From IMG/VR virus record IMGVR_UViG_3300035698_018280, positions 1 to 64,000 of that record: 64,000 nt of DNA; one strand, 5' to 3'. The DNA comes from a virus. Of this stretch, positions 1 to 64,000 are shown piece after piece (positions within the stretch are counted from its first letter, which is position 1; the number at the start of each line of letters is the position of its first letter). Below the pieces are notes generated by a model. It saw only the letters and a list, made by a program, of their open reading frames with translations. It was not told the origin of the DNA and ran no database searches. The translations under genes were made by a program, and so were the position numbers.

Positions 1-39
1 ACAGAATTGCTATTGACAGAATTATTATTGACAGAATTG
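1..39. repeat. 15-bp tandem repeat, at least 2.6 copies, possibly continuing outside the window
   Basis: acagaattgctattg / acagaattattattg / acagaattg. It encodes NSVNN/NSVNS in the partial minus-strand CDS. Confidence 0.75.
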
Positions 40-311
40 TATGATTCTCCCGAAAGAAGCGAGTCTTGTAAAACCCAGGATCTCGGCGAAAACAATCCAT
101 TTATTTGCAACCGCTTATATGCTGTTTCAAGTAAATATGGCGGAACCTCAACAGTCCTAGCCAGATCTGAAAGTCTTGAGTTAGAACCTCGAAGATAAGC
201 CAGTATCATGGCAACTCCAAGTCCTCCATCCCTATCATCTGGAGACGATGCTGGTCCGCACCAATCAAGACCGCAGACTGTATTGACTATCCGTTCGTAG
301 GTTTGATTCAT
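1..311 (-). CDS. Partial CDS (runs off the window edge), probable winged-helix DNA-binding protein
   Basis: Not in the ORF track. My translation from ATG at 311 (GAGG about 10 nt upstream) stays open to position 1: MNQTYERIVNTVCGLDWCG...RLSDLARTVEVPPYLLETAYKRLQINGLF, which resembles a GntR-like HTH. Confidence 0.55.
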   Translation of the reverse strand, partial: MNQTYERIVNTVCGLDWCGPASSPDDRDGGLGVAMILAYLRGSNSRLSDLARTVEVPPYLLETAYKRLQINGLFSPRSWVLQDSLLSGESYNSVNNNSVNSNS

Positions 312-366
312 TTTTATCTTCCTCATTCTATGCCTATCGAACTATTAGGCGTTTAGGCTTATACCT

Positions 367-1017
367 TCACGCAACTATTTCCATATACCCGATGTCTAAC
401 ATACATGCGTTGGCATACAGCTTGTTTGATTCTTTTACATGTTGCCCCATACTCTTGCCAGGAAAACTAAAGAAGTGCATTTGTAAATCACTTAGCGATT
501 CAACTAACTCTCTGAGCATCGAATTACCAACTGAACTTCCGTCATTTTCTTCATCTAATATTCCGTAGGGAGGTAGTCTTGTAATTAGAATATTTGTTTC
601 CTTGGGAACCATATCTAATGAACCTTGATATGCTTTTTCACTCAATGATATAAATGATTTTTGATTTTGAACAATGTTCTTATTCGACATTGTAATCCAA
701 GGAGTAGCATGCACAATCATTCCGTCTATAGTTGTTGTTTCGTCTCTCAAATAGATACCATTGAAATGATGTCCTATAGAAGGTTCTAACATAGAAACGG
801 CAATATCAGATTGACCAGGCGATATTACTTTTTGCTTTGCAGGAATGGTTTTCAACCATGGATTAAATGAATGTTCCATCCATTGTTGCTGATTGATTAA
901 TCCCGGCATTCCATCATTAGTAGGCGGGCAAAAATTACCGCAATGAATAAATAAGTCAAACTCATCTGTTATGAGAGGTAAGTGGCCATATGTATCGCTA
1001 GTTAGCGCAACTCGCAT
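367..1017 (-). CDS. Calcineurin-like metallophosphoesterase-fold protein (MPPED-like) with degenerate metal ligands
   Basis: Motif spacing matches the family but the ligands are replaced: SDTYG, IHCGNF, PGQSD, LITRLPPYGILD, HFFSFP. Confidence 0.75.
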   Translation of the reverse strand: MRVALTSDTYGHLPLITDEFDLFIHCGNFCPPTNDGMPGLINQQQWMEHSFNPWLKTIPAKQKVISPGQSDIAVSMLEPSIGHHFNGIYLRDETTTIDGMIVHATPWITMSNKNIVQNQKSFISLSEKAYQGSLDMVPKETNILITRLPPYGILDEENDGSSVGNSMLRELVESLSDLQMHFFSFPGKSMGQHVKESNKLYANACMLDIGYMEIVA

Positions 1018-1056
1018 TTGGTTTCTCTGTTGCAGACGCTAACACTAACGCTATCG

Positions 1057-1494
1057 TTAATCTGGTGTTACAAGCTTCATATTGTTGATAGCGGAAGATT
1101 CCGCAGCATTAGGAACAACTAATTCCTGCTGCTGTTGTTTCTTTTGCATCTCTTCCATAGCCGCCTGCTGCTGACGTTGTATTTCAGCATCAAGAGCCTT
1201 GACGCCTTCTTCGTAGTTTGCCAATGCCTCGCCAGGAGTATTTGCATCAATGGAGAATCTAGCATCAGATGGAATGCCTGACATCCCCATTGGACCAGGA
1301 ACAGCGTTGACAACTGATACAACGCCAACATAACGAACTCTCGGCTCGCCGGTAGCTTTAGCTTCCAATTCTGTCATCTGTGCTCCATCGTCGTTGCACA
1401 AGGTCATTTCTTCGATTCGTTCCCCTCGGGTTCCCGCAAAATTTCGAAGGCTGCGGAGATAACTAACTGCTGTTTCAGGTGCTTGAACGGACAT
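1057..1494 (-). CDS. Hypothetical protein with a Gln-rich C-terminal coil
   Basis: 145-aa ORF with a GAGG RBS upstream; no recognised motif. Confidence 0.7.
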   Translation of the reverse strand: MSVQAPETAVSYLRSLRNFAGTRGERIEEMTLCNDDGAQMTELEAKATGEPRVRYVGVVSVVNAVPGPMGMSGIPSDARFSIDANTPGEALANYEEGVKALDAEIQRQQQAAMEEMQKKQQQQELVVPNAAESSAINNMKLVTPD

Positions 1495-1533
1495 GTGTTT
1501 CCTCTCTATATGTCTATATTGGTTCGTCTTGAG

Positions 1534-1539
1534 TATCGG
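1534..1539 (-). promoter_or_regulatory. Recurrent intergenic CCGATA motif (putative promoter element)
   Basis: Minus strand reads ttttttagCCGATA-like, about 40 nt upstream of the ATG at 1494. The same core occurs in several other intergenic gaps. Confidence 0.4.
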
Positions 1540-1570
1540 CTAAAAATTATTATCTTCTATTGTATTCACG

Positions 1571-1888
1571 CTAAAAGCATTGACCTTCTTCTAATATTTC
1601 ATCATCGTAGTCTTCATCAATAGAAAATACCTCCTCTGGCACTTGTGCAACCGGAGAAGGCATTAGATGATACTGAATTCCTTTAGGTTTCTTTTTGCTG
1701 TCATATAAGATCTGGCAATCATTAAACAAATGTTCCATCGTGATTGAATCATTTGCATCAACAATAAAGCTACATTCTTTACGAGACATTTGGACGTAGT
1801 TTATTACCGCATGTATATCTTCAAACTTAACGATATCTGTTGCTTCATGCGGGAAATTTTCTTGAATCTTTGTCCTTCGTCTAGGCAT
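1571..1888 (-). CDS. Hypothetical protein
   Basis: 105-aa ORF with a GAGGAG RBS and an acidic C-terminus. Confidence 0.7.
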   Translation of the reverse strand: MPRRRTKIQENFPHEATDIVKFEDIHAVINYVQMSRKECSFIVDANDSITMEHLFNDCQILYDSKKKPKGIQYHLMPSPVAQVPEEVFSIDEDYDDEILEEGQCF

Positions 1889-1922
1889 AACATATTCTCC
1901 TCATTCTTACCAGGGCCTATAT

Positions 1923-1934
1923 ATTATACATCGG
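1923..1934 (-). promoter_or_regulatory. Putative promoter CCGATGTATAAT
   Basis: Perfect TATAAT directly preceded by CCGATG, 35 nt upstream of the ATG at 1888. Confidence 0.5.
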
Positions 1935-1969
1935 AAATGTGAGAAGCCATCACTGAACGATACACGCAT

Positions 1970-2620
1970 TTAGACAAATTTTGCGAGGAAGAAAACTTCT
2001 TTTAAACCAGATTTTGCGCCTTCAGCCTCTTTTCTAGCTGAATGAAACCTATATCCACCCATTATTATCTCAAAATCTCCTAATGAAGAAAAATCATCCC
2101 AAATCTCAGGATACTTAGAAGCATCTTTGAAATAGTTAGTATTCTGAGCAAACTCTGGATGCATAATATTGAAAACGCTGGGATGATTGGCGTTTAGTTT
2201 ACCCTGCCTAGGTAAAGAGATAAAAACACCCCTCTTACAAGTTTTTCTAATCTGAGATAAAACCGATTCAGCATCCCACATATGTTCTAATGAATGAGAC
2301 GAGTAAGCAACGTCAAAGCATTCGTGCCCGAATTTATCTCCAAGATCATGAGCGTCAATTGGAAGAACGAGCTTATTATTATTGTCTGAAATATCAATAC
2401 CTATTGCATCATGGCCTCGGTTAATGAAGGACATAACTTCAGAATCATCGCGAGCGCCAATACAGACAATATTTAATACCAGGCCAAACGCATCTGAAAT
2501 ATTAAAAATATCTTCAATTCTCTTAGGTTCAAGAGATTTTGTTATACGAGATTTATTACCAGAATGCTCGCTCTTTTGCGCAGCAAGATAATCTTCATAC
2601 GGTACTTCAAGTCTCTTCAT
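1970..2620 (-). CDS. Class I SAM-dependent methyltransferase (Methyltransf_11-like)
   Basis: VCIGAR, AIGIDI and FDVAYSSHSLEH motifs. Start moved to the second Met (2620) to shorten the overlap with the upstream gene. Confidence 0.75.
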   Translation of the reverse strand: MKRLEVPYEDYLAAQKSEHSGNKSRITKSLEPKRIEDIFNISDAFGLVLNIVCIGARDDSEVMSFINRGHDAIGIDISDNNNKLVLPIDAHDLGDKFGHECFDVAYSSHSLEHMWDAESVLSQIRKTCKRGVFISLPRQGKLNANHPSVFNIMHPEFAQNTNYFKDASKYPEIWDDFSSLGDFEIIMGGYRFHSARKEAEGAKSGLKEVFFLAKFV

Positions 2621-2885
2621 TTTGCTTACGCCTAATTTCTCCAATACGATCATTGGAGTTCAGAACCTCTCGCAGCAAGGCTGGCTCGTACCCTAGATGG
2701 CTGGCGGCCTCTACTAGGGCAGAAACATCTTTTGGAAAGCAGTTATGACTTACAATTCCTGTTCCCTGTTCAATCCAAAACAAATCATCATTCATTGGAT
2801 TATCATCTTTACTTTCAAGATGAAGATTATACACTTTGTCGTTGAATCGTTCTTTTGATATGTTTGTTATTTTCACGGTATTCAT
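2607..2885 (-). CDS. Split intein C-half (48 aa) fused to the C-terminal extein of UDP-glucose dehydrogenase (44 aa)
   Basis: MNTVKITNISKERFNDKVYNL (block F-like), then GIVSHN|CFPKDVSAL, with penultimate His, terminal Asn and Cys+1. CFPKD is the Ugd catalytic motif. Own AGGAG RBS at 2893-2897 and an ATGA overlap with the endonuclease stop. Confidence 0.9.
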   Translation of the reverse strand: MNTVKITNISKERFNDKVYNLHLESKDDNPMNDDLFWIEQGTGIVSHNCFPKDVSALVEAASHLGYEPALLREVLNSNDRIGEIRRKQNEET

Positions 2886-4022
2886 ATGCTTACTCCTAAC
2901 TTGATAAGATCTTTTTTGAATAATACTCGAATTTCAATATTCGGATTATGTTGTTTTATAGCAGAGAATTTTGTTTCATCATAAAAATATTCAGCTTTTA
3001 CATCTGCGTAACATTTCCATTTATCTATCCAGAAATCAGGATAGTAGTTTTTGTTTATTCCATTTTTGATATAAGGTATCCGCCCTTTGTGGCATTTGAA
3101 ACTCAGGTTATTTGTGTCTAACCAATTTATAAATGCTAATTCCCATGTTCCTTGTACCTTGTATGTCTCTCCATTTGAATGCTTGTAATCATACCATTTA
3201 CACTGACCTACTCTAACTCCGTCGAACTTTCCATTTGCCCAAGCATCTGCCGTATTCTTGGCTATCCTTTTTCTAAGTTCAGGGTCGTTGCGCATTCTTT
3301 CTTTTCTGGTGTTAGACATTTTCTTTCTAACATCAAGACGTTTCATACCGTTCTTGTTGCCAGCATTTATCTTTCTTTGTTTCGAAGTCTTAGATATTTG
3401 CTTTGCTAACTCAGGGTTTTTCTGCCTCATGATCTTGAGAGATTCAGACATTTTATTTCTATATTCTGGTTGCTTGTTTCTTAAAGATTGCCAGCATCGT
3501 TTGCAGTAATCTTTATCGCAAAGAGGATTCTCTTTCATCTTTTCATGACTGCGCCTGAGTCTGGAGTAGATTACACCACAATCATCACAAGAAAATTCTA
3601 TTTTAGAGTAAGGTTTTATCTTCTCCATCATCGGAGACAGTTGCATGGTTTTCTCCTTCTGCCGCAAAGTGCTTACCCTTTTTAGTACAGAAAAATTCAT
3701 CTGACTCCTTTATCTCTTTAGCTTGAATTACCTGTATTTCTCCATTTCGCAAAACTGGTATAAAATGTTCAGGAGTACATTTGAACTCTCCAGCGTCAGT
3801 TTTAAACACATAAAGTTCACCGTTGTAGTCTCTACAGGTCACTTCTAATATTTTTTTATCATCTAAATTCATTTCGGAATTTACTGATTCAATTACAGGC
3901 GAAAAGTATATATTTTGAGATTTCAAATTTTCTTGTATTTCATACAGCTTATCAATACGATAATTCCCATAAGATGCGGGAATATCGCCTACCACGTTTA
4001 CTAGAGCATCCCCAGTAACACA
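2742..4022 (-). mobile_element. Split intein plus free-standing endonuclease cassette inserted in ugd (IntN 4022-3606, endonuclease gene, IntC 2885-2742)
   Basis: Removing 4022-2742 at the protein level gives PFGGK+CFPKD, matching GFGGVCLPKD of the intein-free paralog at 13143-13958. Confidence 0.85.
2882..3646 (-). CDS. Putative free-standing homing endonuclease: Cys-rich N-terminus, basic NUMOD-like region, C-terminal PD-(D/E)XK (TnsA-N-like) nuclease
   Basis: CDDC...CDKDYCKRC, then RKKMS/RNKMS basic repeats, then VQGTWELAF...YYPDFWI...YADVK. AGGAG RBS at 3653-3657 before the ATG at 3646. Confidence 0.75.
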   Translation of the reverse strand: MQLSPMMEKIKPYSKIEFSCDDCGVIYSRLRRSHEKMKENPLCDKDYCKRCWQSLRNKQPEYRNKMSESLKIMRQKNPELAKQISKTSKQRKINAGNKNGMKRLDVRKKMSNTRKERMRNDPELRKRIAKNTADAWANGKFDGVRVGQCKWYDYKHSNGETYKVQGTWELAFINWLDTNNLSFKCHKGRIPYIKNGINKNYYPDFWIDKWKCYADVKAEYFYDETKFSAIKQHNPNIEIRVLFKKDLIKLGVSI

Positions 4023-4754
4023 CTTGCCCCCAAACGGCTTTTCGCTCTCAGAAAAGACAGCCGTATGCATAGGATTAATGCGGGGATCAAGAAGCCACGC
4101 CTCTCTCAGCTTGTAATAATCAACACCTAGCTTCTTGCAAATCTGGTCAATTTCATAACAGAACGTAACCTTCATTGCATAAAAAGTGTTTTCTACATAC
4201 TTTGAAAGCTCAGCAGTCAAAGTATCGGTTTGATGGTATACCTTTGTCGGTCCAACTACCTTGATAAAGAATTCGACACATGCCTCGGTGTCAATGCCGT
4301 CTCCGCCGAATGCGAACCAAGGCGTTTCCTTGACATCGGTATGAAATTTGTATTCAGTCCAATACTTTGATTCGCCGCAATACTCAGGAGAAAATACAAT
4401 TCGTTTGCCAGTCTCCTCCTTGAGCTTATTAGTAGTCCCAGGCTCGACTGTGGACTTGATAAGGAATAATGGCGCATCAATGGATCGCAAAGCCTCTTCA
4501 ACCAATGACGTATCGCAGAAGCCCTTCTCGTCCTTCGGTGTTGGAAGAGATATAACAACTAGATCGCATCCGTTTGCTTCAGCATAATTGTTAGTTTGAA
4601 TTCTTGATAAACCTTCTGCATTAGTAATTTTGCTATCTGCTGATGAGCCAGAAAATTTAGTATCTACAATGACCAAATTATAATGATCTCCGAAGAACTC
4701 ATCCATTGCCTTCCCAACGTAACCGTGACCGATAATAGCTATTTTCTTACTCAT
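3603..4754 (-). CDS. ugd: UDP-glucose/GDP-mannose dehydrogenase N-extein (244 aa) fused to a split intein N-half (139 aa)
   Basis: IIGHGYVG Rossmann motif, LPTP, IKSTVEPGTT, FSPE, AELSKYVENTFYAMKV, DPRI, PFGGK. These are followed by CVTGDALV (intein block A) and FKCTPEHFIPV (block B TxxH), then a stop. Confidence 0.9.
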   Translation of the reverse strand: MSKKIAIIGHGYVGKAMDEFFGDHYNLVIVDTKFSGSSADSKITNAEGLSRIQTNNYAEANGCDLVVISLPTPKDEKGFCDTSLVEEALRSIDAPLFLIKSTVEPGTTNKLKEETGKRIVFSPEYCGESKYWTEYKFHTDVKETPWFAFGGDGIDTEACVEFFIKVVGPTKVYHQTDTLTAELSKYVENTFYAMKVTFCYEIDQICKKLGVDYYKLREAWLLDPRINPMHTAVFSESEKPFGGKCVTGDALVNVVGDIPASYGNYRIDKLYEIQENLKSQNIYFSPVIESVNSEMNLDDKKILEVTCRDYNGELYVFKTDAGEFKCTPEHFIPVLRNGEIQVIQAKEIKESDEFFCTKKGKHFAAEGENHATVSDDGEDKTLL

Positions 4755-4763
4755 TGTATTTTC

Positions 4764-5294
4764 CTAAATAAGTTCCATTATACCAAACTTGTATTTTTTC
4801 CTATTAGAAACATTTATTATTTTACCTGAGAACCATTTATTTTCTACGGCTTCATTGAACGCTTTCATGCATCCTTCGTAATGTAAATCATCTACTAAAA
4901 TTACGCCATTGCTAGACAGTATTCCCCTGTCTCTAATAAGCCTATATTCTTCTAATCTAAATTTGTAACTTTTCGATCCATCTTGAAATATCAATCCATA
5001 TGAATCTTTACACTCTTTTAGAAAATCTATTGTTGAAGCTGTTATGCATTGGTTATTTTCAGTCGGTTCAGCCTTGAGAAATTTATCAGATATATCTACA
5101 TGGGTGCTGCGTACCTGCATATTTTTACAGATTTCGCAAAACAAGCCTTTTCTATATCCTAGTTCTAAAAATGAATTTGTATCCACAAGGTAGCTATAGA
5201 CCAATCGGACATAACTGTTCTTCTCAAGTAGCGGATCTGCCTTAGTCGGAAAATCTCGTATTAGTTGTTCTATATTTTCAGGTATATTAACCAT
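4764..5294 (-). CDS. SAM-dependent methyltransferase (Methyltransf_24-like)
   Basis: FLELGYRKG, HVDIS, LIFQDG and GVILVDD motifs. Confidence 0.7.
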   Translation of the reverse strand: MVNIPENIEQLIRDFPTKADPLLEKNSYVRLVYSYLVDTNSFLELGYRKGLFCEICKNMQVRSTHVDISDKFLKAEPTENNQCITASTIDFLKECKDSYGLIFQDGSKSYKFRLEEYRLIRDRGILSSNGVILVDDLHYEGCMKAFNEAVENKWFSGKIINVSNRKKYKFGIMELI

Positions 5295-5895
5295 TCTTAG
5301 TAGCCTCTACATAAAGGGAGCATTCTTTATATCTATCAAAATCGCAGTTTCTAAATTCTTTAGAACACTTATTGTATGACATGATAGAGATCTTACTAAA
5401 TCCTGCTTTGCGAAGATAATGGGTCATTACTTCTTCGTTGAAAGCAACGACATGACCGCCTTCTAATCGTCTAGTTTTTGTTTCGTCATTTACGTTATAA
5501 CTAAAAAACCAAGATGATAAATAACTCAAAGGTATATTGGGTAGGAAAGACATTTTTGTAGGATTTCGTTTCGACTTGAGATACTTGAAATCTTTATTGA
5601 CATAAGCTTTTATAGCTATATCTATATCAGGAACAACTAGACGGACTCTCTTGCCAGGAGCAAGCGCTCTGTGAATCTCTTTGAAAACAAAAGGGATTGT
5701 CTCTGGAAAGATATGTTCCATAGTATGAGAAGAGTATATTGCATCAACAGAATTATCTTCAAAAGGTAAGGGCTCCTTCATAATGTTCATAACTATATCG
5801 CAACCTCCCCTAACATCAATTATGGTCCAATCATCAAAGTTCTTACCGTGATTTTTTCTTCCTTTTTGACCGCCAATGTTTATCTTTACTGCCAT
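5287..5895 (-). CDS. SAM-dependent methyltransferase (Methyltransf_11-like)
   Basis: INIGG, LPFEDNSVDAIYSSHTMEH and EIHRALAPG...VVPD motifs. Confidence 0.8.
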   Translation of the reverse strand: MAVKINIGGQKGRKNHGKNFDDWTIIDVRGGCDIVMNIMKEPLPFEDNSVDAIYSSHTMEHIFPETIPFVFKEIHRALAPGKRVRLVVPDIDIAIKAYVNKDFKYLKSKRNPTKMSFLPNIPLSYLSSWFFSYNVNDETKTRRLEGGHVVAFNEEVMTHYLRKAGFSKISIMSYNKCSKEFRNCDFDRYKECSLYVEATKNG

Positions 5896-6857
5896 TTTAT
5901 CATTCCTCTAATATTGTCCGCAGCAACCCTGAGAGACAAATTTTTCCTATAGTAGGAAAAAGGTTCAAACATGCTGCTATTATCGACCATCCGTCTTATT
6001 TTATTTACAAACTGATCAGCAGACGAAAATTCGCCTGTTTCTTGAGTTATATATTTTTCTTTCCAAAATGTAGTCTGATCGGATATCAGCAATGGGCAAT
6101 TGCACGCTATTGATTCAGGTATTACTCTTGGGCATGAATCAAATTTACCTTTACACCATACAATAGAAAACCTAGCCTGCGAATAATAATTGGGTAGCTT
6201 ATGCCTGGGCTTCCATCCTTTGAATTTTATATGCGGATATTTTACTCGCATCTTCTTATCTGATATTCCCACTTGAAGAAGCTTGAGGTCTTTAGGGAAA
6301 TTAGACAGAACAAAATCATGTCCTTTTATACCTTTTGCATGAGTATTTGCGCAAAAGATAGCATCATACGATCTCTCTCTATCTACAGGCTTGAAGATAT
6401 TATCTGCTGCTGGCTTAACAAATAACTCTACTCTATATTTTGGGTTACTTGCAGATACCACCTTATGCTGTTCAGGAGAATCTACTAATACAAGATCGTA
6501 ATCTTTGAATGAAGACTGAGGATTGAATCGTCTACCAGCACCATAATAAACTTTATACGCATTAGGAAACCGTTTTAAGACATGATCATATTGAGCAAAG
6601 CCGCCGCGACATATTATTACATCTGGCGTAAAATTGCTTTTGTATCTGGTGAAATCTGGAATCCATAACTCAGTAAAATTCGGTCTGTATTGAACTTTTC
6701 TTTTATCTCCCCAATACCAAATTTGACATTCGCCATCTCTTGCTATCTCCCCCGCCAACTGAGTCCATACGTCATCGCATGACTTTAGATCATTGAACAT
6801 AATCTGTTGCTTGGGGCGATCAGTCGGTACTTGTCCTCGAAGGAAAAGAAGCTTCAT
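5886..6857 (-). CDS. GT-B fold glycosyltransferase (GT4-like)
   Basis: IKGHDF, FKGWKP...LPNYYSQA and DSCPRVIPESIACNCPLL donor-binding segment. Confidence 0.75.
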   Translation of the reverse strand: MKLLFLRGQVPTDRPKQQIMFNDLKSCDDVWTQLAGEIARDGECQIWYWGDKRKVQYRPNFTELWIPDFTRYKSNFTPDVIICRGGFAQYDHVLKRFPNAYKVYYGAGRRFNPQSSFKDYDLVLVDSPEQHKVVSASNPKYRVELFVKPAADNIFKPVDRERSYDAIFCANTHAKGIKGHDFVLSNFPKDLKLLQVGISDKKMRVKYPHIKFKGWKPRHKLPNYYSQARFSIVWCKGKFDSCPRVIPESIACNCPLLISDQTTFWKEKYITQETGEFSSADQFVNKIRRMVDNSSMFEPFSYYRKNLSLRVAADNIRGMIKWQ

Positions 6858-6859
6858 TA

Positions 6860-7558
6860 TTAATCCTGTTTTTTATGATAATTAGCGTGTACTGAGCACC
6901 TTATATCATCCCATTGCCCGTAATTAGGATCTCTCCACTCTTGTAGCGCAAGCTGTCGGTTTCTTGTCCACGTTATCTCTTTGTCCTTACCAACAGCTTG
7001 TGTTCTTTCTTCATCAGAATGATCTATGCAATCATAGATATCACTAGATATATTTTTATACACTAAGCCCTTGCTCTCTAGTCTCTTTTTATAATCAATG
7101 TCTTCATACCCCCAACCCTTCATGTTCTCATTAAAACCGAAAATACTATGATGGTCCCTAGCGGGTACAACCATTAGTCCGCCATTGATAATTTCCTTAC
7201 GAATACTGGAATCTTCGGCAGCTAAATAATAACCATCTTCAATATTTTCAGTAATATATTCAATAGCATTTGGTTTCAAGCATGTGTCAATATCTAGAAA
7301 AAAGTAATGAGATCCTGGCGTCTGTCGGCTACCTATGTTTCTTGCGTGACTTAGATAGAAATTCTCGCAGCTTCTACAATTGATATGTTTCAAAAATACC
7401 TTATGATCATATTGAGTAAAAAGACCAGATGGATCATCATCGCTGTTATAGTTGACAATAACTATTTCATAGTTATCAGATGTTTGATCTACCCAGGTAG
7501 GCAACGTCTGTTCTATATGCGATCTTCTATTTTTATAAGTTGATATTATAGTAATCAT
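6860..7558 (-). CDS. GT-A glycosyltransferase (GT2 / Glyco_transf_7C-like)
   Basis: ARNIG, FLDID (DxD) and GFNENMKGWGYEDIDY motifs. Confidence 0.85.
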   Translation of the reverse strand: MITIISTYKNRRSHIEQTLPTWVDQTSDNYEIVIVNYNSDDDPSGLFTQYDHKVFLKHINCRSCENFYLSHARNIGSRQTPGSHYFFLDIDTCLKPNAIEYITENIEDGYYLAAEDSSIRKEIINGGLMVVPARDHHSIFGFNENMKGWGYEDIDYKKRLESKGLVYKNISSDIYDCIDHSDEERTQAVGKDKEITWTRNRQLALQEWRDPNYGQWDDIRCSVHANYHKKQD

Positions 7559-7561
7559 ATT

Positions 7562-8308
7562 TTAATTAGTCATTAACTTTTTTACTTTTTCTAAATCGCT
7601 AGCCGTATCTACGCTTATACTATCATATTGAGCATATCTCATATGAATATCAATATCGTTTTCTAAAAATCTTAGAAGACCAATCCCTTCAATAGACTCT
7701 AAGTACGACTCTCCTAATGCTTTATATTGTCTTAGCGCTGCGCCAGAAAATGCATAGACTCCTATTTGTTTATCAATATTCAAATCGTCATTTGATCTTC
7801 TTGTATTTTGCCCAGAATAAGGAATACTGTATCTGGAAAAATAAACAGCCTTCAGGCTCTTAGAAACAACCACCTTTACAACGTTGGCATCGAATAGCTC
7901 TTCCTCAATAACTGTCTTTGTATAGAAGTTGACTATCGATGGAGAATAATCAGCATCTAGTATATTGTGGTCAAACATAGGTTCGTCGCCTTGAATAACG
8001 ATATACCTATCGCCTCCTTCCCCCTGGCTCTCTAGCTTCTCAGCAACCTCTGCAGCACGGTCCAAACAATCGCTATGATCTTCTCTCGTCATGATACATG
8101 GGATACTATACTTTTTGCATACGTCTTCAATCCTGGTATCATCTGTAGCGACATATAAAGATGACCATTTATCCCATTTTATAGCTGATTGATAAACATG
8201 CCATATCATGGGTTTACCCAATAAATCTGCTATTGGCTTTCCAGGAAATCTAGAAGATTTGTATCTTGCTGGTATTATTCCTATATGCTTCATTTCCAAA
8301 TTCCCCAT
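7562..8308 (-). CDS. kdsB: CMP-Kdo synthetase-like cytidylyltransferase
   Basis: IIPARYKSSRFPGKP, YVATDD, IQGDEP, YFSR, IGVYAF, LE..E...LRFLEN and SVDT motifs. Confidence 0.85.
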   Translation of the reverse strand: MGNLEMKHIGIIPARYKSSRFPGKPIADLLGKPMIWHVYQSAIKWDKWSSLYVATDDTRIEDVCKKYSIPCIMTREDHSDCLDRAAEVAEKLESQGEGGDRYIVIQGDEPMFDHNILDADYSPSIVNFYTKTVIEEELFDANVVKVVVSKSLKAVYFSRYSIPYSGQNTRRSNDDLNIDKQIGVYAFSGAALRQYKALGESYLESIEGIGLLRFLENDIDIHMRYAQYDSISVDTASDLEKVKKLMTN

Positions 8309-8311
8309 AAT

Positions 8312-9220
8312 CTACTTACTATTGTCCAATACTATTTTTGTTCCTAACTTAGAAGCTGCTATTGCCTCTTCAAAATTGCTGAGATCGAATATCTTATAGA
8401 AATCTGGTTCCCATACACCAAGTATTGCAATCGCTTCCTCAAAGTCCTCTTCATCGCTACCTAAAGACGTAATGATATTGATCTCATTGGAAACACATTT
8501 ATTGATATCGACAAAATCGTACTCTAAACCATACGCCAGTATGTTGCACCCTCTATTACCCAATACATTAGAAAGAGCCTTTGGATTTCCTGAACATTCC
8601 GCTACAACATTATATGAATTCCATTCGAATTGATCTGCATCATGAATCTTCGGATCATAAACATCATATTCAAAATTCATAGAGTTTAAAACTGCACAAA
8701 ACATTCTCCCTATGGAGCCATAACCTAAAACCAATACTTTATCATTCGAGCATGGGTCAAGGCGGCGACAGCCTCTTACCGCTATAGCCAATGGCTCAAC
8801 CAAAGCGTACTTAGGAGAAGCTTCAGGAACAGGTATGAGAGCATTTTCTGGCATAATGATCTTAGTAGCATGCCCTCCGTTCCTATTGACAATTCCTGTC
8901 TCTATCCTATTCTCGCAATATATATGACTTCGCTTGCAGCCATTGCATTTACCGCAGCCAATAACACATAGTCCCACCACTGCATCTCCATTACTCATAC
9001 CGACCCATTCATGCCCAGTTATTATTGGGTAAGATGCCAAACCATTCTTATAGTAGAGCAAAGATCCATCTATGATACTATAATCTGTACGGCAAATAGC
9101 AGAGTAAACAACATCAACAACAACTTCTCCAGCAGAAGCATCGCCTATATCTACATCTCTGTATCCATATTTGCCTGGTTCATCAACGACTATTGCTGTG
9201 GTAATCAATTTTGTCTCCAT
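8312..9220 (-). CDS. Zinc-dependent (MDR family) alcohol/sugar dehydrogenase
   Basis: ICRTD, GHEWVG, CGKCNGCKRSHIYC, VEPLA and LGYGSIG motifs. Confidence 0.85.
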   Translation of the reverse strand: METKLITTAIVVDEPGKYGYRDVDIGDASAGEVVVDVVYSAICRTDYSIIDGSLLYYKNGLASYPIITGHEWVGMSNGDAVVGLCVIGCGKCNGCKRSHIYCENRIETGIVNRNGGHATKIIMPENALIPVPEASPKYALVEPLAIAVRGCRRLDPCSNDKVLVLGYGSIGRMFCAVLNSMNFEYDVYDPKIHDADQFEWNSYNVVAECSGNPKALSNVLGNRGCNILAYGLEYDFVDINKCVSNEINIITSLGSDEEDFEEAIAILGVWEPDFYKIFDLSNFEEAIAASKLGTKIVLDNSK

Positions 9221-9227
9221 TGACTAT

Positions 9228-9824
9228 TTAGTCATAAAGTTTTCTCAAAATGGTAAGTCCATGACAAACAGGTATAGTAGAGTATTCCCATTTATCAAGA
9301 TCAAGCTCCTTTATAGCCCTATATGGGCCTCCATTGCCGAACTGATGACTAGCTGGCCTCATCTTCGTATCGTAATCAGGATGGCTATTCAGCATAAGGT
9401 CATGAAGCAGTATGATGCTAGACTTGTTTACATGAGGCTCTAAAAGCTCGATCTCTCTGACAACATGCTCATAAGAGTGCCAATCATCAACTAAGACAAC
9501 ATCGAATATAACATCTCCTAGATTATCAAGATACTTATGAGCATCGCTCTTGCAAAATGTCCAATGCTTTTTCAGATGATTCTCTGGAACAAAATCGGTC
9601 TGTTCAAGATCTACTGAAGTTAAATGTCCGTCAGTATGAACCATGGCGCTTAGAAACGCCTGAGTAGAGCATCCGTCTCTGACTCCAAGCTCCAATACGT
9701 TTTTAGCGTTCAGAGCCACTGACAGTGCAAACGTAGTGATCATATGAGAATTGAAATCTGTATGACCATTGGTTTTTCTGTCTGGCTGCAAAGCTCTCTT
9801 TACAAATAATTTCAAATCATCCAT
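9228..9824 (-). CDS. SAM-dependent methyltransferase (Methyltransf_24)
   Basis: VLELGVRDGCST, SVDL, VDDWHSYEHV and LLHD motifs. Start set at 9824 (GAGG RBS). Confidence 0.8.
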   Translation of the reverse strand: MDDLKLFVKRALQPDRKTNGHTDFNSHMITTFALSVALNAKNVLELGVRDGCSTQAFLSAMVHTDGHLTSVDLEQTDFVPENHLKKHWTFCKSDAHKYLDNLGDVIFDVVLVDDWHSYEHVVREIELLEPHVNKSSIILLHDLMLNSHPDYDTKMRPASHQFGNGGPYRAIKELDLDKWEYSTIPVCHGLTILRKLYD

Positions 9825-10674
9825 TAATAAACCTCGGGTTTGTCCAACTCTGTATTCCATCTTGGAATTCCATTCTTCCAAAAGGAAGATCGTAAGAAGT
9901 ATTATGTCTGAAACAGAAGTTGCTTATCCAGCCCATTTTTGAAAATGTCTTGCGCAATGAATCATCTATTTCATTAGAGTGAGTCCCTATGTGGACTCTT
10001 TTGACTTTCTTATTCAATCGTTTTCTAGCGGCATGAAAAACATCTATCTCTGCGCCCTGTATATCGCAATCTATAAGATCAACTGTTTCAAACTTGTTGA
10101 TCAAATCAGAAAGAGAATAAGATTGTCTGCATTTTTTTCTTTCGCTTTTCTTCTTTGGTTTTTCTGCTGTTTTTGTTTTCCGACTAGCCCAGCCATAAAC
10201 TATCTCATGATCTATATCAAAATCAAATTTATTAACTTCATTGTCATCGAAATTTTGTTTTATGTATGGAAGTCTGTGGCGGGATGATTCTACGCTAACC
10301 AATTTACAAGGCAACTTATTAAGATGGTTATTGGCTATAGCAGAGAATATTTCCCATCGACCAGAATGAGCGCCAAGTTTAATCATGTTATATGAATCTG
10401 TAGCATCTCTAACAGATGAAAGAATATCAATCCATTCATAATAATCTTCTGATAAACAGTAATGAGGGTTCATACTGGTCATCAGAGTAGCGTTCCAATG
10501 ATAATTTTTCTCTATTTCTCCAGATCCTAATTTGGAAAAATACTCCTTGCGAAATTTGCCGCCAAGGAAGTTGTAGAAGAACACATCGTCTTCCTCTATC
10601 CATTTGTCCTTTGGAAACAAATCGAATACAGGATCTATGCTGGTGAATAACTTGTTATTATTAAACATACGCAT
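9817..10674 (-). CDS. FkbM-like methyltransferase
   Basis: KLGAHSGRW, VSVE and VDLIDCDIQGAE...VHIGTH motifs. Confidence 0.7.
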   Translation of the reverse strand: MRMFNNNKLFTSIDPVFDLFPKDKWIEEDDVFFYNFLGGKFRKEYFSKLGSGEIEKNYHWNATLMTSMNPHYCLSEDYYEWIDILSSVRDATDSYNMIKLGAHSGRWEIFSAIANNHLNKLPCKLVSVESSRHRLPYIKQNFDDNEVNKFDFDIDHEIVYGWASRKTKTAEKPKKKSERKKCRQSYSLSDLINKFETVDLIDCDIQGAEIDVFHAARKRLNKKVKRVHIGTHSNEIDDSLRKTFSKMGWISNFCFRHNTSYDLPFGRMEFQDGIQSWTNPRFING

Positions 10675-10679
10675 AGCAT

Positions 10680-11339
10680 CTATCTCTTAGCTATAACAAC
10701 CAGTTTATCATCGCAAAACAGTTCGCAGGATTTTATATTGTCAGAAAACCATTTGTTCTCTTCTTCGCTGAAAATTCTGGAATGGAAATTACCTGAATCT
10801 ATAAATCTCTTTATGACTCCAAGCGTTTTCTTCATTACTATCTTATGCTTTCTTGTATTTTTCTTTTTCCTTCTATCATAGTCAAGATCTTCTATAAAAT
10901 ACAAACCAGAAGGTTTGAGATAAGGGAATAAAACAGACAAAGATATTTGTTGATCTTCTGCAGAATGAGAGCCATCATCGATAATGACATCAAAGCTATG
11001 ATCGGCAGCAACGACAGCTTTCATGATATCTTCTTTTTCAGATTGATCGCCCCGTATAACGCAACAATCAAGTTCTCTAAGTTGAGAGATTACATTTCTG
11101 GCATCCCGTTTACTGTTGTAACCATGCCCCTTGAAGATATCCATACATATTATTTTGCTGTTGTTGTCGAAGTATTCTTTCCACATGGATATAGATGAAC
11201 CTTCTGCTACCCCTATCTCAAAGAAAGTAATAGGCTCATTCTCAAAACGCTTCAGGTATCTCTCGTAAGTTGGAAGATAGCCATGATCTTGATCGCTTTT
11301 ATCTGTACCATGTTTTCTGGCAAGATCATTCAACGTCAT
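10680..11339 (-). CDS. Sugar O-methyltransferase-like protein (MycE/TylE C-domain-like)
   Basis: GTDK...HGY, FEIGV..GSS..MWKEYF, GDQS, DVIIDDGSH and GLYFIED motifs. Start set at 11339 (GGAG RBS). Confidence 0.8.
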   Translation of the reverse strand: MTLNDLARKHGTDKSDQDHGYLPTYERYLKRFENEPITFFEIGVAEGSSISMWKEYFDNNSKIICMDIFKGHGYNSKRDARNVISQLRELDCCVIRGDQSEKEDIMKAVVAADHSFDVIIDDGSHSAEDQQISLSVLFPYLKPSGLYFIEDLDYDRRKKKNTRKHKIVMKKTLGVIKRFIDSGNFHSRIFSEEENKWFSDNIKSCELFCDDKLVVIAKR

Positions 11340-12351
11340 ATTTCTTCTCCATCCATGCGACAAGCTCGCTAATAGTTGTCTCTAAATCTACTTCGCATTC
11401 AAATCCAAGGATTTCTTTTGCCTTGCTGACATCAGGAGAACGAATCTGTACATCATGTTTGAACGGCTCAAGGTTCTCGAACTCTAAAACGGCGTCTCCA
11501 TGAATCTCTTTCCATACTAACTCTGCAAGTTTTTCTACAGTAAGCGATCTGTCTGATGATATATTAAAATCATTGTCAATAGCATCATCTGACTCCATAG
11601 CAAGTATTATCCCTCTTGAAATATCCTTACCGTCAGTATAGTGTCTAACCTGTTCTCCGCTTCCGTATATTGGTAGCTTCTTATTAGGTCCAAGCACGAT
11701 CGCCTTGTAGATGAGGTCAGGCAGAACATGACTCAATAACATGTTGGCAGTACCATCCTTCGTGTCCATGTCAATAAGCTCGTCATCCTCTCCTAGTCCC
11801 ACACAGTTGAATGGGCGTATAATGGTATACGGCAATCCGTACTGCTCTTTGGCTCCATAGCAAAAGTATTCGCAAGCAAGCTTTTGGAACCCATATGTAC
11901 TCAAAGGAGAAGGACATATACGAACCTCTTCTTCAGGAGTTGGGTATGTTGATGTGGATTCATAGACCATGCTACTTGAGATAACAACGATTCTCTTTAG
12001 ATTATGGTTCTGGAACTCTTTTATGCCATAATCAAACGTAGACGCCATAATCCTCTCATTAGTAGCAAGCAGGTCGTAAGCATATTTGTGAAAATATGAT
12101 ATTCCTCCAATCATCGCAGCAAATGCAATAATGAGATCAGGATGCCATTCTTTGAGATGACTCATAGAGTCCATATCTAAAACATCTCCTTCAATAAAAT
12201 GGAAATCAGGATGGTCATCATGTCCTCTTTCCACTTTGCCGTATTTAGAATAGTTATCGATTCCAACAACGGCATAGCCTCTAGCTAACAGATCAGCGCA
12301 AACGTAAGATCCTATAAATCCCTGGCTACCTGTAACGAGTACGTTAATCAT
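11326..12351 (-). CDS. NAD-dependent nucleotide-sugar epimerase/dehydratase/decarboxylase
   Basis: VTGSQGFIGS, ISSSMVY, YGFQK (YxxxK), IRPFNCVG and GSGEQVR motifs. Confidence 0.9.
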   Translation of the reverse strand: MINVLVTGSQGFIGSYVCADLLARGYAVVGIDNYSKYGKVERGHDDHPDFHFIEGDVLDMDSMSHLKEWHPDLIIAFAAMIGGISYFHKYAYDLLATNERIMASTFDYGIKEFQNHNLKRIVVISSSMVYESTSTYPTPEEEVRICPSPLSTYGFQKLACEYFCYGAKEQYGLPYTIIRPFNCVGLGEDDELIDMDTKDGTANMLLSHVLPDLIYKAIVLGPNKKLPIYGSGEQVRHYTDGKDISRGIILAMESDDAIDNDFNISSDRSLTVEKLAELVWKEIHGDAVLEFENLEPFKHDVQIRSPDVSKAKEILGFECEVDLETTISELVAWMEKKYDVE

Positions 12352-12393
12352 ATCTATAAATTCCTATAATAGGCTATATGCCAGTAAGTGTTC

Positions 12394-12436
12394 TATCGTC
12401 AAAACTCTACAAAAACTGAAGGATAAAGCCTTTATC
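12394..12436. promoter_or_regulatory. Divergent promoter region: minus-strand ACGATA motif (12394-12399) and a perfect inverted repeat GATAAAG-C-CTTTATC (12422-12436)
   Basis: Seen directly in the only divergent intergenic gap of the window; function is inferred. Confidence 0.35.
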
Positions 12437-12453
12437 ATCGTATATATTAATAC

Positions 12454-13146
12454 ATGTTGAAAATAAAAATAAACTACGATGACCAAATAATACCAATGAA
12501 TGTTCTATCTAAAAAACAATCTAAATCCGACAAATCTAGCAAAAGACTGGCGGATCAGCTATCTAACTGGCATAATAAGAAGAAAGCATTTTATGAGCGA
12601 AGCGAACTTGAGTATTCTAAACAATATTTAAGCAAAGGAGATACTGTCATAGATTGCGGATCAAATTTGGGTAATCACTCTTTATTTTGGTCCGTTATAT
12701 GCCAGTGTAATATACATGCTATTGAACCTGAGAAAACAATATTTGATATCATGCATAGCAACTTAGAAATGAATGAATGTCAGTTCAAATCATATAACGA
12801 AGCAGCAGGAGACGGTCTGGGTACATTCGATATGCTTATCAATAAGAGATCCTATGGGCAAACAAGGATCGTTCCTTCAGATGACGGGGCTATAAAGACA
12901 GTAAGATTAGACGACATCATATCAAACAATGTAAAACTAATCAAGATTGACACCGAAGGACATGAAGAGCAGGTCATAAAAGGTAGTTTGAATCTCATAA
13001 AACAGAACAAGCCATTTCTGTGGATAGAAATGCATGAAGGATGCGGTTATGGAGTTGATTATCTTATTAATTACATAAAGAGTCTTGGATATAAAGACCC
13101 TCACGAATTGGCTGAAAATAAGTTCTGGTTTTCCTCAAAGAGTTAA
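12454..13146 (+). CDS. FkbM family methyltransferase (the only plus-strand gene)
   Basis: VIDCGSNLGNHS, AIEP and LIKIDTEGHEEQVIKG...KPFLWIE motifs. Confidence 0.9.
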   Translation: MLKIKINYDDQIIPMNVLSKKQSKSDKSSKRLADQLSNWHNKKKAFYERSELEYSKQYLSKGDTVIDCGSNLGNHSLFWSVICQCNIHAIEPEKTIFDIMHSNLEMNECQFKSYNEAAGDGLGTFDMLINKRSYGQTRIVPSDDGAIKTVRLDDIISNNVKLIKIDTEGHEEQVIKGSLNLIKQNKPFLWIEMHEGCGYGVDYLINYIKSLGYKDPHELAENKFWFSSKS

Positions 13147-13958
13147 TCAGATCTTGAGTCTCCCTTGAGCCTCATTCCTTCAAAGACAGTAGTTTTGTAC
13201 TTCCCATTCTCTGTCAATATATTGTCAAAAAACTCAACGCCAGTATTTAGTTTCCTAGACAAGTAGGCCATAGCTTTTGTGTCCTTGGGCAAGCATACTC
13301 CTCCAAACCCTCTAATATCTGGACCGCAATCTAAATAGAAGTCATTGATATTGTCTCTTTTTACAAGCGCATTTTTAATCTTGCTATAATCTGCGCCCAA
13401 TGATTCCGCTACTTCATAGAAGCTGTTCGCAAGAATGACCAAAGATGCATTGTGTATATTGTTGAAATACTTGCATAGTTCGGCCTCGGTTGGCGAGACC
13501 CTTTCGAACTGTCTTGGTATTGATCCGTGAGATTCTTCAACTGCATTGTACGCATTTTCTGACAGAGCGCCTATAACACAGACATCATGATTGTTGATGA
13601 AATCCTCGTAAGCGCATCGTTCTCTAAGGAACTCAGGAACAAAGCATAGTCTGTCTGAAGAATGTTTATTAGCAAGTCTCTCTGTAGTTCCTGGAGATAC
13701 TGTTGACTTGACAGAGATGATTCCATCATACGACAAATCAAATAGCTCTTGCACAACTTTTTCTACTATGGATACATCGCATTCTCCATCTTCATTAGGC
13801 GGAGTAGGTACGCATATGTAGCAAATATCTGTTTGAAGAATGTCATTGATGTCCGTATTGAATCTAGGATCATGGATATAGACTTTATGACCAATCTCTT
13901 CAAAAGCCTGCCTGACGGCGCTGCCGACTACGCCAATTCCCATAATTCCTATTTTCAT
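13143..13958 (-). CDS. ugd: UDP-glucose/GDP-mannose dehydrogenase family protein (intein-free, short form)
   Basis: GIGVVG, CVPTP, KSTVSPGTT, PEFLRE, AELCKYFNN and GFGGVCLPKD motifs. Confidence 0.9.
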   Translation of the reverse strand: MKIGIMGIGVVGSAVRQAFEEIGHKVYIHDPRFNTDINDILQTDICYICVPTPPNEDGECDVSIVEKVVQELFDLSYDGIISVKSTVSPGTTERLANKHSSDRLCFVPEFLRERCAYEDFINNHDVCVIGALSENAYNAVEESHGSIPRQFERVSPTEAELCKYFNNIHNASLVILANSFYEVAESLGADYSKIKNALVKRDNINDFYLDCGPDIRGFGGVCLPKDTKAMAYLSRKLNTGVEFFDNILTENGKYKTTVFEGMRLKGDSRSD

Positions 13959-13960
13959 AA

Positions 13961-14869
13961 TTAGTCCTCTGGCAAAATCTGCCCGCTTAGACCCCAGCTA
14001 TCATCGTTGGGATTCATGTTATCTCTGTCTTTTTCCATTGTTTTCAAAACGTCCTTGTACCACTCATGAGATTTCTTGTTACTCATAATCGTATTAGTGG
14101 ACTTGTCGTAATACCCGTTCCATCTCTTGCGATGCGGTTGGTGGTATATGCGAATAGGGTCTTGGAATAGATGCTGCTCGCATATGCATGATGCGGAATA
14201 TACGCCAAATGAATCCAGCAACAATCCATCGCATCTAATCTCTGGATAGCCATTTATTTTCTCGAACTCTTTTTTACCCATTAGCAGGAAATCGCCAGAA
14301 GCTTTAGTATGAACATGGTCATTTTCTGCTTTTAGACTCTTATGATTCAGGCTGCAGTTGCTATTGCAAAAGTCTAGCTTCTGTTCCATCTTGCTCTTCT
14401 TGAATGGTTTCTTGATTTCCCATCTATGAGCCCTATAGAAGTTTTCATGCTTTAGCTTTTTCTTACTAATGAAACGCATAAAGTCTTTATTGAAGATGAT
14501 ATCTGGATTTGAGCAAACAACGAACTCTCCATGGGCTCTTCTTATGCCAACATTTTTGCCTATGTACTCAAATAACTGTATGTCCTTATTATCTAATGCG
14601 TCATAAGAAGTAGAAGGTATAGAGTCGTGTATCTCCTTGCTGACCTCGATAAACCTCAGAGGAGTCTTCCTTGGCTTCCTGATGATCTCGCTCATCCTCT
14701 TTTGATCAGAGGGAGGGTTCCATTCTACGAATACAATCTCTGACTCGATGCCGTACTGATCCGATAAATAGTCAATAGCATCAAAACAGTTTTGACACCT
14801 ATCAATAAAGCCCTTGCCATAATTGTCGTTTCTTCCAACAAAAACAAAGCTTATATAGGTCAATTCCAT
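13961..14869 (-). CDS. GT-A fold glycosyltransferase-like protein
   Basis: GRNDNYG, EIVFVEWN, KNVGIRRAHGEFVVCSNPDII, ASGDF and INGYPE motifs. Confidence 0.7.
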   Translation of the reverse strand: MELTYISFVFVGRNDNYGKGFIDRCQNCFDAIDYLSDQYGIESEIVFVEWNPPSDQKRMSEIIRKPRKTPLRFIEVSKEIHDSIPSTSYDALDNKDIQLFEYIGKNVGIRRAHGEFVVCSNPDIIFNKDFMRFISKKKLKHENFYRAHRWEIKKPFKKSKMEQKLDFCNSNCSLNHKSLKAENDHVHTKASGDFLLMGKKEFEKINGYPEIRCDGLLLDSFGVYSASCICEQHLFQDPIRIYHQPHRKRWNGYYDKSTNTIMSNKKSHEWYKDVLKTMEKDRDNMNPNDDSWGLSGQILPED

Positions 14870-15510
14870 ATTCCCTGCAAAATGAGAGAGTCGCCAGTTC
14901 TGTGCTTGTCTTCTGTGAATGTTTCTCTGTAATTATCAAACGGTACGATTGTTCCGCCATCCCTAGAGCAAATAGACGCTGATTCTATATTGCCAAAATA
15001 ATTCATCAAAAGCATAACTCCATCTATGTTGAAAGCAGTAGAAAAATACTCTCTCTTTTCATTGTAACTACTGGAAATAGGCCCGCTGTCCATGTGCCAC
15101 TTGAACATAGAAATATAGAAATGATTTGAGACCCTGCTCATTTCTTTAAATGTAGAAAATAGATCAGGACTATGTTCAATAATGTCTCTACAATAAAGTA
15201 AATCATATGATTTATCTGGGACTGGAATATCATTCATAAGACCCTTGATGGCAGATATATTGTCTATCTTCTCTGCATGCCTCAAGAATATCTTTGAACA
15301 ATCACAAACAGAATAAGGACAAGATAGAGATTTAATAATATCTTGCGCTTCGATACATTCTCCAGCGCCAATCTCCAAAATAGAACTAGGTCTTACGCTT
15401 GTCGCATAGTCAACAAATGCTTTTCTGTTTCCATGATCAAGCGTTTTTTTGATGAACCCAATTTTACCTATTTCGTATTTTTCCCATTTTTTCTCGTATT
15501 CTCTAGTCAT
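14860..15510 (-). CDS. Class I SAM-dependent methyltransferase
   Basis: ILEIGAG and IPVPDKSYDLLYCRDIIEH...EMSRVS motifs. Confidence 0.8.
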   Translation of the reverse strand: MTREYEKKWEKYEIGKIGFIKKTLDHGNRKAFVDYATSVRPSSILEIGAGECIEAQDIIKSLSCPYSVCDCSKIFLRHAEKIDNISAIKGLMNDIPVPDKSYDLLYCRDIIEHSPDLFSTFKEMSRVSNHFYISMFKWHMDSGPISSSYNEKREYFSTAFNIDGVMLLMNYFGNIESASICSRDGGTIVPFDNYRETFTEDKHRTGDSLILQGIWN

Positions 15511-16139
15511 AGAATTTTCTCATAATAAGAATTGAATTTTGTGGGAGTTATCAAGCTGAAATTAACTCCATAATCTTTTAGCCTCCCAAGAGCCGCATCT
15601 ACTATATCGTCTTTATGAAGACATTCATTCCAGTTTTTGTCATCTGTAAAGCCTTTCCCATAGGCATGTTGTCCGGTCTTTTTGTTACGGAGATCCTTTT
15701 CCGATCTGAAGGTATACCCATCCATTCCAACGACATGTATGGTCTCAGCCCCCATAGACCACGCAAGAGCAATAGAGAGGACACCAGCGGTCCTGAAGTA
15801 CCCTTCTATGCGTTCTCTCTCGATGATCGTGTCATGCTCTGGCTTGTCCTTGTAGTAGAGCCTGCGATACTTGTCTTTGTGGTGCTTTTTGACCAACTTG
15901 TCAGGAATAGATTCCCCTATGATCAGACGAGAGGCATCGGCGTTATGACATAAGCCAAGATGAGTCCACTGTTTCTTGTTAGTCCACACATGAAAGTCTG
16001 GAGTCAATAAAGATGTCATCTTGTTTATACCAATAGTGACTGGTTTATTTATTTTTACATATTCTAATATGTCTTCTTTGTAGTCTAGTATAGATCTACC
16101 TGAACCGATTATGAGATAGTTATTTCCACTCATGAACAA
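15507..16139 (-). CDS. Maf/DUF115 (CstII-like fold) putative nonulosonate transferase
   Basis: IIGSGRS, TIGIN, TAGVLSIALAWSMGAETIHVVGMDG motifs. Confidence 0.6.
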   Translation of the reverse strand: MFMSGNNYLIIGSGRSILDYKEDILEYVKINKPVTIGINKMTSLLTPDFHVWTNKKQWTHLGLCHNADASRLIIGESIPDKLVKKHHKDKYRRLYYKDKPEHDTIIERERIEGYFRTAGVLSIALAWSMGAETIHVVGMDGYTFRSEKDLRNKKTGQHAYGKGFTDDKNWNECLHKDDIVDAALGRLKDYGVNFSLITPTKFNSYYEKIL

Positions 16140-16836
16140 TCTGCTCTTTTAATAGTAGAGATTTTGGGTTATAGCAATACAGCTTTGAATCTGATTTTGT
16201 TACTAGCTTTCTATTCTCATCAAACCAGGAGAATATCTTCTTGTGTATAGGGTGCTTCTTGTCTATCCCTCTCTTAGCCCAATTAGGATTTTCATTCGGT
16301 TCCCCTGGGCTTCTAGTAGTATTATGATCTAGCCAGAAAAATCTATAGTCATATAAATCTACGCCAGCCAAGATGATCTTTTTGTATCCCAAAGTCATTG
16401 CAAGATCTATGCCTGCAAACAATCTACTTTTATTCTTATACATTTTATCAATATTAGATATATCAAAATCTAAAGATCCTTCAACAACATGGTGCCCGAA
16501 CTCTTTGAATCCATATGGTAAATAATCGATTTGATCATCAAATGCAACGAATAAAGAATCTCTATATCTTTCATCCTGCATATACTCGACATACTTTCGA
16601 TAAGTATCTGACATGGTTTTGCCAGAAAATCTAAGCTTCTTCTCTGGTCGAATGTCTCCAACAATCATGTAGCTTGGATTTATCCATTTCTGAAGAATGA
16701 ACCAATTGAAGCCTATAGAGTCATAGCCTCTCAACTCGTCCCATTGATCATTGGTTTGTAATGCCAAGCTTCTGCCAGAACCATAAACAACAACAGTATC
16801 ATTATTTTTGTTTTCTAATAGCGAATCTCTATCCAT
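16120..16836 (-). CDS. Maf/DUF115-like putative glycosyltransferase
   Basis: VYGSGRS, SIGFNWF and LGYKKIILAGVDLYDYRFFW motifs; paralog of 23042-23755. Confidence 0.6.
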   Translation of the reverse strand: MDRDSLLENKNNDTVVVYGSGRSLALQTNDQWDELRGYDSIGFNWFILQKWINPSYMIVGDIRPEKKLRFSGKTMSDTYRKYVEYMQDERYRDSLFVAFDDQIDYLPYGFKEFGHHVVEGSLDFDISNIDKMYKNKSRLFAGIDLAMTLGYKKIILAGVDLYDYRFFWLDHNTTRSPGEPNENPNWAKRGIDKKHPIHKKIFSWFDENRKLVTKSDSKLYCYNPKSLLLKEQIVHEWK

Positions 16837-16841
16837 ATTAT

Positions 16842-17768
16842 TTATCCCTTAGATCGCATAGTTATAAATTTGATCCAATCGGCAGCCCTATATTCCCAGG
16901 ACCACTTATTCTCAATGTCTGATCTTATGTTTTTACTAATCGACCTATATAGATCTATATCGTTTTTTAGCTCTATGATCTTATCCGCAATATCACCAAC
17001 ATCTCTATTGACTACAAACCCATTTCTTCCGTCGTCTATTAGCTCCGACATACCTCCGACAGCAGTCGTAATAATAGGTATGCCGCATGATGCAGCCTCT
17101 AGAACGCTCAGGGAGAACCCTTCTGAAGAAGAGGCGCAAACATAACAATCGATAGACTGATAAAATCCTGGCATCTTGTCCAAAGGTATGTGGTCTGACG
17201 TACTTAGCATCGCCAACCTGGTTGCTACCTTGGCTTTAGTCGCAGACGGAATGATGAATTTGGAGACGCCTTTTCTCCAATCATGATTTTTAGATCCAGA
17301 ATATCCTATAGAGAACTTGTCGCTAGGTTCGTTAGATTTGCATTTAAAGACCTTATGATCTACGCCATTAGGCGTATAGCAGAGGTTCTCTAGTCCGTTG
17401 CTCGAAAACAGATCGTACAATCTATTAGATACAGCGTTGACCCCTGCAAACCCGGACAGATTATCCAACAACTCTTTTGAAGGCGTTACATCTTTTTCTG
17501 GAGATGTCTTTCTGTCGTCCCAGCTATGATGGGAATGGATACCAGTTAGACAATGCTTCTTGGGTATAAACTTTACAGACGGATAGTTCTGCCATCCCAT
17601 AACAAGTACCTTGTCGTACTTCTTCCACTTCTTCTTAATCGTGGTCTTCTCTGTTTTTATATGCAATGTATCTATAGATACATCATCATCTGTATTGTAT
17701 TTGATTAGAGACTTAGCGATAGAATGATAAGCCCAATTTTGTTTGTCTGTAAGCAATAAAATCTTCAT
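16842..17768 (-). CDS. GT4 glycosyltransferase
   Basis: YTPNGVD, WRKG and SEGFSLSVLEAASCGIPIITTAVGG (ExxxxxxxE) motifs. Confidence 0.9.
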   Translation of the reverse strand: MKILLLTDKQNWAYHSIAKSLIKYNTDDDVSIDTLHIKTEKTTIKKKWKKYDKVLVMGWQNYPSVKFIPKKHCLTGIHSHHSWDDRKTSPEKDVTPSKELLDNLSGFAGVNAVSNRLYDLFSSNGLENLCYTPNGVDHKVFKCKSNEPSDKFSIGYSGSKNHDWRKGVSKFIIPSATKAKVATRLAMLSTSDHIPLDKMPGFYQSIDCYVCASSSEGFSLSVLEAASCGIPIITTAVGGMSELIDDGRNGFVVNRDVGDIADKIIELKNDIDLYRSISKNIRSDIENKWSWEYRAADWIKFITMRSKG

Positions 17769-18340
17769 GTTATTCTACAAAGGTTGTGGACTTTTCCTGC
17801 TGAGAGTTTTGATCCAGGGTTCATATCTTTAGCTACTAATACTTGAGCCTTACGGGCTTCTTCTGAGGACATAGCGATAATGCATCCAGCCCTATGATGA
17901 CCTGACCATATCTCGGGTCCAGAATGAGGTACTTCTCTTTCGTACCGAGATACAGCAAATGGCATTTCAAGAATAACGATTACGTCTTCATGATGCCCCT
18001 TTGATAGGTAGCCTCTTTTCATCGATTTCGCAAGAGTCACTATCTTCTCAGGAAACTTCTTGCCCTTATCCATTTTCCTAAGCATCTTGTAATATCTAGT
18101 TTCTTTATAGTTCTTTCTAAGCCATTTTTCGCCATGTTCAAAGAGCAAAGAAAAAATCTCAACATGAGGGGAGTTGATCATTTTATAATTCAGGAATATA
18201 TCGCTCATAACTCTATTGGGAGTGTACACGGCATAGCAGCTTGACAGGTCGATACAAGACGAGCTTTCAAGTCCCAATCCATAACGTTTGAGTTTTTGCT
18301 GTTCAGTCGCCATTTTTTTGACAGTAAAAGTATATAACAT
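17765..18340 (-). CDS. ParB/Srx-like domain protein
   Basis: LAKSMKRGY...IVIL...EIWSGHHRAG resembles the ParB N-domain (D)GxHR motif. The start is uncertain. Confidence 0.45.
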   Translation of the reverse strand: MLYTFTVKKMATEQQKLKRYGLGLESSSCIDLSSCYAVYTPNRVMSDIFLNYKMINSPHVEIFSLLFEHGEKWLRKNYKETRYYKMLRKMDKGKKFPEKIVTLAKSMKRGYLSKGHHEDVIVILEMPFAVSRYEREVPHSGPEIWSGHHRAGCIIAMSSEEARKAQVLVAKDMNPGSKLSAGKVHNLCRIT

Positions 18341-19097
18341 TTCCTCTGAATGGGGGGCTTGTCTTTTTCTTATCCCATAGTCTTAGAATGTTCCGCATCG
18401 TAAAATACTTAGTTCTAAAGAACGGTTTATTGACTTTCTTTACTACGAATCCCTCCTGCTCCAAGAACTTACGAAGGGTTGATTCTCCGTACATATTTAT
18501 GTGGGTTTCGTCATGCAGTAGCCTGAAATTTTTACCGAATCTACGGCTTGCCCAGCCTTCTATATTCGGAGTGATTACAAAAAACCATCCATCGTCCTTT
18601 AGGATTCTTCGTATCTGCTTAGTGTCATAAGATGGATCGAACATGTGTTCTATTACATGATGGCTGTATATTACATCCGCCGATTTGTCTGGCAAATCTT
18701 CTATGTTGCTTTCAACTTGTATGTCAGGATATTGTTTTTGCATAAACTTCTTGCAATACTCTGATATCTCTGTGCCAGTCTTTTTCCATTTCTTATCAAA
18801 TGCGCCAAGAAAGTGACCAAGACCAGATCCTATATCTACTATAGATCCTCCGTCCTTGTAGAGCTTGTTGATATATTTGATTTCGTCAATGTTGCAAGAG
18901 ATCTTATGGTCTCGTTCTTCTCCCTTGTCTCTTGACTTACCATCTGGATCAAGAACGCCATCTCCCCAGTAGTCCTGTTCAAACTTGTTTTCTTCACCTA
19001 TGTTTCTATAGACCATGCTACATTTATCGCATTTCAGAAAATCCATATGCCACGGTGCTGTCGAATTGTCATTACAAAGAGGACATTTATTTCTCAT
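18303..19097 (-). CDS. SAM-dependent methyltransferase with an N-terminal zinc-binding motif
   Basis: CPLC...CDKC, VDIGSGLG and DVIYSHHVIEHMFDP...LKDDG motifs. Confidence 0.9.
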   Translation of the reverse strand: MRNKCPLCNDNSTAPWHMDFLKCDKCSMVYRNIGEENKFEQDYWGDGVLDPDGKSRDKGEERDHKISCNIDEIKYINKLYKDGGSIVDIGSGLGHFLGAFDKKWKKTGTEISEYCKKFMQKQYPDIQVESNIEDLPDKSADVIYSHHVIEHMFDPSYDTKQIRRILKDDGWFFVITPNIEGWASRRFGKNFRLLHDETHINMYGESTLRKFLEQEGFVVKKVNKPFFRTKYFTMRNILRLWDKKKTSPPFRGNVIYFYCQKNGD

Positions 19098-20103
19098 TTT
19101 TATATCCTATTCTATCGCAGAAATTTCTAGTCATAAAATCTTGATCTACTTTTACGTTACAATAAGATCTGTCTGGAACAAATTTATTAGTATATACGTC
19201 TATTGATTCTTTGTTCCATATAGTTTTGGCTATAGACAAGAGCCTATCTGGGAACTTTATTTTTCCATCAAATGCATATGTCGGAACCCCTGCTCTGATC
19301 ATCTCCATATGCGTAAATGATACTGGGGGCATATTTATATGGCATTCAACAAAGACAGAAAACTCGCACATAGGAGAATAAAAGTTCGTATGACTTTTTG
19401 GATCTGGTCCATCAATTATAGTAAAGGACAAGTCTCTTTTTTTCAACGAGTTTCTTACGATCTTAGCAAAGTTTTTTTGCTTATACTTTAGCTTCCAAAT
19501 GATATGGAACTCGTCGCCGAGGTCTTTCAGGAATTTGCACGCAGCATCAACTACATCATATTTAGAATGAGATGTTACCAATATGTATTTTTTACCTTTT
19601 GGTATATTGTGCTTGCTAAGTATCTCGTCTTTATTGCCATGATTCTTGACATGGGCATACATATCAAGTTCTGGCTGACTAAAAGGAAAACTGCGAAACG
19701 GCTGGTCCGTAGATGCTGCAATAGCTATTGCGTGAAAATCTTTTCTAAACCCATTTTTCTCTTTAGCCCTAAGTTTTCTCGCAGCGTCCCATGCGTAATC
19801 TATATAGATCAACTTCCCAGAAGACCTATTAATAAACTTGACTATTCTTTTATCATACTCTTTGAACAGCATGGATGTTGATGTTGCTATAATGAAATCA
19901 GAATCTACATATTCTTCTAGTTCATCCAGATCAATCTTGTGACTCATGATTTCTGGACAATACTTTTTTATAAAGTTCAACTCTTCCTTATTTTCATCAA
20001 GATAGTTTTTTCGGCCAGAATGAGGGAAGAATTTGTAGTCATCTCCTATATACCTTGAAAGCATAAAAGCTCGTCTTGCATTAGCGAAATCTAATATTTT
20101 CAT
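19087..20103 (-). CDS. Hypothetical protein, possible GT-B/polysaccharide-modifying enzyme
   Basis: 338-aa ORF inside the GT cluster; only a weak EMIRAGVPTY-type C-terminal pattern. Confidence 0.4.
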   Translation of the reverse strand: MKILDFANARRAFMLSRYIGDDYKFFPHSGRKNYLDENKEELNFIKKYCPEIMSHKIDLDELEEYVDSDFIIATSTSMLFKEYDKRIVKFINRSSGKLIYIDYAWDAARKLRAKEKNGFRKDFHAIAIAASTDQPFRSFPFSQPELDMYAHVKNHGNKDEILSKHNIPKGKKYILVTSHSKYDVVDAACKFLKDLGDEFHIIWKLKYKQKNFAKIVRNSLKKRDLSFTIIDGPDPKSHTNFYSPMCEFSVFVECHINMPPVSFTHMEMIRAGVPTYAFDGKIKFPDRLLSIAKTIWNKESIDVYTNKFVPDRSYCNVKVDQDFMTRNFCDRIGYKNEK

Positions 20104-21041
20104 GATATGTTATCTATCTCTTCCATCAACTGACCAAATCTAGCCTTTGATGTATGGTATTTCAAGAAGTTTTCTTTAGACTTCTCTGTCATATCGTCTA
20201 TTTGATTAGCAGATAATAATTTTATCTTTGCGCTAAGATCTTCAACAGAGTCAAATTTTATACAACTCTCCATATCCTTATAATCGTGTCTGACTTTCCA
20301 TGGATATTTCGGACATGCTATCAGAGATCCAACTGAAGCGATTTCTTGATATCTAAAACAGCAGTATCCTGCTCCCTGGAAGGTAAGACAGATTTTAGAA
20401 TCCGCCATACTCGACATAAATTGATCAAAAGGAACTTTCTTACCGGATTTCTCGCCTCCCTTGTACATCAATATGTCTTTTTTGATCCCTTTCATAGAAG
20501 ATATGGACTTCATAACGAGATTTCTTTCTTTAGACGAGTCATCCCCTCGAAAGAATAGGTCTATATTCTTTTCAGATGCAGGCTTGGATAAATGCGTATA
20601 ATCTTGGCATGGTATCGAGAAAGGCGAAACTCTTTTATCATACTTCTTGTTCGTCAGATACTCTCTTAGTAAAAAAGATTGACAGTTCATGTTCTTGAAG
20701 TAAAACTTACGAAGAGCATCGCCATGAGCTTTCTCGTCGCCCAAGTTGAGATCGTCAATAAATATAAACGGTCTCTTAGGCCCAATTGATTCTAGAAGAT
20801 ACGAGTTGATCTTGTTCTGGATTTTCTTGTTGTCATATCTCTTTTTGCGAAAACGACGAGCCCACTTTTTCTGACCAAGAACTATAACAAAGTCATGATT
20901 TATTTTTGCTGGCTTATTCTTATCTACATCTGTCCAATCAGGCCATATGATGTCTAACGATTTCTCTTTCTTGATGAGATCCAGAAATCCAAGCCTTTCA
21001 TCGTTGAAATATGCTCCGCCAATTAATACTGCGCCGTTCAT
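20100..21041 (-). CDS. GT-B glycosyltransferase-like protein (exostosin / Glyco_trans_1_2-like C-domain)
   Basis: KNIDLFFRG and MADSKICL...GAG..CFRYQE...GS motifs. Confidence 0.65.
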   Translation of the reverse strand: MNGAVLIGGAYFNDERLGFLDLIKKEKSLDIIWPDWTDVDKNKPAKINHDFVIVLGQKKWARRFRKKRYDNKKIQNKINSYLLESIGPKRPFIFIDDLNLGDEKAHGDALRKFYFKNMNCQSFLLREYLTNKKYDKRVSPFSIPCQDYTHLSKPASEKNIDLFFRGDDSSKERNLVMKSISSMKGIKKDILMYKGGEKSGKKVPFDQFMSSMADSKICLTFQGAGYCCFRYQEIASVGSLIACPKYPWKVRHDYKDMESCIKFDSVEDLSAKIKLLSANQIDDMTEKSKENFLKYHTSKARFGQLMEEIDNIS

Positions 21042-21517
21042 AGATTATATACTCTTTTTCTATATTCTAGAACCTGTTTTCTGATCTTAGCAGACTTATC
21101 ATTATTGAAAAGTTGCTCATACCTAACCATATTTACACGTGTTCTTGCTGTGCCTATATGGATGATAATAGAAGATCTATGAGATCCATCTAGCCGACAA
21201 CCATCATCTGTTATAATAGGAGGGACATTGCATCCGCCATTTTTTATGGAATCATATAAATTGCGAAACTTGCCGATTCGTTTTAGTATGCTTTTTTCTT
21301 TGCGATTATTATTAATAGCAAACTTGTAGTATTCTGTATTCTTGTAGTCTGTGTTGACAGAATCGAACATGCGAAGAATTTCAAAATGTCTGCTACATTC
21401 ATGACATAATAACTTGGGGCTCATCTTGATAATATGCGGATGTTTTTGGGCATAGCGAAGAAGCTCTTGCTTCCATTTCCAGCTAGGTATCCCAATTACA
21501 GGTTTCGATTCTCGCAT
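21038..21517 (-). CDS. ParB/Srx-like domain protein
   Basis: LYDSIKNGG..PPII...LDGSHR motif. Confidence 0.6.
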   Translation of the reverse strand: MRESKPVIGIPSWKWKQELLRYAQKHPHIIKMSPKLLCHECSRHFEILRMFDSVNTDYKNTEYYKFAINNNRKEKSILKRIGKFRNLYDSIKNGGCNVPPIITDDGCRLDGSHRSSIIIHIGTARTRVNMVRYEQLFNNDKSAKIRKQVLEYRKRVYNL

Positions 21518-22188
21518 ATAAAATTTCCAAACTTATACTTATTCCTACGATTATTCTTCGACAAAAACTTACCCAACAGTCCATACTGGTCTTCTATAGA
21601 ACCCTTATACCTTGAGATGTTTTTCTTGATTAGCTTCTCTTTGACAGCAAAGTTGCTGCCCTTATTCTCGCCTCTCATGATTGCGTATCTCATATGCTCT
21701 GCAGATGTAGAACATGAGTGTATGCCGACCAGGCTCCTGTCTCCCTTGTTCATATATCCATTCTTGATAGTATCTTTTCTAAAATTGTTATCAATCTTAC
21801 CCAGCTTGTTTAGACGAAATCCTACGCTCTTAGTAATCTTGTGATCATATGCTTTTACGCCTGTAACTGCTCTGCCATTTGCTCTGCCATAGGGTTCCCA
21901 AAGCTTGCAGTAAAAAAACGCCATATTCTCTGGAGCTATTTGAGTCCTATGAAAAAAGTAGGAAAGCGACAGAGGGTGCATCAGCATGTCATCATCTACT
22001 CTTAGAAAATATTTAGCCTTGCATTTGTCAAGACAGTAGTTATTCGCATCTATCCATTTCATATCTTTGACAACTGTTATTTTGGTGTTAACCTCTATCT
22101 GGTTTTCTAAAGATTTCATAGCGTATGGAAAAGTCGATCTCCCATTGGTTATGATAAATACTTCGAGATGTTTTGATATATCTTTCAT
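21496..22188 (-). CDS. GT-A (GT2-like) glycosyltransferase
   Basis: IITNGRSTF and YFLRVDDDMLMHP (DxD) motifs; paralog of 25469-26140. Start set at the ATGA overlap (22188). Confidence 0.65.
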   Translation of the reverse strand: MKDISKHLEVFIITNGRSTFPYAMKSLENQIEVNTKITVVKDMKWIDANNYCLDKCKAKYFLRVDDDMLMHPLSLSYFFHRTQIAPENMAFFYCKLWEPYGRANGRAVTGVKAYDHKITKSVGFRLNKLGKIDNNFRKDTIKNGYMNKGDRSLVGIHSCSTSAEHMRYAIMRGENKGSNFAVKEKLIKKNISRYKGSIEDQYGLLGKFLSKNNRRNKYKFGNFICENRNL

Positions 22189-23045
22189 TTTGTCAAAAAG
22201 TCCACCCATGAAGAAGACCGAATGCCCCAGTCCCATTCGCTTGCAATAATATGCCTAGTGTATTTTCTCATTTTTGCATACTCATCCCTCTCTATGTTTG
22301 CTTTTCTTATCCCTTTTATGGCAGATTTTAGAGAAGGCTTTATGTACCATCCGTTCTTTCCTTCTTCGACTATCTCAACAACGTTCCCAACTCTAGTAGA
22401 TAAAACTGGGACGCCGCAAGACATAGCCTCAAGAGCAGGGTTAGGAGTACCCTCTGTGGAGCTAGCAACTAGCAACACATCAATAGAGTGATAGAAATCT
22501 TTCATTTGCTGATTTGTTTTCAACTGGCTCTGCTTGTCTTTTTTCGATGGAGCAACAAAACGAAACTTTACCTCTCTATCGTAATGATCAGCTAAAGGCC
22601 TCACAATGGATTCGAAGTTCTTTGTCTCTCTATCCCTGTTCCCAACCCAGCCAACGACTAGGGACGATCCAGGGGCCTTGTGGGACTCGCTAAAGAACTC
22701 TGTGTCTACCCCGTTGGGCGTATATGTCGCTCCGTCGAACTCTTGCAACAGAAACGAGTTGTTTACAGAGAATCGATCAAACTTCTTAAGCTTTTTCAAC
22801 GTAGCCTTCTTATTAGTCAAACATTTGTGGCTTGTTATAGATGACAAAATCTGCATGCCTTTAGGAGGCTTGATTCTATCAGCTATAGAAAAACTGGTGT
22901 AATACACCGTATCATATGGGCTGAAATCTATATTCTTAGCGCCAAGAGTTATTATATCCATATCGCATGGAAGATACTTTTTCAAAAGCATCATCCTAGA
23001 ATGCTGGATTCGACCAACTTTATCAGCTATAGCCAGAATCTTCAT
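22185..23045 (-). CDS. GT4 glycosyltransferase
   Basis: YTPNGVD, VGWVG and TEGTPNPALEAMSCGVPVLSTRVG motifs. Confidence 0.9.
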   Translation of the reverse strand: MKILAIADKVGRIQHSRMMLLKKYLPCDMDIITLGAKNIDFSPYDTVYYTSFSIADRIKPPKGMQILSSITSHKCLTNKKATLKKLKKFDRFSVNNSFLLQEFDGATYTPNGVDTEFFSESHKAPGSSLVVGWVGNRDRETKNFESIVRPLADHYDREVKFRFVAPSKKDKQSQLKTNQQMKDFYHSIDVLLVASSTEGTPNPALEAMSCGVPVLSTRVGNVVEIVEEGKNGWYIKPSLKSAIKGIRKANIERDEYAKMRKYTRHIIASEWDWGIRSSSWVDFLTK

Positions 23046-23755
23046 TCATCATTCCAAACAGGCATCAATTTAGATAGTAAAGATTTTGATGAAAATGTAA
23101 ACATATCGAACTTACATTGTTTCTTGGCTTCTTTGATAAGATCTAGAGTATCAGATGAAATTGAATGCCTATCGCTAGCTTTTCGCTTTTTCTGCTTGAC
23201 GCTAGCTCTTGTATCATTTCCTAGCCAAAAATATCTTGAATCGTACAGATCAACGCCTACAAATATCAATTTTTCATACTTCAAATACGACGCAACATGA
23301 ATGACATTACACATTGTACATCGTCCATGCAATACTCCGTTATCGAATATGTTGCTCTTCAGTTTGCCTGGCTTCTTTACGTCCTTGACAACGATTCCTT
23401 GTTGGTCAAAATCACCCATACTATCAACATACGAAAAAGCATGAGGAGAATGATGTTCTAGATCATGGACTATCAGGCAGGAGTCTTTGTACTCCTTGCT
23501 TTTCATTTGACTGAAAAACTCTTTTGTTGTTTCGCCTTTTGATATTCTCTTCTTTATATTGGCTTGTTCTCTAACAAGGTAAAAGGTTGTAGCTATTCCT
23601 GACTTACAGAACCAGTTGAACCCTATACTATCAAACGAAGAAAGCTTCTTCCTATCCTCTTTAGACAAGTCGTTGATAGATGCGCCTGATCCATATATAA
23701 CCAAAGTATCAGAACTCTTCTTGGATAGAAACTCTTTCTCGTTCAGAATAATCAT
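23042..23755 (-). CDS. Maf/DUF115-like putative glycosyltransferase
   Basis: IYGSGASIN, SIGFNWF and LKYEKLIFVGVDLYDSRYFW motifs. Confidence 0.6.
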   Translation of the reverse strand: MIILNEKEFLSKKSSDTLVIYGSGASINDLSKEDRKKLSSFDSIGFNWFCKSGIATTFYLVREQANIKKRISKGETTKEFFSQMKSKEYKDSCLIVHDLEHHSPHAFSYVDSMGDFDQQGIVVKDVKKPGKLKSNIFDNGVLHGRCTMCNVIHVASYLKYEKLIFVGVDLYDSRYFWLGNDTRASVKQKKRKASDRHSISSDTLDLIKEAKKQCKFDMFTFSSKSLLSKLMPVWNDE

Positions 23756-24708
23756 TACTTGAGAACCTCTCTAAAGAAGTCCAAATATTGATCAGCAATA
23801 TTTTTTATGTCAACATGCGACGGGTCTACTTTGATATCTTCTTCAATACACTTGCGGTACGATTGAGCTATGATCTCTCTATCAACTTTTGGCGGAGTAT
23901 ATAGATCAACAGGCTTCAAGTTGTACGGCTTGTCTATGGGGGCTATGACGCCTCCGCATGGTCTAACTATCTCAGGAGTCCCGCCTTCATTAGTTGATAT
24001 AACAGGAGTTCTAGCGCATACTGCTTCTATGACAGAATTAGGGCAGCAATCTGTCCAGCAAATATGTATGACGCCCTTGCAGGCCTTTGTATATCTCGCA
24101 AGTTCTGTCTGGTCAAGCCGGCCGTGAAGCACTATATTTTCCATTCTTCTGTATCTTCTTGAATCAGCCTTACTAAGTCCTGAATCTTTCAGATCTCCCA
24201 TGATATGTAGGGTAGATTCTGAAATATTCGCAAGCAAAAAAGACTCTACAATATCCTTGATTCTTTTATGGGGACGCCATCTTGATGATGCCATAAAATT
24301 GTTACCCTTGAGATTCTTTGGGGCAATAGCATCATACCATGCAGGATCAGCGCCATTCAATATAATTCTGGATGGCTTATTGAATTTTCCCAGATACCTT
24401 TCGCACATCTTTCTACCAAACTCAGATTGATAAACGACGGCATGACACTGGTCTCTTTCTTTTCTGATACTATTATTCATTGATTTGCAGTTTACAGCAG
24501 TGTTGTGATAGACTCCGTTGAGCCTCATAACTCTTTTGCCTTTGAACTTCTGTCGAACCTTAGTTATATGCAAAGATATATCGCAGTTAGGAGAAGGCTC
24601 TGAAGATATAGCCACTCCTTTGTCTCTCATAGCGTTTGCTAATCGCATAGCAAAGAATCCCTTGCCTGTTTTAGGGTTCTCAATATTGGTGTCAAAAAAC
24701 ACTCTCAT
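23755..24708 (-). CDS. GT4 glycosyltransferase
   Basis: ILNGAD, WRPHKR and DCCPNSVIEAVCARTPVISTNEGGTPE motifs. Confidence 0.85.
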   Translation of the reverse strand: MRVFFDTNIENPKTGKGFFAMRLANAMRDKGVAISSEPSPNCDISLHITKVRQKFKGKRVMRLNGVYHNTAVNCKSMNNSIRKERDQCHAVVYQSEFGRKMCERYLGKFNKPSRIILNGADPAWYDAIAPKNLKGNNFMASSRWRPHKRIKDIVESFLLANISESTLHIMGDLKDSGLSKADSRRYRRMENIVLHGRLDQTELARYTKACKGVIHICWTDCCPNSVIEAVCARTPVISTNEGGTPEIVRPCGGVIAPIDKPYNLKPVDLYTPPKVDREIIAQSYRKCIEEDIKVDPSHVDIKNIADQYLDFFREVLK

Positions 24709-25472
24709 GCATCCAGGAACCTTGTGTTAGAAGCAATGATGCCTTCTCTTTGTCTCGTTTTATATGCGTTATTCAAAAGCTTGGTCATCTTCCCATTGTA
24801 TTTCAGATTCTTCTTTCTCATCTGCATCATTGATTGCGGATGCAGCCTGTAATATGCAACATCTTGAGAAACGAAATGCTTATTTACCTTGAATGGCTCA
24901 TTGTCTTTTTTGCCAAACAACCTCCACCACATTTCCTTATCTGCTCTTGACCTAAGAGTCTCGTCATACAGACCGTACTTATTATGTATCCATTTCTGAA
25001 GCATAACCGTCTGTGCATGTATCCTAACCCTTGTGCGATGAGCTTTCCTTGCGTCTATTTTGTACGCTTTATCAAGAGTCATACCCTTGCCTACGTCTAT
25101 AGCGTAAGCATGAACAAATGGGACACTGAACTTTTCCATCGCATCATATCTGGAAGACAATGAGTTCTTAGTGAACATGTCGTCAGCATCAAGCGTAGTG
25201 ACTATCTCCCCGCTGCATTCAGTTATGCCAAGATTTTTTGCTACCGAATAACCAGAGTTTTCATCTGTCTTTAGAATCTTTGTACTGATAGCAGTATTGT
25301 TTTTCGCAATCTTCTTAGCAGTTTTATATGATCTATCAGAAGAACAATCATCTATAACGATCAGTTCATAGTTATCATAATCCTGGTTATAGATAGATGT
25401 CATACAATCAGTTATATACTGTTCATAATTGTATAGGGGAACTATTACGCTAATCAATGGTTTGTTTTTCAT
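24705..25472 (-). CDS. GT2 glycosyltransferase
   Basis: LISVIVPLYN, IVIDDCSSD and NSGYSVAKNLG...LDADD motifs. Confidence 0.92.
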   Translation of the reverse strand: MKNKPLISVIVPLYNYEQYITDCMTSIYNQDYDNYELIVIDDCSSDRSYKTAKKIAKNNTAISTKILKTDENSGYSVAKNLGITECSGEIVTTLDADDMFTKNSLSSRYDAMEKFSVPFVHAYAIDVGKGMTLDKAYKIDARKAHRTRVRIHAQTVMLQKWIHNKYGLYDETLRSRADKEMWWRLFGKKDNEPFKVNKHFVSQDVAYYRLHPQSMMQMRKKNLKYNGKMTKLLNNAYKTRQREGIIASNTRFLDA

Positions 25473-26140
25473 TTATTCCTGCTATTTATAACATATTTTG
25501 CAAACTTCGATTTCTTTGCATTCCTAACAAGTAGTCTATCTATATTCTCATATTGATGTTGTATACTGTGGGGATATAACTTCATCTTCTCTCTTGTAGC
25601 CTTATGATGTTTATTGGCTTTTGAATTTTTAGCCCATATCTTTTCATATTCTTCTTGCTCGGCCCAGGAAGAGCAAGCATGCAGAGCAACCATGCTGGAA
25701 TCATTCCATATTCCATATCCTTGCTTCTTGATATCATTCATAAATGGAAGATCAACTCGACCTGAACTGAACGCCCTAAAGCCTCCAACTTTCCTACATT
25801 TCTTAGTATCATAAATCTTTATAGACTGTATTCTGCTACTAGTCCATGTTTCGTAAAGGTGCCAAAACCAAAAACCGCTCCTAGGATCAGGATGATTGAT
25901 TTGCTTCGCCATAAACTCTACTGATTGCGGATGTAAAAGAAAATCATCATCTACTTTTAGAAAGTATCTGGTATTAGATGTTTTTATGATATGGTTCATA
26001 GCATCTACCATCGGCATATCTCTAACTACATTGATTTTGATCTTCATCGTCTGTTCTTCTAAGCATTTTTTTGCATACTCAAAAGTAGATCTTCCATTAG
26101 TTATTATATACGCTTCAAGTTGTGTTTTGTTTATTGCCAT
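25469..26140 (-). CDS. GT-A (GT2-like) glycosyltransferase
   Basis: IITNGRSTF, YFLKVDDDFLLHP and VGGF motifs. Confidence 0.65.
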   Translation of the reverse strand: MAINKTQLEAYIITNGRSTFEYAKKCLEEQTMKIKINVVRDMPMVDAMNHIIKTSNTRYFLKVDDDFLLHPQSVEFMAKQINHPDPRSGFWFWHLYETWTSSRIQSIKIYDTKKCRKVGGFRAFSSGRVDLPFMNDIKKQGYGIWNDSSMVALHACSSWAEQEEYEKIWAKNSKANKHHKATREKMKLYPHSIQHQYENIDRLLVRNAKKSKFAKYVINSRNK

Positions 26141-27048
26141 AGTATATCCATTAGTTTATTCATGTTTTTTTCTCTGCTTCCTATCTTGTTATTAAGAAGC
26201 TTAATCATGTTTGCGTTGAGGTTTTTTCTCAAACCATCATTAGCCATAAGCTCTTTTATGTAAGAAGATGCCTGATTGATATCTCCATCTTTATATACTA
26301 ATGCTGTCTCATTATGAATTGCAAAATCAGACATACCATTTCTAGGATGATCGCTACAAATAACTGCGCATCCGCATAATGAGGCTTCCATAGGAGGGTT
26401 GTGTAGTCCTTCTAATTGAGTCGGAGCCATCCATACTTTCATTGAATTATACCATCTTCTTTGTTTCTTTGGACTTGGATTGATGATATCTTTATTCATC
26501 ATTTCGCAATCAAAACCAGATATCCTACTAGCCTCAATAACATCCTTGTGTCTTTTGGTTTTATGCTTTTTATGATATAGACCGCCAACTATATCTCTCT
26601 GAAATGCATCCTCGCTAGTTTTGTACCATTCAAAATCTAATCCTGGATAAACTATGTCTGATACGATATTCTTATCCTTGAGTAATTTATAAATCCATTC
26701 GCTATTTACTATACATCTTAGTTTTTTGTATGAAGATAACAACTGTTTGTCAGTTGCCTTCCATGACTCATATCCTCGAATATAATATGCCTTTACTTTT
26801 GCTTTTGAATTTACCGTATTGTATACGCTTTCAATGCCTGTTGCTATAGCTATGTCGCAAGATGGAGAACTTAGACTTGTTTGAAAAAATATTCCTTTAG
26901 GACTGTGCCATGTATATTGGCTTTTAATGTTACTGTACATAATAACCTTGTGCCCCATAGACGCAAGTGTTTCGCCGCAACGGATAAGAGTTCTACTTCC
27001 CCCATTGTTTCCAAGGCCGACGTTATGTAAATTGAAGATAATCTTCAT
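26131..27048 (-). CDS. GT4-like glycosyltransferase
   Basis: NGGSR, VYPGLD and LEGLHNPPMEASLCGCAVI...HNETAL motifs. Confidence 0.85.
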   Translation of the reverse strand: MKIIFNLHNVGLGNNGGSRTLIRCGETLASMGHKVIMYSNIKSQYTWHSPKGIFFQTSLSSPSCDIAIATGIESVYNTVNSKAKVKAYYIRGYESWKATDKQLLSSYKKLRCIVNSEWIYKLLKDKNIVSDIVYPGLDFEWYKTSEDAFQRDIVGGLYHKKHKTKRHKDVIEASRISGFDCEMMNKDIINPSPKKQRRWYNSMKVWMAPTQLEGLHNPPMEASLCGCAVICSDHPRNGMSDFAIHNETALVYKDGDINQASSYIKELMANDGLRKNLNANMIKLLNNKIGSREKNMNKLMDILWQ

Positions 27049-27773
27049 GATAATCCACTGAGGTTATTTAATAATTTATTATTTAGTTCTTTGAGATTGA
27101 CACCATTAGTCCATGACATATCCCATTTACCTTCTCTTCTTGTCATAGCGCTGGCTATGGCTCCCATATCAATAAGATTGCTATCGCAAAGAGAAATAAT
27201 ATCAGCCAGTATTACTTTGCCAACAGGACCGCAAGCAAAAACAATATTATCATAATCGTTCTTAGCTAATTCAGAGACTTCTTTAAAATATCGCTTATAA
27301 TGCTCGCCTGTTTTCTTGAGTTCAGTTTGATAGATATCGAATGGCCCTCTGTGGTCGGTCAATATCTCTAGCATCTTATCCGCATGACCGCTAACAATAA
27401 GAAGCTTGCCAGAGAACATCTGTGGAAGAATATCGCACTGATTCTGAAAATCATAGATATTCCAGTTCGCAGCGCCATACTCCTTGAGGCCTCCAGCATT
27501 CGCCAAATACTTCTGAACGCTTACCCATCTATCATTGGCCTTGATGTTTTTGGGTTTTAGTTCGTTGATACACACCAACTGTCCTGGTAATTTGATAGAC
27601 TTCTTTAATAACTCTCCAATTTTCCCATGTGGATCAGACTTGTGTCTTCCTTTCTTAGTCATCAAATTGAATTCGCCATCCGAATATCTGGATATAACAA
27701 CCCTCTTGTTCTCTTTTAGCATAGAACGTATATTGATGCAAGTGTTTTCTCTGTCAATAACAGCGTATGTCAT
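27045..27773 (-). CDS. GT-D fold (DUF1792-like) glycosyltransferase
   Basis: ISRYSDGE and FACGPVGKV...IDMG motifs. Confidence 0.65.
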   Translation of the reverse strand: MTYAVIDRENTCINIRSMLKENKRVVISRYSDGEFNLMTKKGRHKSDPHGKIGELLKKSIKLPGQLVCINELKPKNIKANDRWVSVQKYLANAGGLKEYGAANWNIYDFQNQCDILPQMFSGKLLIVSGHADKMLEILTDHRGPFDIYQTELKKTGEHYKRYFKEVSELAKNDYDNIVFACGPVGKVILADIISLCDSNLIDMGAIASAMTRREGKWDMSWTNGVNLKELNNKLLNNLSGLS

Positions 27774-27778
27774 TTTGT

Positions 27779-28540
27779 TTAGCTCTTTAAGAATAATCTT
27801 ATTTGTTTTGAATAACTCATAAAGTCTGCATCTTTACTTTTAAAATGGATTATCTTATTAGATGGGCTTTTGTTTTTTACCATATCAGTTGCCTTCCACA
27901 ATACAAGACCCTTCATTCCTAAAGCAGATGCTACATGATAAAGTCCTGTGTCATTTGATATAAAACAATCGCATTGCCTTAATATGCTAACACTGTCATG
28001 CAATTCTAATTTGCCAAGATAATCTAGGCACTGTCTCCTGTCTATCTTGGACCAGTATTTAACAACATCTCTTTTATCGCCAAGTAATACTGGTATATTT
28101 CCTTGTGCAATAATTCTATCTATAATAAATCGTCTAGTGTCTCTTCCTAAGTCCTTTTTTTCAACAAAGTATTTTCCTAAACACCCATGAAATACGGCTA
28201 TATACTTTTTGCCTTTTTTCTTCTTTAGTTTTACTGTATTAAGAACATCTACATAAGGAACTGGCATTTTTGTTGAGTTTTCATAAACTCTAAGATATGC
28301 TTCATAGTCAGATTCTCCCTTTAGTCTTTTTAGACATTTTGTAGAACCAAAAGGTTTATTTTTTGGTCTTGTTTCTAATATATGAATGAATGGGCATCCT
28401 CTATATAAATTGGCAATAGAATCATTATCAAAGAAAACTTTTACTGGTTGACTTTCTCTATTACTTCTAACTCGGAGCATAGGAGTACACATGACAAAAT
28501 TGCCAAGACCATACAATTTTTCCTGCCAAAAATAATTCAT
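27779..28540 (-). CDS. GT9 (heptosyltransferase-like) glycosyltransferase
   Basis: GLGNFVMCTP and DYLGKL.L...FISNDTGLYHVASALG motifs. Confidence 0.85.
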   Translation of the reverse strand: MNYFWQEKLYGLGNFVMCTPMLRVRSNRESQPVKVFFDNDSIANLYRGCPFIHILETRPKNKPFGSTKCLKRLKGESDYEAYLRVYENSTKMPVPYVDVLNTVKLKKKKGKKYIAVFHGCLGKYFVEKKDLGRDTRRFIIDRIIAQGNIPVLLGDKRDVVKYWSKIDRRQCLDYLGKLELHDSVSILRQCDCFISNDTGLYHVASALGMKGLVLWKATDMVKNKSPSNKIIHFKSKDADFMSYSKQIRLFLKS

Positions 28541-29508
28541 AAATGCTCCAACATGTTTTCCGCTATATCAGTCCATTTGAATCCATTGGTAACAAATTCT
28601 CTGGGCTTGCTTGGGTCAAAATCTTTTTTGATCTTCTCAATAGTATCCAAAACACACGGTATCTTTCTACATACATAAGAAGTATCCTTATTTAGAAGAT
28701 CGCTATGCAATCTATTTAAATAAGATATAACATAGCTTCCGCATGCCTGCGACTCCATTACAGGCATTTCATACAATCCCGAAATAGCAGAAACGTAAAC
28801 ATGAGAAGATCTATGTTTCTTAACTATATCCCATATTGGTACTTTTGGAAGAGCTTTACCTTTGGGACTAAATCCTAAAGTATGAACATTTATGCCTCTT
28901 TCTTTTAATGCCTTTGTTATTGCAACTGAAACTCTTGTAGTCTGAGCCTCAGCAGGCCCGCGAGATCCATCAATTAATACAGTAAAATTTCTACCCTGAT
29001 CAGGATAGAATAGATTTGTATCTACTCCTCTTCCTAAGTAATGAGCCCTTCTAGTTTCTTGTTTCCTTTTCTTACTATATTGACCATTCTTATATATTGG
29101 TGTATTCGTATCAAGAAATGCTGCTCTGGATAAAAAATACGCGTCAAAACCGTCGCATGAAGGGATTAGATTCGTGTAATAGAATTTTTTCTTACAATTT
29201 TTCACAAATGATCTAGTAACATTATGAATTTCTTGGAGCATAATATCTGTATCATAATAACACATTATGCCCAGGTCATATTTTTCTCTTATAGGCTTTG
29301 ACCCTTTTCTTCCTATAAAATGATAATCTACTTCAGCGCCGCATAGCTCAAATATCTTTCCCAAGTTGTAACCAATAACAGCGTACACGCTGTTGACTGC
29401 TCTTTCAGGAAGATGTCTACTACCTATAATTATTCGTTTACCGCTAACCTTGGCACGAATTCTCTCATCGCCATGAGCGAGCAACATTTTTTGTAACGTT
29501 TTTGACAA
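28537..29508 (-). CDS. GT-B (GT4-like) glycosyltransferase
   Basis: RGVDTNLFYP and GLYEMPVMESQACGS motifs; TTG start with a GAGG RBS. Confidence 0.65.
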   Translation of the reverse strand: MSKTLQKMLLAHGDERIRAKVSGKRIIIGSRHLPERAVNSVYAVIGYNLGKIFELCGAEVDYHFIGRKGSKPIREKYDLGIMCYYDTDIMLQEIHNVTRSFVKNCKKKFYYTNLIPSCDGFDAYFLSRAAFLDTNTPIYKNGQYSKKRKQETRRAHYLGRGVDTNLFYPDQGRNFTVLIDGSRGPAEAQTTRVSVAITKALKERGINVHTLGFSPKGKALPKVPIWDIVKKHRSSHVYVSAISGLYEMPVMESQACGSYVISYLNRLHSDLLNKDTSYVCRKIPCVLDTIEKIKKDFDPSKPREFVTNGFKWTDIAENMLEHL

Positions 29509-29517
29509 AATACCCTC

Positions 29518-30570
29518 TTAGACTTTTCTGATGACTTCTTTAGCCAAAGACACATATCTTTCTGCAGTTATTCTTGCATCAAAATTAGCATCAAAATGTG
29601 CTTTCGTAGTTATTTTCATTTCCGCAAGTTGTACAGGATTTCTCATTAACTTATTTACGCATTCCTGCATTGATTTTCTATCTCCGCAACAGAAACCATT
29701 AACTCTCTTTGAAATTACTTCGCTATTACCAGGTCTATTGTTTATAATAGCAGGTTTTCCGCATGCAAGAGCCTCAAGCAGGGCCATGCTTGTGCCTTCG
29801 TTTGAATTGATTTCGTACAGAAATACGTCCCATCTATTTATGTATTTTACCTTATCTTCAAATTTGTTTATTCTACCAGTAAGATTGACTATATTGTCTG
29901 TTGATCTTTTTTGAGGTCTTCTGGCTTGCATTTTGGCCATTTTGTAATGAGCGCCTGCGCCGATATAGTCATGCCAATGAGGTTTTTCAAAATCAGTATT
30001 CCTAATCCAGTTTATCCAATCATTAGGATGCTTAGTCGCATTGAAATTATTCAATCTTCCTGATACGAAGAAATCTTTATTAGAATTTATCTTATGAGGA
30101 TCTATATCTTCATATCTACAAGCATTTACTCCATTTCTTATATATCCAACATTATAATTTCTATTATGATTCATAATGCATTTTTTCATAAATTTAGATA
30201 CAGCTACAACGCTGTTAGATTTAGACAAACCCATAAATTTACCAGTTTGAGTATGATTGACTATGATAAATGGAATTTTGCCATATAATCTTTTAGAAAC
30301 AGGCTCGCAATCAGTAGACGCAAGCTTATGCATAATAACCACAGGATTTGTGGTTTTTTTCTCTATTGCTCTTTTCAAATTAGCAAGCGGAACTATTTTA
30401 TACGGCAGTTCAAACATACCTTTATGATCGCTATCTTTGAAACAAAATATACGTTGTTTTACTGTCTCGGCATGATATTTGCCAATAGCAAAATGAAGTT
30501 CGGAAAGAGAGCTATAGGCACCATACGGAAAAGGATGCGGAAGTAGATGTATGATATCAATGACTGCCAT
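29518..30570 (-). CDS. GT4 glycosyltransferase
   Basis: VAVS, IRNGV, GRL and NEGTSMALLEALACGKPAI motifs. Confidence 0.9.
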   Translation of the reverse strand: MAVIDIIHLLPHPFPYGAYSSLSELHFAIGKYHAETVKQRIFCFKDSDHKGMFELPYKIVPLANLKRAIEKKTTNPVVIMHKLASTDCEPVSKRLYGKIPFIIVNHTQTGKFMGLSKSNSVVAVSKFMKKCIMNHNRNYNVGYIRNGVNACRYEDIDPHKINSNKDFFVSGRLNNFNATKHPNDWINWIRNTDFEKPHWHDYIGAGAHYKMAKMQARRPQKRSTDNIVNLTGRINKFEDKVKYINRWDVFLYEINSNEGTSMALLEALACGKPAIINNRPGNSEVISKRVNGFCCGDRKSMQECVNKLMRNPVQLAEMKITTKAHFDANFDARITAERYVSLAKEVIRKV

Positions 30571-30598
30571 ATGGTCTCCTCGCTAATACTTAGGTTAA

Positions 30599-30604
30599 CA
30601 TCGG
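30599..30604 (-). promoter_or_regulatory. Recurrent intergenic CCGATG motif (putative promoter of the main GT operon)
   Basis: tttttgCCGATG lies about 30 nt upstream of the ATG at 30570, followed by a GAGGAG RBS. Confidence 0.4.
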
Positions 30605-30615
30605 CAAAAATGACC

Positions 30616-31611
30616 CTAAATCTTGATAGTTCCGCAGTTACAAAGTTGAGTTGTTATTTCTAGATAATTACGAGTCGCTATTGTTTTTCCGCAAATATGA
30701 CAAACTGTATCTCGCCAACCTTTGTTAATCTCTGACCCATACAATCCGTGGATGTAGACATACTTCAATCTTTCATGCATCATCTCATGGACTTGAGTAA
30801 TAAGTTTTTCTGTAGTAATTTGTACCATATTCTTATATGCAGGTACGATTCTAAGCAAATGAACAGGAATTGCGGGATCAAGCTTCTCTAGCCATTTCGG
30901 AAAATCTCGATATTCAGCAAGCGTTGCATCGCTATAAATTGGAACGCTGATCTCAACATGGGCAGGAGACGCCACAGCCTCTTCTATACGACGAAGAGTT
31001 GTGACCCCATCTGTCTTTGCGACGGCCCTATAGCGAGCATCAGTGCCCTTCCAGTCGATATTCATGGCGCTAACAGAATGACAAACGTTGCTCCAAGGTT
31101 CAGGCTCGCAATATCCATTAGTTTTTATAGTAAATGGTATTTCCAGATTACTACATTCACCTGCTAACTCCATCAACGTCTCGTAGTAGATAAGCGGCTC
31201 ATTGTAGGTGAAGCACATTGACTGACAATCTTTTGAATGGTACACTGGCAACAGATCGTCAATAAGGAGACGATACTTACTAGGCTCCGGATCGCTCTGA
31301 CTTACTTTCCAATTTTGGCAAAAATCACAATCCATATTGCAGCCATAGCTTCCAAACGAAAGCGTCTTTGAACCTGGCATATAATGAAAAAGAGGTTTCT
31401 TCTCGATAGGTTCAGTTGCGACTACGCATGCTTCTTGTAATTTAGTAAGATCAACGCCATGTTTGGTACCAATGCGAGCCTTGCATCGGCCAGACTGTCC
31501 TTCGCTGAGACGACATCGTATGGGGCAAAGCAGGCACTCAAAACGATTGGCATCATATGGCTTGGATAGCTTAGTAGTCGTTGACTTTGAGACGTATGCG
31601 AACTGTCCCAT
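30616..31611 (-). CDS. AmmeMemoRadiSam-type (AmrS-like) radical SAM enzyme
   Basis: CLLCPIRC...GRCKAR, EPIEKKPLFHYMPG, GCNMDCDFCQNW (CxxxCxxC), TYNEP and C-terminal CHIC. Start set at 31611 (GAGG RBS). Confidence 0.88.
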   Translation of the reverse strand: MGQFAYVSKSTTTKLSKPYDANRFECLLCPIRCRLSEGQSGRCKARIGTKHGVDLTKLQEACVVATEPIEKKPLFHYMPGSKTLSFGSYGCNMDCDFCQNWKVSQSDPEPSKYRLLIDDLLPVYHSKDCQSMCFTYNEPLIYYETLMELAGECSNLEIPFTIKTNGYCEPEPWSNVCHSVSAMNIDWKGTDARYRAVAKTDGVTTLRRIEEAVASPAHVEISVPIYSDATLAEYRDFPKWLEKLDPAIPVHLLRIVPAYKNMVQITTEKLITQVHEMMHERLKYVYIHGLYGSEINKGWRDTVCHICGKTIATRNYLEITTQLCNCGTIKI

Positions 31612-31981
31612 CAGCTTCAACCTCTTGTTCAACCATCGAATAATCGCTAGTCTTAGTAAACGATTCCACAGTATGAACACCATACTGCTGTATCAGCTTA
31701 GGCATTTTTTCGTTCCATCGACTTTGATCAAACTCAGAAACATGAAGCTGATACTTCCCATTTTGCAATCGTTCAAACCCAATGTCATTACTCGCTGAAC
31801 CAACTTGATCGCGAGGAAGAATAATATGGGCTACTTGATCTCTACGATCGCCTCGATAACCGTAAAGGTTAGCAGCCTCTTCATGGACCTTTGGATTAAA
31901 TCCAAGATCTTTGAGAGCTTGCAATAACTCGGCCTCATTGCTTTGTAGTATCTCGGTTTCTACGGTGTGGAATTCTGACAT
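31571..31981 (-). CDS. DUF1257 (Ycf35-like) protein
   Basis: MSEFHTVETE...LLQALKDLG, LYGYRGDRR..AHII, SASNDIGF and DGTVRIRL motifs. Confidence 0.8.
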   Translation of the reverse strand: MSEFHTVETEILQSNEAELLQALKDLGFNPKVHEEAANLYGYRGDRRDQVAHIILPRDQVGSASNDIGFERLQNGKYQLHVSEFDQSRWNEKMPKLIQQYGVHTVESFTKTSDYSMVEQEVEADGTVRIRLKVNDY

Positions 31982-32009
31982 ATTGTATCCAGTATAACAG
32001 TCGTTCTAT

Positions 32010-32492
32010 TCACCAGTCAATGCTGCAATAATCGCAAAACTTACGAAGAGCATCATAAACCGCTCCATGTCCGCCATTATTAACAGACTGGTAATTCGAG
32101 CAATCTACGACTTCAGGTATTGCATCTAATGGACAAGCAGTCCATTCTGCTCTTGACATAACTTCAACATCATTCTCTGCATCGCCAATATAGCCAAGCG
32201 AAGACCATTCAAGACCCCTGGACTCCAATACTTGCTTCATCTCTTCAAATTTATTACGAATGCCTATATAGATCGTAAAGTCAAAGTCTAAGCATTTTTC
32301 CACAATTATAGAGTCATCTGCAGAAGTCATAATCAGGATTTCGTAACCAAGCTGCCTCATGCGATTGAGCGCATAAAAATCTCGTGTATGAAATTTTTTA
32401 GAGATAACACCTGCTTCATTCACCTGATAACAACCATCAGTAAGCGTGCCATCGACATCAACAGCAATCACCTGTACTTTGTCAAGATCCAT
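32010..32492 (-). CDS. KdsC-family HAD phosphatase (Kdo-8-P / KDN-9-P phosphatase-like)
   Basis: DVDGTLTDG, KKFHTRD, YIGD..ND and GGHGAV motifs. Confidence 0.85.
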   Translation of the reverse strand: MDLDKVQVIAVDVDGTLTDGCYQVNEAGVISKKFHTRDFYALNRMRQLGYEILIMTSADDSIIVEKCLDFDFTIYIGIRNKFEEMKQVLESRGLEWSSLGYIGDAENDVEVMSRAEWTACPLDAIPEVVDCSNYQSVNNGGHGAVYDALRKFCDYCSIDW

Positions 32493-33348
32493 AGCCTTCT
32501 CCGCTAAACTTCAACTTATTACGTTGAGATAGTTCTTCGTCGTCCATCGACTTGGGTTTGTTTTGCAATGCACGATGAACGGCCTTGAGATCCCTACAAA
32601 GCTTCTGGAGGCCGCTGGGTTCGAGACTGGCGGCAGCATCAGTATGATTGAGTAATCGATCATCAACGAAGTGCCTCTCAATCCATTCCGCACCGATCAT
32701 ATGCGCTGCTACGTCTATGGCGATGCCTTTACCGTGATTGCTGAATCCAATTTCAATTCCGTATTTTTTGAGCGGCTGCATTTTCTCAATTTCAAGTAGA
32801 TACAAATCATCAAAATTACAAGGATATTTACTGGTGCAATGATAGTAAACGATACGATTGCCAATAGGTTTCATCCATTCAACAAGCTCAACAGTTTCTT
32901 CAATAGTCGTCATCCCTGATGATATATGGATCTTGCCTGCGTACTCATCTCTCAGAATATTCATCATCTCCCAATGCTGATTGCAAGCGCTTGGTACTTT
33001 GATAAAATCAGGATCCAAAGAAATTATTTCTCTAGCAGAAGTAATATCCCAAACTGAAGTTGAATATGCAATGCCAATACTCTCGCAATACTCTTTTAGT
33101 TCAATATGCTCTTCTATACTTAATTCAAGATTCTGGCGATGTTGAAGATAGGTTTCTCCGTAAGAAAACATCTTATTCGGATGCGGTTTGTCCCTCATAT
33201 GTAGAGGAGTGCTTTCTGATGGGTTTCGCTTTTGCGTCTTGATATAATCTGCGCCGCACAATTTAGATAGATTTACAAGTTCTTTCGCTCTATCAATATC
33301 GCCAAGATGGACGCACCCAATCTCAGCTATTACTTTTGCTTGCTTCAT
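32482..33348 (-). CDS. neuB: NeuB-family nonulosonate(-9-phosphate) synthase, lacking the C-terminal SAF/AFL domain
   Basis: IAEIGCVHLGD, GADYIKTQKR, FIKVPS, ISSGM, HCTSKYP, GFSNH and WIERHF motifs; 288 aa. Confidence 0.88.
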   Translation of the reverse strand: MKQAKVIAEIGCVHLGDIDRAKELVNLSKLCGADYIKTQKRNPSESTPLHMRDKPHPNKMFSYGETYLQHRQNLELSIEEHIELKEYCESIGIAYSTSVWDITSAREIISLDPDFIKVPSACNQHWEMMNILRDEYAGKIHISSGMTTIEETVELVEWMKPIGNRIVYYHCTSKYPCNFDDLYLLEIEKMQPLKKYGIEIGFSNHGKGIAIDVAAHMIGAEWIERHFVDDRLLNHTDAAASLEPSGLQKLCRDLKAVHRALQNKPKSMDDEELSQRNKLKFSGEGYGS

Positions 33349-34112
33349 GTTAGAAATCCCCCTTGAACTTCCGCCATCTTTTCCATGATTAGAAAGTCCT
33401 GTTCAGTATCAATTTGCATAGACTGAAATTGATCAGTCTCATATATCACTGGATTTCGTCCATATCGACCATGAGACTTGAATAAGTCAGCATCTACTGC
33501 GTAAACATTTCCGTTATCATGAAAGTAAAAGTCTTTTTCAGGTATATCTTGTCGCATAGGCCGCTCAAGATTGGAGTAATTAGCATAAGGCTTCCCATCT
33601 TTATCAAGCTGCCAGAAAAATGGAGTATGACGAGAAACAGTCAGGACGCTATCGGCCTCTTTATCTATCATCTTTTCCAGACACCGATCAATCAGCATAT
33701 TATTACGACATGGAGACGTAGGTTGAAGAAGAACAATATACCCAAAATCCATCTTATAAAGATCGCTAAGAACTTCAAGAGCATGAGTCATAGCATCTTC
33801 AGTTTTTGCTGTTGAGTTTGACAATTCATCTGGTCTAAGAATAGGATAAAGACAGAATTTTAGTTCAAGAGGTGTTGTTGTTTCGTCCAAAATATGCCAT
33901 TTTGCATGTGACTTATGAATCATTGCCGCTGAAATACATTTATCGCAGTTCGATGAAACAGCAGCTACGTCTATGTATTTGCTCATGGCAGCAGCTTCCA
34001 TGCTCCACCAAATAAGAGAACGTTTATAGATTTCTCGATAGTTCTTACCAGGGACACCTTGGCTATTAGCGCGCGCCGGTATTATTGCAACTACCTTTTT
34101 ACCATTTAACAC
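33345..34112 (-). CDS. neuA: CMP-N-acylneuraminate/nonulosonate cytidylyltransferase
   Basis: IIPARANSQGVPGKN, RPDEL, LLQPTSPCR, RQD, NGNVY and IDT..DF motifs. Confidence 0.88.
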   Translation of the reverse strand: MLNGKKVVAIIPARANSQGVPGKNYREIYKRSLIWWSMEAAAMSKYIDVAAVSSNCDKCISAAMIHKSHAKWHILDETTTPLELKFCLYPILRPDELSNSTAKTEDAMTHALEVLSDLYKMDFGYIVLLQPTSPCRNNMLIDRCLEKMIDKEADSVLTVSRHTPFFWQLDKDGKPYANYSNLERPMRQDIPEKDFYFHDNGNVYAVDADLFKSHGRYGRNPVIYETDQFQSMQIDTEQDFLIMEKMAEVQGGFLT

Positions 34113-34873
34113 TTTTTACGATCTCCGTATTTTTTAATGACATCTTGTAGATCCCAATTCTTACCAAAACACTTCAAGATACCGCCAGGCGATGCATAAA
34201 TTATATTTGCTTTATCTTTATTAGTTTCAGCAAATTTTTCCCAATACTCAATAAAGTCTACACAATGACTATCGACAGGAGAGCCATGCACCCTCCCTCG
34301 ATTGGGGCTAGAAAAAACTTCTCGGCCCTGATATTGATATCCTTTCTGTTCATTAGGGAATTGCCAGAAATATCGTTTGTTACCATGATAACAACAATCG
34401 CAGCCCAGCAATACGATCGGGTCACAGCCCATGATGTATGAAAAATGAATAGCTGTAGCAAGAGAAGTGCGAGCGCCAACAATCGGAGCCTCAGCATCTT
34501 TTGTTATCGTGCCTCCGCCTTTTCGCCATGCATTCTTGCTCGGCTCATACCAAGACTTGTGATTAAACAGAACAACTTCGTCAGGTCGGAAATGGTTTGT
34601 TGCGTTCTCTAGTTTTGTTTTAAAGAGCAACTTCGTAGAACGACTATTGCGAGCCGTTTCTCTGTAGTAATTCCAATATTGAACGCCATGATCATCAGTT
34701 ACAAAATAATCACAATCAGGTAATCTTTTTGGAACAACCAACATACCAGAATTTACAGCAAGAGTAACATAGTCTTTCAAAGGAGAGATATCTTGAAAAT
34801 GCAGCGAAGGCCCTGCTCCGATCACAAACCCCATCTTTCCTTTATGCTTATCTTGAAGGTCTGTCAGTTTCAT
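34106..34873 (-). CDS. Maf/DUF115 (MptE-like) putative nonulosonate transferase
   Basis: LQDKHKG, VIGAGPSL, DYFVTDD and YIMGCDPIVLLGCD motifs. Confidence 0.75.
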   Translation of the reverse strand: MKLTDLQDKHKGKMGFVIGAGPSLHFQDISPLKDYVTLAVNSGMLVVPKRLPDCDYFVTDDHGVQYWNYYRETARNSRSTKLLFKTKLENATNHFRPDEVVLFNHKSWYEPSKNAWRKGGGTITKDAEAPIVGARTSLATAIHFSYIMGCDPIVLLGCDCCYHGNKRYFWQFPNEQKGYQYQGREVFSSPNRGRVHGSPVDSHCVDFIEYWEKFAETNKDKANIIYASPGGILKCFGKNWDLQDVIKKYGDRKKC

Positions 34874-35649
34874 TTTTTACGATCTTCGTATTTTTCTAGA
34901 ACTTCTTGCAATGTCATCGACGGAAATGAATCGATCAATCCTCCCTCAGATGCATAAATAATGTTTGCATCAGTGTTTGATTGTCGCAAACGGTTCCAAT
35001 ATTCATTGAAGTCGCAACAATGCTGGTCTACAGCCTTGCCTTTTATATGCCCTCGATCTGCTCTGCAATATGCTGGCTTAGAGCTTGTCAGCCTTACGGC
35101 TCTCTGTTCTCCTGGGAACTGCCAGAAGTATCGTTTGCCATGACGATAACAGGCGTCGCATCCAAGAAGTACAATAGGATCGCAGCCCATCAGATAGGCC
35201 AGATGAACGGCTGAGCCAGAAGAAGTACGAGCCCCTATGATTGGGACGGACGCATCTCGGCTCATTTCATAGCCTTCTAGGTTGTTTGCTTGAAAATCTG
35301 GATTGTGTCCTGATACATGATCGTACCACACAACTTCGTCCTTGCAAAAATGGTCAATCTCATTTACAAGCTTTTCCTTGAAGAGCAGCTTTATACATTT
35401 GCTCTTTTTGGCTGTAAGTTTGTAGTAGTTCCATTGATTTGCAGCGGTATCATCAGTTACAAAATAATCGCAATCAGGCATCTTGAGAATACCAGAATTG
35501 ACTCCAAATGTAACGTAATCGCCAAGAGCGGAAGTATCTTGAAAGTGTAGAGATGGTCCAGCGCCGAGAATGAAAGCCATCTTGTTGAGATGAAAACCTT
35601 CAAATTCCTTAAGGTTTTTAGTCAAATTCGATGAATTCGCCTCGCGCAT
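34870..35649 (-). CDS. Maf/DUF115 (MptE-like) putative nonulosonate transferase, tandem paralog
   Basis: ILGAGPSLHFQD, CDYFVTDD and YLMGCDPIVLLGCD...KRYFWQFP; long blocks identical to 34106-34873. Confidence 0.75.
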   Translation of the reverse strand: MREANSSNLTKNLKEFEGFHLNKMAFILGAGPSLHFQDTSALGDYVTFGVNSGILKMPDCDYFVTDDTAANQWNYYKLTAKKSKCIKLLFKEKLVNEIDHFCKDEVVWYDHVSGHNPDFQANNLEGYEMSRDASVPIIGARTSSGSAVHLAYLMGCDPIVLLGCDACYRHGKRYFWQFPGEQRAVRLTSSKPAYCRADRGHIKGKAVDQHCCDFNEYWNRLRQSNTDANIIYASEGGLIDSFPSMTLQEVLEKYEDRKK

Positions 35650-36031
35650 TGATCTCGATCTCTATAGCAATATTATCTTCTTCGGCTGATTTTGCTTTCT
35701 CTATATCGCTATCAGGTATAGAATCAAAATAAACAACAAATTGTAGCAGGTATAAATGTTTAGTAGCATGATAAGAGGCTCGACGAACAAAGCATTCCTG
35801 CTCATTATTACCGACCCTCAAAATAGCTGTTGCGCTAATATCGAAAGGTTCTGTAGCTATCGCTCCTTTCAAAGGAGGCCCTAGCTTGTCTTGCTCATTT
35901 ACGTCTATCCACGCCTCATAAATAACCTGTTTGCTATCCCAGTCTACTTTGAGGTTTCTCATTTTGCTGAGCGCTATTTCTCTTTCTCGCAAAATAATAT
36001 AATCGTTCGCTTTCGGTATGAATATTTTCAT
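35618..36031 (-). CDS. Hypothetical protein
   Basis: 137-aa ORF in the packed gene array. Confidence 0.65.
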   Translation of the reverse strand: MKIFIPKANDYIILREREIALSKMRNLKVDWDSKQVIYEAWIDVNEQDKLGPPLKGAIATEPFDISATAILRVGNNEQECFVRRASYHATKHLYLLQFVVYFDSIPDSDIEKAKSAEEDNIAIEIEINARGEFIEFD

Positions 36032-36040
36032 TACTACATC

Positions 36041-36241
36041 TCATTCTAGATCAAGAAACTCCCCGCGAGAAGTTTCATTAGATAGTTTATCTATCTCTTT
36101 TTGTAATCTTTTAGCTTTATCTTCTAATACTTTCTCTTTCTTTTCTTTATAAGAAAGCAGTCCTCGGTCTTTATCATGTTGATCCATTTCAACGATCTGA
36201 TGTCCAACAACTTTCATTTTTTTAATATTGCCATATGACAT
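36041..36241 (-). CDS. Hypothetical protein
   Basis: 66-aa ORF with a TAATG overlap to the upstream gene. Confidence 0.6.
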   Translation of the reverse strand: MSYGNIKKMKVVGHQIVEMDQHDKDRGLLSYKEKKEKVLEDKAKRLQKEIDKLSNETSRGEFLDLE

Positions 36242-37275
36242 TATTCTTTTTCCGCGAAAAGATCTTGTTCTTTAAACATGTTCTCAGGAGATGTTTTCAT
36301 TAACCTACCATTACATTCCTTTAAGAACTTACTGTTAACTTCAATTCCCTTGAAGTGCCTACCATGCCTTAAGCACGCAACCCCTGTTGTAGCTAATCCC
36401 ATAAACGGGTCTAAAATAATTGGCTTTTCATAGCTATCAGTCGGAGTAGGACATTCCCAACCAATATGGGTTATTTCTGTAAGGTGCCTACCTATGTCTC
36501 TCAAAGCTTTGCCGGTAATCTCTTTCTTAGACTTCGTGCCAGAGCGAGTAGCGTATCGCTTCCTATCAACAATTCGTATCGCTGGTTGTCCTGTAGTAGG
36601 GTGTACGCCTTTATCGCTTGTTCCTGCCCTCGTCATGATCTCAGCTAAAAGCGGAGGAAAAGTAGAGCAATGCGAAGACCAGTTTTTTCGAGTAGGAACG
36701 TCTAATACCCAATAATCTTCTTCTGGCTCTAAAACAATAGAATCACCATTGCGAAACAAACGGGTTGTAAGGCCAGCTTGCTCTTTGGCTGAAAACTGAT
36801 CATAGTAATAATCGTTTTTGTTCTTTGCAAACATCATAACGACTTCTAAATTATCATTTGGTCTCTTAGCTCCGCCTCTAGGTATTCCGTTGCGCTTCAA
36901 CCATGGAAACCATTGTTTCTGAAACCAACCATGCTTCTTCATGCTTTCCGCAAATAAAAACGGAATATTCATAACATTACCATCAAAAACACGGTCTCCC
37001 ATGTTGACCCATAGCGTTCCATCATCACGAAGGACATTACTAACTTCATCAAAAGCTTCGCAAACATTAAAGATATAGCCATCTAAGGTATCTTCATTAC
37101 CTAGCTGTTCAACATCCCCGTAATCTCGTTGTTTCCAGTAGGGAGGACTGGTTATACAAGAATGAACGCTTTGTTTCTCAAACTCTTTTGGCAAAACATT
37201 TCGAAGATCACCTTCGTAAAGATCAAATTTACCCTGCTCACTATAACTTGTCGCCATAAGGTATCCCCATATCAT
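36241..37275 (-). CDS. DNA N4-cytosine/N6-adenine methyltransferase (beta class)
   Basis: ITSPPYW precedes ILDPFMGLATTG; H..TFPP motif. Confidence 0.9.
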   Translation of the reverse strand: MIWGYLMATSYSEQGKFDLYEGDLRNVLPKEFEKQSVHSCITSPPYWKQRDYGDVEQLGNEDTLDGYIFNVCEAFDEVSNVLRDDGTLWVNMGDRVFDGNVMNIPFLFAESMKKHGWFQKQWFPWLKRNGIPRGGAKRPNDNLEVVMMFAKNKNDYYYDQFSAKEQAGLTTRLFRNGDSIVLEPEEDYWVLDVPTRKNWSSHCSTFPPLLAEIMTRAGTSDKGVHPTTGQPAIRIVDRKRYATRSGTKSKKEITGKALRDIGRHLTEITHIGWECPTPTDSYEKPIILDPFMGLATTGVACLRHGRHFKGIEVNSKFLKECNGRLMKTSPENMFKEQDLFAEKE

Positions 37276-37558
37276 CTCTCCCGAACAGCGTCGGCAACCT
37301 ATTGAAGTTAATCAGGTTATCATTTTCCGACATCGATTCTATCGCTTTCAAATACAACGATACAAGAATCGAATCATCTACATCTTTGTCTTCTACCTGC
37401 ATAAGTAATTCATTGGCCTCGGCAACCATGCTGATAGAATACTCGCCTTTTCCTTCGATTCGAAAACCAAACTCAAAATAGAGTTTCAAGAAGTTTCTCA
37501 TTAGTTCTCTAGATACTTTTCTTAGATGGTCATCATAAAAAGGATTGATTTTATCCAT
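37241..37558 (-). CDS. Hypothetical protein
   Basis: 105-aa ORF in the packed gene array. Confidence 0.6.
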   Translation of the reverse strand: MDKINPFYDDHLRKVSRELMRNFLKLYFEFGFRIEGKGEYSISMVAEANELLMQVEDKDVDDSILVSLYLKAIESMSENDNLINFNRLPTLFGRDDMGIPYGDKL

Positions 37559-37562
37559 AGCT

Positions 37563-37862
37563 TCAGTGTATCCTGCTACCTAGCGCCTGAACTGGAACAC
37601 TAATGATGTCAAGTCCATCTTTCTTACATCTGTCAACAATCTCGATATAGAGTTCCCAAAGCTCATCCCATTCACATTCGCTATCCAACGAAGCATCTAA
37701 TGCCATTACAAGTCTGGTAATATCAGAATCAAATTGATATTTAGTCAAATGGAAAAATTTCATAACAGCCATAAGGTGTTGCAGTCCTGCAAACATAACA
37801 TGAGCCTGAATTTTATTTTCCTCTCCAAGTTCTTCAAGTAAATGTTTCAAAGTTTTTGACAT
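37563..37862 (-). CDS. Hypothetical protein
   Basis: 99-aa ORF in the packed gene array. Confidence 0.6.
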   Translation of the reverse strand: MSKTLKHLLEELGEENKIQAHVMFAGLQHLMAVMKFFHLTKYQFDSDITRLVMALDASLDSECEWDELWELYIEIVDRCKKDGLDIISVPVQALGSRIH

Positions 37863-37871
37863 AGTTATTCT

Positions 37872-39809
37872 CTAAGCTCTTATTCGCTTTACTTTATCAA
37901 GCACATTTGCTTCCTTAAGAAAACGACTTGGCTTAACAGGGACGTTGTATACGCCCTTATTGCGATTTCTCTTAGTCCTTGTAGTCGGAAAAGTTAATAT
38001 CAAACGTTCTTTTGCTCTTGTCATTCCGACATATGCCAAACGTCTTTCTTCATCTGGTTGCCCATCATTTTCTTGGAGAGACATAGCATGAGGCAAGGTT
38101 CCTTCGTCCATACATGGCATAAAAACAACAGGAAATTCTAGTCCCTTTGATGAATGTATTGTCATGAGAGAGACAGCATCTTCAACAGCGTCTTTATCCA
38201 AACTTGATTGCAAAGAAATTTTATTGATGTATCCGGCTAAATCTCCGCCATTGCTACTAAAGTTAGATGCTGATACGAAAAGTTCTTGCAAATTCTCTGA
38301 TCTATTTTTCATAGAATCTTCGTCATTATCTTCCAGATATTTAACATATTCAAGAGATGTAATGAATTCCTCCATAATATCACCTATCTGAAATCCGCTA
38401 AAGTCTTTAGAGAACAAGTCGGCCATCATCTTGAGGCTTTTGTGTATCAAAAGGCTGTTGGCACCCTTGATATATTCGTCGCCTCTTTTCATAGCCTCAA
38501 GCATATTTAGTTTATTTTGAGAAGCAAACTTTTCAATCTTACCAAGCGTTCCCTGTCCGATTTTACGACTAGGCTTGTTGATGAATCTAGCAAGTGCAAT
38601 GCCGTCCTTTGGATTGTTATAGAATCTAAGCATTGCCAAGCAATCCTTAATTTCCATACGATCAAAGAAACTAAAGGCCCCAAAAACCTGATAGTTAACT
38701 CCGCTAGCCATAAGACCGGCCTCGATAGCGCGAGACATAGCATTCGTTCGATACAAGATAGCGCAATCATGCAGCTTGTAGCCTTCTTTCATCGCCATCC
38801 GCTTTACTGCCTTGCCAAGCCATCGACCTTCTTCGTCAGGAGAATCGAAGCAGAAGCTATCAATAGCCTTGCCCTCATCATTGACTGTATCAAAGTCAAC
38901 ATTCTCTCTATTGCTATTAAAACCTATCAATCGACCGGCAGTCTTTACAATTGTTTTTGTTGAGCGATAATTAATAGGCAAACGAATAACCTCTGCTTCA
39001 AAATTAGTAATGAAGTCCTGAATGTTTTCAAAACGAGCGCCTCGCCAGCCATAGATCGATTGATCTGGATCTCCGACCATAAAGACATTACCAGATTCGC
39101 CAAGTTTTTCGACAAGTCTAAACTGAGCCAAGTTTGTATCTTGAGCTTCATCTACCTGGAGAATATCAAAACGCTCCTGCAGTTTGCATAGAATTTCTCT
39201 ATCTTTCTCAAACAATTTTATGGTTTCAGAAAGAAGACCGCTAAAATCAACACGATTTGTTCTTTGCAGGCATGAAATATATTCGCGAGCGATGGCTGTA
39301 TGAGATGGAATATCAAAGTAATCTTCAAATTCGCTTGACTCTGGATCTGCAAGCTTTTCTCTTGCATCGCTAGTTGCCCATAGAATTTTGCGAACCTCAT
39401 ACGCTCCAAGTTCATGTTCAAGCTGTCGAGCGCATTGAGCCATAAGAGACTCCTGGTCGTCAGAAGCAAGAATAGTCATATTCTTGTCGTACCCAAGATA
39501 TGCACCGAATTTGCGTAGAATTTTCGCGCACAACGTATGGAAAGTGCTGATATGAACTTTTTTCGCATCCTCTCCAATTAACGAAACAAGACGGTTCTGC
39601 ATTTCATTAGCAGCCTTGTTGGTGAAAGTTATACAAAGAATGTTCTTGGGTTCAAAGTTTTGTTCTATTAATCGAGCGCATCGCTCGACAATAACTCTGG
39701 TTTTACCTGATCCAGGGCACGCAGAAACAAAACACGCTCCCCAAACATGATTGACAGCTTTGCGTTGTTCGTCATTAAGATTTACTTTTGTTCTTGTCAT
39801 TGCAGCCAT
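37872..39809 (-). CDS. uvrD: UvrD/PcrA superfamily 1 DNA helicase
   Basis: ACPGSGKT, ITFTNKAA, VDEAQDTN, VGDPDQSIYGWRGA, NYRST, MTIHSSKGLEF and EERRLAYVGMTRAK motifs. Confidence 0.95.
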   Translation of the reverse strand: MAAMTRTKVNLNDEQRKAVNHVWGACFVSACPGSGKTRVIVERCARLIEQNFEPKNILCITFTNKAANEMQNRLVSLIGEDAKKVHISTFHTLCAKILRKFGAYLGYDKNMTILASDDQESLMAQCARQLEHELGAYEVRKILWATSDAREKLADPESSEFEDYFDIPSHTAIAREYISCLQRTNRVDFSGLLSETIKLFEKDREILCKLQERFDILQVDEAQDTNLAQFRLVEKLGESGNVFMVGDPDQSIYGWRGARFENIQDFITNFEAEVIRLPINYRSTKTIVKTAGRLIGFNSNRENVDFDTVNDEGKAIDSFCFDSPDEEGRWLGKAVKRMAMKEGYKLHDCAILYRTNAMSRAIEAGLMASGVNYQVFGAFSFFDRMEIKDCLAMLRFYNNPKDGIALARFINKPSRKIGQGTLGKIEKFASQNKLNMLEAMKRGDEYIKGANSLLIHKSLKMMADLFSKDFSGFQIGDIMEEFITSLEYVKYLEDNDEDSMKNRSENLQELFVSASNFSSNGGDLAGYINKISLQSSLDKDAVEDAVSLMTIHSSKGLEFPVVFMPCMDEGTLPHAMSLQENDGQPDEERRLAYVGMTRAKERLILTFPTTRTKRNRNKGVYNVPVKPSRFLKEANVLDKVKRIRA

Positions 39810-40209
39810 TACATCCCTTATTAGCTTTCTTCGGCAATTTTGGTCCCATTGGACGCCTTCTTACACCTTGCATCATCTTGTGAGGAGGATCATTTAACGC
39901 TTCCTTAGCTTCTATGATTTCCTGCATAATTACTAACGGAGAAGTGAAACCTATTCTATTATAAAACACTTTGTCTTCTTCCTCATAAGCCTGTATGTGA
40001 GGAAGCTCATCAACGCCATGCTTATCGCAAAGTTTTTGCGTTTCATCAGCCATTGCATCAATCCATTTATAACTAATCGAATGCATATCGAAAGCTCTTT
40101 TGAGCTTATCGCATTTTTCGCAATCATCCGATCCGAATAATCTAATTATAATTATATTATTCTTCAATGCTCTGTATTTCTTTGGCCGCACTGAGTACAT
40201 CACTTGCAA
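39775..40209 (-). CDS. Glutaredoxin/thioredoxin-fold protein
   Basis: FGSDDCEKCDKL (CxxC) and GVDELP motifs. The true start is probably downstream of the called one. Confidence 0.6.
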   Translation of the reverse strand: MQVMYSVRPKKYRALKNNIIIIRLFGSDDCEKCDKLKRAFDMHSISYKWIDAMADETQKLCDKHGVDELPHIQAYEEEDKVFYNRIGFTSPLVIMQEIIEAKEALNDPPHKMMQGVRRRPMGPKLPKKANKGCNGCNDKNKSKS

Positions 40210-40528
40210 AGAGATCAGCCTGCTTTTTGCAATCTTCGATTTCTGCTTCTACTTCTTTTTTCTTTTCAAGATCAATCTCTGGCTCAACCTTGGTAACTTC
40301 GCCTTCAACCTTGAACATAATTTCTTTACCGACCATCGCGGTGCAGTGTTCATGAAGATGAATAGGATCGACTTTATTCGGATCGATACCTACGCTATTG
40401 AGGTAGTCAACGCTTGGCCAACAGTAGGACTGTTCTTTTTCTGTATCTAGATCAAAAATAACGAAGACAATAAGGTCATTCTTTTCCTGATACTTCGCTC
40501 CCAATATCTTTGCTCTCATTTGGTTCAC
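40157..40528 (-). CDS. Hypothetical protein
   Basis: 123-aa ORF containing QADLF near the C-terminus. Confidence 0.6.
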   Translation of the reverse strand: MNQMRAKILGAKYQEKNDLIVFVIFDLDTEKEQSYCWPSVDYLNSVGIDPNKVDPIHLHEHCTAMVGKEIMFKVEGEVTKVEPEIDLEKKKEVEAEIEDCKKQADLFASDVLSAAKEIQSIEE

Positions 40529-41240
40529 CCTGAAACTTTCTCAAGCCTTCTATAGACTGTTTAATGATAGATTGCTTTTGTTTTTTATTACCATGCTCTC
40601 GCATTTCGCTTATAGCTTCCATGCCCTCGTCTCCTATGAGATGAATAAGAACATGCTCGTAATAATGTCTGTAAGAACCGCCAAAACCGTCATGAATATC
40701 TTCATCTTTAATTCCTAGACTCTTCTCGGAATTTCGAATAAGACTCCATACGCTATCTAGATTCTTCTTAGTAAATTTTTTGTCGCCAACTGTCGAAACT
40801 AAACCGCATTGATCTTTTGTATTTGGATAGATAACTTTTAGTCTTTCATAGCGAGGCTTCCATTCCTCTTCCGGAGTTATACCATAGATACGACAATTGA
40901 ATGGACGAGTTTCATGTTGTCCGCAAAGTTTGGTTTCAGAATCCCAAAAAACACATCCCTGTCGATGTTCTTCAAAAAGATATGCATTAAAACATGCTTC
41001 TACTAATTCAACAACATCCTCATCAGACCAGTTATTTTTGATGAAATCCCATGTATTGCGAAATTCAACATAAAGAACTTGGGGATTCTGAGACTGGCAA
41101 CACCAGGCACCGCACCCGCCTTCCGAAGGAGCTAGTTTTAAGTTTTTTATACAACCTTCAGTTTCAGGTATTTTAGAATAAATATACTCTAAAACCTTAC
41201 GAGAATCTTCAAGTCGAGTTGGCTTTTTGATTTTAGACAT
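40476..41240 (-). CDS. YkgJ-family (CxxCxxCC) Fe-S/Zn cysteine-cluster protein
   Basis: GC...CGAWCC and CVFWD...LCGQHETRPFNCRIYG motifs. Confidence 0.85.
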   Translation of the reverse strand: MSKIKKPTRLEDSRKVLEYIYSKIPETEGCIKNLKLAPSEGGCGAWCCQSQNPQVLYVEFRNTWDFIKNNWSDEDVVELVEACFNAYLFEEHRQGCVFWDSETKLCGQHETRPFNCRIYGITPEEEWKPRYERLKVIYPNTKDQCGLVSTVGDKKFTKKNLDSVWSLIRNSEKSLGIKDEDIHDGFGGSYRHYYEHVLIHLIGDEGMEAISEMREHGNKKQKQSIIKQSIEGLRKFQGEPNESKDIGSEVSGKE

Positions 41241-41249
41241 AAATATTGA

Positions 41250-41900
41250 TCAAACTTCTATAGCGTCATACGAATTTGAATCAACTCCCGCCTGGGGCTG
41301 AGGTTGGGACTGAGATGCCTTCTGCCATCTCTCCTGATCCCTCTTCGCTTCGGCTTCCTTCGAGCGGCCAGAGGCATTGTCATGGAACGAGACAACAAGA
41401 GAAGTACTATCTTTGTCTTTTTTTGCAACATCTTCAGAAATATTGTTATTATCTTCAAGTTCACCAAGAAGCTTAGTTAGTTTTCTCTTATCATACTTCC
41501 AGGATTTTTCAGCCACATCATTGATAACATTCAAAGATTCAAGATGCTCATCAAGCATTTCTTGATCAACAATTTCCCAAGCGCCCTTTTTATTGCGCTG
41601 AGACAATTTTGCTACTTCTGGAAAATCAAGCTTAGTAGTCTTGTTACTCTCCATGCAACCAAGAATAGCCTTCTTGAGAATATCAACATGCTCATTTGCT
41701 TGCTTCATACGACGATCAAGAGGTTCAACACGCCGTTTCTTGAGTCGTTTAAAGAATTCTACCTCTCGCTCAAGTCTATTGACTTCAAGAAGGGCATCTT
41801 CAATTTCTATTTCATCAGTAATTTCTGCTTCGCCTCGCAAAACTTTGCTAATCTTGTCAGGTTCAGCGAATAAAATTTCATCCATCATATCGTTGTTCAT
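41250..41900 (-). CDS. Mu Gam-like / Gp157-like DNA end-protection protein
   Basis: Long N-terminal coiled coil, then KTTKLDFPEVAKLSQRNKK and YDKRKL, matching the layout of the Gam/Gp157 families. Confidence 0.55.
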   Translation of the reverse strand: MNNDMMDEILFAEPDKISKVLRGEAEITDEIEIEDALLEVNRLEREVEFFKRLKKRRVEPLDRRMKQANEHVDILKKAILGCMESNKTTKLDFPEVAKLSQRNKKGAWEIVDQEMLDEHLESLNVINDVAEKSWKYDKRKLTKLLGELEDNNNISEDVAKKDKDSTSLVVSFHDNASGRSKEAEAKRDQERWQKASQSQPQPQAGVDSNSYDAIEV

Positions 41901-41913
41901 CTAAATCTCCATT

Positions 41914-42252
41914 TCAGTTTCGGTTTCGATCTTCAATTTTCAGCATTATTGCCGTCTTGATAGCTCCATCGAAATTTGCGCTATCAAAACTCATCTCTGC
42001 CACTAAGTCCAATCCCTTTTTAACGCCTTCGCCTCTTGCAACGATAGATGATTTCACAGCGTTACTAAGAGAAGATGCACCGACCGTTCTAAGTTTGGCG
42101 TGCCCGTGTTTTCCAATGACCGTCAAAATAGCAGAAGAAACACGTTTAATATAATCTTTTCGCTGGCGATCTCGTTCTTCATCATTCTCTGCATCGAAGG
42201 AACCTTCGCCCTTAATTTTTAGAATTGTGGGGTCATCTTCATGATTGGACAT
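41914..42252 (-). CDS. spoVS: SpoVS-like (Alba-fold) protein
   Basis: ILKIK...VSSAI...AKLRTVGASSLSNAVKSSIVARG...GLDL...F...DGAIKTAIMLKIE matches the SpoVS pattern IGAGALNQAVKAVAIARG...ERTAIKLIVE. Confidence 0.8.
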   Translation of the reverse strand: MSNHEDDPTILKIKGEGSFDAENDEERDRQRKDYIKRVSSAILTVIGKHGHAKLRTVGASSLSNAVKSSIVARGEGVKKGLDLVAEMSFDSANFDGAIKTAIMLKIEDRNRN

Positions 42253-42278
42253 CTTCTTCTCCTTGGATCAACTTGGTC

Positions 42279-43292
42279 CTAGGAGAATTCTCCATAGAAC
42301 TGCTGACGTTTATCATCTAGTGACGGGTCTTTCCATATTCCCGCTGAGTGACATATCGACTGAAACTCACAATATCTGCACTCGTAGTTATCCTTGGTCT
42401 TTGGTCTTGGCGGCGGTAAAAGATTATCATCGCACATTTGTCCCATAGTTATAGCTTGCTCCCTAATCTTGTCCCACAATTTATCATCTCGATAAACAGG
42501 AAGAAGTTTAGTAGAACTATCATCCTTATTTTCAAAATACAAAATACCATATTCAAGATCAAGTAAATGAATATAGATTGTAACCTGTACCTTGTATCCG
42601 AATGGAGGGCCATTCTCTAACTTGCTTTTATAACCAAACGAATTGATACTTTTCATATCAACCAGAATAGGTTTCTTCGGTAGATCCTCATCTTTGAAAA
42701 GGACTCTTACGCCATTGCCTTCTCTGTACTGATCGCCGCCATTGAATCCGGAGAAATCAAGAATCTGGTCAACATGTCCCCGAAAGTTCATCTCTTTATC
42801 TTGAACAGTAATTTCATGGTAAACAAATTCTTTATGGCCGCAGTTACATTTATCTGGCTTGAAGCAACCAAGCTTATTTTCGTAGCCATAACGACGAGGT
42901 TTAGTCGGATGATCTTTAGGGGGACTGCCTCCCTGAGGAATGCTAAAGATACTGGTGCCGTCATCAAGAGTGTTATGACAGCGGACATTGCCGCATTCCC
43001 AGATACCTCGGAGTACGCCAATGTCTTCCCAATATTTTGCCCATCGATCATGCATCGAATGACCAGTATCAAAAATACGAATAGTCTTACCTTCAAACTT
43101 CTGAGGTATCGCTTTGATTTTTCCGTTATCAACATATCTTTGATATTGCATTCGTCGCAAGCAATTACCAAAAGCTGACGGGTGATAAACCTCATAACCT
43201 CTCGGGGGACCGTTGATACCTTTCCATCTAAGATAGGTATTCAACAAATTTGAGATAGACTTTATTTCAGGCGGTTGTTTGTGGAATTGCAT
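42279..43292 (-). CDS. Solo Cas4-like PD-(D/E)XK exonuclease with Fe-S cysteines
   Basis: HPSAFGNC, DTGHSMH, GHVD, VDMKS, QVTIY and ECRYCEFQSIC motifs. Confidence 0.85.
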   Translation of the reverse strand: MQFHKQPPEIKSISNLLNTYLRWKGINGPPRGYEVYHPSAFGNCLRRMQYQRYVDNGKIKAIPQKFEGKTIRIFDTGHSMHDRWAKYWEDIGVLRGIWECGNVRCHNTLDDGTSIFSIPQGGSPPKDHPTKPRRYGYENKLGCFKPDKCNCGHKEFVYHEITVQDKEMNFRGHVDQILDFSGFNGGDQYREGNGVRVLFKDEDLPKKPILVDMKSINSFGYKSKLENGPPFGYKVQVTIYIHLLDLEYGILYFENKDDSSTKLLPVYRDDKLWDKIREQAITMGQMCDDNLLPPPRPKTKDNYECRYCEFQSICHSAGIWKDPSLDDKRQQFYGEFS

Positions 43293-44049
43293 ATTCTAAT
43301 AACCTTCTGTCAATGTCCTCATAGGAGAACTGGTTTCTTTCTAGTTTGGCTTGCCGAAGTACGTTTCGCATTCCTTTTGCGCCGTGCTTCGATAAGAATC
43401 CGTCTGGATCTTCTTTCTTCTGATCGTTTCTGGGGAGTATAACAGGTATAACCGTCATACCAAATGTCTCCGCCATTTCCTGATTTTTGACCATAGTCAT
43501 ACTACGCGATAAAGTTTTAAGTCCAGATTCATCATAATCGAACAACAAAAATATTTCGCTGCAATATCGTCTTAGTATGCATGCGTGTTCTAGCGTAAAT
43601 GCGCTGCCCAAAACTCCTACGGTCATATCGAAACCGAAATCATGCATGCGAGCAGTATCAATTTGTCCTTCAACAATAATTGCCTTGCCGCTTTTACGAA
43701 TGGCTTCTTTAGCTATATTCAATCCATACATGTAGAATCGCTTATTGAATTCTTCATGCAAATGAGGAAATTGTTTTTGATCTGTTGTTCTAAATTTTCT
43801 ACTGGTAAGAACAACCAAATCATCATAAGGGTCAAACAAGGGCATGATGATCCTTTCAGACCACGCATGCCGAACTCTACTGGGAACATACCCAAAACGG
43901 AACTGCTTGAGTATCTTTTCCGATAAATGTCTCTTCTCGCGCAAGTATGACAGCGCTTCTACTACGTCTGCAGAATCATCTTTCCAGAGAGTTTTCTGGC
44001 CGCGATCACAAAAGTATTCGCGCTCATGTTCAGGAAGCTTTACGCTCAT
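43267..44049 (-). CDS. dnaG: DnaG primase catalytic core (Toprim) without a zinc-binding domain
   Basis: ALSYLREKR, FGY, RIIMPL, YMYGL, IIVEGQID, LGSAFT.EH and LLFDYDESG motifs; no N-terminal CHC2. Confidence 0.85.
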   Translation of the reverse strand: MSVKLPEHEREYFCDRGQKTLWKDDSADVVEALSYLREKRHLSEKILKQFRFGYVPSRVRHAWSERIIMPLFDPYDDLVVLTSRKFRTTDQKQFPHLHEEFNKRFYMYGLNIAKEAIRKSGKAIIVEGQIDTARMHDFGFDMTVGVLGSAFTLEHACILRRYCSEIFLLFDYDESGLKTLSRSMTMVKNQEMAETFGMTVIPVILPRNDQKKEDPDGFLSKHGAKGMRNVLRQAKLERNQFSYEDIDRRLLEYAIPQTTA

Positions 44050-45284
44050 ATTTCATTACTATCAACTGTTATTGCTGCAGGAGAATTCTTACGACTCAAT
44101 TTAGGCTTTGATTTTTCCTTATCAGATTCAGAAAATTCTTTACCCTTCTGAACATCATTAGATTTTTTGAACTTCATATGTTTTTCAAAGTTACTAACTT
44201 CTGGTGGGATAGGTATGCCTGCTTCTTTGGCAGCTTCAGAAATAGCTACAACAAGCTGAGATAAATTCTCTTGTTTTTCAACTTGCTTCATAAACTCTTT
44301 CTTGCCCTCGACCTTGATTCCGTTCCAGGAATAAATTCCTTTGCGAACAGTAATAGTTTTGGCTTTACGACCAGAGTCAAAAATGACTTCGCTAGCATCT
44401 GGGAAGTAATATTTGTAGTAGATAGGAATACGGACTCCCTGCTTATGAGGGCTAGAAAATCTGTTTTTCTCAATCCAAACATTAGATGTACCTGCAATAA
44501 GATTTTCATTTCCTTGTTCATCTTCAACATAATGAAGCGCATCTTTTGAAGACAGTTTGTTCATCTTCAAAATTACTGAACAAGCGTGTTTGATAGCATG
44601 TCCGCCAGTTGTTCCTTCTGGATTTCCAAACATCTGCCCAGGATTGACTCGAAGTTGATTGATAAAAATAACAAGAGTATTATTTGCCGCCGCATAGCCA
44701 GCAATTTTATGAAGTGTCTTACCTAATACACGAGCAAGAATTGCTACAGTATCTTTTTCGGCAGGATTCTCCATAACATATTTTGGTATAAGGTGAGCAA
44801 CAGAGTCAACAACAACGACTCCTGCGCCAGCCTGACAAGCCTTCATAATAGTATCAAGGATTCTCTCTGCATCAAATATCTTCTCTGGATCTTTTGCATC
44901 GAATAAGTTCTGCAGAGCAATGTTCTCTGGATCCATTCCATTGATCTTTGCAAGCTGAGGACTAAATGAGTTTTCGCAATCGATCCAAAAAACAGGACGA
45001 TCAATTTGTTGCGCATTACCGCAAACTCGATATGCAAGAGATGATTTTCCGCATCCTTCGCCCCCATAAAACATTACTAGCTTACCAGGAGGAAGGCCAT
45101 AAATTATTTCTTCATCATATTCAATTACTTCTCCGTGTTCATCTTCATACATTCCGCGAGAAATGTAAAAATCTAACTCGGCATGACCAGTAGGATTCAT
45201 AACAATCTTACTGTTGTCTATTTCCGTATCGTGACCAGCAAGCATTCGCAATGCTCCAAGTTTGCTGGGTAGTTTCTTCGCCAT
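44046..45284 (-). CDS. recA: RecA recombinase
   Basis: YGGEGCGKSSL, WIDCENS, VVVDSVAHLIP, IFINQLR, FGNPEGTTGGHAIKH and KNRFSSP motifs. Confidence 0.92.
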   Translation of the reverse strand: MAKKLPSKLGALRMLAGHDTEIDNSKIVMNPTGHAELDFYISRGMYEDEHGEVIEYDEEIIYGLPPGKLVMFYGGEGCGKSSLAYRVCGNAQQIDRPVFWIDCENSFSPQLAKINGMDPENIALQNLFDAKDPEKIFDAERILDTIMKACQAGAGVVVVDSVAHLIPKYVMENPAEKDTVAILARVLGKTLHKIAGYAAANNTLVIFINQLRVNPGQMFGNPEGTTGGHAIKHACSVILKMNKLSSKDALHYVEDEQGNENLIAGTSNVWIEKNRFSSPHKQGVRIPIYYKYYFPDASEVIFDSGRKAKTITVRKGIYSWNGIKVEGKKEFMKQVEKQENLSQLVVAISEAAKEAGIPIPPEVSNFEKHMKFKKSNDVQKGKEFSESDKEKSKPKLSRKNSPAAITVDSNEI

Positions 45285-45314
45285 TAATTACTCCAATTCA
45301 TTATTTGTTCAGAT

Positions 45315-45343
45315 AGAAACACCGCAGCCGCGAACGGCTGCGG
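45315..45343 (-). terminator. Intrinsic terminator / stable hairpin after the SSB gene
   Basis: Minus strand CCGCAGCCG-TTCG-CGGCTGCGG followed by TGTTTCT: a 9-bp perfect GC-rich stem with a UUCG loop. Confidence 0.75.
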
Positions 45344-45374
45344 CGGTCCAAGTGCCTTTATTTTACTTCAACTA

Positions 45375-46058
45375 TTAGAAGTTGAGATCGTCGTCATCGT
45401 CGTTAGACGAGCTTGATGCGCCCGCCGCAACAGTGGCCGACTGATCTCCGCTAGAGCCTCTGGAAAGGCCCAGCTTCTCTTCAATCTCATTCTGAGCAGT
45501 TGGTTCGAATAGTTTATTCAGATCGAATGCGCCATGCTCCTTGAGATACGCCTTCTCTGTATCAGAGAAAGGAGTCTGAAGCATAGGAATAACTTCGTAA
45601 CGAGTATTTCTCTTATCAGTTCCCTTGCAAGTAACATTGATGGTAAAATCAGCGCCCTTGCCCGAACCAGGATTGACATCGTTTGCCTTACCCCAGTCTC
45701 GAATAAATCGAGCTATGGTAGGAGCGACCTCAACGATCTTGAGGCGAGCCATTCCATTGTCATCAACATCGTTGCGATCGAGTACGTTGAAAGCGTAACG
45801 AATACGCTGATCATACTCTGGATCGCCATCTGCATTCTTGTGATTACGAAGAACGACGCAATCTCCGCCAGCATCGGTAATAGCAACTTGATACTTGCCA
45901 TCATCGCCCTGAACAAAATAACGTCTAACCTCTGCAGGTCGTCCTACTGGACGAAGCTTATAACTTTGATTTGCTTCAATTTTGAGGAATTTGCCGCCGC
46001 CGCCGCTTGATTCGCCTGCTGGACGTGGATCTACCTCGCCCCATTCTACTGTACCCAT
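45375..46058 (-). CDS. Phage single-stranded DNA-binding protein (T4 gp32-like)
   Basis: FLKI...KLRPVG, RYAFNVLDR, G.DFTI...TRYEV and acidic tail DDDDDLNF; next to recA with a strong AGGAG RBS. Confidence 0.7.
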   Translation of the reverse strand: MGTVEWGEVDPRPAGESSGGGGKFLKIEANQSYKLRPVGRPAEVRRYFVQGDDGKYQVAITDAGGDCVVLRNHKNADGDPEYDQRIRYAFNVLDRNDVDDNGMARLKIVEVAPTIARFIRDWGKANDVNPGSGKGADFTINVTCKGTDKRNTRYEVIPMLQTPFSDTEKAYLKEHGAFDLNKLFEPTAQNEIEEKLGLSRGSSGDQSATVAAGASSSSNDDDDDLNF

Positions 46059-46173
46059 AATGTGTCTCCTTTTGTTCTTATTTGACTAATTGGGTGTGGT
46101 TTTCTAACTTAGATTACATTTTCCCTGTGGTCTTATATGTGCTTTCTGTTCTCTAACACCTCCTGGTTACTGA

Positions 46174-47448
46174 TCAATCAACATCGTCCCATGAAAAGGA
46201 CTCTTTTGACTTCGTTTCAGCTACTACATTCTTCGGCGTTTCGAGGATTATTTCCTTCCCTTCCACGCCATTTTCTAGACGATCAAACCCGCTTAAATTA
46301 GATTTGGTTTTTGCTGGTTTTTCGATAGGTTTTTCCTCATTCCAAGGAGGACTTTTATCATTATTGTTATGGGAATTTTCTTCAGATTGAAAACTACTAA
46401 TAAGAGATTTAGTAGGCATAGACATAGTAACAAGACGACTAATATTCTCGTACTTAGTATCTAGATTTTTTAGTATATCTTGAGTAACATCATTCAATCC
46501 CTCAAGGTCTCCCATGTAGAGTTCAAGGTCATACATATGCTCGAACTTTACGCCTGCCTGTCTAGCTGCTGGCTTATCATAAAAACAACGAGCTAGTTGG
46601 CCTTCAAGCATCGGAACAAATCGCTTAAAGTGATGATATTGAAAGAGAAAAGTTGACCTGATTTCAGTTACACGATCTCGCCATTGGCGAATTTCAGACA
46701 GACCTCGGCTGATACGCTCATAATCGTGCATATCAATATCTCTACAGTCAATTTTGATCTGTATAAGTTCTCGCTTATATGCTCGAACAGGAACCTTGCC
46801 TCCGTCTAAAAGTTTCGGAAGGATCTCTGATTTCGCCTTGTAGAATGAAGCAAACTTATCTGAAGGACAATTAAGGAACCAACCATCTGGTTCTTCAATT
46901 ACAGGTTCTATTTCTTCTTGTTTTTGTTGCGAAGGTACTGTAGAGTCGCTATGCTCGGGCCGTAACTCGCTGCTATCCACGCTGCCTTCTCCCGACTCGG
47001 AATCGTCACTGATGACTGTTTCCTGAGGTGGCTGTCTGTCCACTTCATTTTCTTTCGATTTTCTACTGGTCGTAGTTGGAATCGACTCCGAGAGGATTGT
47101 TTCAGGGTCGCCTTTGGCTGATTCATCTTTACCTCCACTATCTGGTTCAGGACTATCAGTATTTTCGGGCTCAGATGAAGAAGATTCCTTCGTATCAATA
47201 ATTTCGGCTTTTGGGACGCCCCCAAATTCAACGTTAGCGCCTTCACCTTCATCAATTTGATTGCTAATCTTACCTGCCTTATCATCAAAAGATGACGCTA
47301 TGTTGTCAGAAGAAGCATCTGAATAAGCCTCTTCTTGAGATTCATCATCTGATTCTTTCGTCTCAATATTCCCGCCATCACGGGTAACACTAAAAATATC
47401 ATCCATTGTATCAACTATATCAAATTCATCAGCCATCTTGCTGCCCAC
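46174..47448 (-). CDS. Hypothetical protein: acidic low-complexity N-half plus helical C-half (possible recombination mediator)
   Basis: Roughly 190 aa rich in D/E/S/P, followed by an amphipathic helical region; directly upstream of SSB and recA. Confidence 0.55.
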   Translation of the reverse strand: MGSKMADEFDIVDTMDDIFSVTRDGGNIETKESDDESQEEAYSDASSDNIASSFDDKAGKISNQIDEGEGANVEFGGVPKAEIIDTKESSSSEPENTDSPEPDSGGKDESAKGDPETILSESIPTTTSRKSKENEVDRQPPQETVISDDSESGEGSVDSSELRPEHSDSTVPSQQKQEEIEPVIEEPDGWFLNCPSDKFASFYKAKSEILPKLLDGGKVPVRAYKRELIQIKIDCRDIDMHDYERISRGLSEIRQWRDRVTEIRSTFLFQYHHFKRFVPMLEGQLARCFYDKPAARQAGVKFEHMYDLELYMGDLEGLNDVTQDILKNLDTKYENISRLVTMSMPTKSLISSFQSEENSHNNNDKSPPWNEEKPIEKPAKTKSNLSGFDRLENGVEGKEIILETPKNVVAETKSKESFSWDDVD

Positions 47449-47456
47449 TCCTTATT

Positions 47457-47741
47457 CTATAGAGAGTCGAAATCATCCTTCTTGAATTTGGTAGTTGGGC
47501 CATCATTGCGAACCGCATTTTGACTGTCCAAATTCAACTCTTGTAAAGTTTTCAATTCAAATCTCTGGTAGTCTTCTAATACCAATTTACCAACATTTTC
47601 CGATTTCTTCATAAGCTCCTCAACAGAGCCCCATTCTACTTCTTGAGAGATCTCTGCAAAAATATCGCAGGTCTCATATTTTGCAGTATTCAGCTTGCGT
47701 GTTACGCCCTTCTTGATCATCGATTTTCTAATATCGCCCAT
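47457..47741 (-). CDS. Hypothetical phage protein
   Basis: 94-aa ORF with an AGGAG RBS. Confidence 0.65.
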   Translation of the reverse strand: MGDIRKSMIKKGVTRKLNTAKYETCDIFAEISQEVEWGSVEELMKKSENVGKLVLEDYQRFELKTLQELNLDSQNAVRNDGPTTKFKKDDFDSL

Positions 47742-47756
47742 CGTTTACTCCTTCTT

Positions 47757-49799
47757 TTATTCATCGCCAAACATATCGTCTGACTCCAATCCTTTTCGAC
47801 GAGATTTCCTTCTGTCTTCCCGTAGTTCACCAAACTCTTTTACAACATCTTCAGACTTACGTTTTTTCGTTCTACCAGTCTTCATATCTTTCTCTCTAAA
47901 GAAGCCAGCAATCGCCAGGCATTCTGCACTTTTTGCATCAACAAACTTTGGATCAGTATTGAAAGCAAAATCTCTCATATCCGAATACGGCTGCTTGGCC
48001 TCAATCTCTGTAGCCGCTCGGTGGCTCATACCCTTACAACGAAGCGAAGGTCTGATCTGAGACTTATGAACACCGTTTGACGGATCTTTGCGGACAACAA
48101 TTTCGTAGTCATAACTACACTTGTTGATACTACGAGGAAGAACGTCCATATTCATCTTGCCGCAATCTTTTTCAAACTGCACAATCTTTTCATACTTATC
48201 AGCTTTTTTACTTCTCAATAAAACATTCATGTATGATGTCATAAACTCTTCAGGATAATGAGTTTTCAGATAAGCAGTTGTATACGATAAATAAGCATAA
48301 CAAGCGCTATGAGATTTATTAAATCCATAATCAGCAAAGGGAGTAATAAACTTATCCCAATACTGTTGCGCAACTTCTTCAGGAACATTGTTGACTTTAC
48401 AGCCGTCAATAAACTGAATTTGATACTTATTCATGAGTTCCGGTATTTTCTTACCGACTGCTTTGATCATAGCATAACCATCAGTAATAGAAAAACCAGC
48501 AAGAGAATTACAGACTTGCATCAACTGTTCTTGATAACAAAGAACTCCGTATGTAGGTTCTAGATATTTTCTAACATAAGGCTCAATAGACTCATGAAAA
48601 TATCCAACAGGTTCTTCGCCTTTCTTACGAGAAGAATATAATGGAATTGATTTCATAGGCCCTGGACGATACAAAGCTACTCCTACAATGACATCTTCAA
48701 AACGATTGACTCTAAGTTGTCGCATCGTTTGTTGCATACCTGGATTTTCGCATTGGAAAACGCCATTGAGTTTGCCGCTTCGATATAGATTTAGTGTATC
48801 CTTATCGTCAAGAGGCATATTCTCTACATCAATTGTAATTCCATAATTTTCTTTAATAAGTTCTACTGTCCGACGAATAACTGCCAATGTTGATATGGCA
48901 AGAATATCAAATTTGATAAGACCCATAAACTCAAGGTCTTCATATGCATATTGCGTAGCAAGTTCATAATGAGTACCCTTACCTTCTTCGTCTGCAACTT
49001 TCTTTCGGCTTAGCCTCAGAGGAGCAATAGACTGAAGAGGTACGCTAGAAATAACAATTCCGGCAGCATGAACGCTAAAGTTAGATAGTAATCCCTGAAT
49101 ATTGGGCGAATGCTCAAGAAGCTCAGGATATTTATCCACATATCTTTTAAAGTCATCGCAATATTTTGCCCCATCTGCAACAGTCCTGATAACGACATCA
49201 TTACCCTCCTCATCGGTGGCCCTGATGTTTGCCCCGACCTGTTTTGGAAGAGATTTTGCTATCTCGTCCCCTCTATCCTGCGTTTCCTTGCGCCAACGTT
49301 CCCTGTTCTCATTCCTAACAGTCTTGCTCTCGTGAAGAGCCATAGTAGGTGAAAATACTTTATCAGGATCCAGGGCTCTAAACCCTTGGCGAATATAAGA
49401 CTTAAGCTTCAACGACTGATAAGTACCGATATTACCAACATGGTCTCTACCATACTTGTCAATAATGTAAGTATAAATTTCATCGCGAAACTCATCATCA
49501 AAATCAGAATCAATATCAGGAAAGCCCTTACGAGCAAAACAACGACGAATAGGAAGAAATTCTTCGTCCTCTGGTCTTTTCTCAGTTATACCCAATAGAT
49601 AAGCTGTATGAGAATTGATCTTATTAGTCTTACCGATAAGACTCTTCTCTTTAGCGCTCTTCCACATATTATAAAACTTAAGGAGAATAGGCTCTCCATC
49701 AAGATTATCGGTTTGAGCCATAAAGTCCAATTCTTCTCGAACTTTATCAGTGGCTTTACTTCCAATAGTTTCAAGAATCTCTTGTTTGATCTTGTTCAT
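47757..49799 (-). CDS. dnaE: DNA polymerase III alpha, C-terminal part (catalytic palm, fingers, HhH; no PHP, no OB)
   Basis: GFPDIDSDF, KYG, HAAGIVIS, GLIKFDIL, GVFQCE, ALYRPGPM, YGVLCYQEQ, YGFNKSHS and YLKTHYP motifs; ends in DDMFGDE. Confidence 0.93.
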   Translation of the reverse strand: MNKIKQEILETIGSKATDKVREELDFMAQTDNLDGEPILLKFYNMWKSAKEKSLIGKTNKINSHTAYLLGITEKRPEDEEFLPIRRCFARKGFPDIDSDFDDEFRDEIYTYIIDKYGRDHVGNIGTYQSLKLKSYIRQGFRALDPDKVFSPTMALHESKTVRNENRERWRKETQDRGDEIAKSLPKQVGANIRATDEEGNDVVIRTVADGAKYCDDFKRYVDKYPELLEHSPNIQGLLSNFSVHAAGIVISSVPLQSIAPLRLSRKKVADEEGKGTHYELATQYAYEDLEFMGLIKFDILAISTLAVIRRTVELIKENYGITIDVENMPLDDKDTLNLYRSGKLNGVFQCENPGMQQTMRQLRVNRFEDVIVGVALYRPGPMKSIPLYSSRKKGEEPVGYFHESIEPYVRKYLEPTYGVLCYQEQLMQVCNSLAGFSITDGYAMIKAVGKKIPELMNKYQIQFIDGCKVNNVPEEVAQQYWDKFITPFADYGFNKSHSACYAYLSYTTAYLKTHYPEEFMTSYMNVLLRSKKADKYEKIVQFEKDCGKMNMDVLPRSINKCSYDYEIVVRKDPSNGVHKSQIRPSLRCKGMSHRAATEIEAKQPYSDMRDFAFNTDPKFVDAKSAECLAIAGFFREKDMKTGRTKKRKSEDVVKEFGELREDRRKSRRKGLESDDMFGDE

Positions 49800-50137
49800 T
49801 ATATACCTGCGCTAAAATGGGCTGTTACGCCCAGGCTAGAATATTTCTTCACTATTTTTAGGTTCAGCCTATTTTGCAATAGCTCTCCTTGTCGTTCTAT
49901 CTCTTTCATTTCGGCCCAATACCCTTCGCTATTATCATCATCCACCAACATCGTTCCAGGTTTAGCCTGCCAATAGCAATATACACTAATTTCTGTATGA
50001 TATGTCCTACTTGAAAAATGCAAGCCCCACGAGTTGATATCTATTTCAAAACGAGGTTCATCAACTTCCTGGCTAACTTCATCCGATGTTTGACGAACCA
50101 TTTTTAAGATATTTTGAATTACGCTAGAAGACAACAT
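49799..50137 (-). CDS. Hypothetical protein between the two dnaE halves
   Basis: 112-aa ORF starting 3 nt after the dnaE-N stop, with a TAATG overlap to dnaE-C. Confidence 0.6.
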   Translation of the reverse strand: MLSSSVIQNILKMVRQTSDEVSQEVDEPRFEIDINSWGLHFSSRTYHTEISVYCYWQAKPGTMLVDDDNSEGYWAEMKEIERQGELLQNRLNLKIVKKYSSLGVTAHFSAGI

Positions 50138-50140
50138 GAG

Positions 50141-51535
50141 TTAATACCTATCTACTCCGCCCATATCGTCTTCAAACTCTCGATCCAGAGCGGCGGTTTC
50201 AATAAACAACTCTTCTGCAGATTTGGCTTCATCTAAACCAAAATCGCTCTCTTGCAGGAATCTCTTGTCATCGAAGCCCAAGAATCTTTCCCAAAGAAGT
50301 CCATACTCCAATGGATCTGGCCCATATGCAATACCAAGGCAACGTAAAAGCACGCTGCCGTATCCTGAACCCCGGCCGCATCCGGTCAAGATGTTTCGCC
50401 TTCGAGCTTCCATCATGTAGTCTCGAACAATAAGTAGATACGTTGCAAAGTCATATTTATTATTATCCCATGCAACTTTGATATCATCCATTTCGAGTTT
50501 CAATCGAGCTATATGTTCAGGACTCTGCGCCCATCCTAATTTCTGAAGACCGTCGTTTGCCAACTGCCCCATGTAATCATGAGGAGATTTAAAACTTTTA
50601 GGTATATCGAATCTAGGCAGTCTCATACCGCTTGTCATATTTGTAAGTATATCGGTAGTGTCAACCTTGTCGGCAACAAGCATGGTATTCGTCAGAAGCT
50701 CAGGATGCGTTCCAAATGTCTTAGACATTTCAGCAGCCGACTTTAGATAGAACTCACTGTAAGGAAACTTGATGCGGCTAGGATCGCTGAAGCAACGAGA
50801 AGTTGACATTGCCATTAGAAGCTCATGAGATTTGCCCTGGCATTTTTCGCAATAGTGACAATCATTAGTAGCATGAACGCATACATCCATGTCTTTACCA
50901 AGCTTGAGAATATCCGGGATAATCATGCCTTCAGCATCTATACCATGATACATAGCCTCAAGATGAAAATCTTTATCGAATATGTCTTTAAAAAGGGCAA
51001 CGGCCTTCTTGGCCTGATCGTAACGGTCATGCAACAAGTTAGCATTGATAACGCTACTTAGACAAGCAGAAGTGCAAATAAGCCCTTCGCTATATTTACC
51101 AAGAAGATCAAAATCTATACGAGGATCAAAGAAATAACCTTCGGTCCAGCTATGCTCAGAAAGACGACAAAGGTTCTGGTATCCTGTCCAGTTTTTAGCA
51201 ATCAAAACAATATGTCTATTGCCCTTTCGCTTGTCTGGTTGTTCTTGTACTGAATGAGCGTGCCTGTCTTTGGACAAATAAAACTCGCAGCCTACGATGG
51301 GCTTGCATGTTGGAATCTCGTTTCCATGCTCATCTTTAGCAGGCTTTAGGCATTCCTGCATAAACTTGATAGCACCAGCCATGTTTCCATGATCAGTCAT
51401 GGCAAGGGCCTTGAATCCTTTTTTGCGAGCAGCAAGAGGAAACTGTCCTATCTTATTTAGCCCATCAAAAGATGAGTATTCAGTATGGTTATGAAGGTGA
51501 CAAAAATCGGCGTTAGTGATACGAAGTTTTCCCAT
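50141..51535 (-). CDS. dnaE: DNA polymerase III alpha, N-terminal part (PHP domain plus start of palm)
   Basis: HLHNHTEYSSFDG, AMTDHGN, KPIVGCEFY, ATNDCHY, YLKS, LPRF, GCGRGSGYGS and DPLEYGLLWERFL motifs. Confidence 0.93.
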   Translation of the reverse strand: MGKLRITNADFCHLHNHTEYSSFDGLNKIGQFPLAARKKGFKALAMTDHGNMAGAIKFMQECLKPAKDEHGNEIPTCKPIVGCEFYLSKDRHAHSVQEQPDKRKGNRHIVLIAKNWTGYQNLCRLSEHSWTEGYFFDPRIDFDLLGKYSEGLICTSACLSSVINANLLHDRYDQAKKAVALFKDIFDKDFHLEAMYHGIDAEGMIIPDILKLGKDMDVCVHATNDCHYCEKCQGKSHELLMAMSTSRCFSDPSRIKFPYSEFYLKSAAEMSKTFGTHPELLTNTMLVADKVDTTDILTNMTSGMRLPRFDIPKSFKSPHDYMGQLANDGLQKLGWAQSPEHIARLKLEMDDIKVAWDNNKYDFATYLLIVRDYMMEARRRNILTGCGRGSGYGSVLLRCLGIAYGPDPLEYGLLWERFLGFDDKRFLQESDFGLDEAKSAEELFIETAALDREFEDDMGGVDRY

Positions 51536-51581
51536 AACTCCCTATCGTCTGCAAATAATCATGTGTAGATATGTTCCACCG

Positions 51582-51941
51582 TTAAGTCGAACGTTTCTTG
51601 CCATGAGGCTTGATTTTATTAGCATTCTTATTTAAAGAAGAACGTTTTTCCATATATTCCGAATAATGCTTAGTAAATCCAGGAGGCGCATCGCATGTTA
51701 GTCTTTGTTCAAAGGCTTCAGCAAGCGAAATTATTTTATCGTCATCTAAATTATCTGGTATATTTGCCATACCTGAAAAAGGTCCAGACTTAGCTGCTTC
51801 TCTCATTCGCAACAGTTCGGCTTCCAATCTAGTTTTACGATCTTCTTCAGACTCAACTACAGGATTATTCTTTGCATCTTGTAGTTTTTTCTCAAACTCT
51901 TCTTGTAATTTACGAATTTCTTCTGAACCTGGGCGGTGCAT
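51582..51941 (-). CDS. Hypothetical protein
   Basis: 119-aa ORF with a TAATG overlap. Confidence 0.6.
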   Translation of the reverse strand: MHRPGSEEIRKLQEEFEKKLQDAKNNPVVESEEDRKTRLEAELLRMREAAKSGPFSGMANIPDNLDDDKIISLAEAFEQRLTCDAPPGFTKHYSEYMEKRSSLNKNANKIKPHGKKRST

Positions 51942-52216
51942 TATACGCCTCCTTTTGGAAATCTTTTGCGTATACCAGTTTTGTCGTCTCTAATATACTT
52001 TGGTTTCATATGATTAATATAACTAGCTGTTGACTGACACCAGTCCCACGCAGGACCGCTATGAGTTACGCTGCAACCTGTAATCGCTCTTCTGCATGGG
52101 CGATCAGTCTCAGGTTCCTTAGTAAGTGACTCGTCAGCCATTCGTTGTACAATTTCGAACCGTTCTCCTGTAGGCTCATCATTTTTATCTAAGATGTCAT
52201 AAACGTAGGTCGGCAA
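51941..52216 (-). CDS. FmdB-family zinc-ribbon-like regulator (Cys-less variant)
   Basis: MPTYVY...GERFEIVQRMADESLTKEPETDRPCRRAI; TTG start with an AAGGA RBS. Confidence 0.7.
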   Translation of the reverse strand: MPTYVYDILDKNDEPTGERFEIVQRMADESLTKEPETDRPCRRAITGCSVTHSGPAWDWCQSTASYINHMKPKYIRDDKTGIRKRFPKGGV

Positions 52217-52219
52217 ATT

Positions 52220-52456
52220 CTATTCCTTGGGTTTTTTCTGATATGCGTCGCAATCAACAACGGCTTGATATGTATCATGGCTGCTATAAAGCCGCCAATG
52301 TTTAGTAACTCCAAGAATACTAATTTCAACTGGTTCTATTGGATTTCCACAATTATGATGAATGCAAGTTTGACAAAGAGGTTCAGGAATCCCCATCGGA
52401 CCAACATTAAGCCTTGTAACAGGCATTTTTCTGCAATTAGGTCGAAAGCTATGCAT
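52220..52456 (-). CDS. Cys-rich hypothetical protein
   Basis: LCQTCIHHNC...DC in a 78-aa ORF. Confidence 0.55.
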   Translation of the reverse strand: MHSFRPNCRKMPVTRLNVGPMGIPEPLCQTCIHHNCGNPIEPVEISILGVTKHWRLYSSHDTYQAVVDCDAYQKKPKE

Positions 52457-53097
52457 TAGTCAACTTCTGTACGGCGCTTGATGCCTCTTGGCGCAGCTTT
52501 CTGAGTAGCCGCAGATCGCTCTTTCAAAATTTCATCCCGGTTTGGTACGTTATCAGATGAAACATTCTGTTTCTTAGGACGGTTTGCAACTGTAAAAGTT
52601 TCAAATGCAGTTGAATCTGGATCTATATCCAAATCTGTAACATCCTCTACAGAATGACCTTCTGGCAAAAATACGCCTTCCCCTTCTTCTGCCGCAGCAT
52701 CCATTTCAACCTGTGAAGCTTGAAAAACCCTTCCATCCGCCTGTGTCGGTGTCAAATTATTCTGAAGGGCTAACTGGGCTGGCTGAGGAGCCGCTGGACG
52801 CTTTTGCCTGCCGATACTGGGCAATGCTAACCCCGGGACAGTAGTCGGCACAGAGACGGACTGAGGGCCTTTACGAAGCGGACTTGGTAGATACTGTTGA
52901 ATATGACCCTGAACCTCAGTAAGAAAACTTGCAGGAAGACTAAACGAAGATTCTCCTTGCTCGTCAAGGAATGTTAACGTCCATCCGAACTCATCTGTCT
53001 CATGGAGACGTAATGAAAATCCTAATTCTTCCTGTCCTGGTCCATTACTGAATCTCCAGGCAAAATCAATGTTTCGTAATGTTTCTTCGATCGGCAT
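52456..53097 (-). CDS. Hypothetical protein
   Basis: 213-aa ORF with a GGAG RBS and a Pro/Gln-rich middle. Confidence 0.6.
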   Translation of the reverse strand: MPIEETLRNIDFAWRFSNGPGQEELGFSLRLHETDEFGWTLTFLDEQGESSFSLPASFLTEVQGHIQQYLPSPLRKGPQSVSVPTTVPGLALPSIGRQKRPAAPQPAQLALQNNLTPTQADGRVFQASQVEMDAAAEEGEGVFLPEGHSVEDVTDLDIDPDSTAFETFTVANRPKKQNVSSDNVPNRDEILKERSAATQKAAPRGIKRRTEVD

Positions 53098-53290
53098 GCT
53101 TGCTACTCCACTTTTCTTTCAAATAATCCTGCGCCATCGTTTGCTGCTTCTTTTGTCTATCGTCCAAATGCCTTTTTAGACCAGATTTTTTAATCGGTGC
53201 AATATAAGATTTACAAGACACACAAAACGTACCGTATGCCCCGATTCGATCATCGTCAGTCTTTCCGCAAGATGGACAGGTATATCCCAT
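53066..53290 (-). CDS. Small zinc-ribbon protein
   Basis: CPSC...CVSC motif. Confidence 0.6.
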   Translation of the reverse strand: MGYTCPSCGKTDDDRIGAYGTFCVSCKSYIAPIKKSGLKRHLDDRQKKQQTMAQDYLKEKWSSKHADRRNITKH

Positions 53291-53826
53291 TATCGGTATT
53301 TATCTAAATTACCATCGTCATTATCAACAATGATTCTATCTATTGCCTCGTCGTCGTCAGCATCTTCGTGTAATTCGCTAGCAAACATATCAACACCTCT
53401 TTCGCCTTTTTTGCTCGTGAGGTAATCAGAATCTACTACATGTGTTTCCCATTGTATAACCCAAAAGTCCTTCTGCGCATCAACAATATGAGGAAGAGGT
53501 TCAGGCCTTTTCCAGCCATATGCTTGCGCCCAAGCAGATAAACATCGAATATCAATACAGTACAAGTCTTTTGCAGAAGGCTGATAACCTACTATGACAA
53601 CTTTTTTATCATGATAAAAATCGCATGTTATCGTACTAAAACCAAGAGCATGAAGTATTGTTACATTTGATTTTACACACCATTTATCAGACTGGACAGG
53701 AGATTTTATGCCTCCAATAATTTCTTGGTCTTCCATCATAAGAGTATGAACTTCATCGAATTCGCCGTTTGCCTCAAGCATAGTAAGATCTGTGAAATTT
53801 ACTTCGAATTCCATGTTCTCCATCAT
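53290..53826 (-). CDS. Hypothetical protein
   Basis: 178-aa acidic ORF with an ATGA overlap. Confidence 0.6.
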   Translation of the reverse strand: MMENMEFEVNFTDLTMLEANGEFDEVHTLMMEDQEIIGGIKSPVQSDKWCVKSNVTILHALGFSTITCDFYHDKKVVIVGYQPSAKDLYCIDIRCLSAWAQAYGWKRPEPLPHIVDAQKDFWVIQWETHVVDSDYLTSKKGERGVDMFASELHEDADDDEAIDRIIVDNDDGNLDKYR

Positions 53827-54644
53827 ATCATTGCCTCTTCCATGCCCGCAAAAATATCGGCAGAATCATCTATACGATCTCTCGCATATCTAACTGTTTC
53901 TTTATCGTTATCGATTCCAAGATAACTTCGGTTCAAGACATGGGCAGCAACAGCGGTTGTACCAGATCCCACAAACGGGTCAAGAACAATGTCTCCAGGA
54001 TACGAGAACAATTTGATAACTGGTCTAGCTAACCGTACAGGAAATGGAACTTCATGACCGCCTCTATTCTGAGTCTCAGGAGTTATATGCCAAAAACTCA
54101 TTGTCCATTTCTGGAACTCTTCATCCGTTAGATCGCTTTTCGTATCCTTGGTTGGCGGCTCAAGCCTCCATGGTCCCTTGTTCCAAACAAGAATATACTC
54201 ATGGTTTCGACGGACGATAGGGTTGGAGCATGACTTGTAACTACCCCAGGCAGTAGCCCTGCCAACAACCTGATGCTTATACCAACAAATGTCGCATCTA
54301 TAATTGTAACCGATGTCTTCATTCATATTACATAGATCAGCAACTATGGGGCGGAAGTATTCTCGTCCTGTATCATCAGCGGTCTTGGCAACACGATCTT
54401 CTTCGTGATTTACCATAGAATCAATATTGATAGCCAGCCGACCGCCTGGACGTAGAACTCTATAACATTCTATCCAAACCTTTTTTAGCCATTCAAGGTA
54501 AAGCTTATAAGGCATACCGTCCTTATGATTACGATAAGGAATATTTACGTTGTATGGAGGCGATGTAAAAATTAGAGATACTGAGTTATCAGGTATTTTC
54601 TTTAATCCGTCTAATACATCAGCATGAATTATTTTGTCTTTCAT
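53823..54644 (-). CDS. DNA N4-cytosine/N6-adenine methyltransferase (beta class)
   Basis: FTSPPYN, H..PFP and VLDPFVGSGTT motifs. Confidence 0.93.
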   Translation of the reverse strand: MKDKIIHADVLDGLKKIPDNSVSLIFTSPPYNVNIPYRNHKDGMPYKLYLEWLKKVWIECYRVLRPGGRLAINIDSMVNHEEDRVAKTADDTGREYFRPIVADLCNMNEDIGYNYRCDICWYKHQVVGRATAWGSYKSCSNPIVRRNHEYILVWNKGPWRLEPPTKDTKSDLTDEEFQKWTMSFWHITPETQNRGGHEVPFPVRLARPVIKLFSYPGDIVLDPFVGSGTTAVAAHVLNRSYLGIDNDKETVRYARDRIDDSADIFAGMEEAMI

Positions 54645-54910
54645 CCAGTTCTCGCTTTGTACGCTGCAAAATCTGCGGCCAAACGCAGAACTTCATGCAT
54701 AGCTATATCTGCTAATTCTTCGCCATTTCGATTTGCCATGTTCTTTTCAATAACCCATTCTTTAAATTCGTTCGAAGCAAACATATAAAAACGCTGAGGA
54801 CATCTCGAAGAAAAACCATCAATACGAATAAGATCAGAATTCACAAAATCTCTAAAAGAATTGCTTTCTCTATCTATGTAGAACTTGTATTCAGCTTCAA
54901 TCATTGTCAT
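54641..54910 (-). CDS. Hypothetical protein
   Basis: 89-aa ORF between two methyltransferases. Confidence 0.55.
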   Translation of the reverse strand: MTMIEAEYKFYIDRESNSFRDFVNSDLIRIDGFSSRCPQRFYMFASNEFKEWVIEKNMANRNGEELADIAMHEVLRLAADFAAYKARTG

Positions 54911-55679
54911 CGAATAAATCCTCTTCTATGTTGCTCATTCTGTTCTCTACAATATCACAAGCATGTCCGCTTATGTCGCACCCCGCAGCATGCCTACGAG
55001 CAAGGATAGATGCTTCTAATGTAGTACCGCTACCCATAAACGGATCAAAAACCCATTGTTCTTCATTACTAAACATCTTGACAACTCTGCTTAGCAGCGC
55101 AAGAGGTTTTTGGGTAGCATAACCAGTCTTCTCTTTTTCATTGCGACACAACGATGGAATATCTGTCCACCAATCTTCAAGAAGCTTACCTTTTTCCTGG
55201 TAATACTCCCATGGAATTTTCTCTTTAGACCAAGCAGTTTTACCGCCTACGTTCATCTTGGCGCTATGATGTATCCGCTGAGGATTATAAGGATAATCTC
55301 CAAAACCATACCATAAAAGGGTGTCATGCTTGCGGGGTAAGTGAGAAACAACAGTAGCAGGACTAGAGTAACACCAAATGATTTCATTCTTGAAGTTTTT
55401 TCTTCCAAAGATACTATCCATCATTACTTTGATATTATGAACAGCCTTATAGTCAACATGCACTATTATATTACTATCAGCTAGAAGAAGAGTTTTGAGA
55501 TTAGTAAAAACTTCAAACATATATGCCATATATTCATGAAAACTATCTCCTACGCCATAATATTTGTCCTCGTCTTTAGAGCTATACGGAGGATCTAGAT
55601 AAATGAGAGAGAATTTTTCTTCTCTTGTGTAATCAATACAACTTATTTTATTTATTTCATGCTGCATTAAATATCCCAA
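54897..55679 (-). CDS. DNA adenine methyltransferase (N6_N4_Mtase, beta class)
   Basis: IYLDPPY, NEIIW, YATQKP and FDPFMGSGTT motifs. Confidence 0.93.
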   Translation of the reverse strand: MGYLMQHEINKISCIDYTREEKFSLIYLDPPYSSKDEDKYYGVGDSFHEYMAYMFEVFTNLKTLLLADSNIIVHVDYKAVHNIKVMMDSIFGRKNFKNEIIWCYSSPATVVSHLPRKHDTLLWYGFGDYPYNPQRIHHSAKMNVGGKTAWSKEKIPWEYYQEKGKLLEDWWTDIPSLCRNEKEKTGYATQKPLALLSRVVKMFSNEEQWVFDPFMGSGTTLEASILARRHAAGCDISGHACDIVENRMSNIEEDLFDDND

Positions 55680-56293
55680 GAGCGAAATGAATCTAACTCT
55701 TTTTTTTCTTTGGCATCCATATACGAATGAAATCTAGGGCCTAGTTTGAAAGGCAAATCCTCAGCCGCCTGTTGTAGCTGGATAACATCTCTGTTCATCA
55801 TTAATCGATCGACCACTTTGAAGAATGAATCACAAACTTCCACCTCTTTAGGATCAAAATCACATTTGCTCATATGATCATGACACAGTTTACTTATATA
55901 AGTTGAGCACATAAGAGAATCGTTGACGATATCTTGACCGCGAGAAATAATAACCTCTCTGGCTCTGGTAACCAGGTGGTCAATTTCGTTATCTACATTG
56001 ATATTCAGCTTCTTACTTAGTCGCTGAATAGTTTCTTTTATTGATATATTCTCATACTCAGAAATGAATTGAATAATGCCTCCGCCTGACTTGCAGCCAA
56101 AACACCAGTAATCCTCATGATCTCCTTTTGAGAATGTGTAGAACGACGGATGGGAATCAGTCCCGTGACCAGGCAGCGGACACAAGTAAACTTTACGATC
56201 CATGGTATTTCGACGCGGACTAACACCTTTCTCAGCAAGATAATCTGAGATGCTATAAGATTTACTAATTAGGTCAATTGCATACGAACTCAT
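55667..56293 (-). CDS. Stand-alone primase zinc-binding (CHC2) domain protein
   Basis: CPLPGH..DSHPSF...YWCFGCKSGG.IIQF...ENIS..E.I..L, followed by a helical tail and no Toprim domain. Confidence 0.85.
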   Translation of the reverse strand: MSSYAIDLISKSYSISDYLAEKGVSPRRNTMDRKVYLCPLPGHGTDSHPSFYTFSKGDHEDYWCFGCKSGGGIIQFISEYENISIKETIQRLSKKLNINVDNEIDHLVTRAREVIISRGQDIVNDSLMCSTYISKLCHDHMSKCDFDPKEVEVCDSFFKVVDRLMMNRDVIQLQQAAEDLPFKLGPRFHSYMDAKEKKELDSFRSWDI

Positions 56294-57867
56294 AAATCGT
56301 CAAAATCTTCAAAGACAACTCGGCCTTTACCGCCTGATTTTTCTTTCTTTGGTTTTTCAACCTTGATTGATGAAACTGGTTTAGAATCGCTACTCTCGCA
56401 TACGTCTAAATCAAGATCATATTCGACCGTAGTACCTTCTGCTTTTTTAATAACAGGATCGTCATTATCATCTCCCCAATCAGCATCGCTAGCTCCAGTA
56501 ATACGACAAATGTCAGGAGTAACATCAAGAATAGCTCTTGTAGAACCAGCAAATTCTTTCTTACCATATCTTGCCTTGATGCAAAATACTTGCAACTGGT
56601 TCCGCTGTTGTGTAGGACTAGGAACTAGAGCGTAGATGTTGTCTGCATCTGCAGAGAAATCATGCGAACCTCGAAGGTCTTCTGAACCGACAGTCTGCTT
56701 GCCTTCTTTCTGGGAGCGGAGTCTCTTGATCGCATCTCTACCAAGCTGAGCAGCGGAAAGAATAGCGAACCCGTGCTTACGTCCAAGCTGTCGAAGATCC
56801 TTACACATATGGCCGACCCATTCGTGGGACTTCTGGTTAGCGTATGATCTCTCTGGCGAAAGGATCGAGATATAGTCAATGACGACGAGCCTTGGCTTGA
56901 AGAAACCAGCCTCCCTCTCGATCCTTGCCTTGATTGCAGAAACAGTCAGGCGTTCCTCTGTATCTTCAATACAGAATCTCATAGGACGATCATCAAACTT
57001 AACCCATTCTCCCCGAATACGATCAATCTCCCCATCGGTCAGTAGCTCGGGCCTGTTGATATGATCATTCGTAACACCAGTTTCGCATGAGATGATCTTG
57101 TTCTGAAGCATTCGCTTTGGCATTTCAAGGCTTACAAACAAAACATCTTTCTGAGATCGAAGATAAACATTCAAAGCGATGTTAATCATCATTGTTGTTT
57201 TGAAGCCGCCGACATCTGCGACCATCAAAGTCAGAGATCCAGGAGGCATGCCAACAACCATCGATTCGTCAAGATCACTTATACCTGTAAGAAGACGTTC
57301 TGAAGGATTGTCTTTCTCTTGAAGAAGCTCTCTTAGAAAGTCTCCGCCTTCTTCGTCTAGGAACGACCAAGTAGATGAAGACTTCGAACCATCAACTCTC
57401 AGCTTGTCTAGCCCCTCGGCAAGGCTACTGACAGCGCCCATATAATTCTTCTTAGCATCTTGCTCAAAAGAATCGAACAGACCATTGAAACTTTCTCTGG
57501 CATGCATCTCCTGAATGCGACCCAAGTATACTTCTATGTCATCGCCAGATGCTCGCTGCATCTGAGAGACATTAGCAAACATGCCGTTTTCTTTAAGAAG
57601 CGCCTGCTTTGGTTTGTCTACGGCCTTTCGGCCCGTCCATTTAGCGTACTCGCCGCTTGCTATGGCCTTCTCGATGAAGTCTCCATAGCCAATGCCGGTC
57701 AGCCTGCCGTTCCTCTGATGAACATTGTAAATGGCATGTAATAGCGGTCGAAACTGAACATCAAAAAAGTCAGGATCAATCTTCTCATCTTGCAATCTAC
57801 TAACAAGCGTTGGCTCATTGAGCAGTAGGTATAAAATCTTCTCTTGACATGCGGATTTTTCTCTCAT
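56290..57867 (-). CDS. dnaB: Replicative DnaB-like helicase
   Basis: TGISDLD, ADVGGFKT, LFVSLEM, VVIDYI, SAAQLGR, DLRGS...DAD and KARYG motifs. Confidence 0.9.
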   Translation of the reverse strand: MREKSACQEKILYLLLNEPTLVSRLQDEKIDPDFFDVQFRPLLHAIYNVHQRNGRLTGIGYGDFIEKAIASGEYAKWTGRKAVDKPKQALLKENGMFANVSQMQRASGDDIEVYLGRIQEMHARESFNGLFDSFEQDAKKNYMGAVSSLAEGLDKLRVDGSKSSSTWSFLDEEGGDFLRELLQEKDNPSERLLTGISDLDESMVVGMPPGSLTLMVADVGGFKTTMMINIALNVYLRSQKDVLFVSLEMPKRMLQNKIISCETGVTNDHINRPELLTDGEIDRIRGEWVKFDDRPMRFCIEDTEERLTVSAIKARIEREAGFFKPRLVVIDYISILSPERSYANQKSHEWVGHMCKDLRQLGRKHGFAILSAAQLGRDAIKRLRSQKEGKQTVGSEDLRGSHDFSADADNIYALVPSPTQQRNQLQVFCIKARYGKKEFAGSTRAILDVTPDICRITGASDADWGDDNDDPVIKKAEGTTVEYDLDLDVCESSDSKPVSSIKVEKPKKEKSGGKGRVVFEDFDDL

Positions 57868-58676
57868 TAAACTTTGATCCTATATGTATTTTCATCATTA
57901 AATAGCTTTTGAAAAGCAAGACCCATTCGCTCTTCAACTGAAATCTTTTCTACGTCAAATTCGCAAACCAGGATCGTTGGTTTACGTTCATTGATTCTCT
58001 CAATCAAAAACGTATCAAAAAGTTCTCTTGTCCACATCTCCGAACGACTGCCTTTTCCTTTGTCTATTTCTGTAACATCATCAATAACCAACCAATCAGA
58101 ATCTTGGATATCATATAATTGATCGCTTCTATCTTTTAGTATTTGTCTGAGATTAATAAATGAAACCCAATCATAGTTCCATACTTTACTTTCAGGATAT
58201 TTCTTGCGATATATAGCATCGATCATGATAGTTGCTGCAAGAAGACTTTTACCAGATTGCTGATGTTTTCTTGTGCGACGACCATTGTTGTTTTCAATAC
58301 GAGTTGATTCGCCATGAATAACAACACAAGCTCCCTGCTTAAACCTATTGTTCAATACAGAAAGTTTATTCAGTTCTAATCGATCCGTTTCAGTAACACG
58401 ATCCAGGCCATATAGGTATTTATTTAAAGTTTCTCTAACTTCTTTTACAGTGCTTGCATCGATCCGGCGTTCGCCGCCTTTGTCAACGCCTGTGAAATCA
58501 TGTATAGTAGCGTTTCTTAATTTTTGTGGAATAAGAGAGTAAATGAGAGCATGGATTTCTCCCATCTTTTTGCAAACGCAACCGTCCTCTCTAGAACACT
58601 CGCCTTCACTAAATACAGAGCAATCAGACTGAAACCTCTGCGTAAATATATTGATCTCGTTACTGAGGTCTCGCAT
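57867..58676 (-). CDS. DnaC/IstB-like AAA+ helicase loader
   Basis: N-terminal Cys cluster, IPQKLRNATIHDF, SGKSLLA, WLVIDDV and R...RKPTI motifs. Confidence 0.75.
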   Translation of the reverse strand: MRDLSNEINIFTQRFQSDCSVFSEGECSREDGCVCKKMGEIHALIYSLIPQKLRNATIHDFTGVDKGGERRIDASTVKEVRETLNKYLYGLDRVTETDRLELNKLSVLNNRFKQGACVVIHGESTRIENNNGRRTRKHQQSGKSLLAATIMIDAIYRKKYPESKVWNYDWVSFINLRQILKDRSDQLYDIQDSDWLVIDDVTEIDKGKGSRSEMWTRELFDTFLIERINERKPTILVCEFDVEKISVEERMGLAFQKLFNDENTYRIKV

Positions 58677-58719
58677 ATCAACCCTTCGACTTTTGGGGAT
58701 TTAAAAACGGAAGGATACA

Positions 58720-61700
58720 CTAGTCAATATCAATGTGATCTGCTATTGATGAGCCGCTATGAGCATCATTCTTTCCGATAAGCGGAACGTCAGGCTGCCC
58801 ATCGCCGTCTACATCAGTATTAGCAAAAACGCAGTTCTGTTTTGCCCATGCCCTCATCTCAGAAAGTTCTGTTTTACGAATTTCAGATAAGGGTTTCATA
58901 TTGCTTACAGAATCAAGTATATCTTTTGTTCTTAGCTTTCGTTTTTTAGATTTGAAAGCAATAAACATTCCTGCATCTATAGCTTTTTCAATTTCTGCGC
59001 CGCTATAACCGTTAGTCTTCTCAGAAAGTTTTTCAATATCAAACTTTTTAGGATCTAATTTCTGTTTCTTCAATAGAATATCAAAGATTTGCTTGCGTCC
59101 TTCAAGACCAGGTAAATCAATCCAAAACACTTCATCAAATCTTCCTGCTCGCATAAATTCGGGCGGAATATCTAACACGTTATTGGCAGTAGTAACTACA
59201 AAAACAGGTTTTGTTTTTTCTTGCAGCCATGTCAGGAATGTAGAGATTACTCGCTTTGTCGTACCAGAATCCCCCGAGCCTGCGCCAACGCCGCCCGACA
59301 ACCCTTTCTCAATCTCATCGCACCAAAGAACGCAGTTGTGACAAAGAATTTCATTAGCAACAAAGTTATGGTTTCCTTCGCATGCCAGATCGTAAGCCCA
59401 CTTAGTTCCGACCTCTTCAATCTTTGTAACTTTCATACCAACAAGATCGCAACATATAAGATCAACAATAGAATCTTTAGTTACCTGGTTATTTTGAGTT
59501 CCATTTTTGTTACTAAGCGTCTCGGCAATAGCCCATGCTTTTATAAACGGTACTATAGAACCTTTTTCATAGTGAGTCATTGACTGAGAAGCAATAGGGA
59601 AATCATTTTTAGTAAGACCGTAGAAGATTCTCTCTTTCAAGAGAGAATTTCCAAGCTTATACCCAATGCTGCGATTTTCTTTACCAAATTTATTGCTGAC
59701 TATATAGGCAAGATCAGTCGAAAGACTATCTACTTTTAGGTCCATAGCAATAGCCAATGCCTCGATATCGTCGGCATTCTCGATAGATATCTCCATGCCC
59801 CTAGCAGGCTCCTTATAAGATATTACGCCAAAAATATGAATCGCTTTTCTAATCCGCATTCTATATACGGGATCAGTTGATTGTAATTTAAATATAATCT
59901 TCGATTTGTTATCATTCTCAATAATTTCGCCAGAAGTATCAAACATACCGCTCAAAAAATTGCGAACGTACTCGTCTTCTTGCGCAAATAATTCATCTCT
60001 AGCATGATTGAGAATATCAGCTACAATTTTATTACTTACCTTGATATTATAACCGCATGATGTTTTTTCAAGGGCTGGTTCAACCCCGAACATGTCAGCC
60101 ATTGCATTGACAATAAGATACGACTTATCCAGTGTGCCCGCCTTGAAATGAACCTCTCCTTTAGAGATATCAATCCAGCCACATCCGTGAATAGCACCAA
60201 CAAGATAATAGACTAAACAGCGGTTGAATCCGCTCAACAAAGTTACATCATGATATTCGCCTTCGAATTTACCAGCAATTTTATTACAACCGTTTTTATC
60301 TCCTGGTTTAAAAGTGTCATAAGGAATAGAGATAGCTTCTTTCCAGTTTGTCTCTCGCCCTCGACGCATAAAATACTTAGGCGTCATAACTAAATCGCCC
60401 TTTTCAATATCTTTAGCTTCAACCCATTTGAGATCGCCATCTCGATTAACCATAATCTTATGATCTTTAGTAACTTCAATGGAAGTCGTTGCTGTTTTAA
60501 TTCGGATCATCGCTTTTTTCTTGGCGTGTCTAATAACTGTTCGAACCCGAGTCGGTTCCATCTTCTTTTGTTCTTCATTGAATGCATAAATAAATAGCTC
60601 TTCTTTACTAAACAGCCTCTTATCATCTGCAAGATCAGAAATTCTGTGTTGTACGCCATCTATATCATAGATAATTGAATCACCGGATACGCATGGAGCA
60701 ATAGTCTCAGCCAACTTGATAGCAGCACGGGCTGTTTTTTCAGACTCGCCAACCAGCGAATCAAACATACGGCCAAAATCGAGACGAAGCAGAGGCATAC
60801 CGTAATCCTTAGCAATTGCTTTTGCCGTTAGACTCTTTCCTCCGCCAGGCACACCAAGCAGCATGACTCCTTTAGGCATTTTCAAACCGTATTCCTGCGC
60901 CTCATGAGAAAAGGCCAGTTTGCGATCATGGAGCCAACCTATCATATTGTCCAAACCGCCGACATCCGCAAGAGAAACATTTGGATCTACATATTCAAGG
61001 ATGTCTGTCTTGCGAATTATCGATCTTTTTTCCTTCATCAATATTTCTAAATCAAACGGATTATGACCAAGCTGGTTAGCCATAACCATTGATTTGAAAA
61101 ATGCGGCTTGCGCTTCTGTGAGAGTTAGTCCCTTTACCGAATTGACCAGGTCTTCTCGATTTTCTTCTACATATTTTATTACATCAGGACAATGAGGAAA
61201 GGCGTTTTTATTGTCCCCAATAAGCGAAACAGCTTCATCAAGAATTTCATTAACCTCGTATTCATTCGGATATGGAAAATCAAGTGCAGCCATATCTTTG
61301 TCGAGAGACGCTGTGCTTGTGAAAGAAGGCCCTGTTAGTATGACGCTAGCAGCCTTAGACTCAGACGAAAGGTACTTCAAACGCCGCTGGATGGCAGGTG
61401 CAGGCGGTTTCAAATAACGATAGAAATCCAACAGGACATACAAATTGCCGTTGCTCGGTTTAGCATTAGTCGAAGAAGATTCTGCCTTGTTCTTATTTTT
61501 TCTCTTGTTGATTTGAAATTTTTCAATTTGATCTATAACAAAATTGAGTGTAGTTTCAGGATTAGTGAAATCAATTTTATTGTTGCCGTCTACGTTGACA
61601 GGCTGACGACCATCGAGATGCCGTAAACCTTTATAACAATCCCAAACATATCCAACGTAATTGCGAGCTTCACAAAGATTTTCAACGTGAGCCAGGAATC

Positions 61701-61824
61701 TCTTCTCTTCATTTGTAGAAACAAAGATCAGAGGTTGGCGACTTTTGATAAGTGCCAGTAAACCATTATTGAACTCAGGTGTTGCGCATAATGAAAATAA
61801 CTTCTCTGCTTCGATATTTGACAC
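58720..61824 (-). CDS. Ycf46-type AAA+ ATPase (581 aa after splicing) containing an intein
   Basis: EEKR, DVGGL, PKGVMLLGVPGGGKSL, LLRLD.G...SLVGESE, AP|intein|CVLWCDEIEK, TWLQE and PPEFMRAGRFDE motifs. Confidence 0.9.
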   Translation of the reverse strand: MSNIEAEKLFSLCATPEFNNGLLALIKSRQPLIFVSTNEEKRFLAHVENLCEARNYVGYVWDCYKGLRHLDGRQPVNVDGNNKIDFTNPETTLNFVIDQIEKFQINKRKNKNKAESSSTNAKPSNGNLYVLLDFYRYLKPPAPAIQRRLKYLSSESKAASVILTGPSFTSTASLDKDMAALDFPYPNEYEVNEILDEAVSLIGDNKNAFPHCPDVIKYVEENREDLVNSVKGLTLTEAQAAFFKSMVMANQLGHNPFDLEILMKEKRSIIRKTDILEYVDPNVSLADVGGLDNMIGWLHDRKLAFSHEAQEYGLKMPKGVMLLGVPGGGKSLTAKAIAKDYGMPLLRLDFGRMFDSLVGESEKTARAAIKLAETIAPCVSGDSIIYDIDGVQHRISDLADDKRLFSKEELFIYAFNEEQKKMEPTRVRTVIRHAKKKAMIRIKTATTSIEVTKDHKIMVNRDGDLKWVEAKDIEKGDLVMTPKYFMRRGRETNWKEAISIPYDTFKPGDKNGCNKIAGKFEGEYHDVTLLSGFNRCLVYYLVGAIHGCGWIDISKGEVHFKAGTLDKSYLIVNAMADMFGVEPALEKTSCGYNIKVSNKIVADILNHARDELFAQEDEYVRNFLSGMFDTSGEIIENDNKSKIIFKLQSTDPVYRMRIRKAIHIFGVISYKEPARGMEISIENADDIEALAIAMDLKVDSLSTDLAYIVSNKFGKENRSIGYKLGNSLLKERIFYGLTKNDFPIASQSMTHYEKGSIVPFIKAWAIAETLSNKNGTQNNQVTKDSIVDLICCDLVGMKVTKIEEVGTKWAYDLACEGNHNFVANEILCHNCVLWCDEIEKGLSGGVGAGSGDSGTTKRVISTFLTWLQEKTKPVFVVTTANNVLDIPPEFMRAGRFDEVFWIDLPGLEGRKQIFDILLKKQKLDPKKFDIEKLSEKTNGYSGAEIEKAIDAGMFIAFKSKKRKLRTKDILDSVSNMKPLSEIRKTELSEMRAWAKQNCVFANTDVDGDGQPDVPLIGKNDAHSGSSIADHIDID
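59335..60693 (-). mobile_element. Cis-splicing intein (453 aa) with a degenerate LAGLIDADG domain
   Basis: CVSGDS (block A), EVTKDHKI (block B) and AYDL...HNFVANEILCHN|C (blocks F/G). Endonuclease-like blocks YLVGAIHGCG and FLSGMFDTSG. Confidence 0.92.
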
Positions 61825-61863
61825 TATCTACTCCGTCCATTGTTACGTCTTGTTCCAATATTA

Positions 61864-61915
61864 TATCGGATTTAGCAGCACAAATACAAATCAATCTGTT
61901 TTTAGATATTATCGT
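61864..61915 (-). promoter_or_regulatory. Two CGATA motifs (CCGATATAAT with core 61864-61869; ACGATAATAT with core 61910-61915) upstream of the AAA ATPase-dnaC-dnaB operon
   Basis: Seen directly in a 154-nt AT-rich gap; the downstream copy overlaps a TATAAT. Confidence 0.45.
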
Positions 61916-61978
61916 ACTTAGTTGCATGTGTAAAATCATCTATGTGCAACCATAGAACAGTAGTTATGGTATTGCTTA

Positions 61979-62815
61979 TTATTTTAGAAAGCTAAATCTA
62001 TCAGATGCATCAGAGAATCTTGTGTTTATAATGTCAAAGAATTCTCCAGTTTCTACTGAAAGCTCTTTTTTTAAGTCACCAACAGAAAAATTACACCAAA
62101 CAGGATATGGATTATGTTTCTCTGTAGCCTCTACTAGTTTATTATAAAATCCTTTATTGACCAACTCAACTGCTTCAGCAATAACGAATGTTTTGGCTTC
62201 TTTCTCAGACATGCCTTTGTTTCGCATAATCCATATTGGCGATAAAACCAGCCCATACCTCAATACAAATTGCGAAACGCTAGATGCGTATACGGCGCTC
62301 ATTGTTGAATCGCTAAAGATGTTTGAATCTTTCAAAACATTGTTAGCGCCAGTCTCTTTTTCTTTGATCTCTACATTTTTTTCATACTGTTCAAAAAAGT
62401 TTACAATATCCATATTCGACATCATAAACTTCATCTTGAAACAATTATAGGTGCTAACAAGATACTCTGCTTTACCGGAAATGAACCAAGTAACATAATC
62501 TTTAATAATAGAGATACTTGCTCTGTAACCAATGTATTCCGAAACTCTATCCTGCAAAACTTTTAAACGCTCGCAGCCAGCAGCAAGTGCGATAATGAAC
62601 TGATCATTCATGTATTCTTCGTATAATTCCATGAAGTAATAGTAGAGGTCTTTGATGCCCCAAAGCGAAACATCTTTCTGGCTGTGATGTATATTACCTT
62701 TGATAGTTTTTGACCACCCACCATTACGATCGCTGATGTCTCCTTTTGTAAGATTTTTCTTACCTTCATTGGTGACACTAACGGCTGCAGACAGTATGTT
62801 TTCAAAATTATCCAT
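61979..62815 (-). CDS. Hypothetical protein (possible replication-associated protein)
   Basis: 278-aa ORF with an AGGA RBS, upstream of the replication operon; no recognised motif. Confidence 0.6.
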   Translation of the reverse strand: MDNFENILSAAVSVTNEGKKNLTKGDISDRNGGWSKTIKGNIHHSQKDVSLWGIKDLYYYFMELYEEYMNDQFIIALAAGCERLKVLQDRVSEYIGYRASISIIKDYVTWFISGKAEYLVSTYNCFKMKFMMSNMDIVNFFEQYEKNVEIKEKETGANNVLKDSNIFSDSTMSAVYASSVSQFVLRYGLVLSPIWIMRNKGMSEKEAKTFVIAEAVELVNKGFYNKLVEATEKHNPYPVWCNFSVGDLKKELSVETGEFFDIINTRFSDASDRFSFLK

Positions 62816-62825
62816 TATTTCCTAT

Positions 62826-63980
62826 CTATGGTAAAGCCACTATAAGATACTCTGTACCAGCAGACTTTTCCTTTGCTCGATACAGATACTTATACTCAAT
62901 TTCATGCATAACAACGCTAGGGCCAAAAGATTCAATACATTGTTTTATTTCTTCCGGGCTAGCCCAACTAGAATCATTATAACTAAAGACCCATGGGCAG
63001 TTAGGGAGCTTGCTAAGAAGCTCTTCAAAACTTTCCCTATAAGTTTTAGACTTAGTAAATCTTTTCTTATTTTTCTCAGAATGCTTCTCGTCATATCCCA
63101 GGAAATCTTCAAAAATCTGGTACATATGAGCATAGTCACTCTGATCTCCGCCGTAGGGAGGATCTATGTAAGCAACATCAAAATCTACAGGATTGGTTTT
63201 GAACAGATCAAGTAGCTCTATAGCATCAAGTTTTGTTGAAACAGAAGTTAGACCATTGCCAAAAGGCATGTCATACGAGTTGATTCTATTGAATGTCATA
63301 TTCTGTCGCTGCAGTCTGTGATTTACTTCTGCAACGACCTGTCCGTTGTTCAGCCGCCCGCCGAGATCGCAGTTGCGCATGACATAGTGCAAAATAGCAA
63401 TAGCTTCTTGCGCAAAGTTTTGAGCAACGTCAATATCATCAGTAGTTTCTGATAGTTTTCCAAAGTTGCGAAATGCTAACGTATGATCGCTGAACATATC
63501 TATTAGCTTTGTTAAATTCTTCTCGCCATCGGGAAGACAATCCCCGTATTGCTTTAGTAAGTTATGACGAGCAACATCCAATCGCTCAGCCTCTTCTTCG
63601 GTAAACCTTTTGCCAGCGTACTTGTCCCGCATGAACGTGTCAACATTGCCTGGATCATTCCAAATGATGTCATGAATCTGTTCTTCGCTTGTATAGTTAC
63701 TATCACCTTCAACCAACGCGGCTGATCCAAGATATGAAAAAGCTAATAGATCGTTAGACCATACAGCAGCGCCCTGCCTCTTCATAAAGTAGCTAACAAA
63801 AGAACTACCAGTAAAAAGATCCAGAGCCTTGCCTCCGTCGAGATTAATATCATGTTTCCTAAGAACGCCTGCAAGATCAGAGATCAACTTACGTTTGTTC
63901 CCTCTGTATGGATTAGTGACGCTTCTTAGCTTGTTCTGAGTATCCAAAACATCGCCTAGCCAATCATCTGTACTGAACAT
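62826..63980 (-). CDS. D12-class DNA adenine methyltransferase (alpha class)
   Basis: PYRGNKRKL, LDLFTGS..VS, SND, AYIDPPY and VFSYN motifs. Confidence 0.88.
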   Translation of the reverse strand: MFSTDDWLGDVLDTQNKLRSVTNPYRGNKRKLISDLAGVLRKHDINLDGGKALDLFTGSSFVSYFMKRQGAAVWSNDLLAFSYLGSAALVEGDSNYTSEEQIHDIIWNDPGNVDTFMRDKYAGKRFTEEEAERLDVARHNLLKQYGDCLPDGEKNLTKLIDMFSDHTLAFRNFGKLSETTDDIDVAQNFAQEAIAILHYVMRNCDLGGRLNNGQVVAEVNHRLQRQNMTFNRINSYDMPFGNGLTSVSTKLDAIELLDLFKTNPVDFDVAYIDPPYGGDQSDYAHMYQIFEDFLGYDEKHSEKNKKRFTKSKTYRESFEELLSKLPNCPWVFSYNDSSWASPEEIKQCIESFGPSVVMHEIEYKYLYRAKEKSAGTEYLIVALP

Positions 63981-64000
63981 ATCATTTGATTCTAAGCTTT

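Follow-up and report, generated by a model that had tools for sequence, protein, structure and literature searches.

A probable fractured gene of the UDP-glucose dehydrogenase family in a large salt-lake phage, with a split intein at the catalytic cysteine and a T7 endonuclease I-like gene between the halves

The naturally split intein of cyanobacterial DnaE (Ssp, Npu), with Cys1 and Cys+1, rebuilds its enzyme by trans-splicing; its halves are encoded at distant genome positions without an intervening endonuclease, and its +1 Cys is not a catalytic residue. Fractured genes were described by Dassa, London, Stoddard, Schueler-Furman and Pietrokovski (2009, PMC2677866) for gp41-1, gp41-8, NrdJ-1, NrdA-2 and IMPDH-1. 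All eight host enzymes in that study act in DNA synthesis or repair, which agrees with the statement of an earlier note on the present DNA that split-intein loci are known mainly from DNA replication and nucleotide metabolism genes. In archaeal and bacterial UDP-glucose dehydrogenases (UGDHs), a cis intein designated 'udp' is known (Mja UDP GD, intein registry; Soucy et al. 2014, PMC4071816).

The locus described here comes from a large, uncultured salt-lake phage (IMG/VR record IMGVR_UViG_3300035698_018280, 164 kb), of which the first 64,000 nucleotides, hereafter the window, were analysed. It is, with high probability, a genuine 'fractured gene' in which a split intein rebuilds a dehydrogenase and a homing-type endonuclease is encoded between the halves. 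The three ORFs listed in the earlier note were all present on one strand, in the order N-precursor, endonuclease and C-precursor, with separate AGGAG sites for the endonuclease and IntC. The features, as read from the window, are as follows.

3603-4754, minus strand: N-precursor gene, 383 aa plus stop (TAA, 3605-3603), dehydrogenase N-extein and IntN
4023-4754, minus strand: N-extein (residues 1-244), Rossmann domain binding NAD, then the central domain up to two thirds of its length
3606-4022, minus strand: IntN, 139 aa, Cys1 = Cys245 (TGT, 4022-4020), block B TPEH (Thr327, His330)
2882-3646, minus strand: endonuclease gene, 254 aa, a free-standing ORF of 765 nt in its own frame, with its own start and stop
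3653-3657, minus strand: AGGAG ribosome-binding site of the endonuclease, 6 nt upstream of ATG 3646 (sequence inspection)
2607-2885, minus strand: C-precursor gene, 92 aa plus stop, IntC and dehydrogenase C-extein
2742-2885, minus strand: IntC, 48 aa (residues 1-48), ending in GIVSHN (blocks F and G), Asn48 at 2744-2742
2610-2741, minus strand: C-extein, 44 aa, starting with Cys+1 = Cys49 (TGC, 2741-2739) in CFPKD, with 39 residues after CFPKD
2893-2897, minus strand: AGGAG ribosome-binding site of IntC, upstream of ATG 2885 (sequence inspection)

The N-extein ends in PFGGK (Lys244 codon, 4025-4023), and the tail of IntN beyond ...DEFF is unconserved. Both breaks had been taken for clean translational couplings; this holds for the endonuclease TGA and the IntC ATG, which overlap as ATGA, while the endonuclease ORF overlaps the end of the IntN ORF by 44 nt and has its own ribosome-binding site. 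An in-frame endonuclease start at ATG 3700 (272 aa) was rejected, as homologues align from 3646 and the ribosome-binding site belongs to that start. A scan of 1900-5400 gave fewer promoter-like sites than shuffled sequences, and nothing between the three genes looked convincingly like a terminator. The two precursors are co-oriented and probably co-transcribed. The dehydrogenase gene sits within a glycan-synthesis cluster, and the gene next after the C-precursor encodes a methyltransferase.

The order of N-extein-IntN, free-standing endonuclease gene and IntC-C-extein on one strand is shared with the loci of Dassa et al., which, like that of the window, come mainly from phage and metagenome DNA. 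Both are also split at the same place, the loop between blocks B and F in which endonucleases canonically insert, and both have NUMOD3-type DNA-binding motifs ahead of the nuclease. The differences lie in the host, here a member of a sugar-nucleotide dehydrogenase family; in the endonuclease, GIY-YIG or Vsr-like in Dassa et al. and homologous to T7 endonuclease I in the window; in the spacing, the endonuclease gene there being preceded by 27-51 nt of non-coding sequence and the genes here overlapping; and in the IntN, which is long (139 aa) in the window, unlike that of the earlier split inteins.

The 'udp' cis intein has the same insertion point as the window's, just before the catalytic Cys of GGxCFPKD, and likewise ends in HN. 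The junction HN-CFPKD was found in at least 120 contigs of cellular origin, among them ones from Halorubrum, Halovenus and Halonotius, mostly within single ORFs of about 900 aa. The 'udp' inteins are contiguous, about 470 aa long and placed in full-length three-domain UGDH genes (about 900 aa in total), whereas the window intein is split, contains no endonuclease domain of its own and lies in a two-domain phage enzyme. No relative of the window-type IntC was detected when cellular genomes were scanned with the IntC profile using two patterns.

As the sequence comes from a metagenome assembly, the intein might in truth be a contiguous cis intein, with a stop and frame changes introduced by assembly or sequencing errors. 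Contigs from two other public runs with different study codes were compared with the window. They matched 3514-3780 and 3520-3670 with zero differences and cross the IntN stop and the endonuclease start; the region 2500-3116, which includes the second junction (2870-2900), lay outside their cover, and the support for that junction is its recurrence in other loci. Of the two junctions to be checked according to the earlier note (3600-3710 and 2870-2900), the first was thereby found identical in independent contigs. The endonuclease ORF, moreover, occupies a different frame over 765 nt with its own ribosome-binding site, start and stop, C-halves appear as genes of their own in five further assemblies (homologues of 90-94 aa), and the three-ORF layout is repeated in dozens of independent contigs. 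On these grounds an artefact is scarcely credible, and the view that the breaks are not assembly errors was upheld.

The joined exteins make up a 288-aa, two-domain member of the UDP-glucose/GDP-mannose dehydrogenase family. The N-precursor matched PF03721 (E 5e-10) and PF00984 (E 4e-15) and the C-precursor matched PF00984 (E 9e-6), the central domain PF00984 being divided between them (profile positions 2-68 and 59-93, respectively). Homologues of the dehydrogenase numbered 1316 at E <= 0.001; among the best 120 of these, most are 265-300 aa long and nearly all carry PF03721 and PF00984 only. Intein-less orthologues are 280-292 aa long, and three of them (P0006, P0009 and P0010) have an uninterrupted PFGGKCFPKD and are collinear with the two exteins, with identities to the window N-extein of 72, 68 and 69%, respectively. 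The claim that PFGGK and CFPKD rejoin a real gene of this family was confirmed by these orthologues, which run straight across the same junction. The catalytic motif GGxCxPKD, whose cysteine is the catalytic nucleophile of UGDH, is rebuilt as GGK-CFPKD; P0009 aligns to solved UGDHs across chain residues ~1-317, its FGGKCFPKD falling on the FGGSCFPKD of 3vtf and 4a7p.

The UDP-binding C domain PF03720 gave no match anywhere in the 164-kb record, only 44 residues being encoded from Cys+1 on, and the same domain is missing from the intein-less orthologues. With TIGR03026, the window N-precursor scored 107.8 bits and the intein-less P0009 153.5 bits against a cut-off of 189.8, and scores for the Ugd equivalog models of NCBIfam were far under the cut-offs. 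The assignment to Ugd in the earlier note was consequently narrowed: PF03721, PF00984 and the catalytic Cys motif bear out the family, while a 288-aa product without PF03720 and under the NCBIfam cut-offs allows 'Ugd' as a family name and not as a demonstrated activity. The product is, by its sequence, a short UGDH-family dehydrogenase and a putative enzyme.

The residues of intein splicing are conserved in both halves. Cys245 of block A stands directly after GGK and is Cys in 29/29 related N-halves; Thr and His of block B (TxxH, here T327-P-E-H330) are kept in 29/29, as is Pro333 of IntN; and in block G, where the window reads ...VSHN followed by C, the HN and the next Cys are found in 24/24 C-halves. 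These residues are invariant while extein identity falls to about 25-33%. A scan with intein HMMs, as proposed earlier, gave mixed results: position 1 of the TIGR01445 profile aligns exactly at residue 245 (Cys1), and relatives P0027 and P0044 pass the curated cut-offs of TIGR01445 and TIGR01443, whereas the window itself scores just below them (23.8 bits vs 24.5 and 14.0 bits vs 15.6, respectively); its match to Pfam PF14890 (Intein_splicing) is weak (23.6 vs a cut-off of 35.8). Searching IntN against solved inteins with phmmer returned the Mja KlbA intein (2jmz, E 4e-5) and PI-PkoII (2cw7, E 5e-4).

IntN and IntC are predicted by structure modelling to associate as a split intein. The predicted complex scored 0.73 vs 0.02 for the best control, a mark that 58 of 80 solved complexes attain, as do 2 of 110 mismatched pairs; at least 90% of the contacts were common to three runs, with a partner pLDDT of at least 72. 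Because split-intein complexes have already been solved, this result may mirror known structures. Together with the conserved splicing residues, the matches to solved inteins and the fractured viral loci described below, it supports the proposal of a split intein consisting of a 139-aa IntN and a 48-aa IntC. The predicted binding would also be seen if the intein halves served as a dimerisation module, holding the enzyme pieces together with no peptide ligation, and phages do have split genes whose pieces function unspliced, such as the split NrdA, as cited in PMC3322345 (ref. 46 there). The invariant Cys1, TxxH, terminal HN and Cys+1, however, serve chemistry rather than binding, and a bulky HINT domain would in that case adjoin the catalytic cysteine at the active site, so that such non-covalent reconstitution is judged highly improbable. 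Ligation is preferred: the products of the two genes are, from their sequences, very probably joined as proteins at the catalytic cysteine by the split intein.

In scans of viral contigs, single-protein queries gave one locus each, and alignment-based queries were needed for the rest. The fracture with a homologous endonuclease is repeated in about 30 distinct viral loci; IntN, endonuclease and IntC occur as three ORFs in 24 distinct loci, plus a second host clade, and 11 loci besides the window show the ATGA overlap of endonuclease stop and IntC start. Cis mini-inteins occupy the same codon in relatives P0004, P0027, P0044 and P0064, and LAGLIDADG inteins the same insertion site in L030 and L034. 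The endonuclease gene is also found fused in frame to IntN, frameshifted (L037), truncated (L009 and L018) or gone (L012 and L026-29); endonuclease-free variants are likewise represented by gp41-7 in Dassa et al. Since the endonuclease decays in some relatives, the element as a whole is not stably maintained. The nearest relative is 57-75% identical at the protein level, so synonymous sites would be saturated, and nothing matched when the region was compared by blastn with the phage record collection.

Decay and loss of the endonuclease in L037, L009, L018 and L012 would also suit a dead gene, in which insertion of the endonuclease into a cis mini-intein destroyed the dehydrogenase and left the ORFs as decaying, non-splicing remnants. 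In both halves, though, full-length open frames, starts and ribosome-binding sites are kept, and across about 30 loci whose exteins are at 25-33% identity neither the splicing residues nor the catalytic motif of the exteins varies. A decaying endonuclease beside intact intein halves is what a need for splicing would predict, and the dead-gene explanation is accordingly considered very unlikely.

The endonuclease consists of an N-terminal CxxC...CxxC zinc ribbon, helical NUMOD3-like repeats and a C-terminal PD-(D/E)xK nuclease (residues ~147-254), in which E169, P203-D204 and K217 are invariant (E...PD...DxK). With the family profile, T7 endonuclease I was found in the PDB at E 2e-11; the window endonuclease alone scored 22.4 bits against PF05367 (cut-off 29.1). 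Among 36 members, Pfam matches were to DUF7487 (28/36), Phage_endo_I (15/36) and NUMOD3 (3/36). The AF2 model of the endonuclease has a pLDDT of 92.6, and its best fold match is TnsA 1t0f (VIA; Z 8.6, rmsd 2.8, 103 aligned); when Foldseek compared the whole model with the PDB, no hit reached E <= 0.001, and the fold was decided by VIA and the sequence profile. By that profile, the nuclease domain is a homologue of T7 endonuclease I (gp3; 1m0d, 1fzr, 2pfj), YYPDF...VDVKG aligning with YTPDF...VETKG. T7 endonuclease I is small, resolves junctions and has no extra domains, whereas the window's adds the zinc ribbon and the NUMOD3-like helices and, unlike it, holds a homing-endonuclease position, inside or beside one particular target gene.

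The restriction-endonuclease-like fold is shared with I-Bth0305I (3r3p, Z 6.5) and I-Ssp6803I (2ost, Z 3.7), mobile-element nucleases in group I introns, of which the former represents the Vsr-like family predicted by Dassa et al. (PMC2677866). The likeness to the Vsr type (Vsr itself, Z 5.9) is at the level of fold only: the Vsr family was absent from the Pfam matches of the 36 members and from the PDB profile search, the latter gave no sequence-level match between the two intron nucleases and the window family, and the conserved residues fit the canonical PD-(D/E)xK pattern vs the Asp/His/Asp of the Vsr type. By sequence, the endonuclease belongs to the T7 endonuclease I/TnsA branch of PD-(D/E)xK nucleases. 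In 80 viral loci with an endonuclease relative, 42 have it inside a split intein of a dehydrogenase gene and 15 directly after an uninterrupted dehydrogenase gene, i.e. 57/80 in or directly after such a gene. A homing function is suggested by this genomic position. A separate and doubtful reading is that the DUF7487/T7 endonuclease I-like proteins form a homing endonuclease family not recognised before, whose members target sugar-nucleotide dehydrogenase genes in particular.

Splicing, endonuclease activity and cleavage site are all deduced here from sequence, and the following course is proposed. IntN (139 aa) and IntC (48 aa) would assemble as a HINT domain; an N-S acyl shift at Cys1 would give a thioester, which would be attacked by Cys+1, and cyclisation of Asn48 would leave the exteins ligated as ...PFGGK-CFPKD.... 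Because the splicing nucleophile is the enzyme's catalytic thiol, both precursors would be inactive until spliced. The proposal of the earlier note that an active enzyme arises by trans-splicing, with Cys+1 as the catalytic residue, is in this form supported by the rebuilt motif and the invariant splicing residues. The endonuclease most likely cuts dehydrogenase alleles without the element, and repair would copy IntN, the endonuclease gene and IntC as a unit into the cut allele. It was probably at first a free-standing neighbour of the intact gene that later entered the loop of a mini-intein, splitting it; such an origin fits the model of Dassa et al. 2009 (PMC2677866).

The layout is of a known kind, and for the dehydrogenase host or the endonuclease family no paper was found. 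A literature search on inteins with nucleotide-sugar or UDP-glucose dehydrogenases and on new split inteins, with most subscription journals outside its scope, returned only the cis 'udp' allele and mentions without bearing on the locus. The description of a split intein here as unusual can be kept for the split form, which had no match in the literature searched, and has to be qualified by the cis inteins long known at the same cysteine. What is new, within the literature searched, is that this intein is split, that a fractured gene has a host enzyme of this class and that the endonuclease is of this family. The endonuclease would be a candidate new homing family that combines a T7 endonuclease I-like nuclease with NUMOD3-like helices and a zinc ribbon, and candidates for new orthogonal split inteins are offered by the IntN/IntC pairs, about 30 in number, which are diverged and have Cys1 and Cys+1. 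Such loci are easily mis-annotated as truncated 'Ugd' pseudogenes.

Since Cys1 and Cys+1 are both thiols, association or splicing could respond to redox state or infection timing. That trans-splicing at the catalytic cysteine is a real post-translational switch, beyond a tolerated selfish element, appears doubtful; if true, the switch would set when the phage glycan pathway gets its oxidised sugar nucleotide, and the gating of glycan precursor supply by splicing is at present speculation. At one site, a natural evolutionary series is displayed, with the endonuclease beside an intact gene, inside a split intein, fused to IntN, decaying or lost, and with cis mini-inteins and LAGLIDADG inteins at the same codon; the 2009 model of endonuclease gain and intein splitting thereby becomes directly testable. 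By this locus, the range of natural split inteins and fractured genes, so far DNA replication, repair and nucleotide supply, would come to include sugar-nucleotide metabolism, with a splice junction that is the catalytic nucleophile itself.

The fractured dehydrogenase gene and the endonuclease gene lying within it are encoded on the minus strand, and the ORFs, motifs, AGGAG boxes and coordinates described for them in an earlier note on this DNA were all found in the sequence. The features of the locus are as follows.

4754..3603, minus strand: N-precursor ORF (N-extein of the dehydrogenase and IntN), 383 aa, running to PFGGK and then reading Cys245-VTGDALV... and ...KCTPEH..., with TAA at 3605-3603
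3646..2882, minus strand: endonuclease ORF, 254 aa
2885..2607, minus strand: C-precursor ORF (IntC and C-extein), 92 aa, with 48 residues ending in GIVSHN and then CFPKD
3657-3653 and 2897-2893, minus strand: AGGAG boxes

The ATG of the endonuclease gene lies 44 nt within the non-conserved tail of the IntN ORF, and its TGA overlaps with the ATG of IntC as ATGA. By Pfam, the N-precursor was matched by the NAD-binding domain and by profile positions 2-68 of PF00984 (central domain), and the C-precursor by positions 59-93 of the latter profile. Both frame breaks had been taken to be genuine rather than products of assembly. The first one (IntN stop/endonuclease start) was confirmed by independent contigs from two other runs with different study codes, which are identical to the window at 3514-3780 and 3520-3670 and cross both the stop and the start; the endonuclease/IntC break has no such cover and is backed by its repetition in other loci, not by independent contigs.

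In the intein HMM scan proposed earlier, the first position of TIGR01445 (intein N-terminal region) was aligned at Cys245 with 23.8 bits (cut-off, 24.5), and the N- and C-terminal intein models were passed by the homologous proteins P0027 and P0044. IntN alone was matched to the solved inteins Mja KlbA (2jmz, E 4e-5) and PI-PkoII (E 5e-4). A contiguous form of the same intein occupies the same codon in P0004, P0027, P0044 and P0064 (456-487 aa), where a short linker replaces the stop, endonuclease gene and start of the window, and the split was therefore placed at the canonical loop between block B and block F. As judged by these matches, the intervening sequence is an intein with predicted splicing, which supports the split-intein reading of the earlier note. 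Complex prediction for N-precursor residues 236-383 with C-precursor residues 1-60 gave a score of 0.73 versus 0.02 for the best control (58 of the 80 solved complexes reached that mark, as did 2 of 110 mismatched pairs), with at least 90% of contacts common to the runs and a partner pLDDT of at least 72; this pass may echo solved split-intein complexes and leaves the binding of the pair unproven.

A search of 5.8 billion proteins returned 1316 homologues at E <= 0.001, and the best 120 of them are mostly 265-300 aa long, nearly all with PF03721 and PF00984 alone. Three homologues of 282-292 aa (P0006, P0009 and P0010, with 72, 68 and 69% identity to the N-extein, respectively) read ...PFGGKCFPKDVSA... 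and share ends similar to the C-extein of the window. P0009 was aligned to solved UDP-glucose dehydrogenases (UGDHs) over chain residues of about 1-317, with FGGKCFPKD placed on FGGSCFPKD, the Cys of which is the catalytic nucleophile of the UGDH family. The two exteins together thus appear to make a real protein. The gene had been named ugd, and its membership of the family was upheld. Its identity as Ugd proper was not, since no match to PF03720 (UDP-binding domain) was found across the whole record, just 44 residues follow the Cys in the mature protein (the next gene being a methyltransferase) and TIGR03026 gave 108-154 bits, below its cut-off of 189.8. For these reasons the name was avoided, and the mature protein is described as a predicted short UGDH-family dehydrogenase. 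Regulation of the enzyme by splicing is a speculative idea.

The fracture recurs outside the window. A separate IntC-extein gene of 90-94 aa was called in five other assemblies, and in three of the five the longest contig is of equal length to a contig with an IntN-bearing N-half (P0001, P0002 and P0003). With the IntC alignment as query, 37 loci were found in viral and metagenome contigs and examined by tblastn and ORF scripts; most of them carry the three-ORF fracture, and 24 distinct loci with IntN, endonuclease and IntC were obtained after the removal of duplicates. The ATGA overlap is present at 11 loci as well as in the window. In a second host clade the reading is GDGG(A/G)C|...HN|CHPRD; its protein likewise carries PF03721 and PF00984, and its longer C-extein gives a weak, partial match to PF03720. 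Cys1, Thr327, His330 and Pro333 are invariant in 29 of 29 N-halves and HN|Cys in 24 of 24 C-halves, with extein identity to the window ranging from 74% to about 25%. Because the splicing residues are kept while the exteins diverge, the pattern points to selection for splicing rather than decay. At one locus (L044:1018-4067), there are two tandem dehydrogenase paralogues and the second alone is fractured.

HMMER search of 1.84 billion representatives with the endonuclease gave 710 relatives at E <= 0.001, of which 51 reached E <= 1e-30. The invariant residues in an alignment of 36 members are G166, E169 (QGTWE), P203-D204 (YYPDF), K217 (VDVK) and K226, and this set reads as the canonical E...PD...DxK motif. 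Cys 20, 23 and 48 are nearly invariant (N-terminal alignment consensus CxxC...CxxC in the 36 members), and NUMOD3-like helical repeats are found in the middle of the protein. Pfam matches among the 36 members were DUF7487 (28), Phage_endo_I (15), NUMOD3 (3) and TnsA-like N (3), with none to Vsr. The AlphaFold model is confident (pLDDT 92.6), and its residues 147-253 were matched to TnsA with Z 8.6 (rmsd 2.8, 103 aligned), followed by I-Bth0305I, VRR-NUC and Vsr (Z 6.5, 6.4 and 5.9, respectively). In a profile search, the family was matched to T7 endonuclease I (E 2e-11), and YYPDF...VDVKG aligned with YTPDF...VETKG. Based on the catalytic motif, the Pfam matches, the TnsA fold match and the profile match, the protein is predicted to be a T7-endonuclease-I-like PD-(D/E)xK nuclease with DNA-binding modules. 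The fractured-gene layout was set out by Dassa et al. 2009 at 26 metagenomic loci in eight DNA-synthesis or repair enzymes, with no sugar-nucleotide enzyme among the eight hosts and with GIY-YIG or Vsr-like endonucleases (PMC2677866); the window endonuclease, in contrast, probably belongs to neither family.

A relative of the endonuclease lies inside a dehydrogenase split intein at 42 of the 80 viral loci that contain one, directly 3' of (often overlapping) a short dehydrogenase gene with no intein part detected at 15, and elsewhere or at the edge of a contig at 23. Nine of those 15 (L075-L078, L080, L081, L093, L096 and L102, at about 2000-3750 in each) were read, giving uninterrupted dehydrogenases of 300-330 aa with an unbroken G(F/Y)(G/S/A)xxCFxKD and C-termini of ...EVRPE(K/R)DWE.L.GRAV..., followed at once by the endonuclease. 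Some of the nine are on very long viral contigs, L075 being from one of 527 kb. At L037 (3548-4380), the closest relative of the window with 74% N-extein identity, the endonuclease is frameshifted and both intein halves are intact; it is truncated at L009 and L018, and at L012 it is gone and a 300-nt gap is found instead. L026-L029 (3762-5525), four viral contigs of nearly identical sequence and from different samples, lack the endonuclease: IntN and IntC share one frame, with just a stop and 28 nt between them, and the C-extein of about 145 aa has a weak PF03720 match. Either a split intein has lost its endonuclease there, or a cis intein contains an in-frame stop. At L039 (2-1226), IntN and the endonuclease form one frame (2-1003) and IntC is a separate gene (966-1226), which may be an intermediate from the free-standing to the intein-embedded endonuclease. 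L030 and L034 carry cis inteins with LAGLIDADG at the same site. A second, weaker endonuclease-like match was seen just upstream of the fractured gene at L025:2569-2997.

The window covers the first 64 kb of a 163,887-bp virus record in IMG/VR (33% complete by CheckV), with a GC content of about 38% and almost all genes on the minus strand. It was assigned to a large phage because of PHROG matches to a Pol III alpha-type DNA polymerase, a DnaB-like helicase, a UvsX-like recombinase, a Cas4-type exonuclease and a nucleotide-sugar epimerase; DNA near-identical to it was found in salt lake metagenome runs only. The fractured gene is surrounded by a phage glycan-modification cluster, and two further loci of the window were recorded.

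1970-2653, 4764-6857 and 11326-12351, minus strand: glycan-modification cluster, with three SAM methyltransferases, a GT1 glycosyltransferase and, farther away, the nucleotide-sugar epimerase
58720-61824, minus strand: 1034-aa AAA+ ATPase gene with a cis intein separating the AAA and AAA-lid domains (Pfam Intein_splicing, residues 389-830, E 9e-21)
50141-51535, minus strand: polymerase ORF with PHP and the first part of the NTPase domain
49799-50137: 112-aa ORF between the polymerase ORFs, function unassigned
47757-49799, minus strand: polymerase ORF with the remaining NTPase domain, finger and HhH

With the contiguous intein of the ATPase, one phage therefore holds both cis and split inteins. 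Two ORFs encode the Pol III alpha (DnaE-type) polymerase (47757-51535, minus strand), and no intein motifs were visible at the break between them.

The 'udp' allele, a cis intein of UGDH, has long been described from M. jannaschii, halobacteria and a few bacteria (PMC4071816). An HN|CFPKD pattern scan detected at least 120 cellular contigs, mostly with single ORFs of about 900 aa in which the GGxC before the intein lies about 260 residues from the start and the part after the junction is about 175 residues long. The insertion site is not new, as it is shared by these cellular cis inteins. In five bacterial MAG contigs (L126, L161, L171, L184 and L191), the frame upstream of HN|CFPKD is only 58-186 residues even though the contig extends further; they are cellular 'udp' inteins in split or frameshifted form, or else assembly errors. 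For the split form, the host class and the endonuclease family, no published description was found in the literature, the coverage of which was incomplete.

Taken together, the locus variants look like stages of one cycle, in which a free-standing homing endonuclease would adjoin its target gene, the endonuclease gene would enter a mini-intein and split it by this entry, and the endonuclease would later decay. For specialists in inteins and homing endonucleases the arrangement is of moderate interest, and its approximately 30 loci provide candidate orthogonal split inteins.

Follow-up and report, generated by a model that had tools for sequence, protein, structure and literature searches.

A DnaE-type DNA polymerase probably made of two subunits in an uncultured marine huge phage

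The phage is marine and has a genome of ~500 kb, and its replicative DNA polymerase, of the C-family (DnaE type), is probably a two-subunit enzyme encoded by two cotranscribed genes. The two-gene layout, in which the break falls between tandem copies of a palm segment, is real, old and common to hundreds of metagenomic relatives; each half forms hundreds of 90%-identity clusters, drawn from numerous separate assemblies in which synteny is conserved and contigs measure 477-515 kb. The two proteins most likely contribute jointly to a single active site, as residue conservation and a model of the complex suggest. The genes lie in the 64,000-nt window analysed here (positions 1 to 64,000 of IMG/VR record IMGVR_UViG_3300035698_018280); the record itself comprises 164 kb and is 33% complete.

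Layout and domain content of the two genes

All features described here are on the minus strand. DnaE-N (464 aa, 50141..51535; ORF list, Pfam and NCBIfam) carries a PHP domain, the first part of the palm with copy 1 of a helical module, and an acidic tail. The PHP domain is of the proofreading exonuclease type (residues ~13-290, 50666..51499; PF02811, 1.5e-42) and was placed by Pfam and by alignment with Mycobacterium tuberculosis DnaE1. Its nine metal ligands (H15, H17, D24, H49, E84, H108, C158, D225 and H227), which the first-pass annotation had judged intact, are invariant in 60 relatives. Copy 1, defined by conservation and Pfam, spans residues ~347-432 (50240..50497), the last of which are the invariant D431-F432. 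It contains the GS motif G387-R388-G389-S390 (50366..50377), the dNTP triphosphate-binding loop, which is invariant in the family, aligns with the GRGS of M. tuberculosis and Taq, and is the sole one across both proteins. DnaE-N as a whole aligns to residues 2-427 of M. tuberculosis DnaE1, through the position of the catalytic-aspartate motif, where it reads QESDFG. A tail follows (50144..50239), comprising a variable acidic linker and then a conserved C-terminal end, GGVDRY, as found at the termini of 60 relatives. A short subtype of N (~430 aa) is without this tail and ends right after DF.

DnaE-C (680 aa, 47757..49799; ORF list, Pfam and NCBIfam) holds copy 2, the catalytic aspartates, the remaining palm, the thumb, fingers and HhH, and a clamp-binding-like end, and it aligns to residues 411-943 of the Taq alpha subunit. 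Copy 2 (residues ~15-93, 49521..49757; placed by hhalign, conservation and fold models) is without a GS motif and leads into the invariant catalytic motif P94-D95-I96-D97-S98-D99-F100 (49500..49520), which is aligned to PDIDTDF of Taq. When residues 45-140 are set against Taq alpha 411-508, the GS-loop position is degenerate and PDIDSDF is intact. The third catalytic aspartate and the conserved palm lysine are found in K296-F297-D298 (48906..48914), where GLIKFDIL is aligned to GLLKMDFL of Taq; we take K296 and D298 to be the counterparts of K553 and D555 of Escherichia coli. D95, D97, D99, K296 and D298 are all invariant in relatives. The fingers domain covers residues 304-471 (48387..48890; PF17657, 6.9e-47), and an HhH DNA-binding/beta-binding domain (HHH_6) covers residues 551-636 (47892..48149; PF14579, 6e-08).

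The protein finishes with a basic patch and the sequence G-x-E-S-D-D-M-F (47760..47792). This end is kept in all 40 relatives inspected, G670 and F677 are invariant, and across the family it takes the form G-V-x-S-x-D-[IML]-F. The stop at a DDMF-type end, with the OB domain missing, was correctly recognized at the outset: Pfam gave no match to PF01336 in DnaE-C, and a tau-binding domain is also lacking, the NCBIfam alignment stopping at ~887 of 1146 positions. Absence of these domains is common in phage DnaE proteins (Kazlauskas and Venclovas 2011). The end resembles the internal clamp-binding motif of E. coli alpha and might bind a clamp; the 164-kb record, 33% of the genome, yielded no sliding-clamp gene, so clamp binding is something that we infer from the resemblance.

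Coverage of the two halves by family models overlaps. PF07733 is matched at positions 3-99 by DnaE-N and at positions 13-260 by DnaE-C, and residues 340-464 of DnaE-N alone match positions 24-99. With the NCBIfam DnaE models, N covers positions ~3-394 and C covers positions 372-887 of 1146.

Between the two genes is a 112-aa ORF (49799..50137; ORF list). It starts 3 nt past the DnaE-N stop and its own stop overlaps the DnaE-C start; the genes are translationally packed. The positions of the ORFs had been read correctly in the first-pass annotation, as had the location of the small ORF. The latter does not belong to the polymerase system, as the content of the slot varies and only three small homologs were found among 1.8 billion representatives. 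It matched no Pfam, NCBIfam or PHROG family and had no informative Atlas neighbor, and none of these searches revealed a recognizable homing endonuclease in the gap. The closest relative has a 50% identical ortholog in the same slot; other relatives have zero to three different ORFs there, including a methyltransferase. In this genome 339 nt separate the two genes, against 11-14 nt in relatives. The 112-aa ORF is lineage-restricted cargo in a variable slot, and the gap between the halves a recurrent landing site for cargo genes.

The duplicated palm module

The first-pass annotation proposed that the beginning of DnaE-C re-traces the palm segment already present in DnaE-N. This is borne out. 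Truncated ahead of PDID, the C head gives a family profile that aligns with the canonical DnaE segment along 63 columns and in the proper register (hhalign, probability 92%, P 5e-7; reversed-column control P 0.35), and the match survives removal of the part shared with single-copy forms. Against the single-copy form of the same clade the profile gives P 3e-5 over 77 columns (reversed-column control P 0.006). In unsplit phage dnaE genes, tblastn hits the same ~90 codons with both halves; in MT836213.1, for instance, N is placed at 7899-9080 and C at 8808-10553. Direct comparison of the N tail with the C head by BLASTP is not significant, nor is the profile-profile comparison of copy 1 with copy 2 (E 0.14). 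The duplication is therefore deduced by way of the canonical segment to which both copies are homologous.

The two copies were initially described as degenerate, which they are not. Each is strongly conserved in ~110 relatives, and together with the catalytic and PHP residues they are invariant or nearly so in 60-118 relatives; both are under strong purifying selection. Conserved positions of copy 2 include E23, N59, N62, S63, A66, G70, T72, P76, R85, R86 and R90. The GS loop is missing from copy 2 in every family member, and the complementary arrangement noticed at first, with GRGS in copy 1 only and PDxDxD after copy 2 only, stands. Copy 2 is predicted to fold as a helical module, with a pLDDT of 87 alone and 83-92 within a fused relative. 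The model of this fused relative (pLDDT 92.4) has copy 2 as an ordered extra module with only the linker weak and, when superposed on the Taq ternary complex 3E0D, reaches a TM of 0.75.

The modelled complex and alternative explanations

The N + C complex was modelled with an ipSAE of 0.89 in three runs (best of three controls 0.00), a score to which single-chain DnaE structures already known to the model may have contributed in part. Of 80 solved complexes, 58 attained this ipSAE mark, as did 2 of 110 mismatched pairs; these counts hold only roughly since custom alignments were used. Contacts agree to at least 87% between the runs, with a partner pLDDT of 86 or more. The modelled interface sets N residues 382-393 and 416-434 against C residues 82-101, and N 373/376 rest on C 108-112. 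This predicts that the GS loop of N sits beside the aspartate strand of C, and copy 2 at the N-C interface. The PHP domain and palm of N are packed on C as in single-chain DnaE, and the N tail is without a confident placement. Together with the conservation described above, this makes a two-subunit enzyme with a composite active site, as the first reading of the sequence had it, likely.

Another view would make N a free-standing PHP exonuclease and C a self-sufficient polymerase in which copy 2 replaces copy 1. The palm topology of C looks complete, with copy 2, aspartates, thumb and fingers, and the PHP ligands of N are intact, but this view is unlikely. Copy 2 is without a GS loop family-wide whereas the GRGS of N is invariant, a conservation that would be pointless in a stand-alone exonuclease. 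Furthermore, the model puts copy 1 in its canonical position against helix 104-116 and the aspartate strand of C, and it is copy-1-type sequence, not copy 2, that is retained by single-copy relatives. The ‘detachable PHP proofreader’ of the first-pass annotation is improbable on similar grounds, given the invariant GS loop on N and the packing of PHP and palm on C. A further alternative would leave the split polymerase in place and treat the ~100-residue C head as an unrelated helical insertion, palm-like by convergence. Apart from the non-significant direct comparison of the copies, it can be said in favor of this that C residues 1-91 alone match no model in Pfam or NCBIfam, and that copy 2 alone compares only middlingly with solved polymerases (Foldseek E at least 1.7, VIA Z 7.3). 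Convergence is nevertheless quite unlikely: the profile match keeps the helices in the correct order, with negative controls, tblastn alignments of C begin at its first residue and run into the canonical segment of unsplit genes, and all six structural matches of copy 2 with a Z of at least 2 are C-family polymerases with the correct starting place.

Rejoining of the halves, whether through trans-splicing, a group I/II intron, a split intein or ribosomal bypass, would yield a single-chain mature enzyme. Inteins are indeed common at other sites in the DnaE genes of this clade (PF14890/PF14528, in many relatives), but neither half has a Hint or intein family, as was supposed from the start, and the same libraries detect inteins elsewhere in relatives. 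N ends in a conserved non-intein tail or, in the short subtype, after DF; no Rfam intron or ribozyme match was found at 47500-51800; and the gap, which ranges across relatives from 11 nt to 1.6 kb, carries zero to three unrelated protein genes. A separate start is present in each half gene, L004 showing an SD-like spacer, and both ORFs are intact in this genome. Rejoining is accordingly very unlikely. A decaying polymerase pseudogene, broken by an insertion, whose task has passed to another, unseen polymerase is a reading that we consider extremely improbable. With 33% of the genome in hand there is room for such an enzyme, and neither half reaches the NCBIfam equivalog cut-offs (342.7 versus 1260 bits and 422.4 versus 1002 bits), the latter as expected since each is half a polymerase. 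Against decay, the halves keep 47-77% identity across clusters numbering in the hundreds, their catalytic residues are invariant and their termini conserved; no PolB family match (PF00136) was found in the record; and the genes are inside a conserved replication module that includes DnaB, a two-part DnaG, RecA, UvrD and an SSB-like gene.

Order of events and comparison with known systems

Three layouts occur in the clade: single-copy unsplit (~996 aa; ~9 forms), two-copy unsplit (~1100 aa; 12 clusters of ~1090-1117 aa) and two-copy split. They are interspersed on a quick tree made from the N part only, on which the order of events rests, and monophyly of the two-copy forms is rejected by an AU test (p 1.5e-5) of a group named after inspection of the tree. 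An apparent nesting of single-copy forms could also be produced by phages recombining with one another. Complementary motifs are already seen in the 12 clusters of unsplit two-copy chains, so the duplication came first and the break fell in the linker between the copies. The initial proposal of duplication followed by subfunctionalization is thus right as to duplication and wrong in taking the division of motifs to be a consequence of fission.

The preferred reading, a two-subunit replicase, would then have arisen as follows. A helical palm module bearing the GS loop would have been duplicated in tandem in the clade ancestor; copy 1 would have retained GRGS, and copy 2 would have lost it while still joined to the catalytic-aspartate strand. 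The gene would later have been cut in the flexible inter-copy linker, repeatedly and reversibly. N would contribute the PHP proofreading domain, the GS loop (R388-G389-S390) and the ERFL arginine, and C would contribute D95, D97, K296, D298, the thumb, fingers and HhH, and the C-terminal clamp-binding-like peptide. The two are expected to assemble into an active, DnaE-shaped heterodimer without covalent joining, with copy 1 in the canonical position and copy 2 as an extra helical module at the interface, where it would most likely be a docking adaptor. That the GS-less copy evolved as a built-in adaptor, rather than being a leftover, and so enabled the replicase to be cut through its active site is a possibility that we put forward tentatively and with some doubt.

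Single-chain bacterial DnaE proteins with an active PHP (M. tuberculosis DnaE1, 5LEW/7PU7; Thermus aquaticus alpha, 2HPI/3E0D) share with the phage enzyme the domain order PHP, palm, thumb, fingers, HhH, as well as the GS loop, three aspartates and nine PHP ligands, and the model of the fused relative superposes on their structures with a TM of 0.73-0.75. The phage enzyme differs in being two polypeptides, cut between GS loop and aspartates, in having an extra diverged helical palm copy, and in ending at the clamp-motif-like peptide without OB and tau-binding domains. Among published systems the nearest is the split minimal Pol III alpha found in T4-like (group 2.2) jumbo phages, in which the C-family catalytic module is divided into an N NTP-binding protein and a C Mg-/template-binding protein, predicted by the authors to reconstitute one enzyme without an intein (Iyer, Anantharaman, Krishnan, Burroughs and Aravind 2021, PMC7824862). 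That enzyme is minimal, with no PHP or other domains, has distant genes, accompanies a family B polymerase and was described without a duplicated module (PMC7824862). Judged by the paper's description the break is the same, between NTP-binding and Mg/template-binding parts. Here, in contrast, N has a full PHP domain, the genes are adjacent in one operon and the break is between tandem copies. The 33% of the genome available contained no PolB match.

The DnaE of cyanobacteria (Synechocystis/Nostoc) is reportedly also encoded by two genes and joined by a naturally split intein. Protein trans-splicing repairs that split, which is further downstream, whereas the phage halves carry no intein fragments and are divided within the palm. 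Among T4-like genes in pieces, nrdA of phage Aeh1 is said to be split by the homing endonuclease mobE, and some Aeromonas phages are said to have two-gene gp43 polymerases. These resemble the present case in that an essential replication enzyme is made as two non-covalently assembling proteins with foreign ORFs in the gap; they differ in that here the gap is without a recognizable homing endonuclease, the enzyme family is another one and an internal duplication flanks the break. DnaE-N matches phrog_7513 (‘unknown function’) end to end (6.9e-61), so half-length DnaE proteins are already present, unnoticed, in phage protein catalogues. There are also C-half-like DNA polymerase PHROGs (phrog_12219/11165), and the best match of both halves is the full-length family phrog_405. 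Neither phrog_7513 nor phrog_12219/11165 bears an annotation that identifies a split polymerase.

All bacterial chromosomes are replicated by C-family polymerases, which also serve as antibiotic targets and whose catalytic core has so far been studied only as a single chain. A natural version that has the dNTP-binding loop on one chain and the metal-binding aspartates on another, with fused and copy-lacking relatives alongside, makes a ready comparative set for questions of Pol-beta-like palm assembly, PHP-polymerase attachment and the tolerance of essential enzymes to fission. In hundreds of huge-phage genomes, two half-length genes labelled ‘DNA polymerase III alpha’ or ‘unknown function’ should receive a joint annotation as a single replicase of two subunits. 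If the adaptor reading is true, the series of single-copy, two-copy fused and two-copy split forms records intein-free fission and re-fusion of an essential catalytic core, with fission, fusion and collapse repeated within it. Separate subunits might also permit regulated assembly, through control of polymerase versus exonuclease or through exchange of the N subunit during infection.

The polymerase genes and their surroundings

Every gene in the window is encoded on the minus strand, and the polymerase is divided between two of them. DnaE-N (N; 50141-51535, minus strand; 464 aa) and DnaE-C (C; 47757-49799, minus strand; 680 aa) flank a 112-aa ORF (49799-50137, minus strand), and the three are tightly packed at the coordinates given by the first-pass annotation: the 112-aa ORF starts 3 nt past the stop of N and its own stop overlaps the start of C. 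In Pfam, N has a PHP domain and the Pol III alpha palm model PF07733 at positions 3-99, and C has PF07733 at positions 13-260, a fingers domain and an HhH domain. The NCBIfam DnaE models are covered by N at positions ~3-394 and by C at ~372-887 of 1146. Both halves match a full-length polymerase family in PHROGs, N also matching an N-half-only family labelled ‘unknown function’.

The parent IMG/VR virus record has 163,887 bases and a CheckV completeness of 33%. Its relatives come from metagenomic contigs, marine and other, that are 477-515 kb long, which makes the virus a huge phage with a genome of about 500 kb. Its polymerase genes lie inside a replication module with a DnaB-type helicase, a DnaG zinc-ribbon protein, a separate Toprim primase core, RecA, UvrD, a PD-(D/E)XK nuclease and DNA methylases. 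Neither a sliding clamp (PF00712) nor a family B polymerase (PF00136) was found in the 164-kb record, which is 33% complete.

The DnaG primase is likewise encoded by two genes, about 11.6 kb apart. Its CHC2 zinc-ribbon part (55667-56293, minus strand; PF01807, 1.8e-12) comes immediately downstream of the gene for the DnaB-type helicase (56290-57867, minus strand) and overlaps it; the Toprim catalytic core (43267-44049, minus strand) adjoins recA, as it does in two relatives’ loci, L002 and L004. Between the polymerase and recA, a 227-aa protein (45375-46058, minus strand) belongs to no Pfam family; part of it is rich in Gly and Ser, and it ends in the acidic ..DDDDDLNF. Acidic ends of this sort are typical of SSB C-terminal tips. 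The position is conserved, with ORFs of 218-226 aa in L002, L004 and a third relative, L008, and the protein is probably a divergent SSB. Directly after DnaE-C is a 424-aa protein (46174-47448, minus strand) whose N-terminal half is a long, acidic, Ser/Glu/Asp-rich low-complexity region; it has no family match, and its place is kept in relatives by ORFs of 375-416 aa. Further along, an unbroken same-strand run of about 30-38 ORFs of 160-355 aa, whose stops and starts overlap, occupies 4764-35649 (minus strand). It is not one expanded paralog family, as all-against-all BLASTP gave four small paralog groups only.

A palm segment present in both halves

The first-pass annotation proposed that N and C carry overlapping palm segments, the GRGS motif being retained in one and the catalytic aspartates following the other. 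The helical palm module on N will be called copy 1 and its GS-less counterpart, the head of C, copy 2. N aligns with Mycobacterium tuberculosis (Mtb) DnaE1 through GRGS, the next helix and ERFL as far as the catalytic aspartate motif, in whose place it reads ..QESDFG... Residues 45-140 of C align with Taq alpha 411-508, running from a degenerate GS-loop region through a helix resembling the canonical ..AY.LGIT..DP to an intact PDIDSDF.

Direct comparison of the copies is not significant, either by BLASTP of the N tail against the C head or by profile-profile alignment (E 0.14, in the correct register), so that duplication is not demonstrable by that similarity alone. Scans against Pfam and NCBIfam of C 1-91, C 1-60, N 395-464 and residues 438-545 of a fused relative, each taken alone, gave zero matches. 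The evidence comes instead from a family profile of the C head, truncated before PDID, which matches the canonical DnaE segment helix for helix over 63 columns (probability 92%, P 5e-7; P 0.35 with reversed columns) and the clade’s own single-copy form over 77 columns (P 3e-5; P 0.006 with reversed columns). The canonical match is still P 4e-7 without the last 11 residues, which are shared with single-copy forms. Deposited phages gave no megablast match to the locus; by tblastn they contain relatives of <40% identity only, each an unsplit, single-copy gene, and in these N and C both match the same ~90 codons. In the unsplit gene of MT836213.1, for example, the N match spans 7899-9080, and the C match, which begins at residue 1 of C, spans 8808-10553. 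The profile match and this double match bear out the overlap: the first 90 or so residues of C do align significantly with the palm segment.

Folded alone, copy 2 has a pLDDT of 87; Foldseek returned no match for it with E <= 0.001, C-family polymerases holding six of the 14 top ranks. The VIA second-look aligner gave six matches with Z >= 2, all to C-family polymerases, the best to Mtb DnaE1 (Z 7.3, rmsd 3.8, 87 aligned residues) beginning at residue 318, the onset of the helical palm segment. A Z of 7.3 is only middling for a helical module; the predicted fold is consistent with duplication and not decisive.

Conservation was assessed in about 110 relatives of each half, and in both copies it equals that of the catalytic residues; neither copy is decaying. 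Copy 1 conserves the GS loop, the next helix, ..LLWERFLGFD.. and an invariant D431-F432, and copy 2 conserves E23, N59, N62, S63, A66, G70, T72, P76, R85, R86 and R90. All nine PHP metal ligands (H15, H17, D24, H49, E84, H108, C158, D225 and H227) are invariant, as are D95, D97, D99, K296 and D298 on C. Pfam finds no OB or tau-binding domain on C, which stops after a conserved basic patch and G-V-x-S-x-D-[IML]-F, an end resembling the internal clamp-binding motif of Escherichia coli alpha. The N halves are of two kinds, a short one ending just past the invariant ..DF and a long one, found in the window, in which an acidic linker leads to the conserved end ..GGVDRY. In the window this tail (50144-50239, minus strand) consists of an acidic run and a strongly conserved ..R-[DE]-V-E-D-D-x-G-G-V-D-R-Y terminus; neither is present in fused forms or in N halves of the short type, and the complex model described below leaves both unplaced. 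The tail may be a peptide that docks C or some other component of the replisome.

Predicted association of the two proteins

N (1-464) and C (1-530) were modelled as a complex, using 60 aligned relatives per protein. The ipSAE was 0.89 in three runs, the best of three controls reaching 0.00; 58 of 80 solved complexes and two of 110 mismatched pairs reach this mark, a yardstick that applies only roughly to the present model because it was given custom alignments. Contacts agreed by at least 87% between runs, and the partner pLDDT was at least 86. As structures of single-chain DnaE have been solved, part of this result may reflect the predictor’s familiarity with them. What the model shows is that N and C can be arranged as in an ordinary DnaE, which is not proof of binding.

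In the model, the GS loop of N (382-393) and N 416-434 contact C 82-101, the strand bearing D95, D97 and D99, and N 373/376 lie on C 108-112, as in canonical palm packing. Residues of the PHP domain contact the palm and thumb of C, and residues 27-74 of copy 2, including the invariant N59, are at the interface. These contacts would put copy 1 in the canonical place and make copy 2 an additional module between the subunits. A natural fused relative is predicted with a mean pLDDT of 92.4, copy 2 forming ordered helices and only the linker (~430-445) being weak, and its model superimposes on the Taq ternary complex 3E0D with a TM of 0.75. Conservation and the complex model together make likely that part of the first-pass interpretation which envisaged two subunits sharing a composite active site.

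Origin of the split and comparison with other systems

The split lacks an intein, as first claimed: Pfam finds no intein or Hint family in N or C, and the same search readily flags inteins at other sites in relatives’ halves. The split-intein DnaE of cyanobacteria is rejected as a model on these grounds. Rfam gives no intron or ribozyme over 47500-51800, the sole match being a chance one to a lncRNA (E 0.39). True inteins with LAGLIDADG or Hom_end endonucleases occur inside N or C of many relatives (e.g. P0252-P0271, P0158, P0165 and P0190), some of which have two. The clade’s polymerase genes are an intein hot spot, though the N/C break itself is without any.

What lies in the break varies. 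The gap in relatives is 11-14 nt with an SD-like spacer, about 460 nt, or, in the closest relative, 1.6 kb containing a methyltransferase, a 207-aa ORF and a 112-aa ORF. The last of these is orthologous to the window’s 112-aa ORF, at 50% identity, and likewise overlaps the start of C with its stop. For the ORF in the window, Pfam, NCBIfam and PHROGs give no family and the Atlas no usable lead to function, and an exhaustive search of 1.8 billion representatives found three small homologs only. Given so few homologs and a slot whose content differs among relatives, a conserved part in the polymerase is rejected; the ORF appears from its distribution to be lineage-restricted cargo, incidental to the enzyme.

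The longer relatives of N are unsplit proteins of two sizes. In about nine clusters of ~991-999 aa the module is single, and ERFL leads to ..KR.FAR.GF in at most 17 residues and from there to PDxDxD. In 12 clusters of ~1071-1117 aa both copies lie in one chain with a joining linker; in one such protein of 1100 aa, P0228, the first 437 residues match N at 55% identity, and the chain from residue 467 on matches C at 48% identity. The usual synteny is kept around one fused form, and a close split relative ends just past ..SSDFF where its fused counterpart reads on. The complementary pattern, with GRGS in copy 1 only and the aspartates after copy 2 only, is confirmed for the window and is present in the fused two-copy chains too, and is therefore not a product of subfunctionalisation after the split, so this part of the earlier interpretation falls.

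A tree built from the N part separates the phage clade from bacterial DnaE as a monophyletic group (support 100) with the layouts interspersed inside it, well-supported branches requiring at least four changes for ‘split’, three for ‘fused two-copy’ and two for ‘single-copy’. A tree with all two-copy forms together is rejected by the AU test (lnL difference 133, p 1.5e-5), in an analysis which used a quick search and the N part only and in which the tested group was named after the tree had been seen. The simplest reading is that one old duplication of the palm module would have been followed by repeated fission and fusion within the inter-copy linker and by at least two collapses back to a single copy. 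Recombination between phages could yield the same interspersed picture. The single-copy junction resembles copy 1 to ..ERFLGFD.. joined with the ..R.FAR.GF end of copy 2, which, judged from the sequences, would be the expected product of recombination between two repeat ends.

Among known enzymes, single-chain DnaE proteins whose PHP domain is active, Mtb DnaE1 and Taq alpha being examples, come nearest to this one. For the split itself the nearest published case is found in group 2.2 jumbo phages, whose ‘minimal’ Pol III alpha consists of an NTP-binding and a Mg/template-binding protein; the two genes lie far apart, and the phages also have a family B polymerase (Iyer et al. 2021, PMC7824862). 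The form in the window differs in its full PHP domain, adjacent genes and duplicated module, and no PolB is seen here, in the third of the genome at hand. The genes-in-pieces of T4-like phages resemble the split in principle only. The PaBG paper is not a precedent, as its mentions of ‘split’ and ‘polymerase III’ concern tree statistics and other subunits. PF07733 has been noted as marking a group with the largest marine jumbo phages, and no more is noted there (Weinheimer and Aylward 2022). No earlier description of a split DnaE with a duplicated palm was found in the literature; this two-gene, duplicated-palm enzyme, predicted to work as two subunits, is widespread in huge phages.
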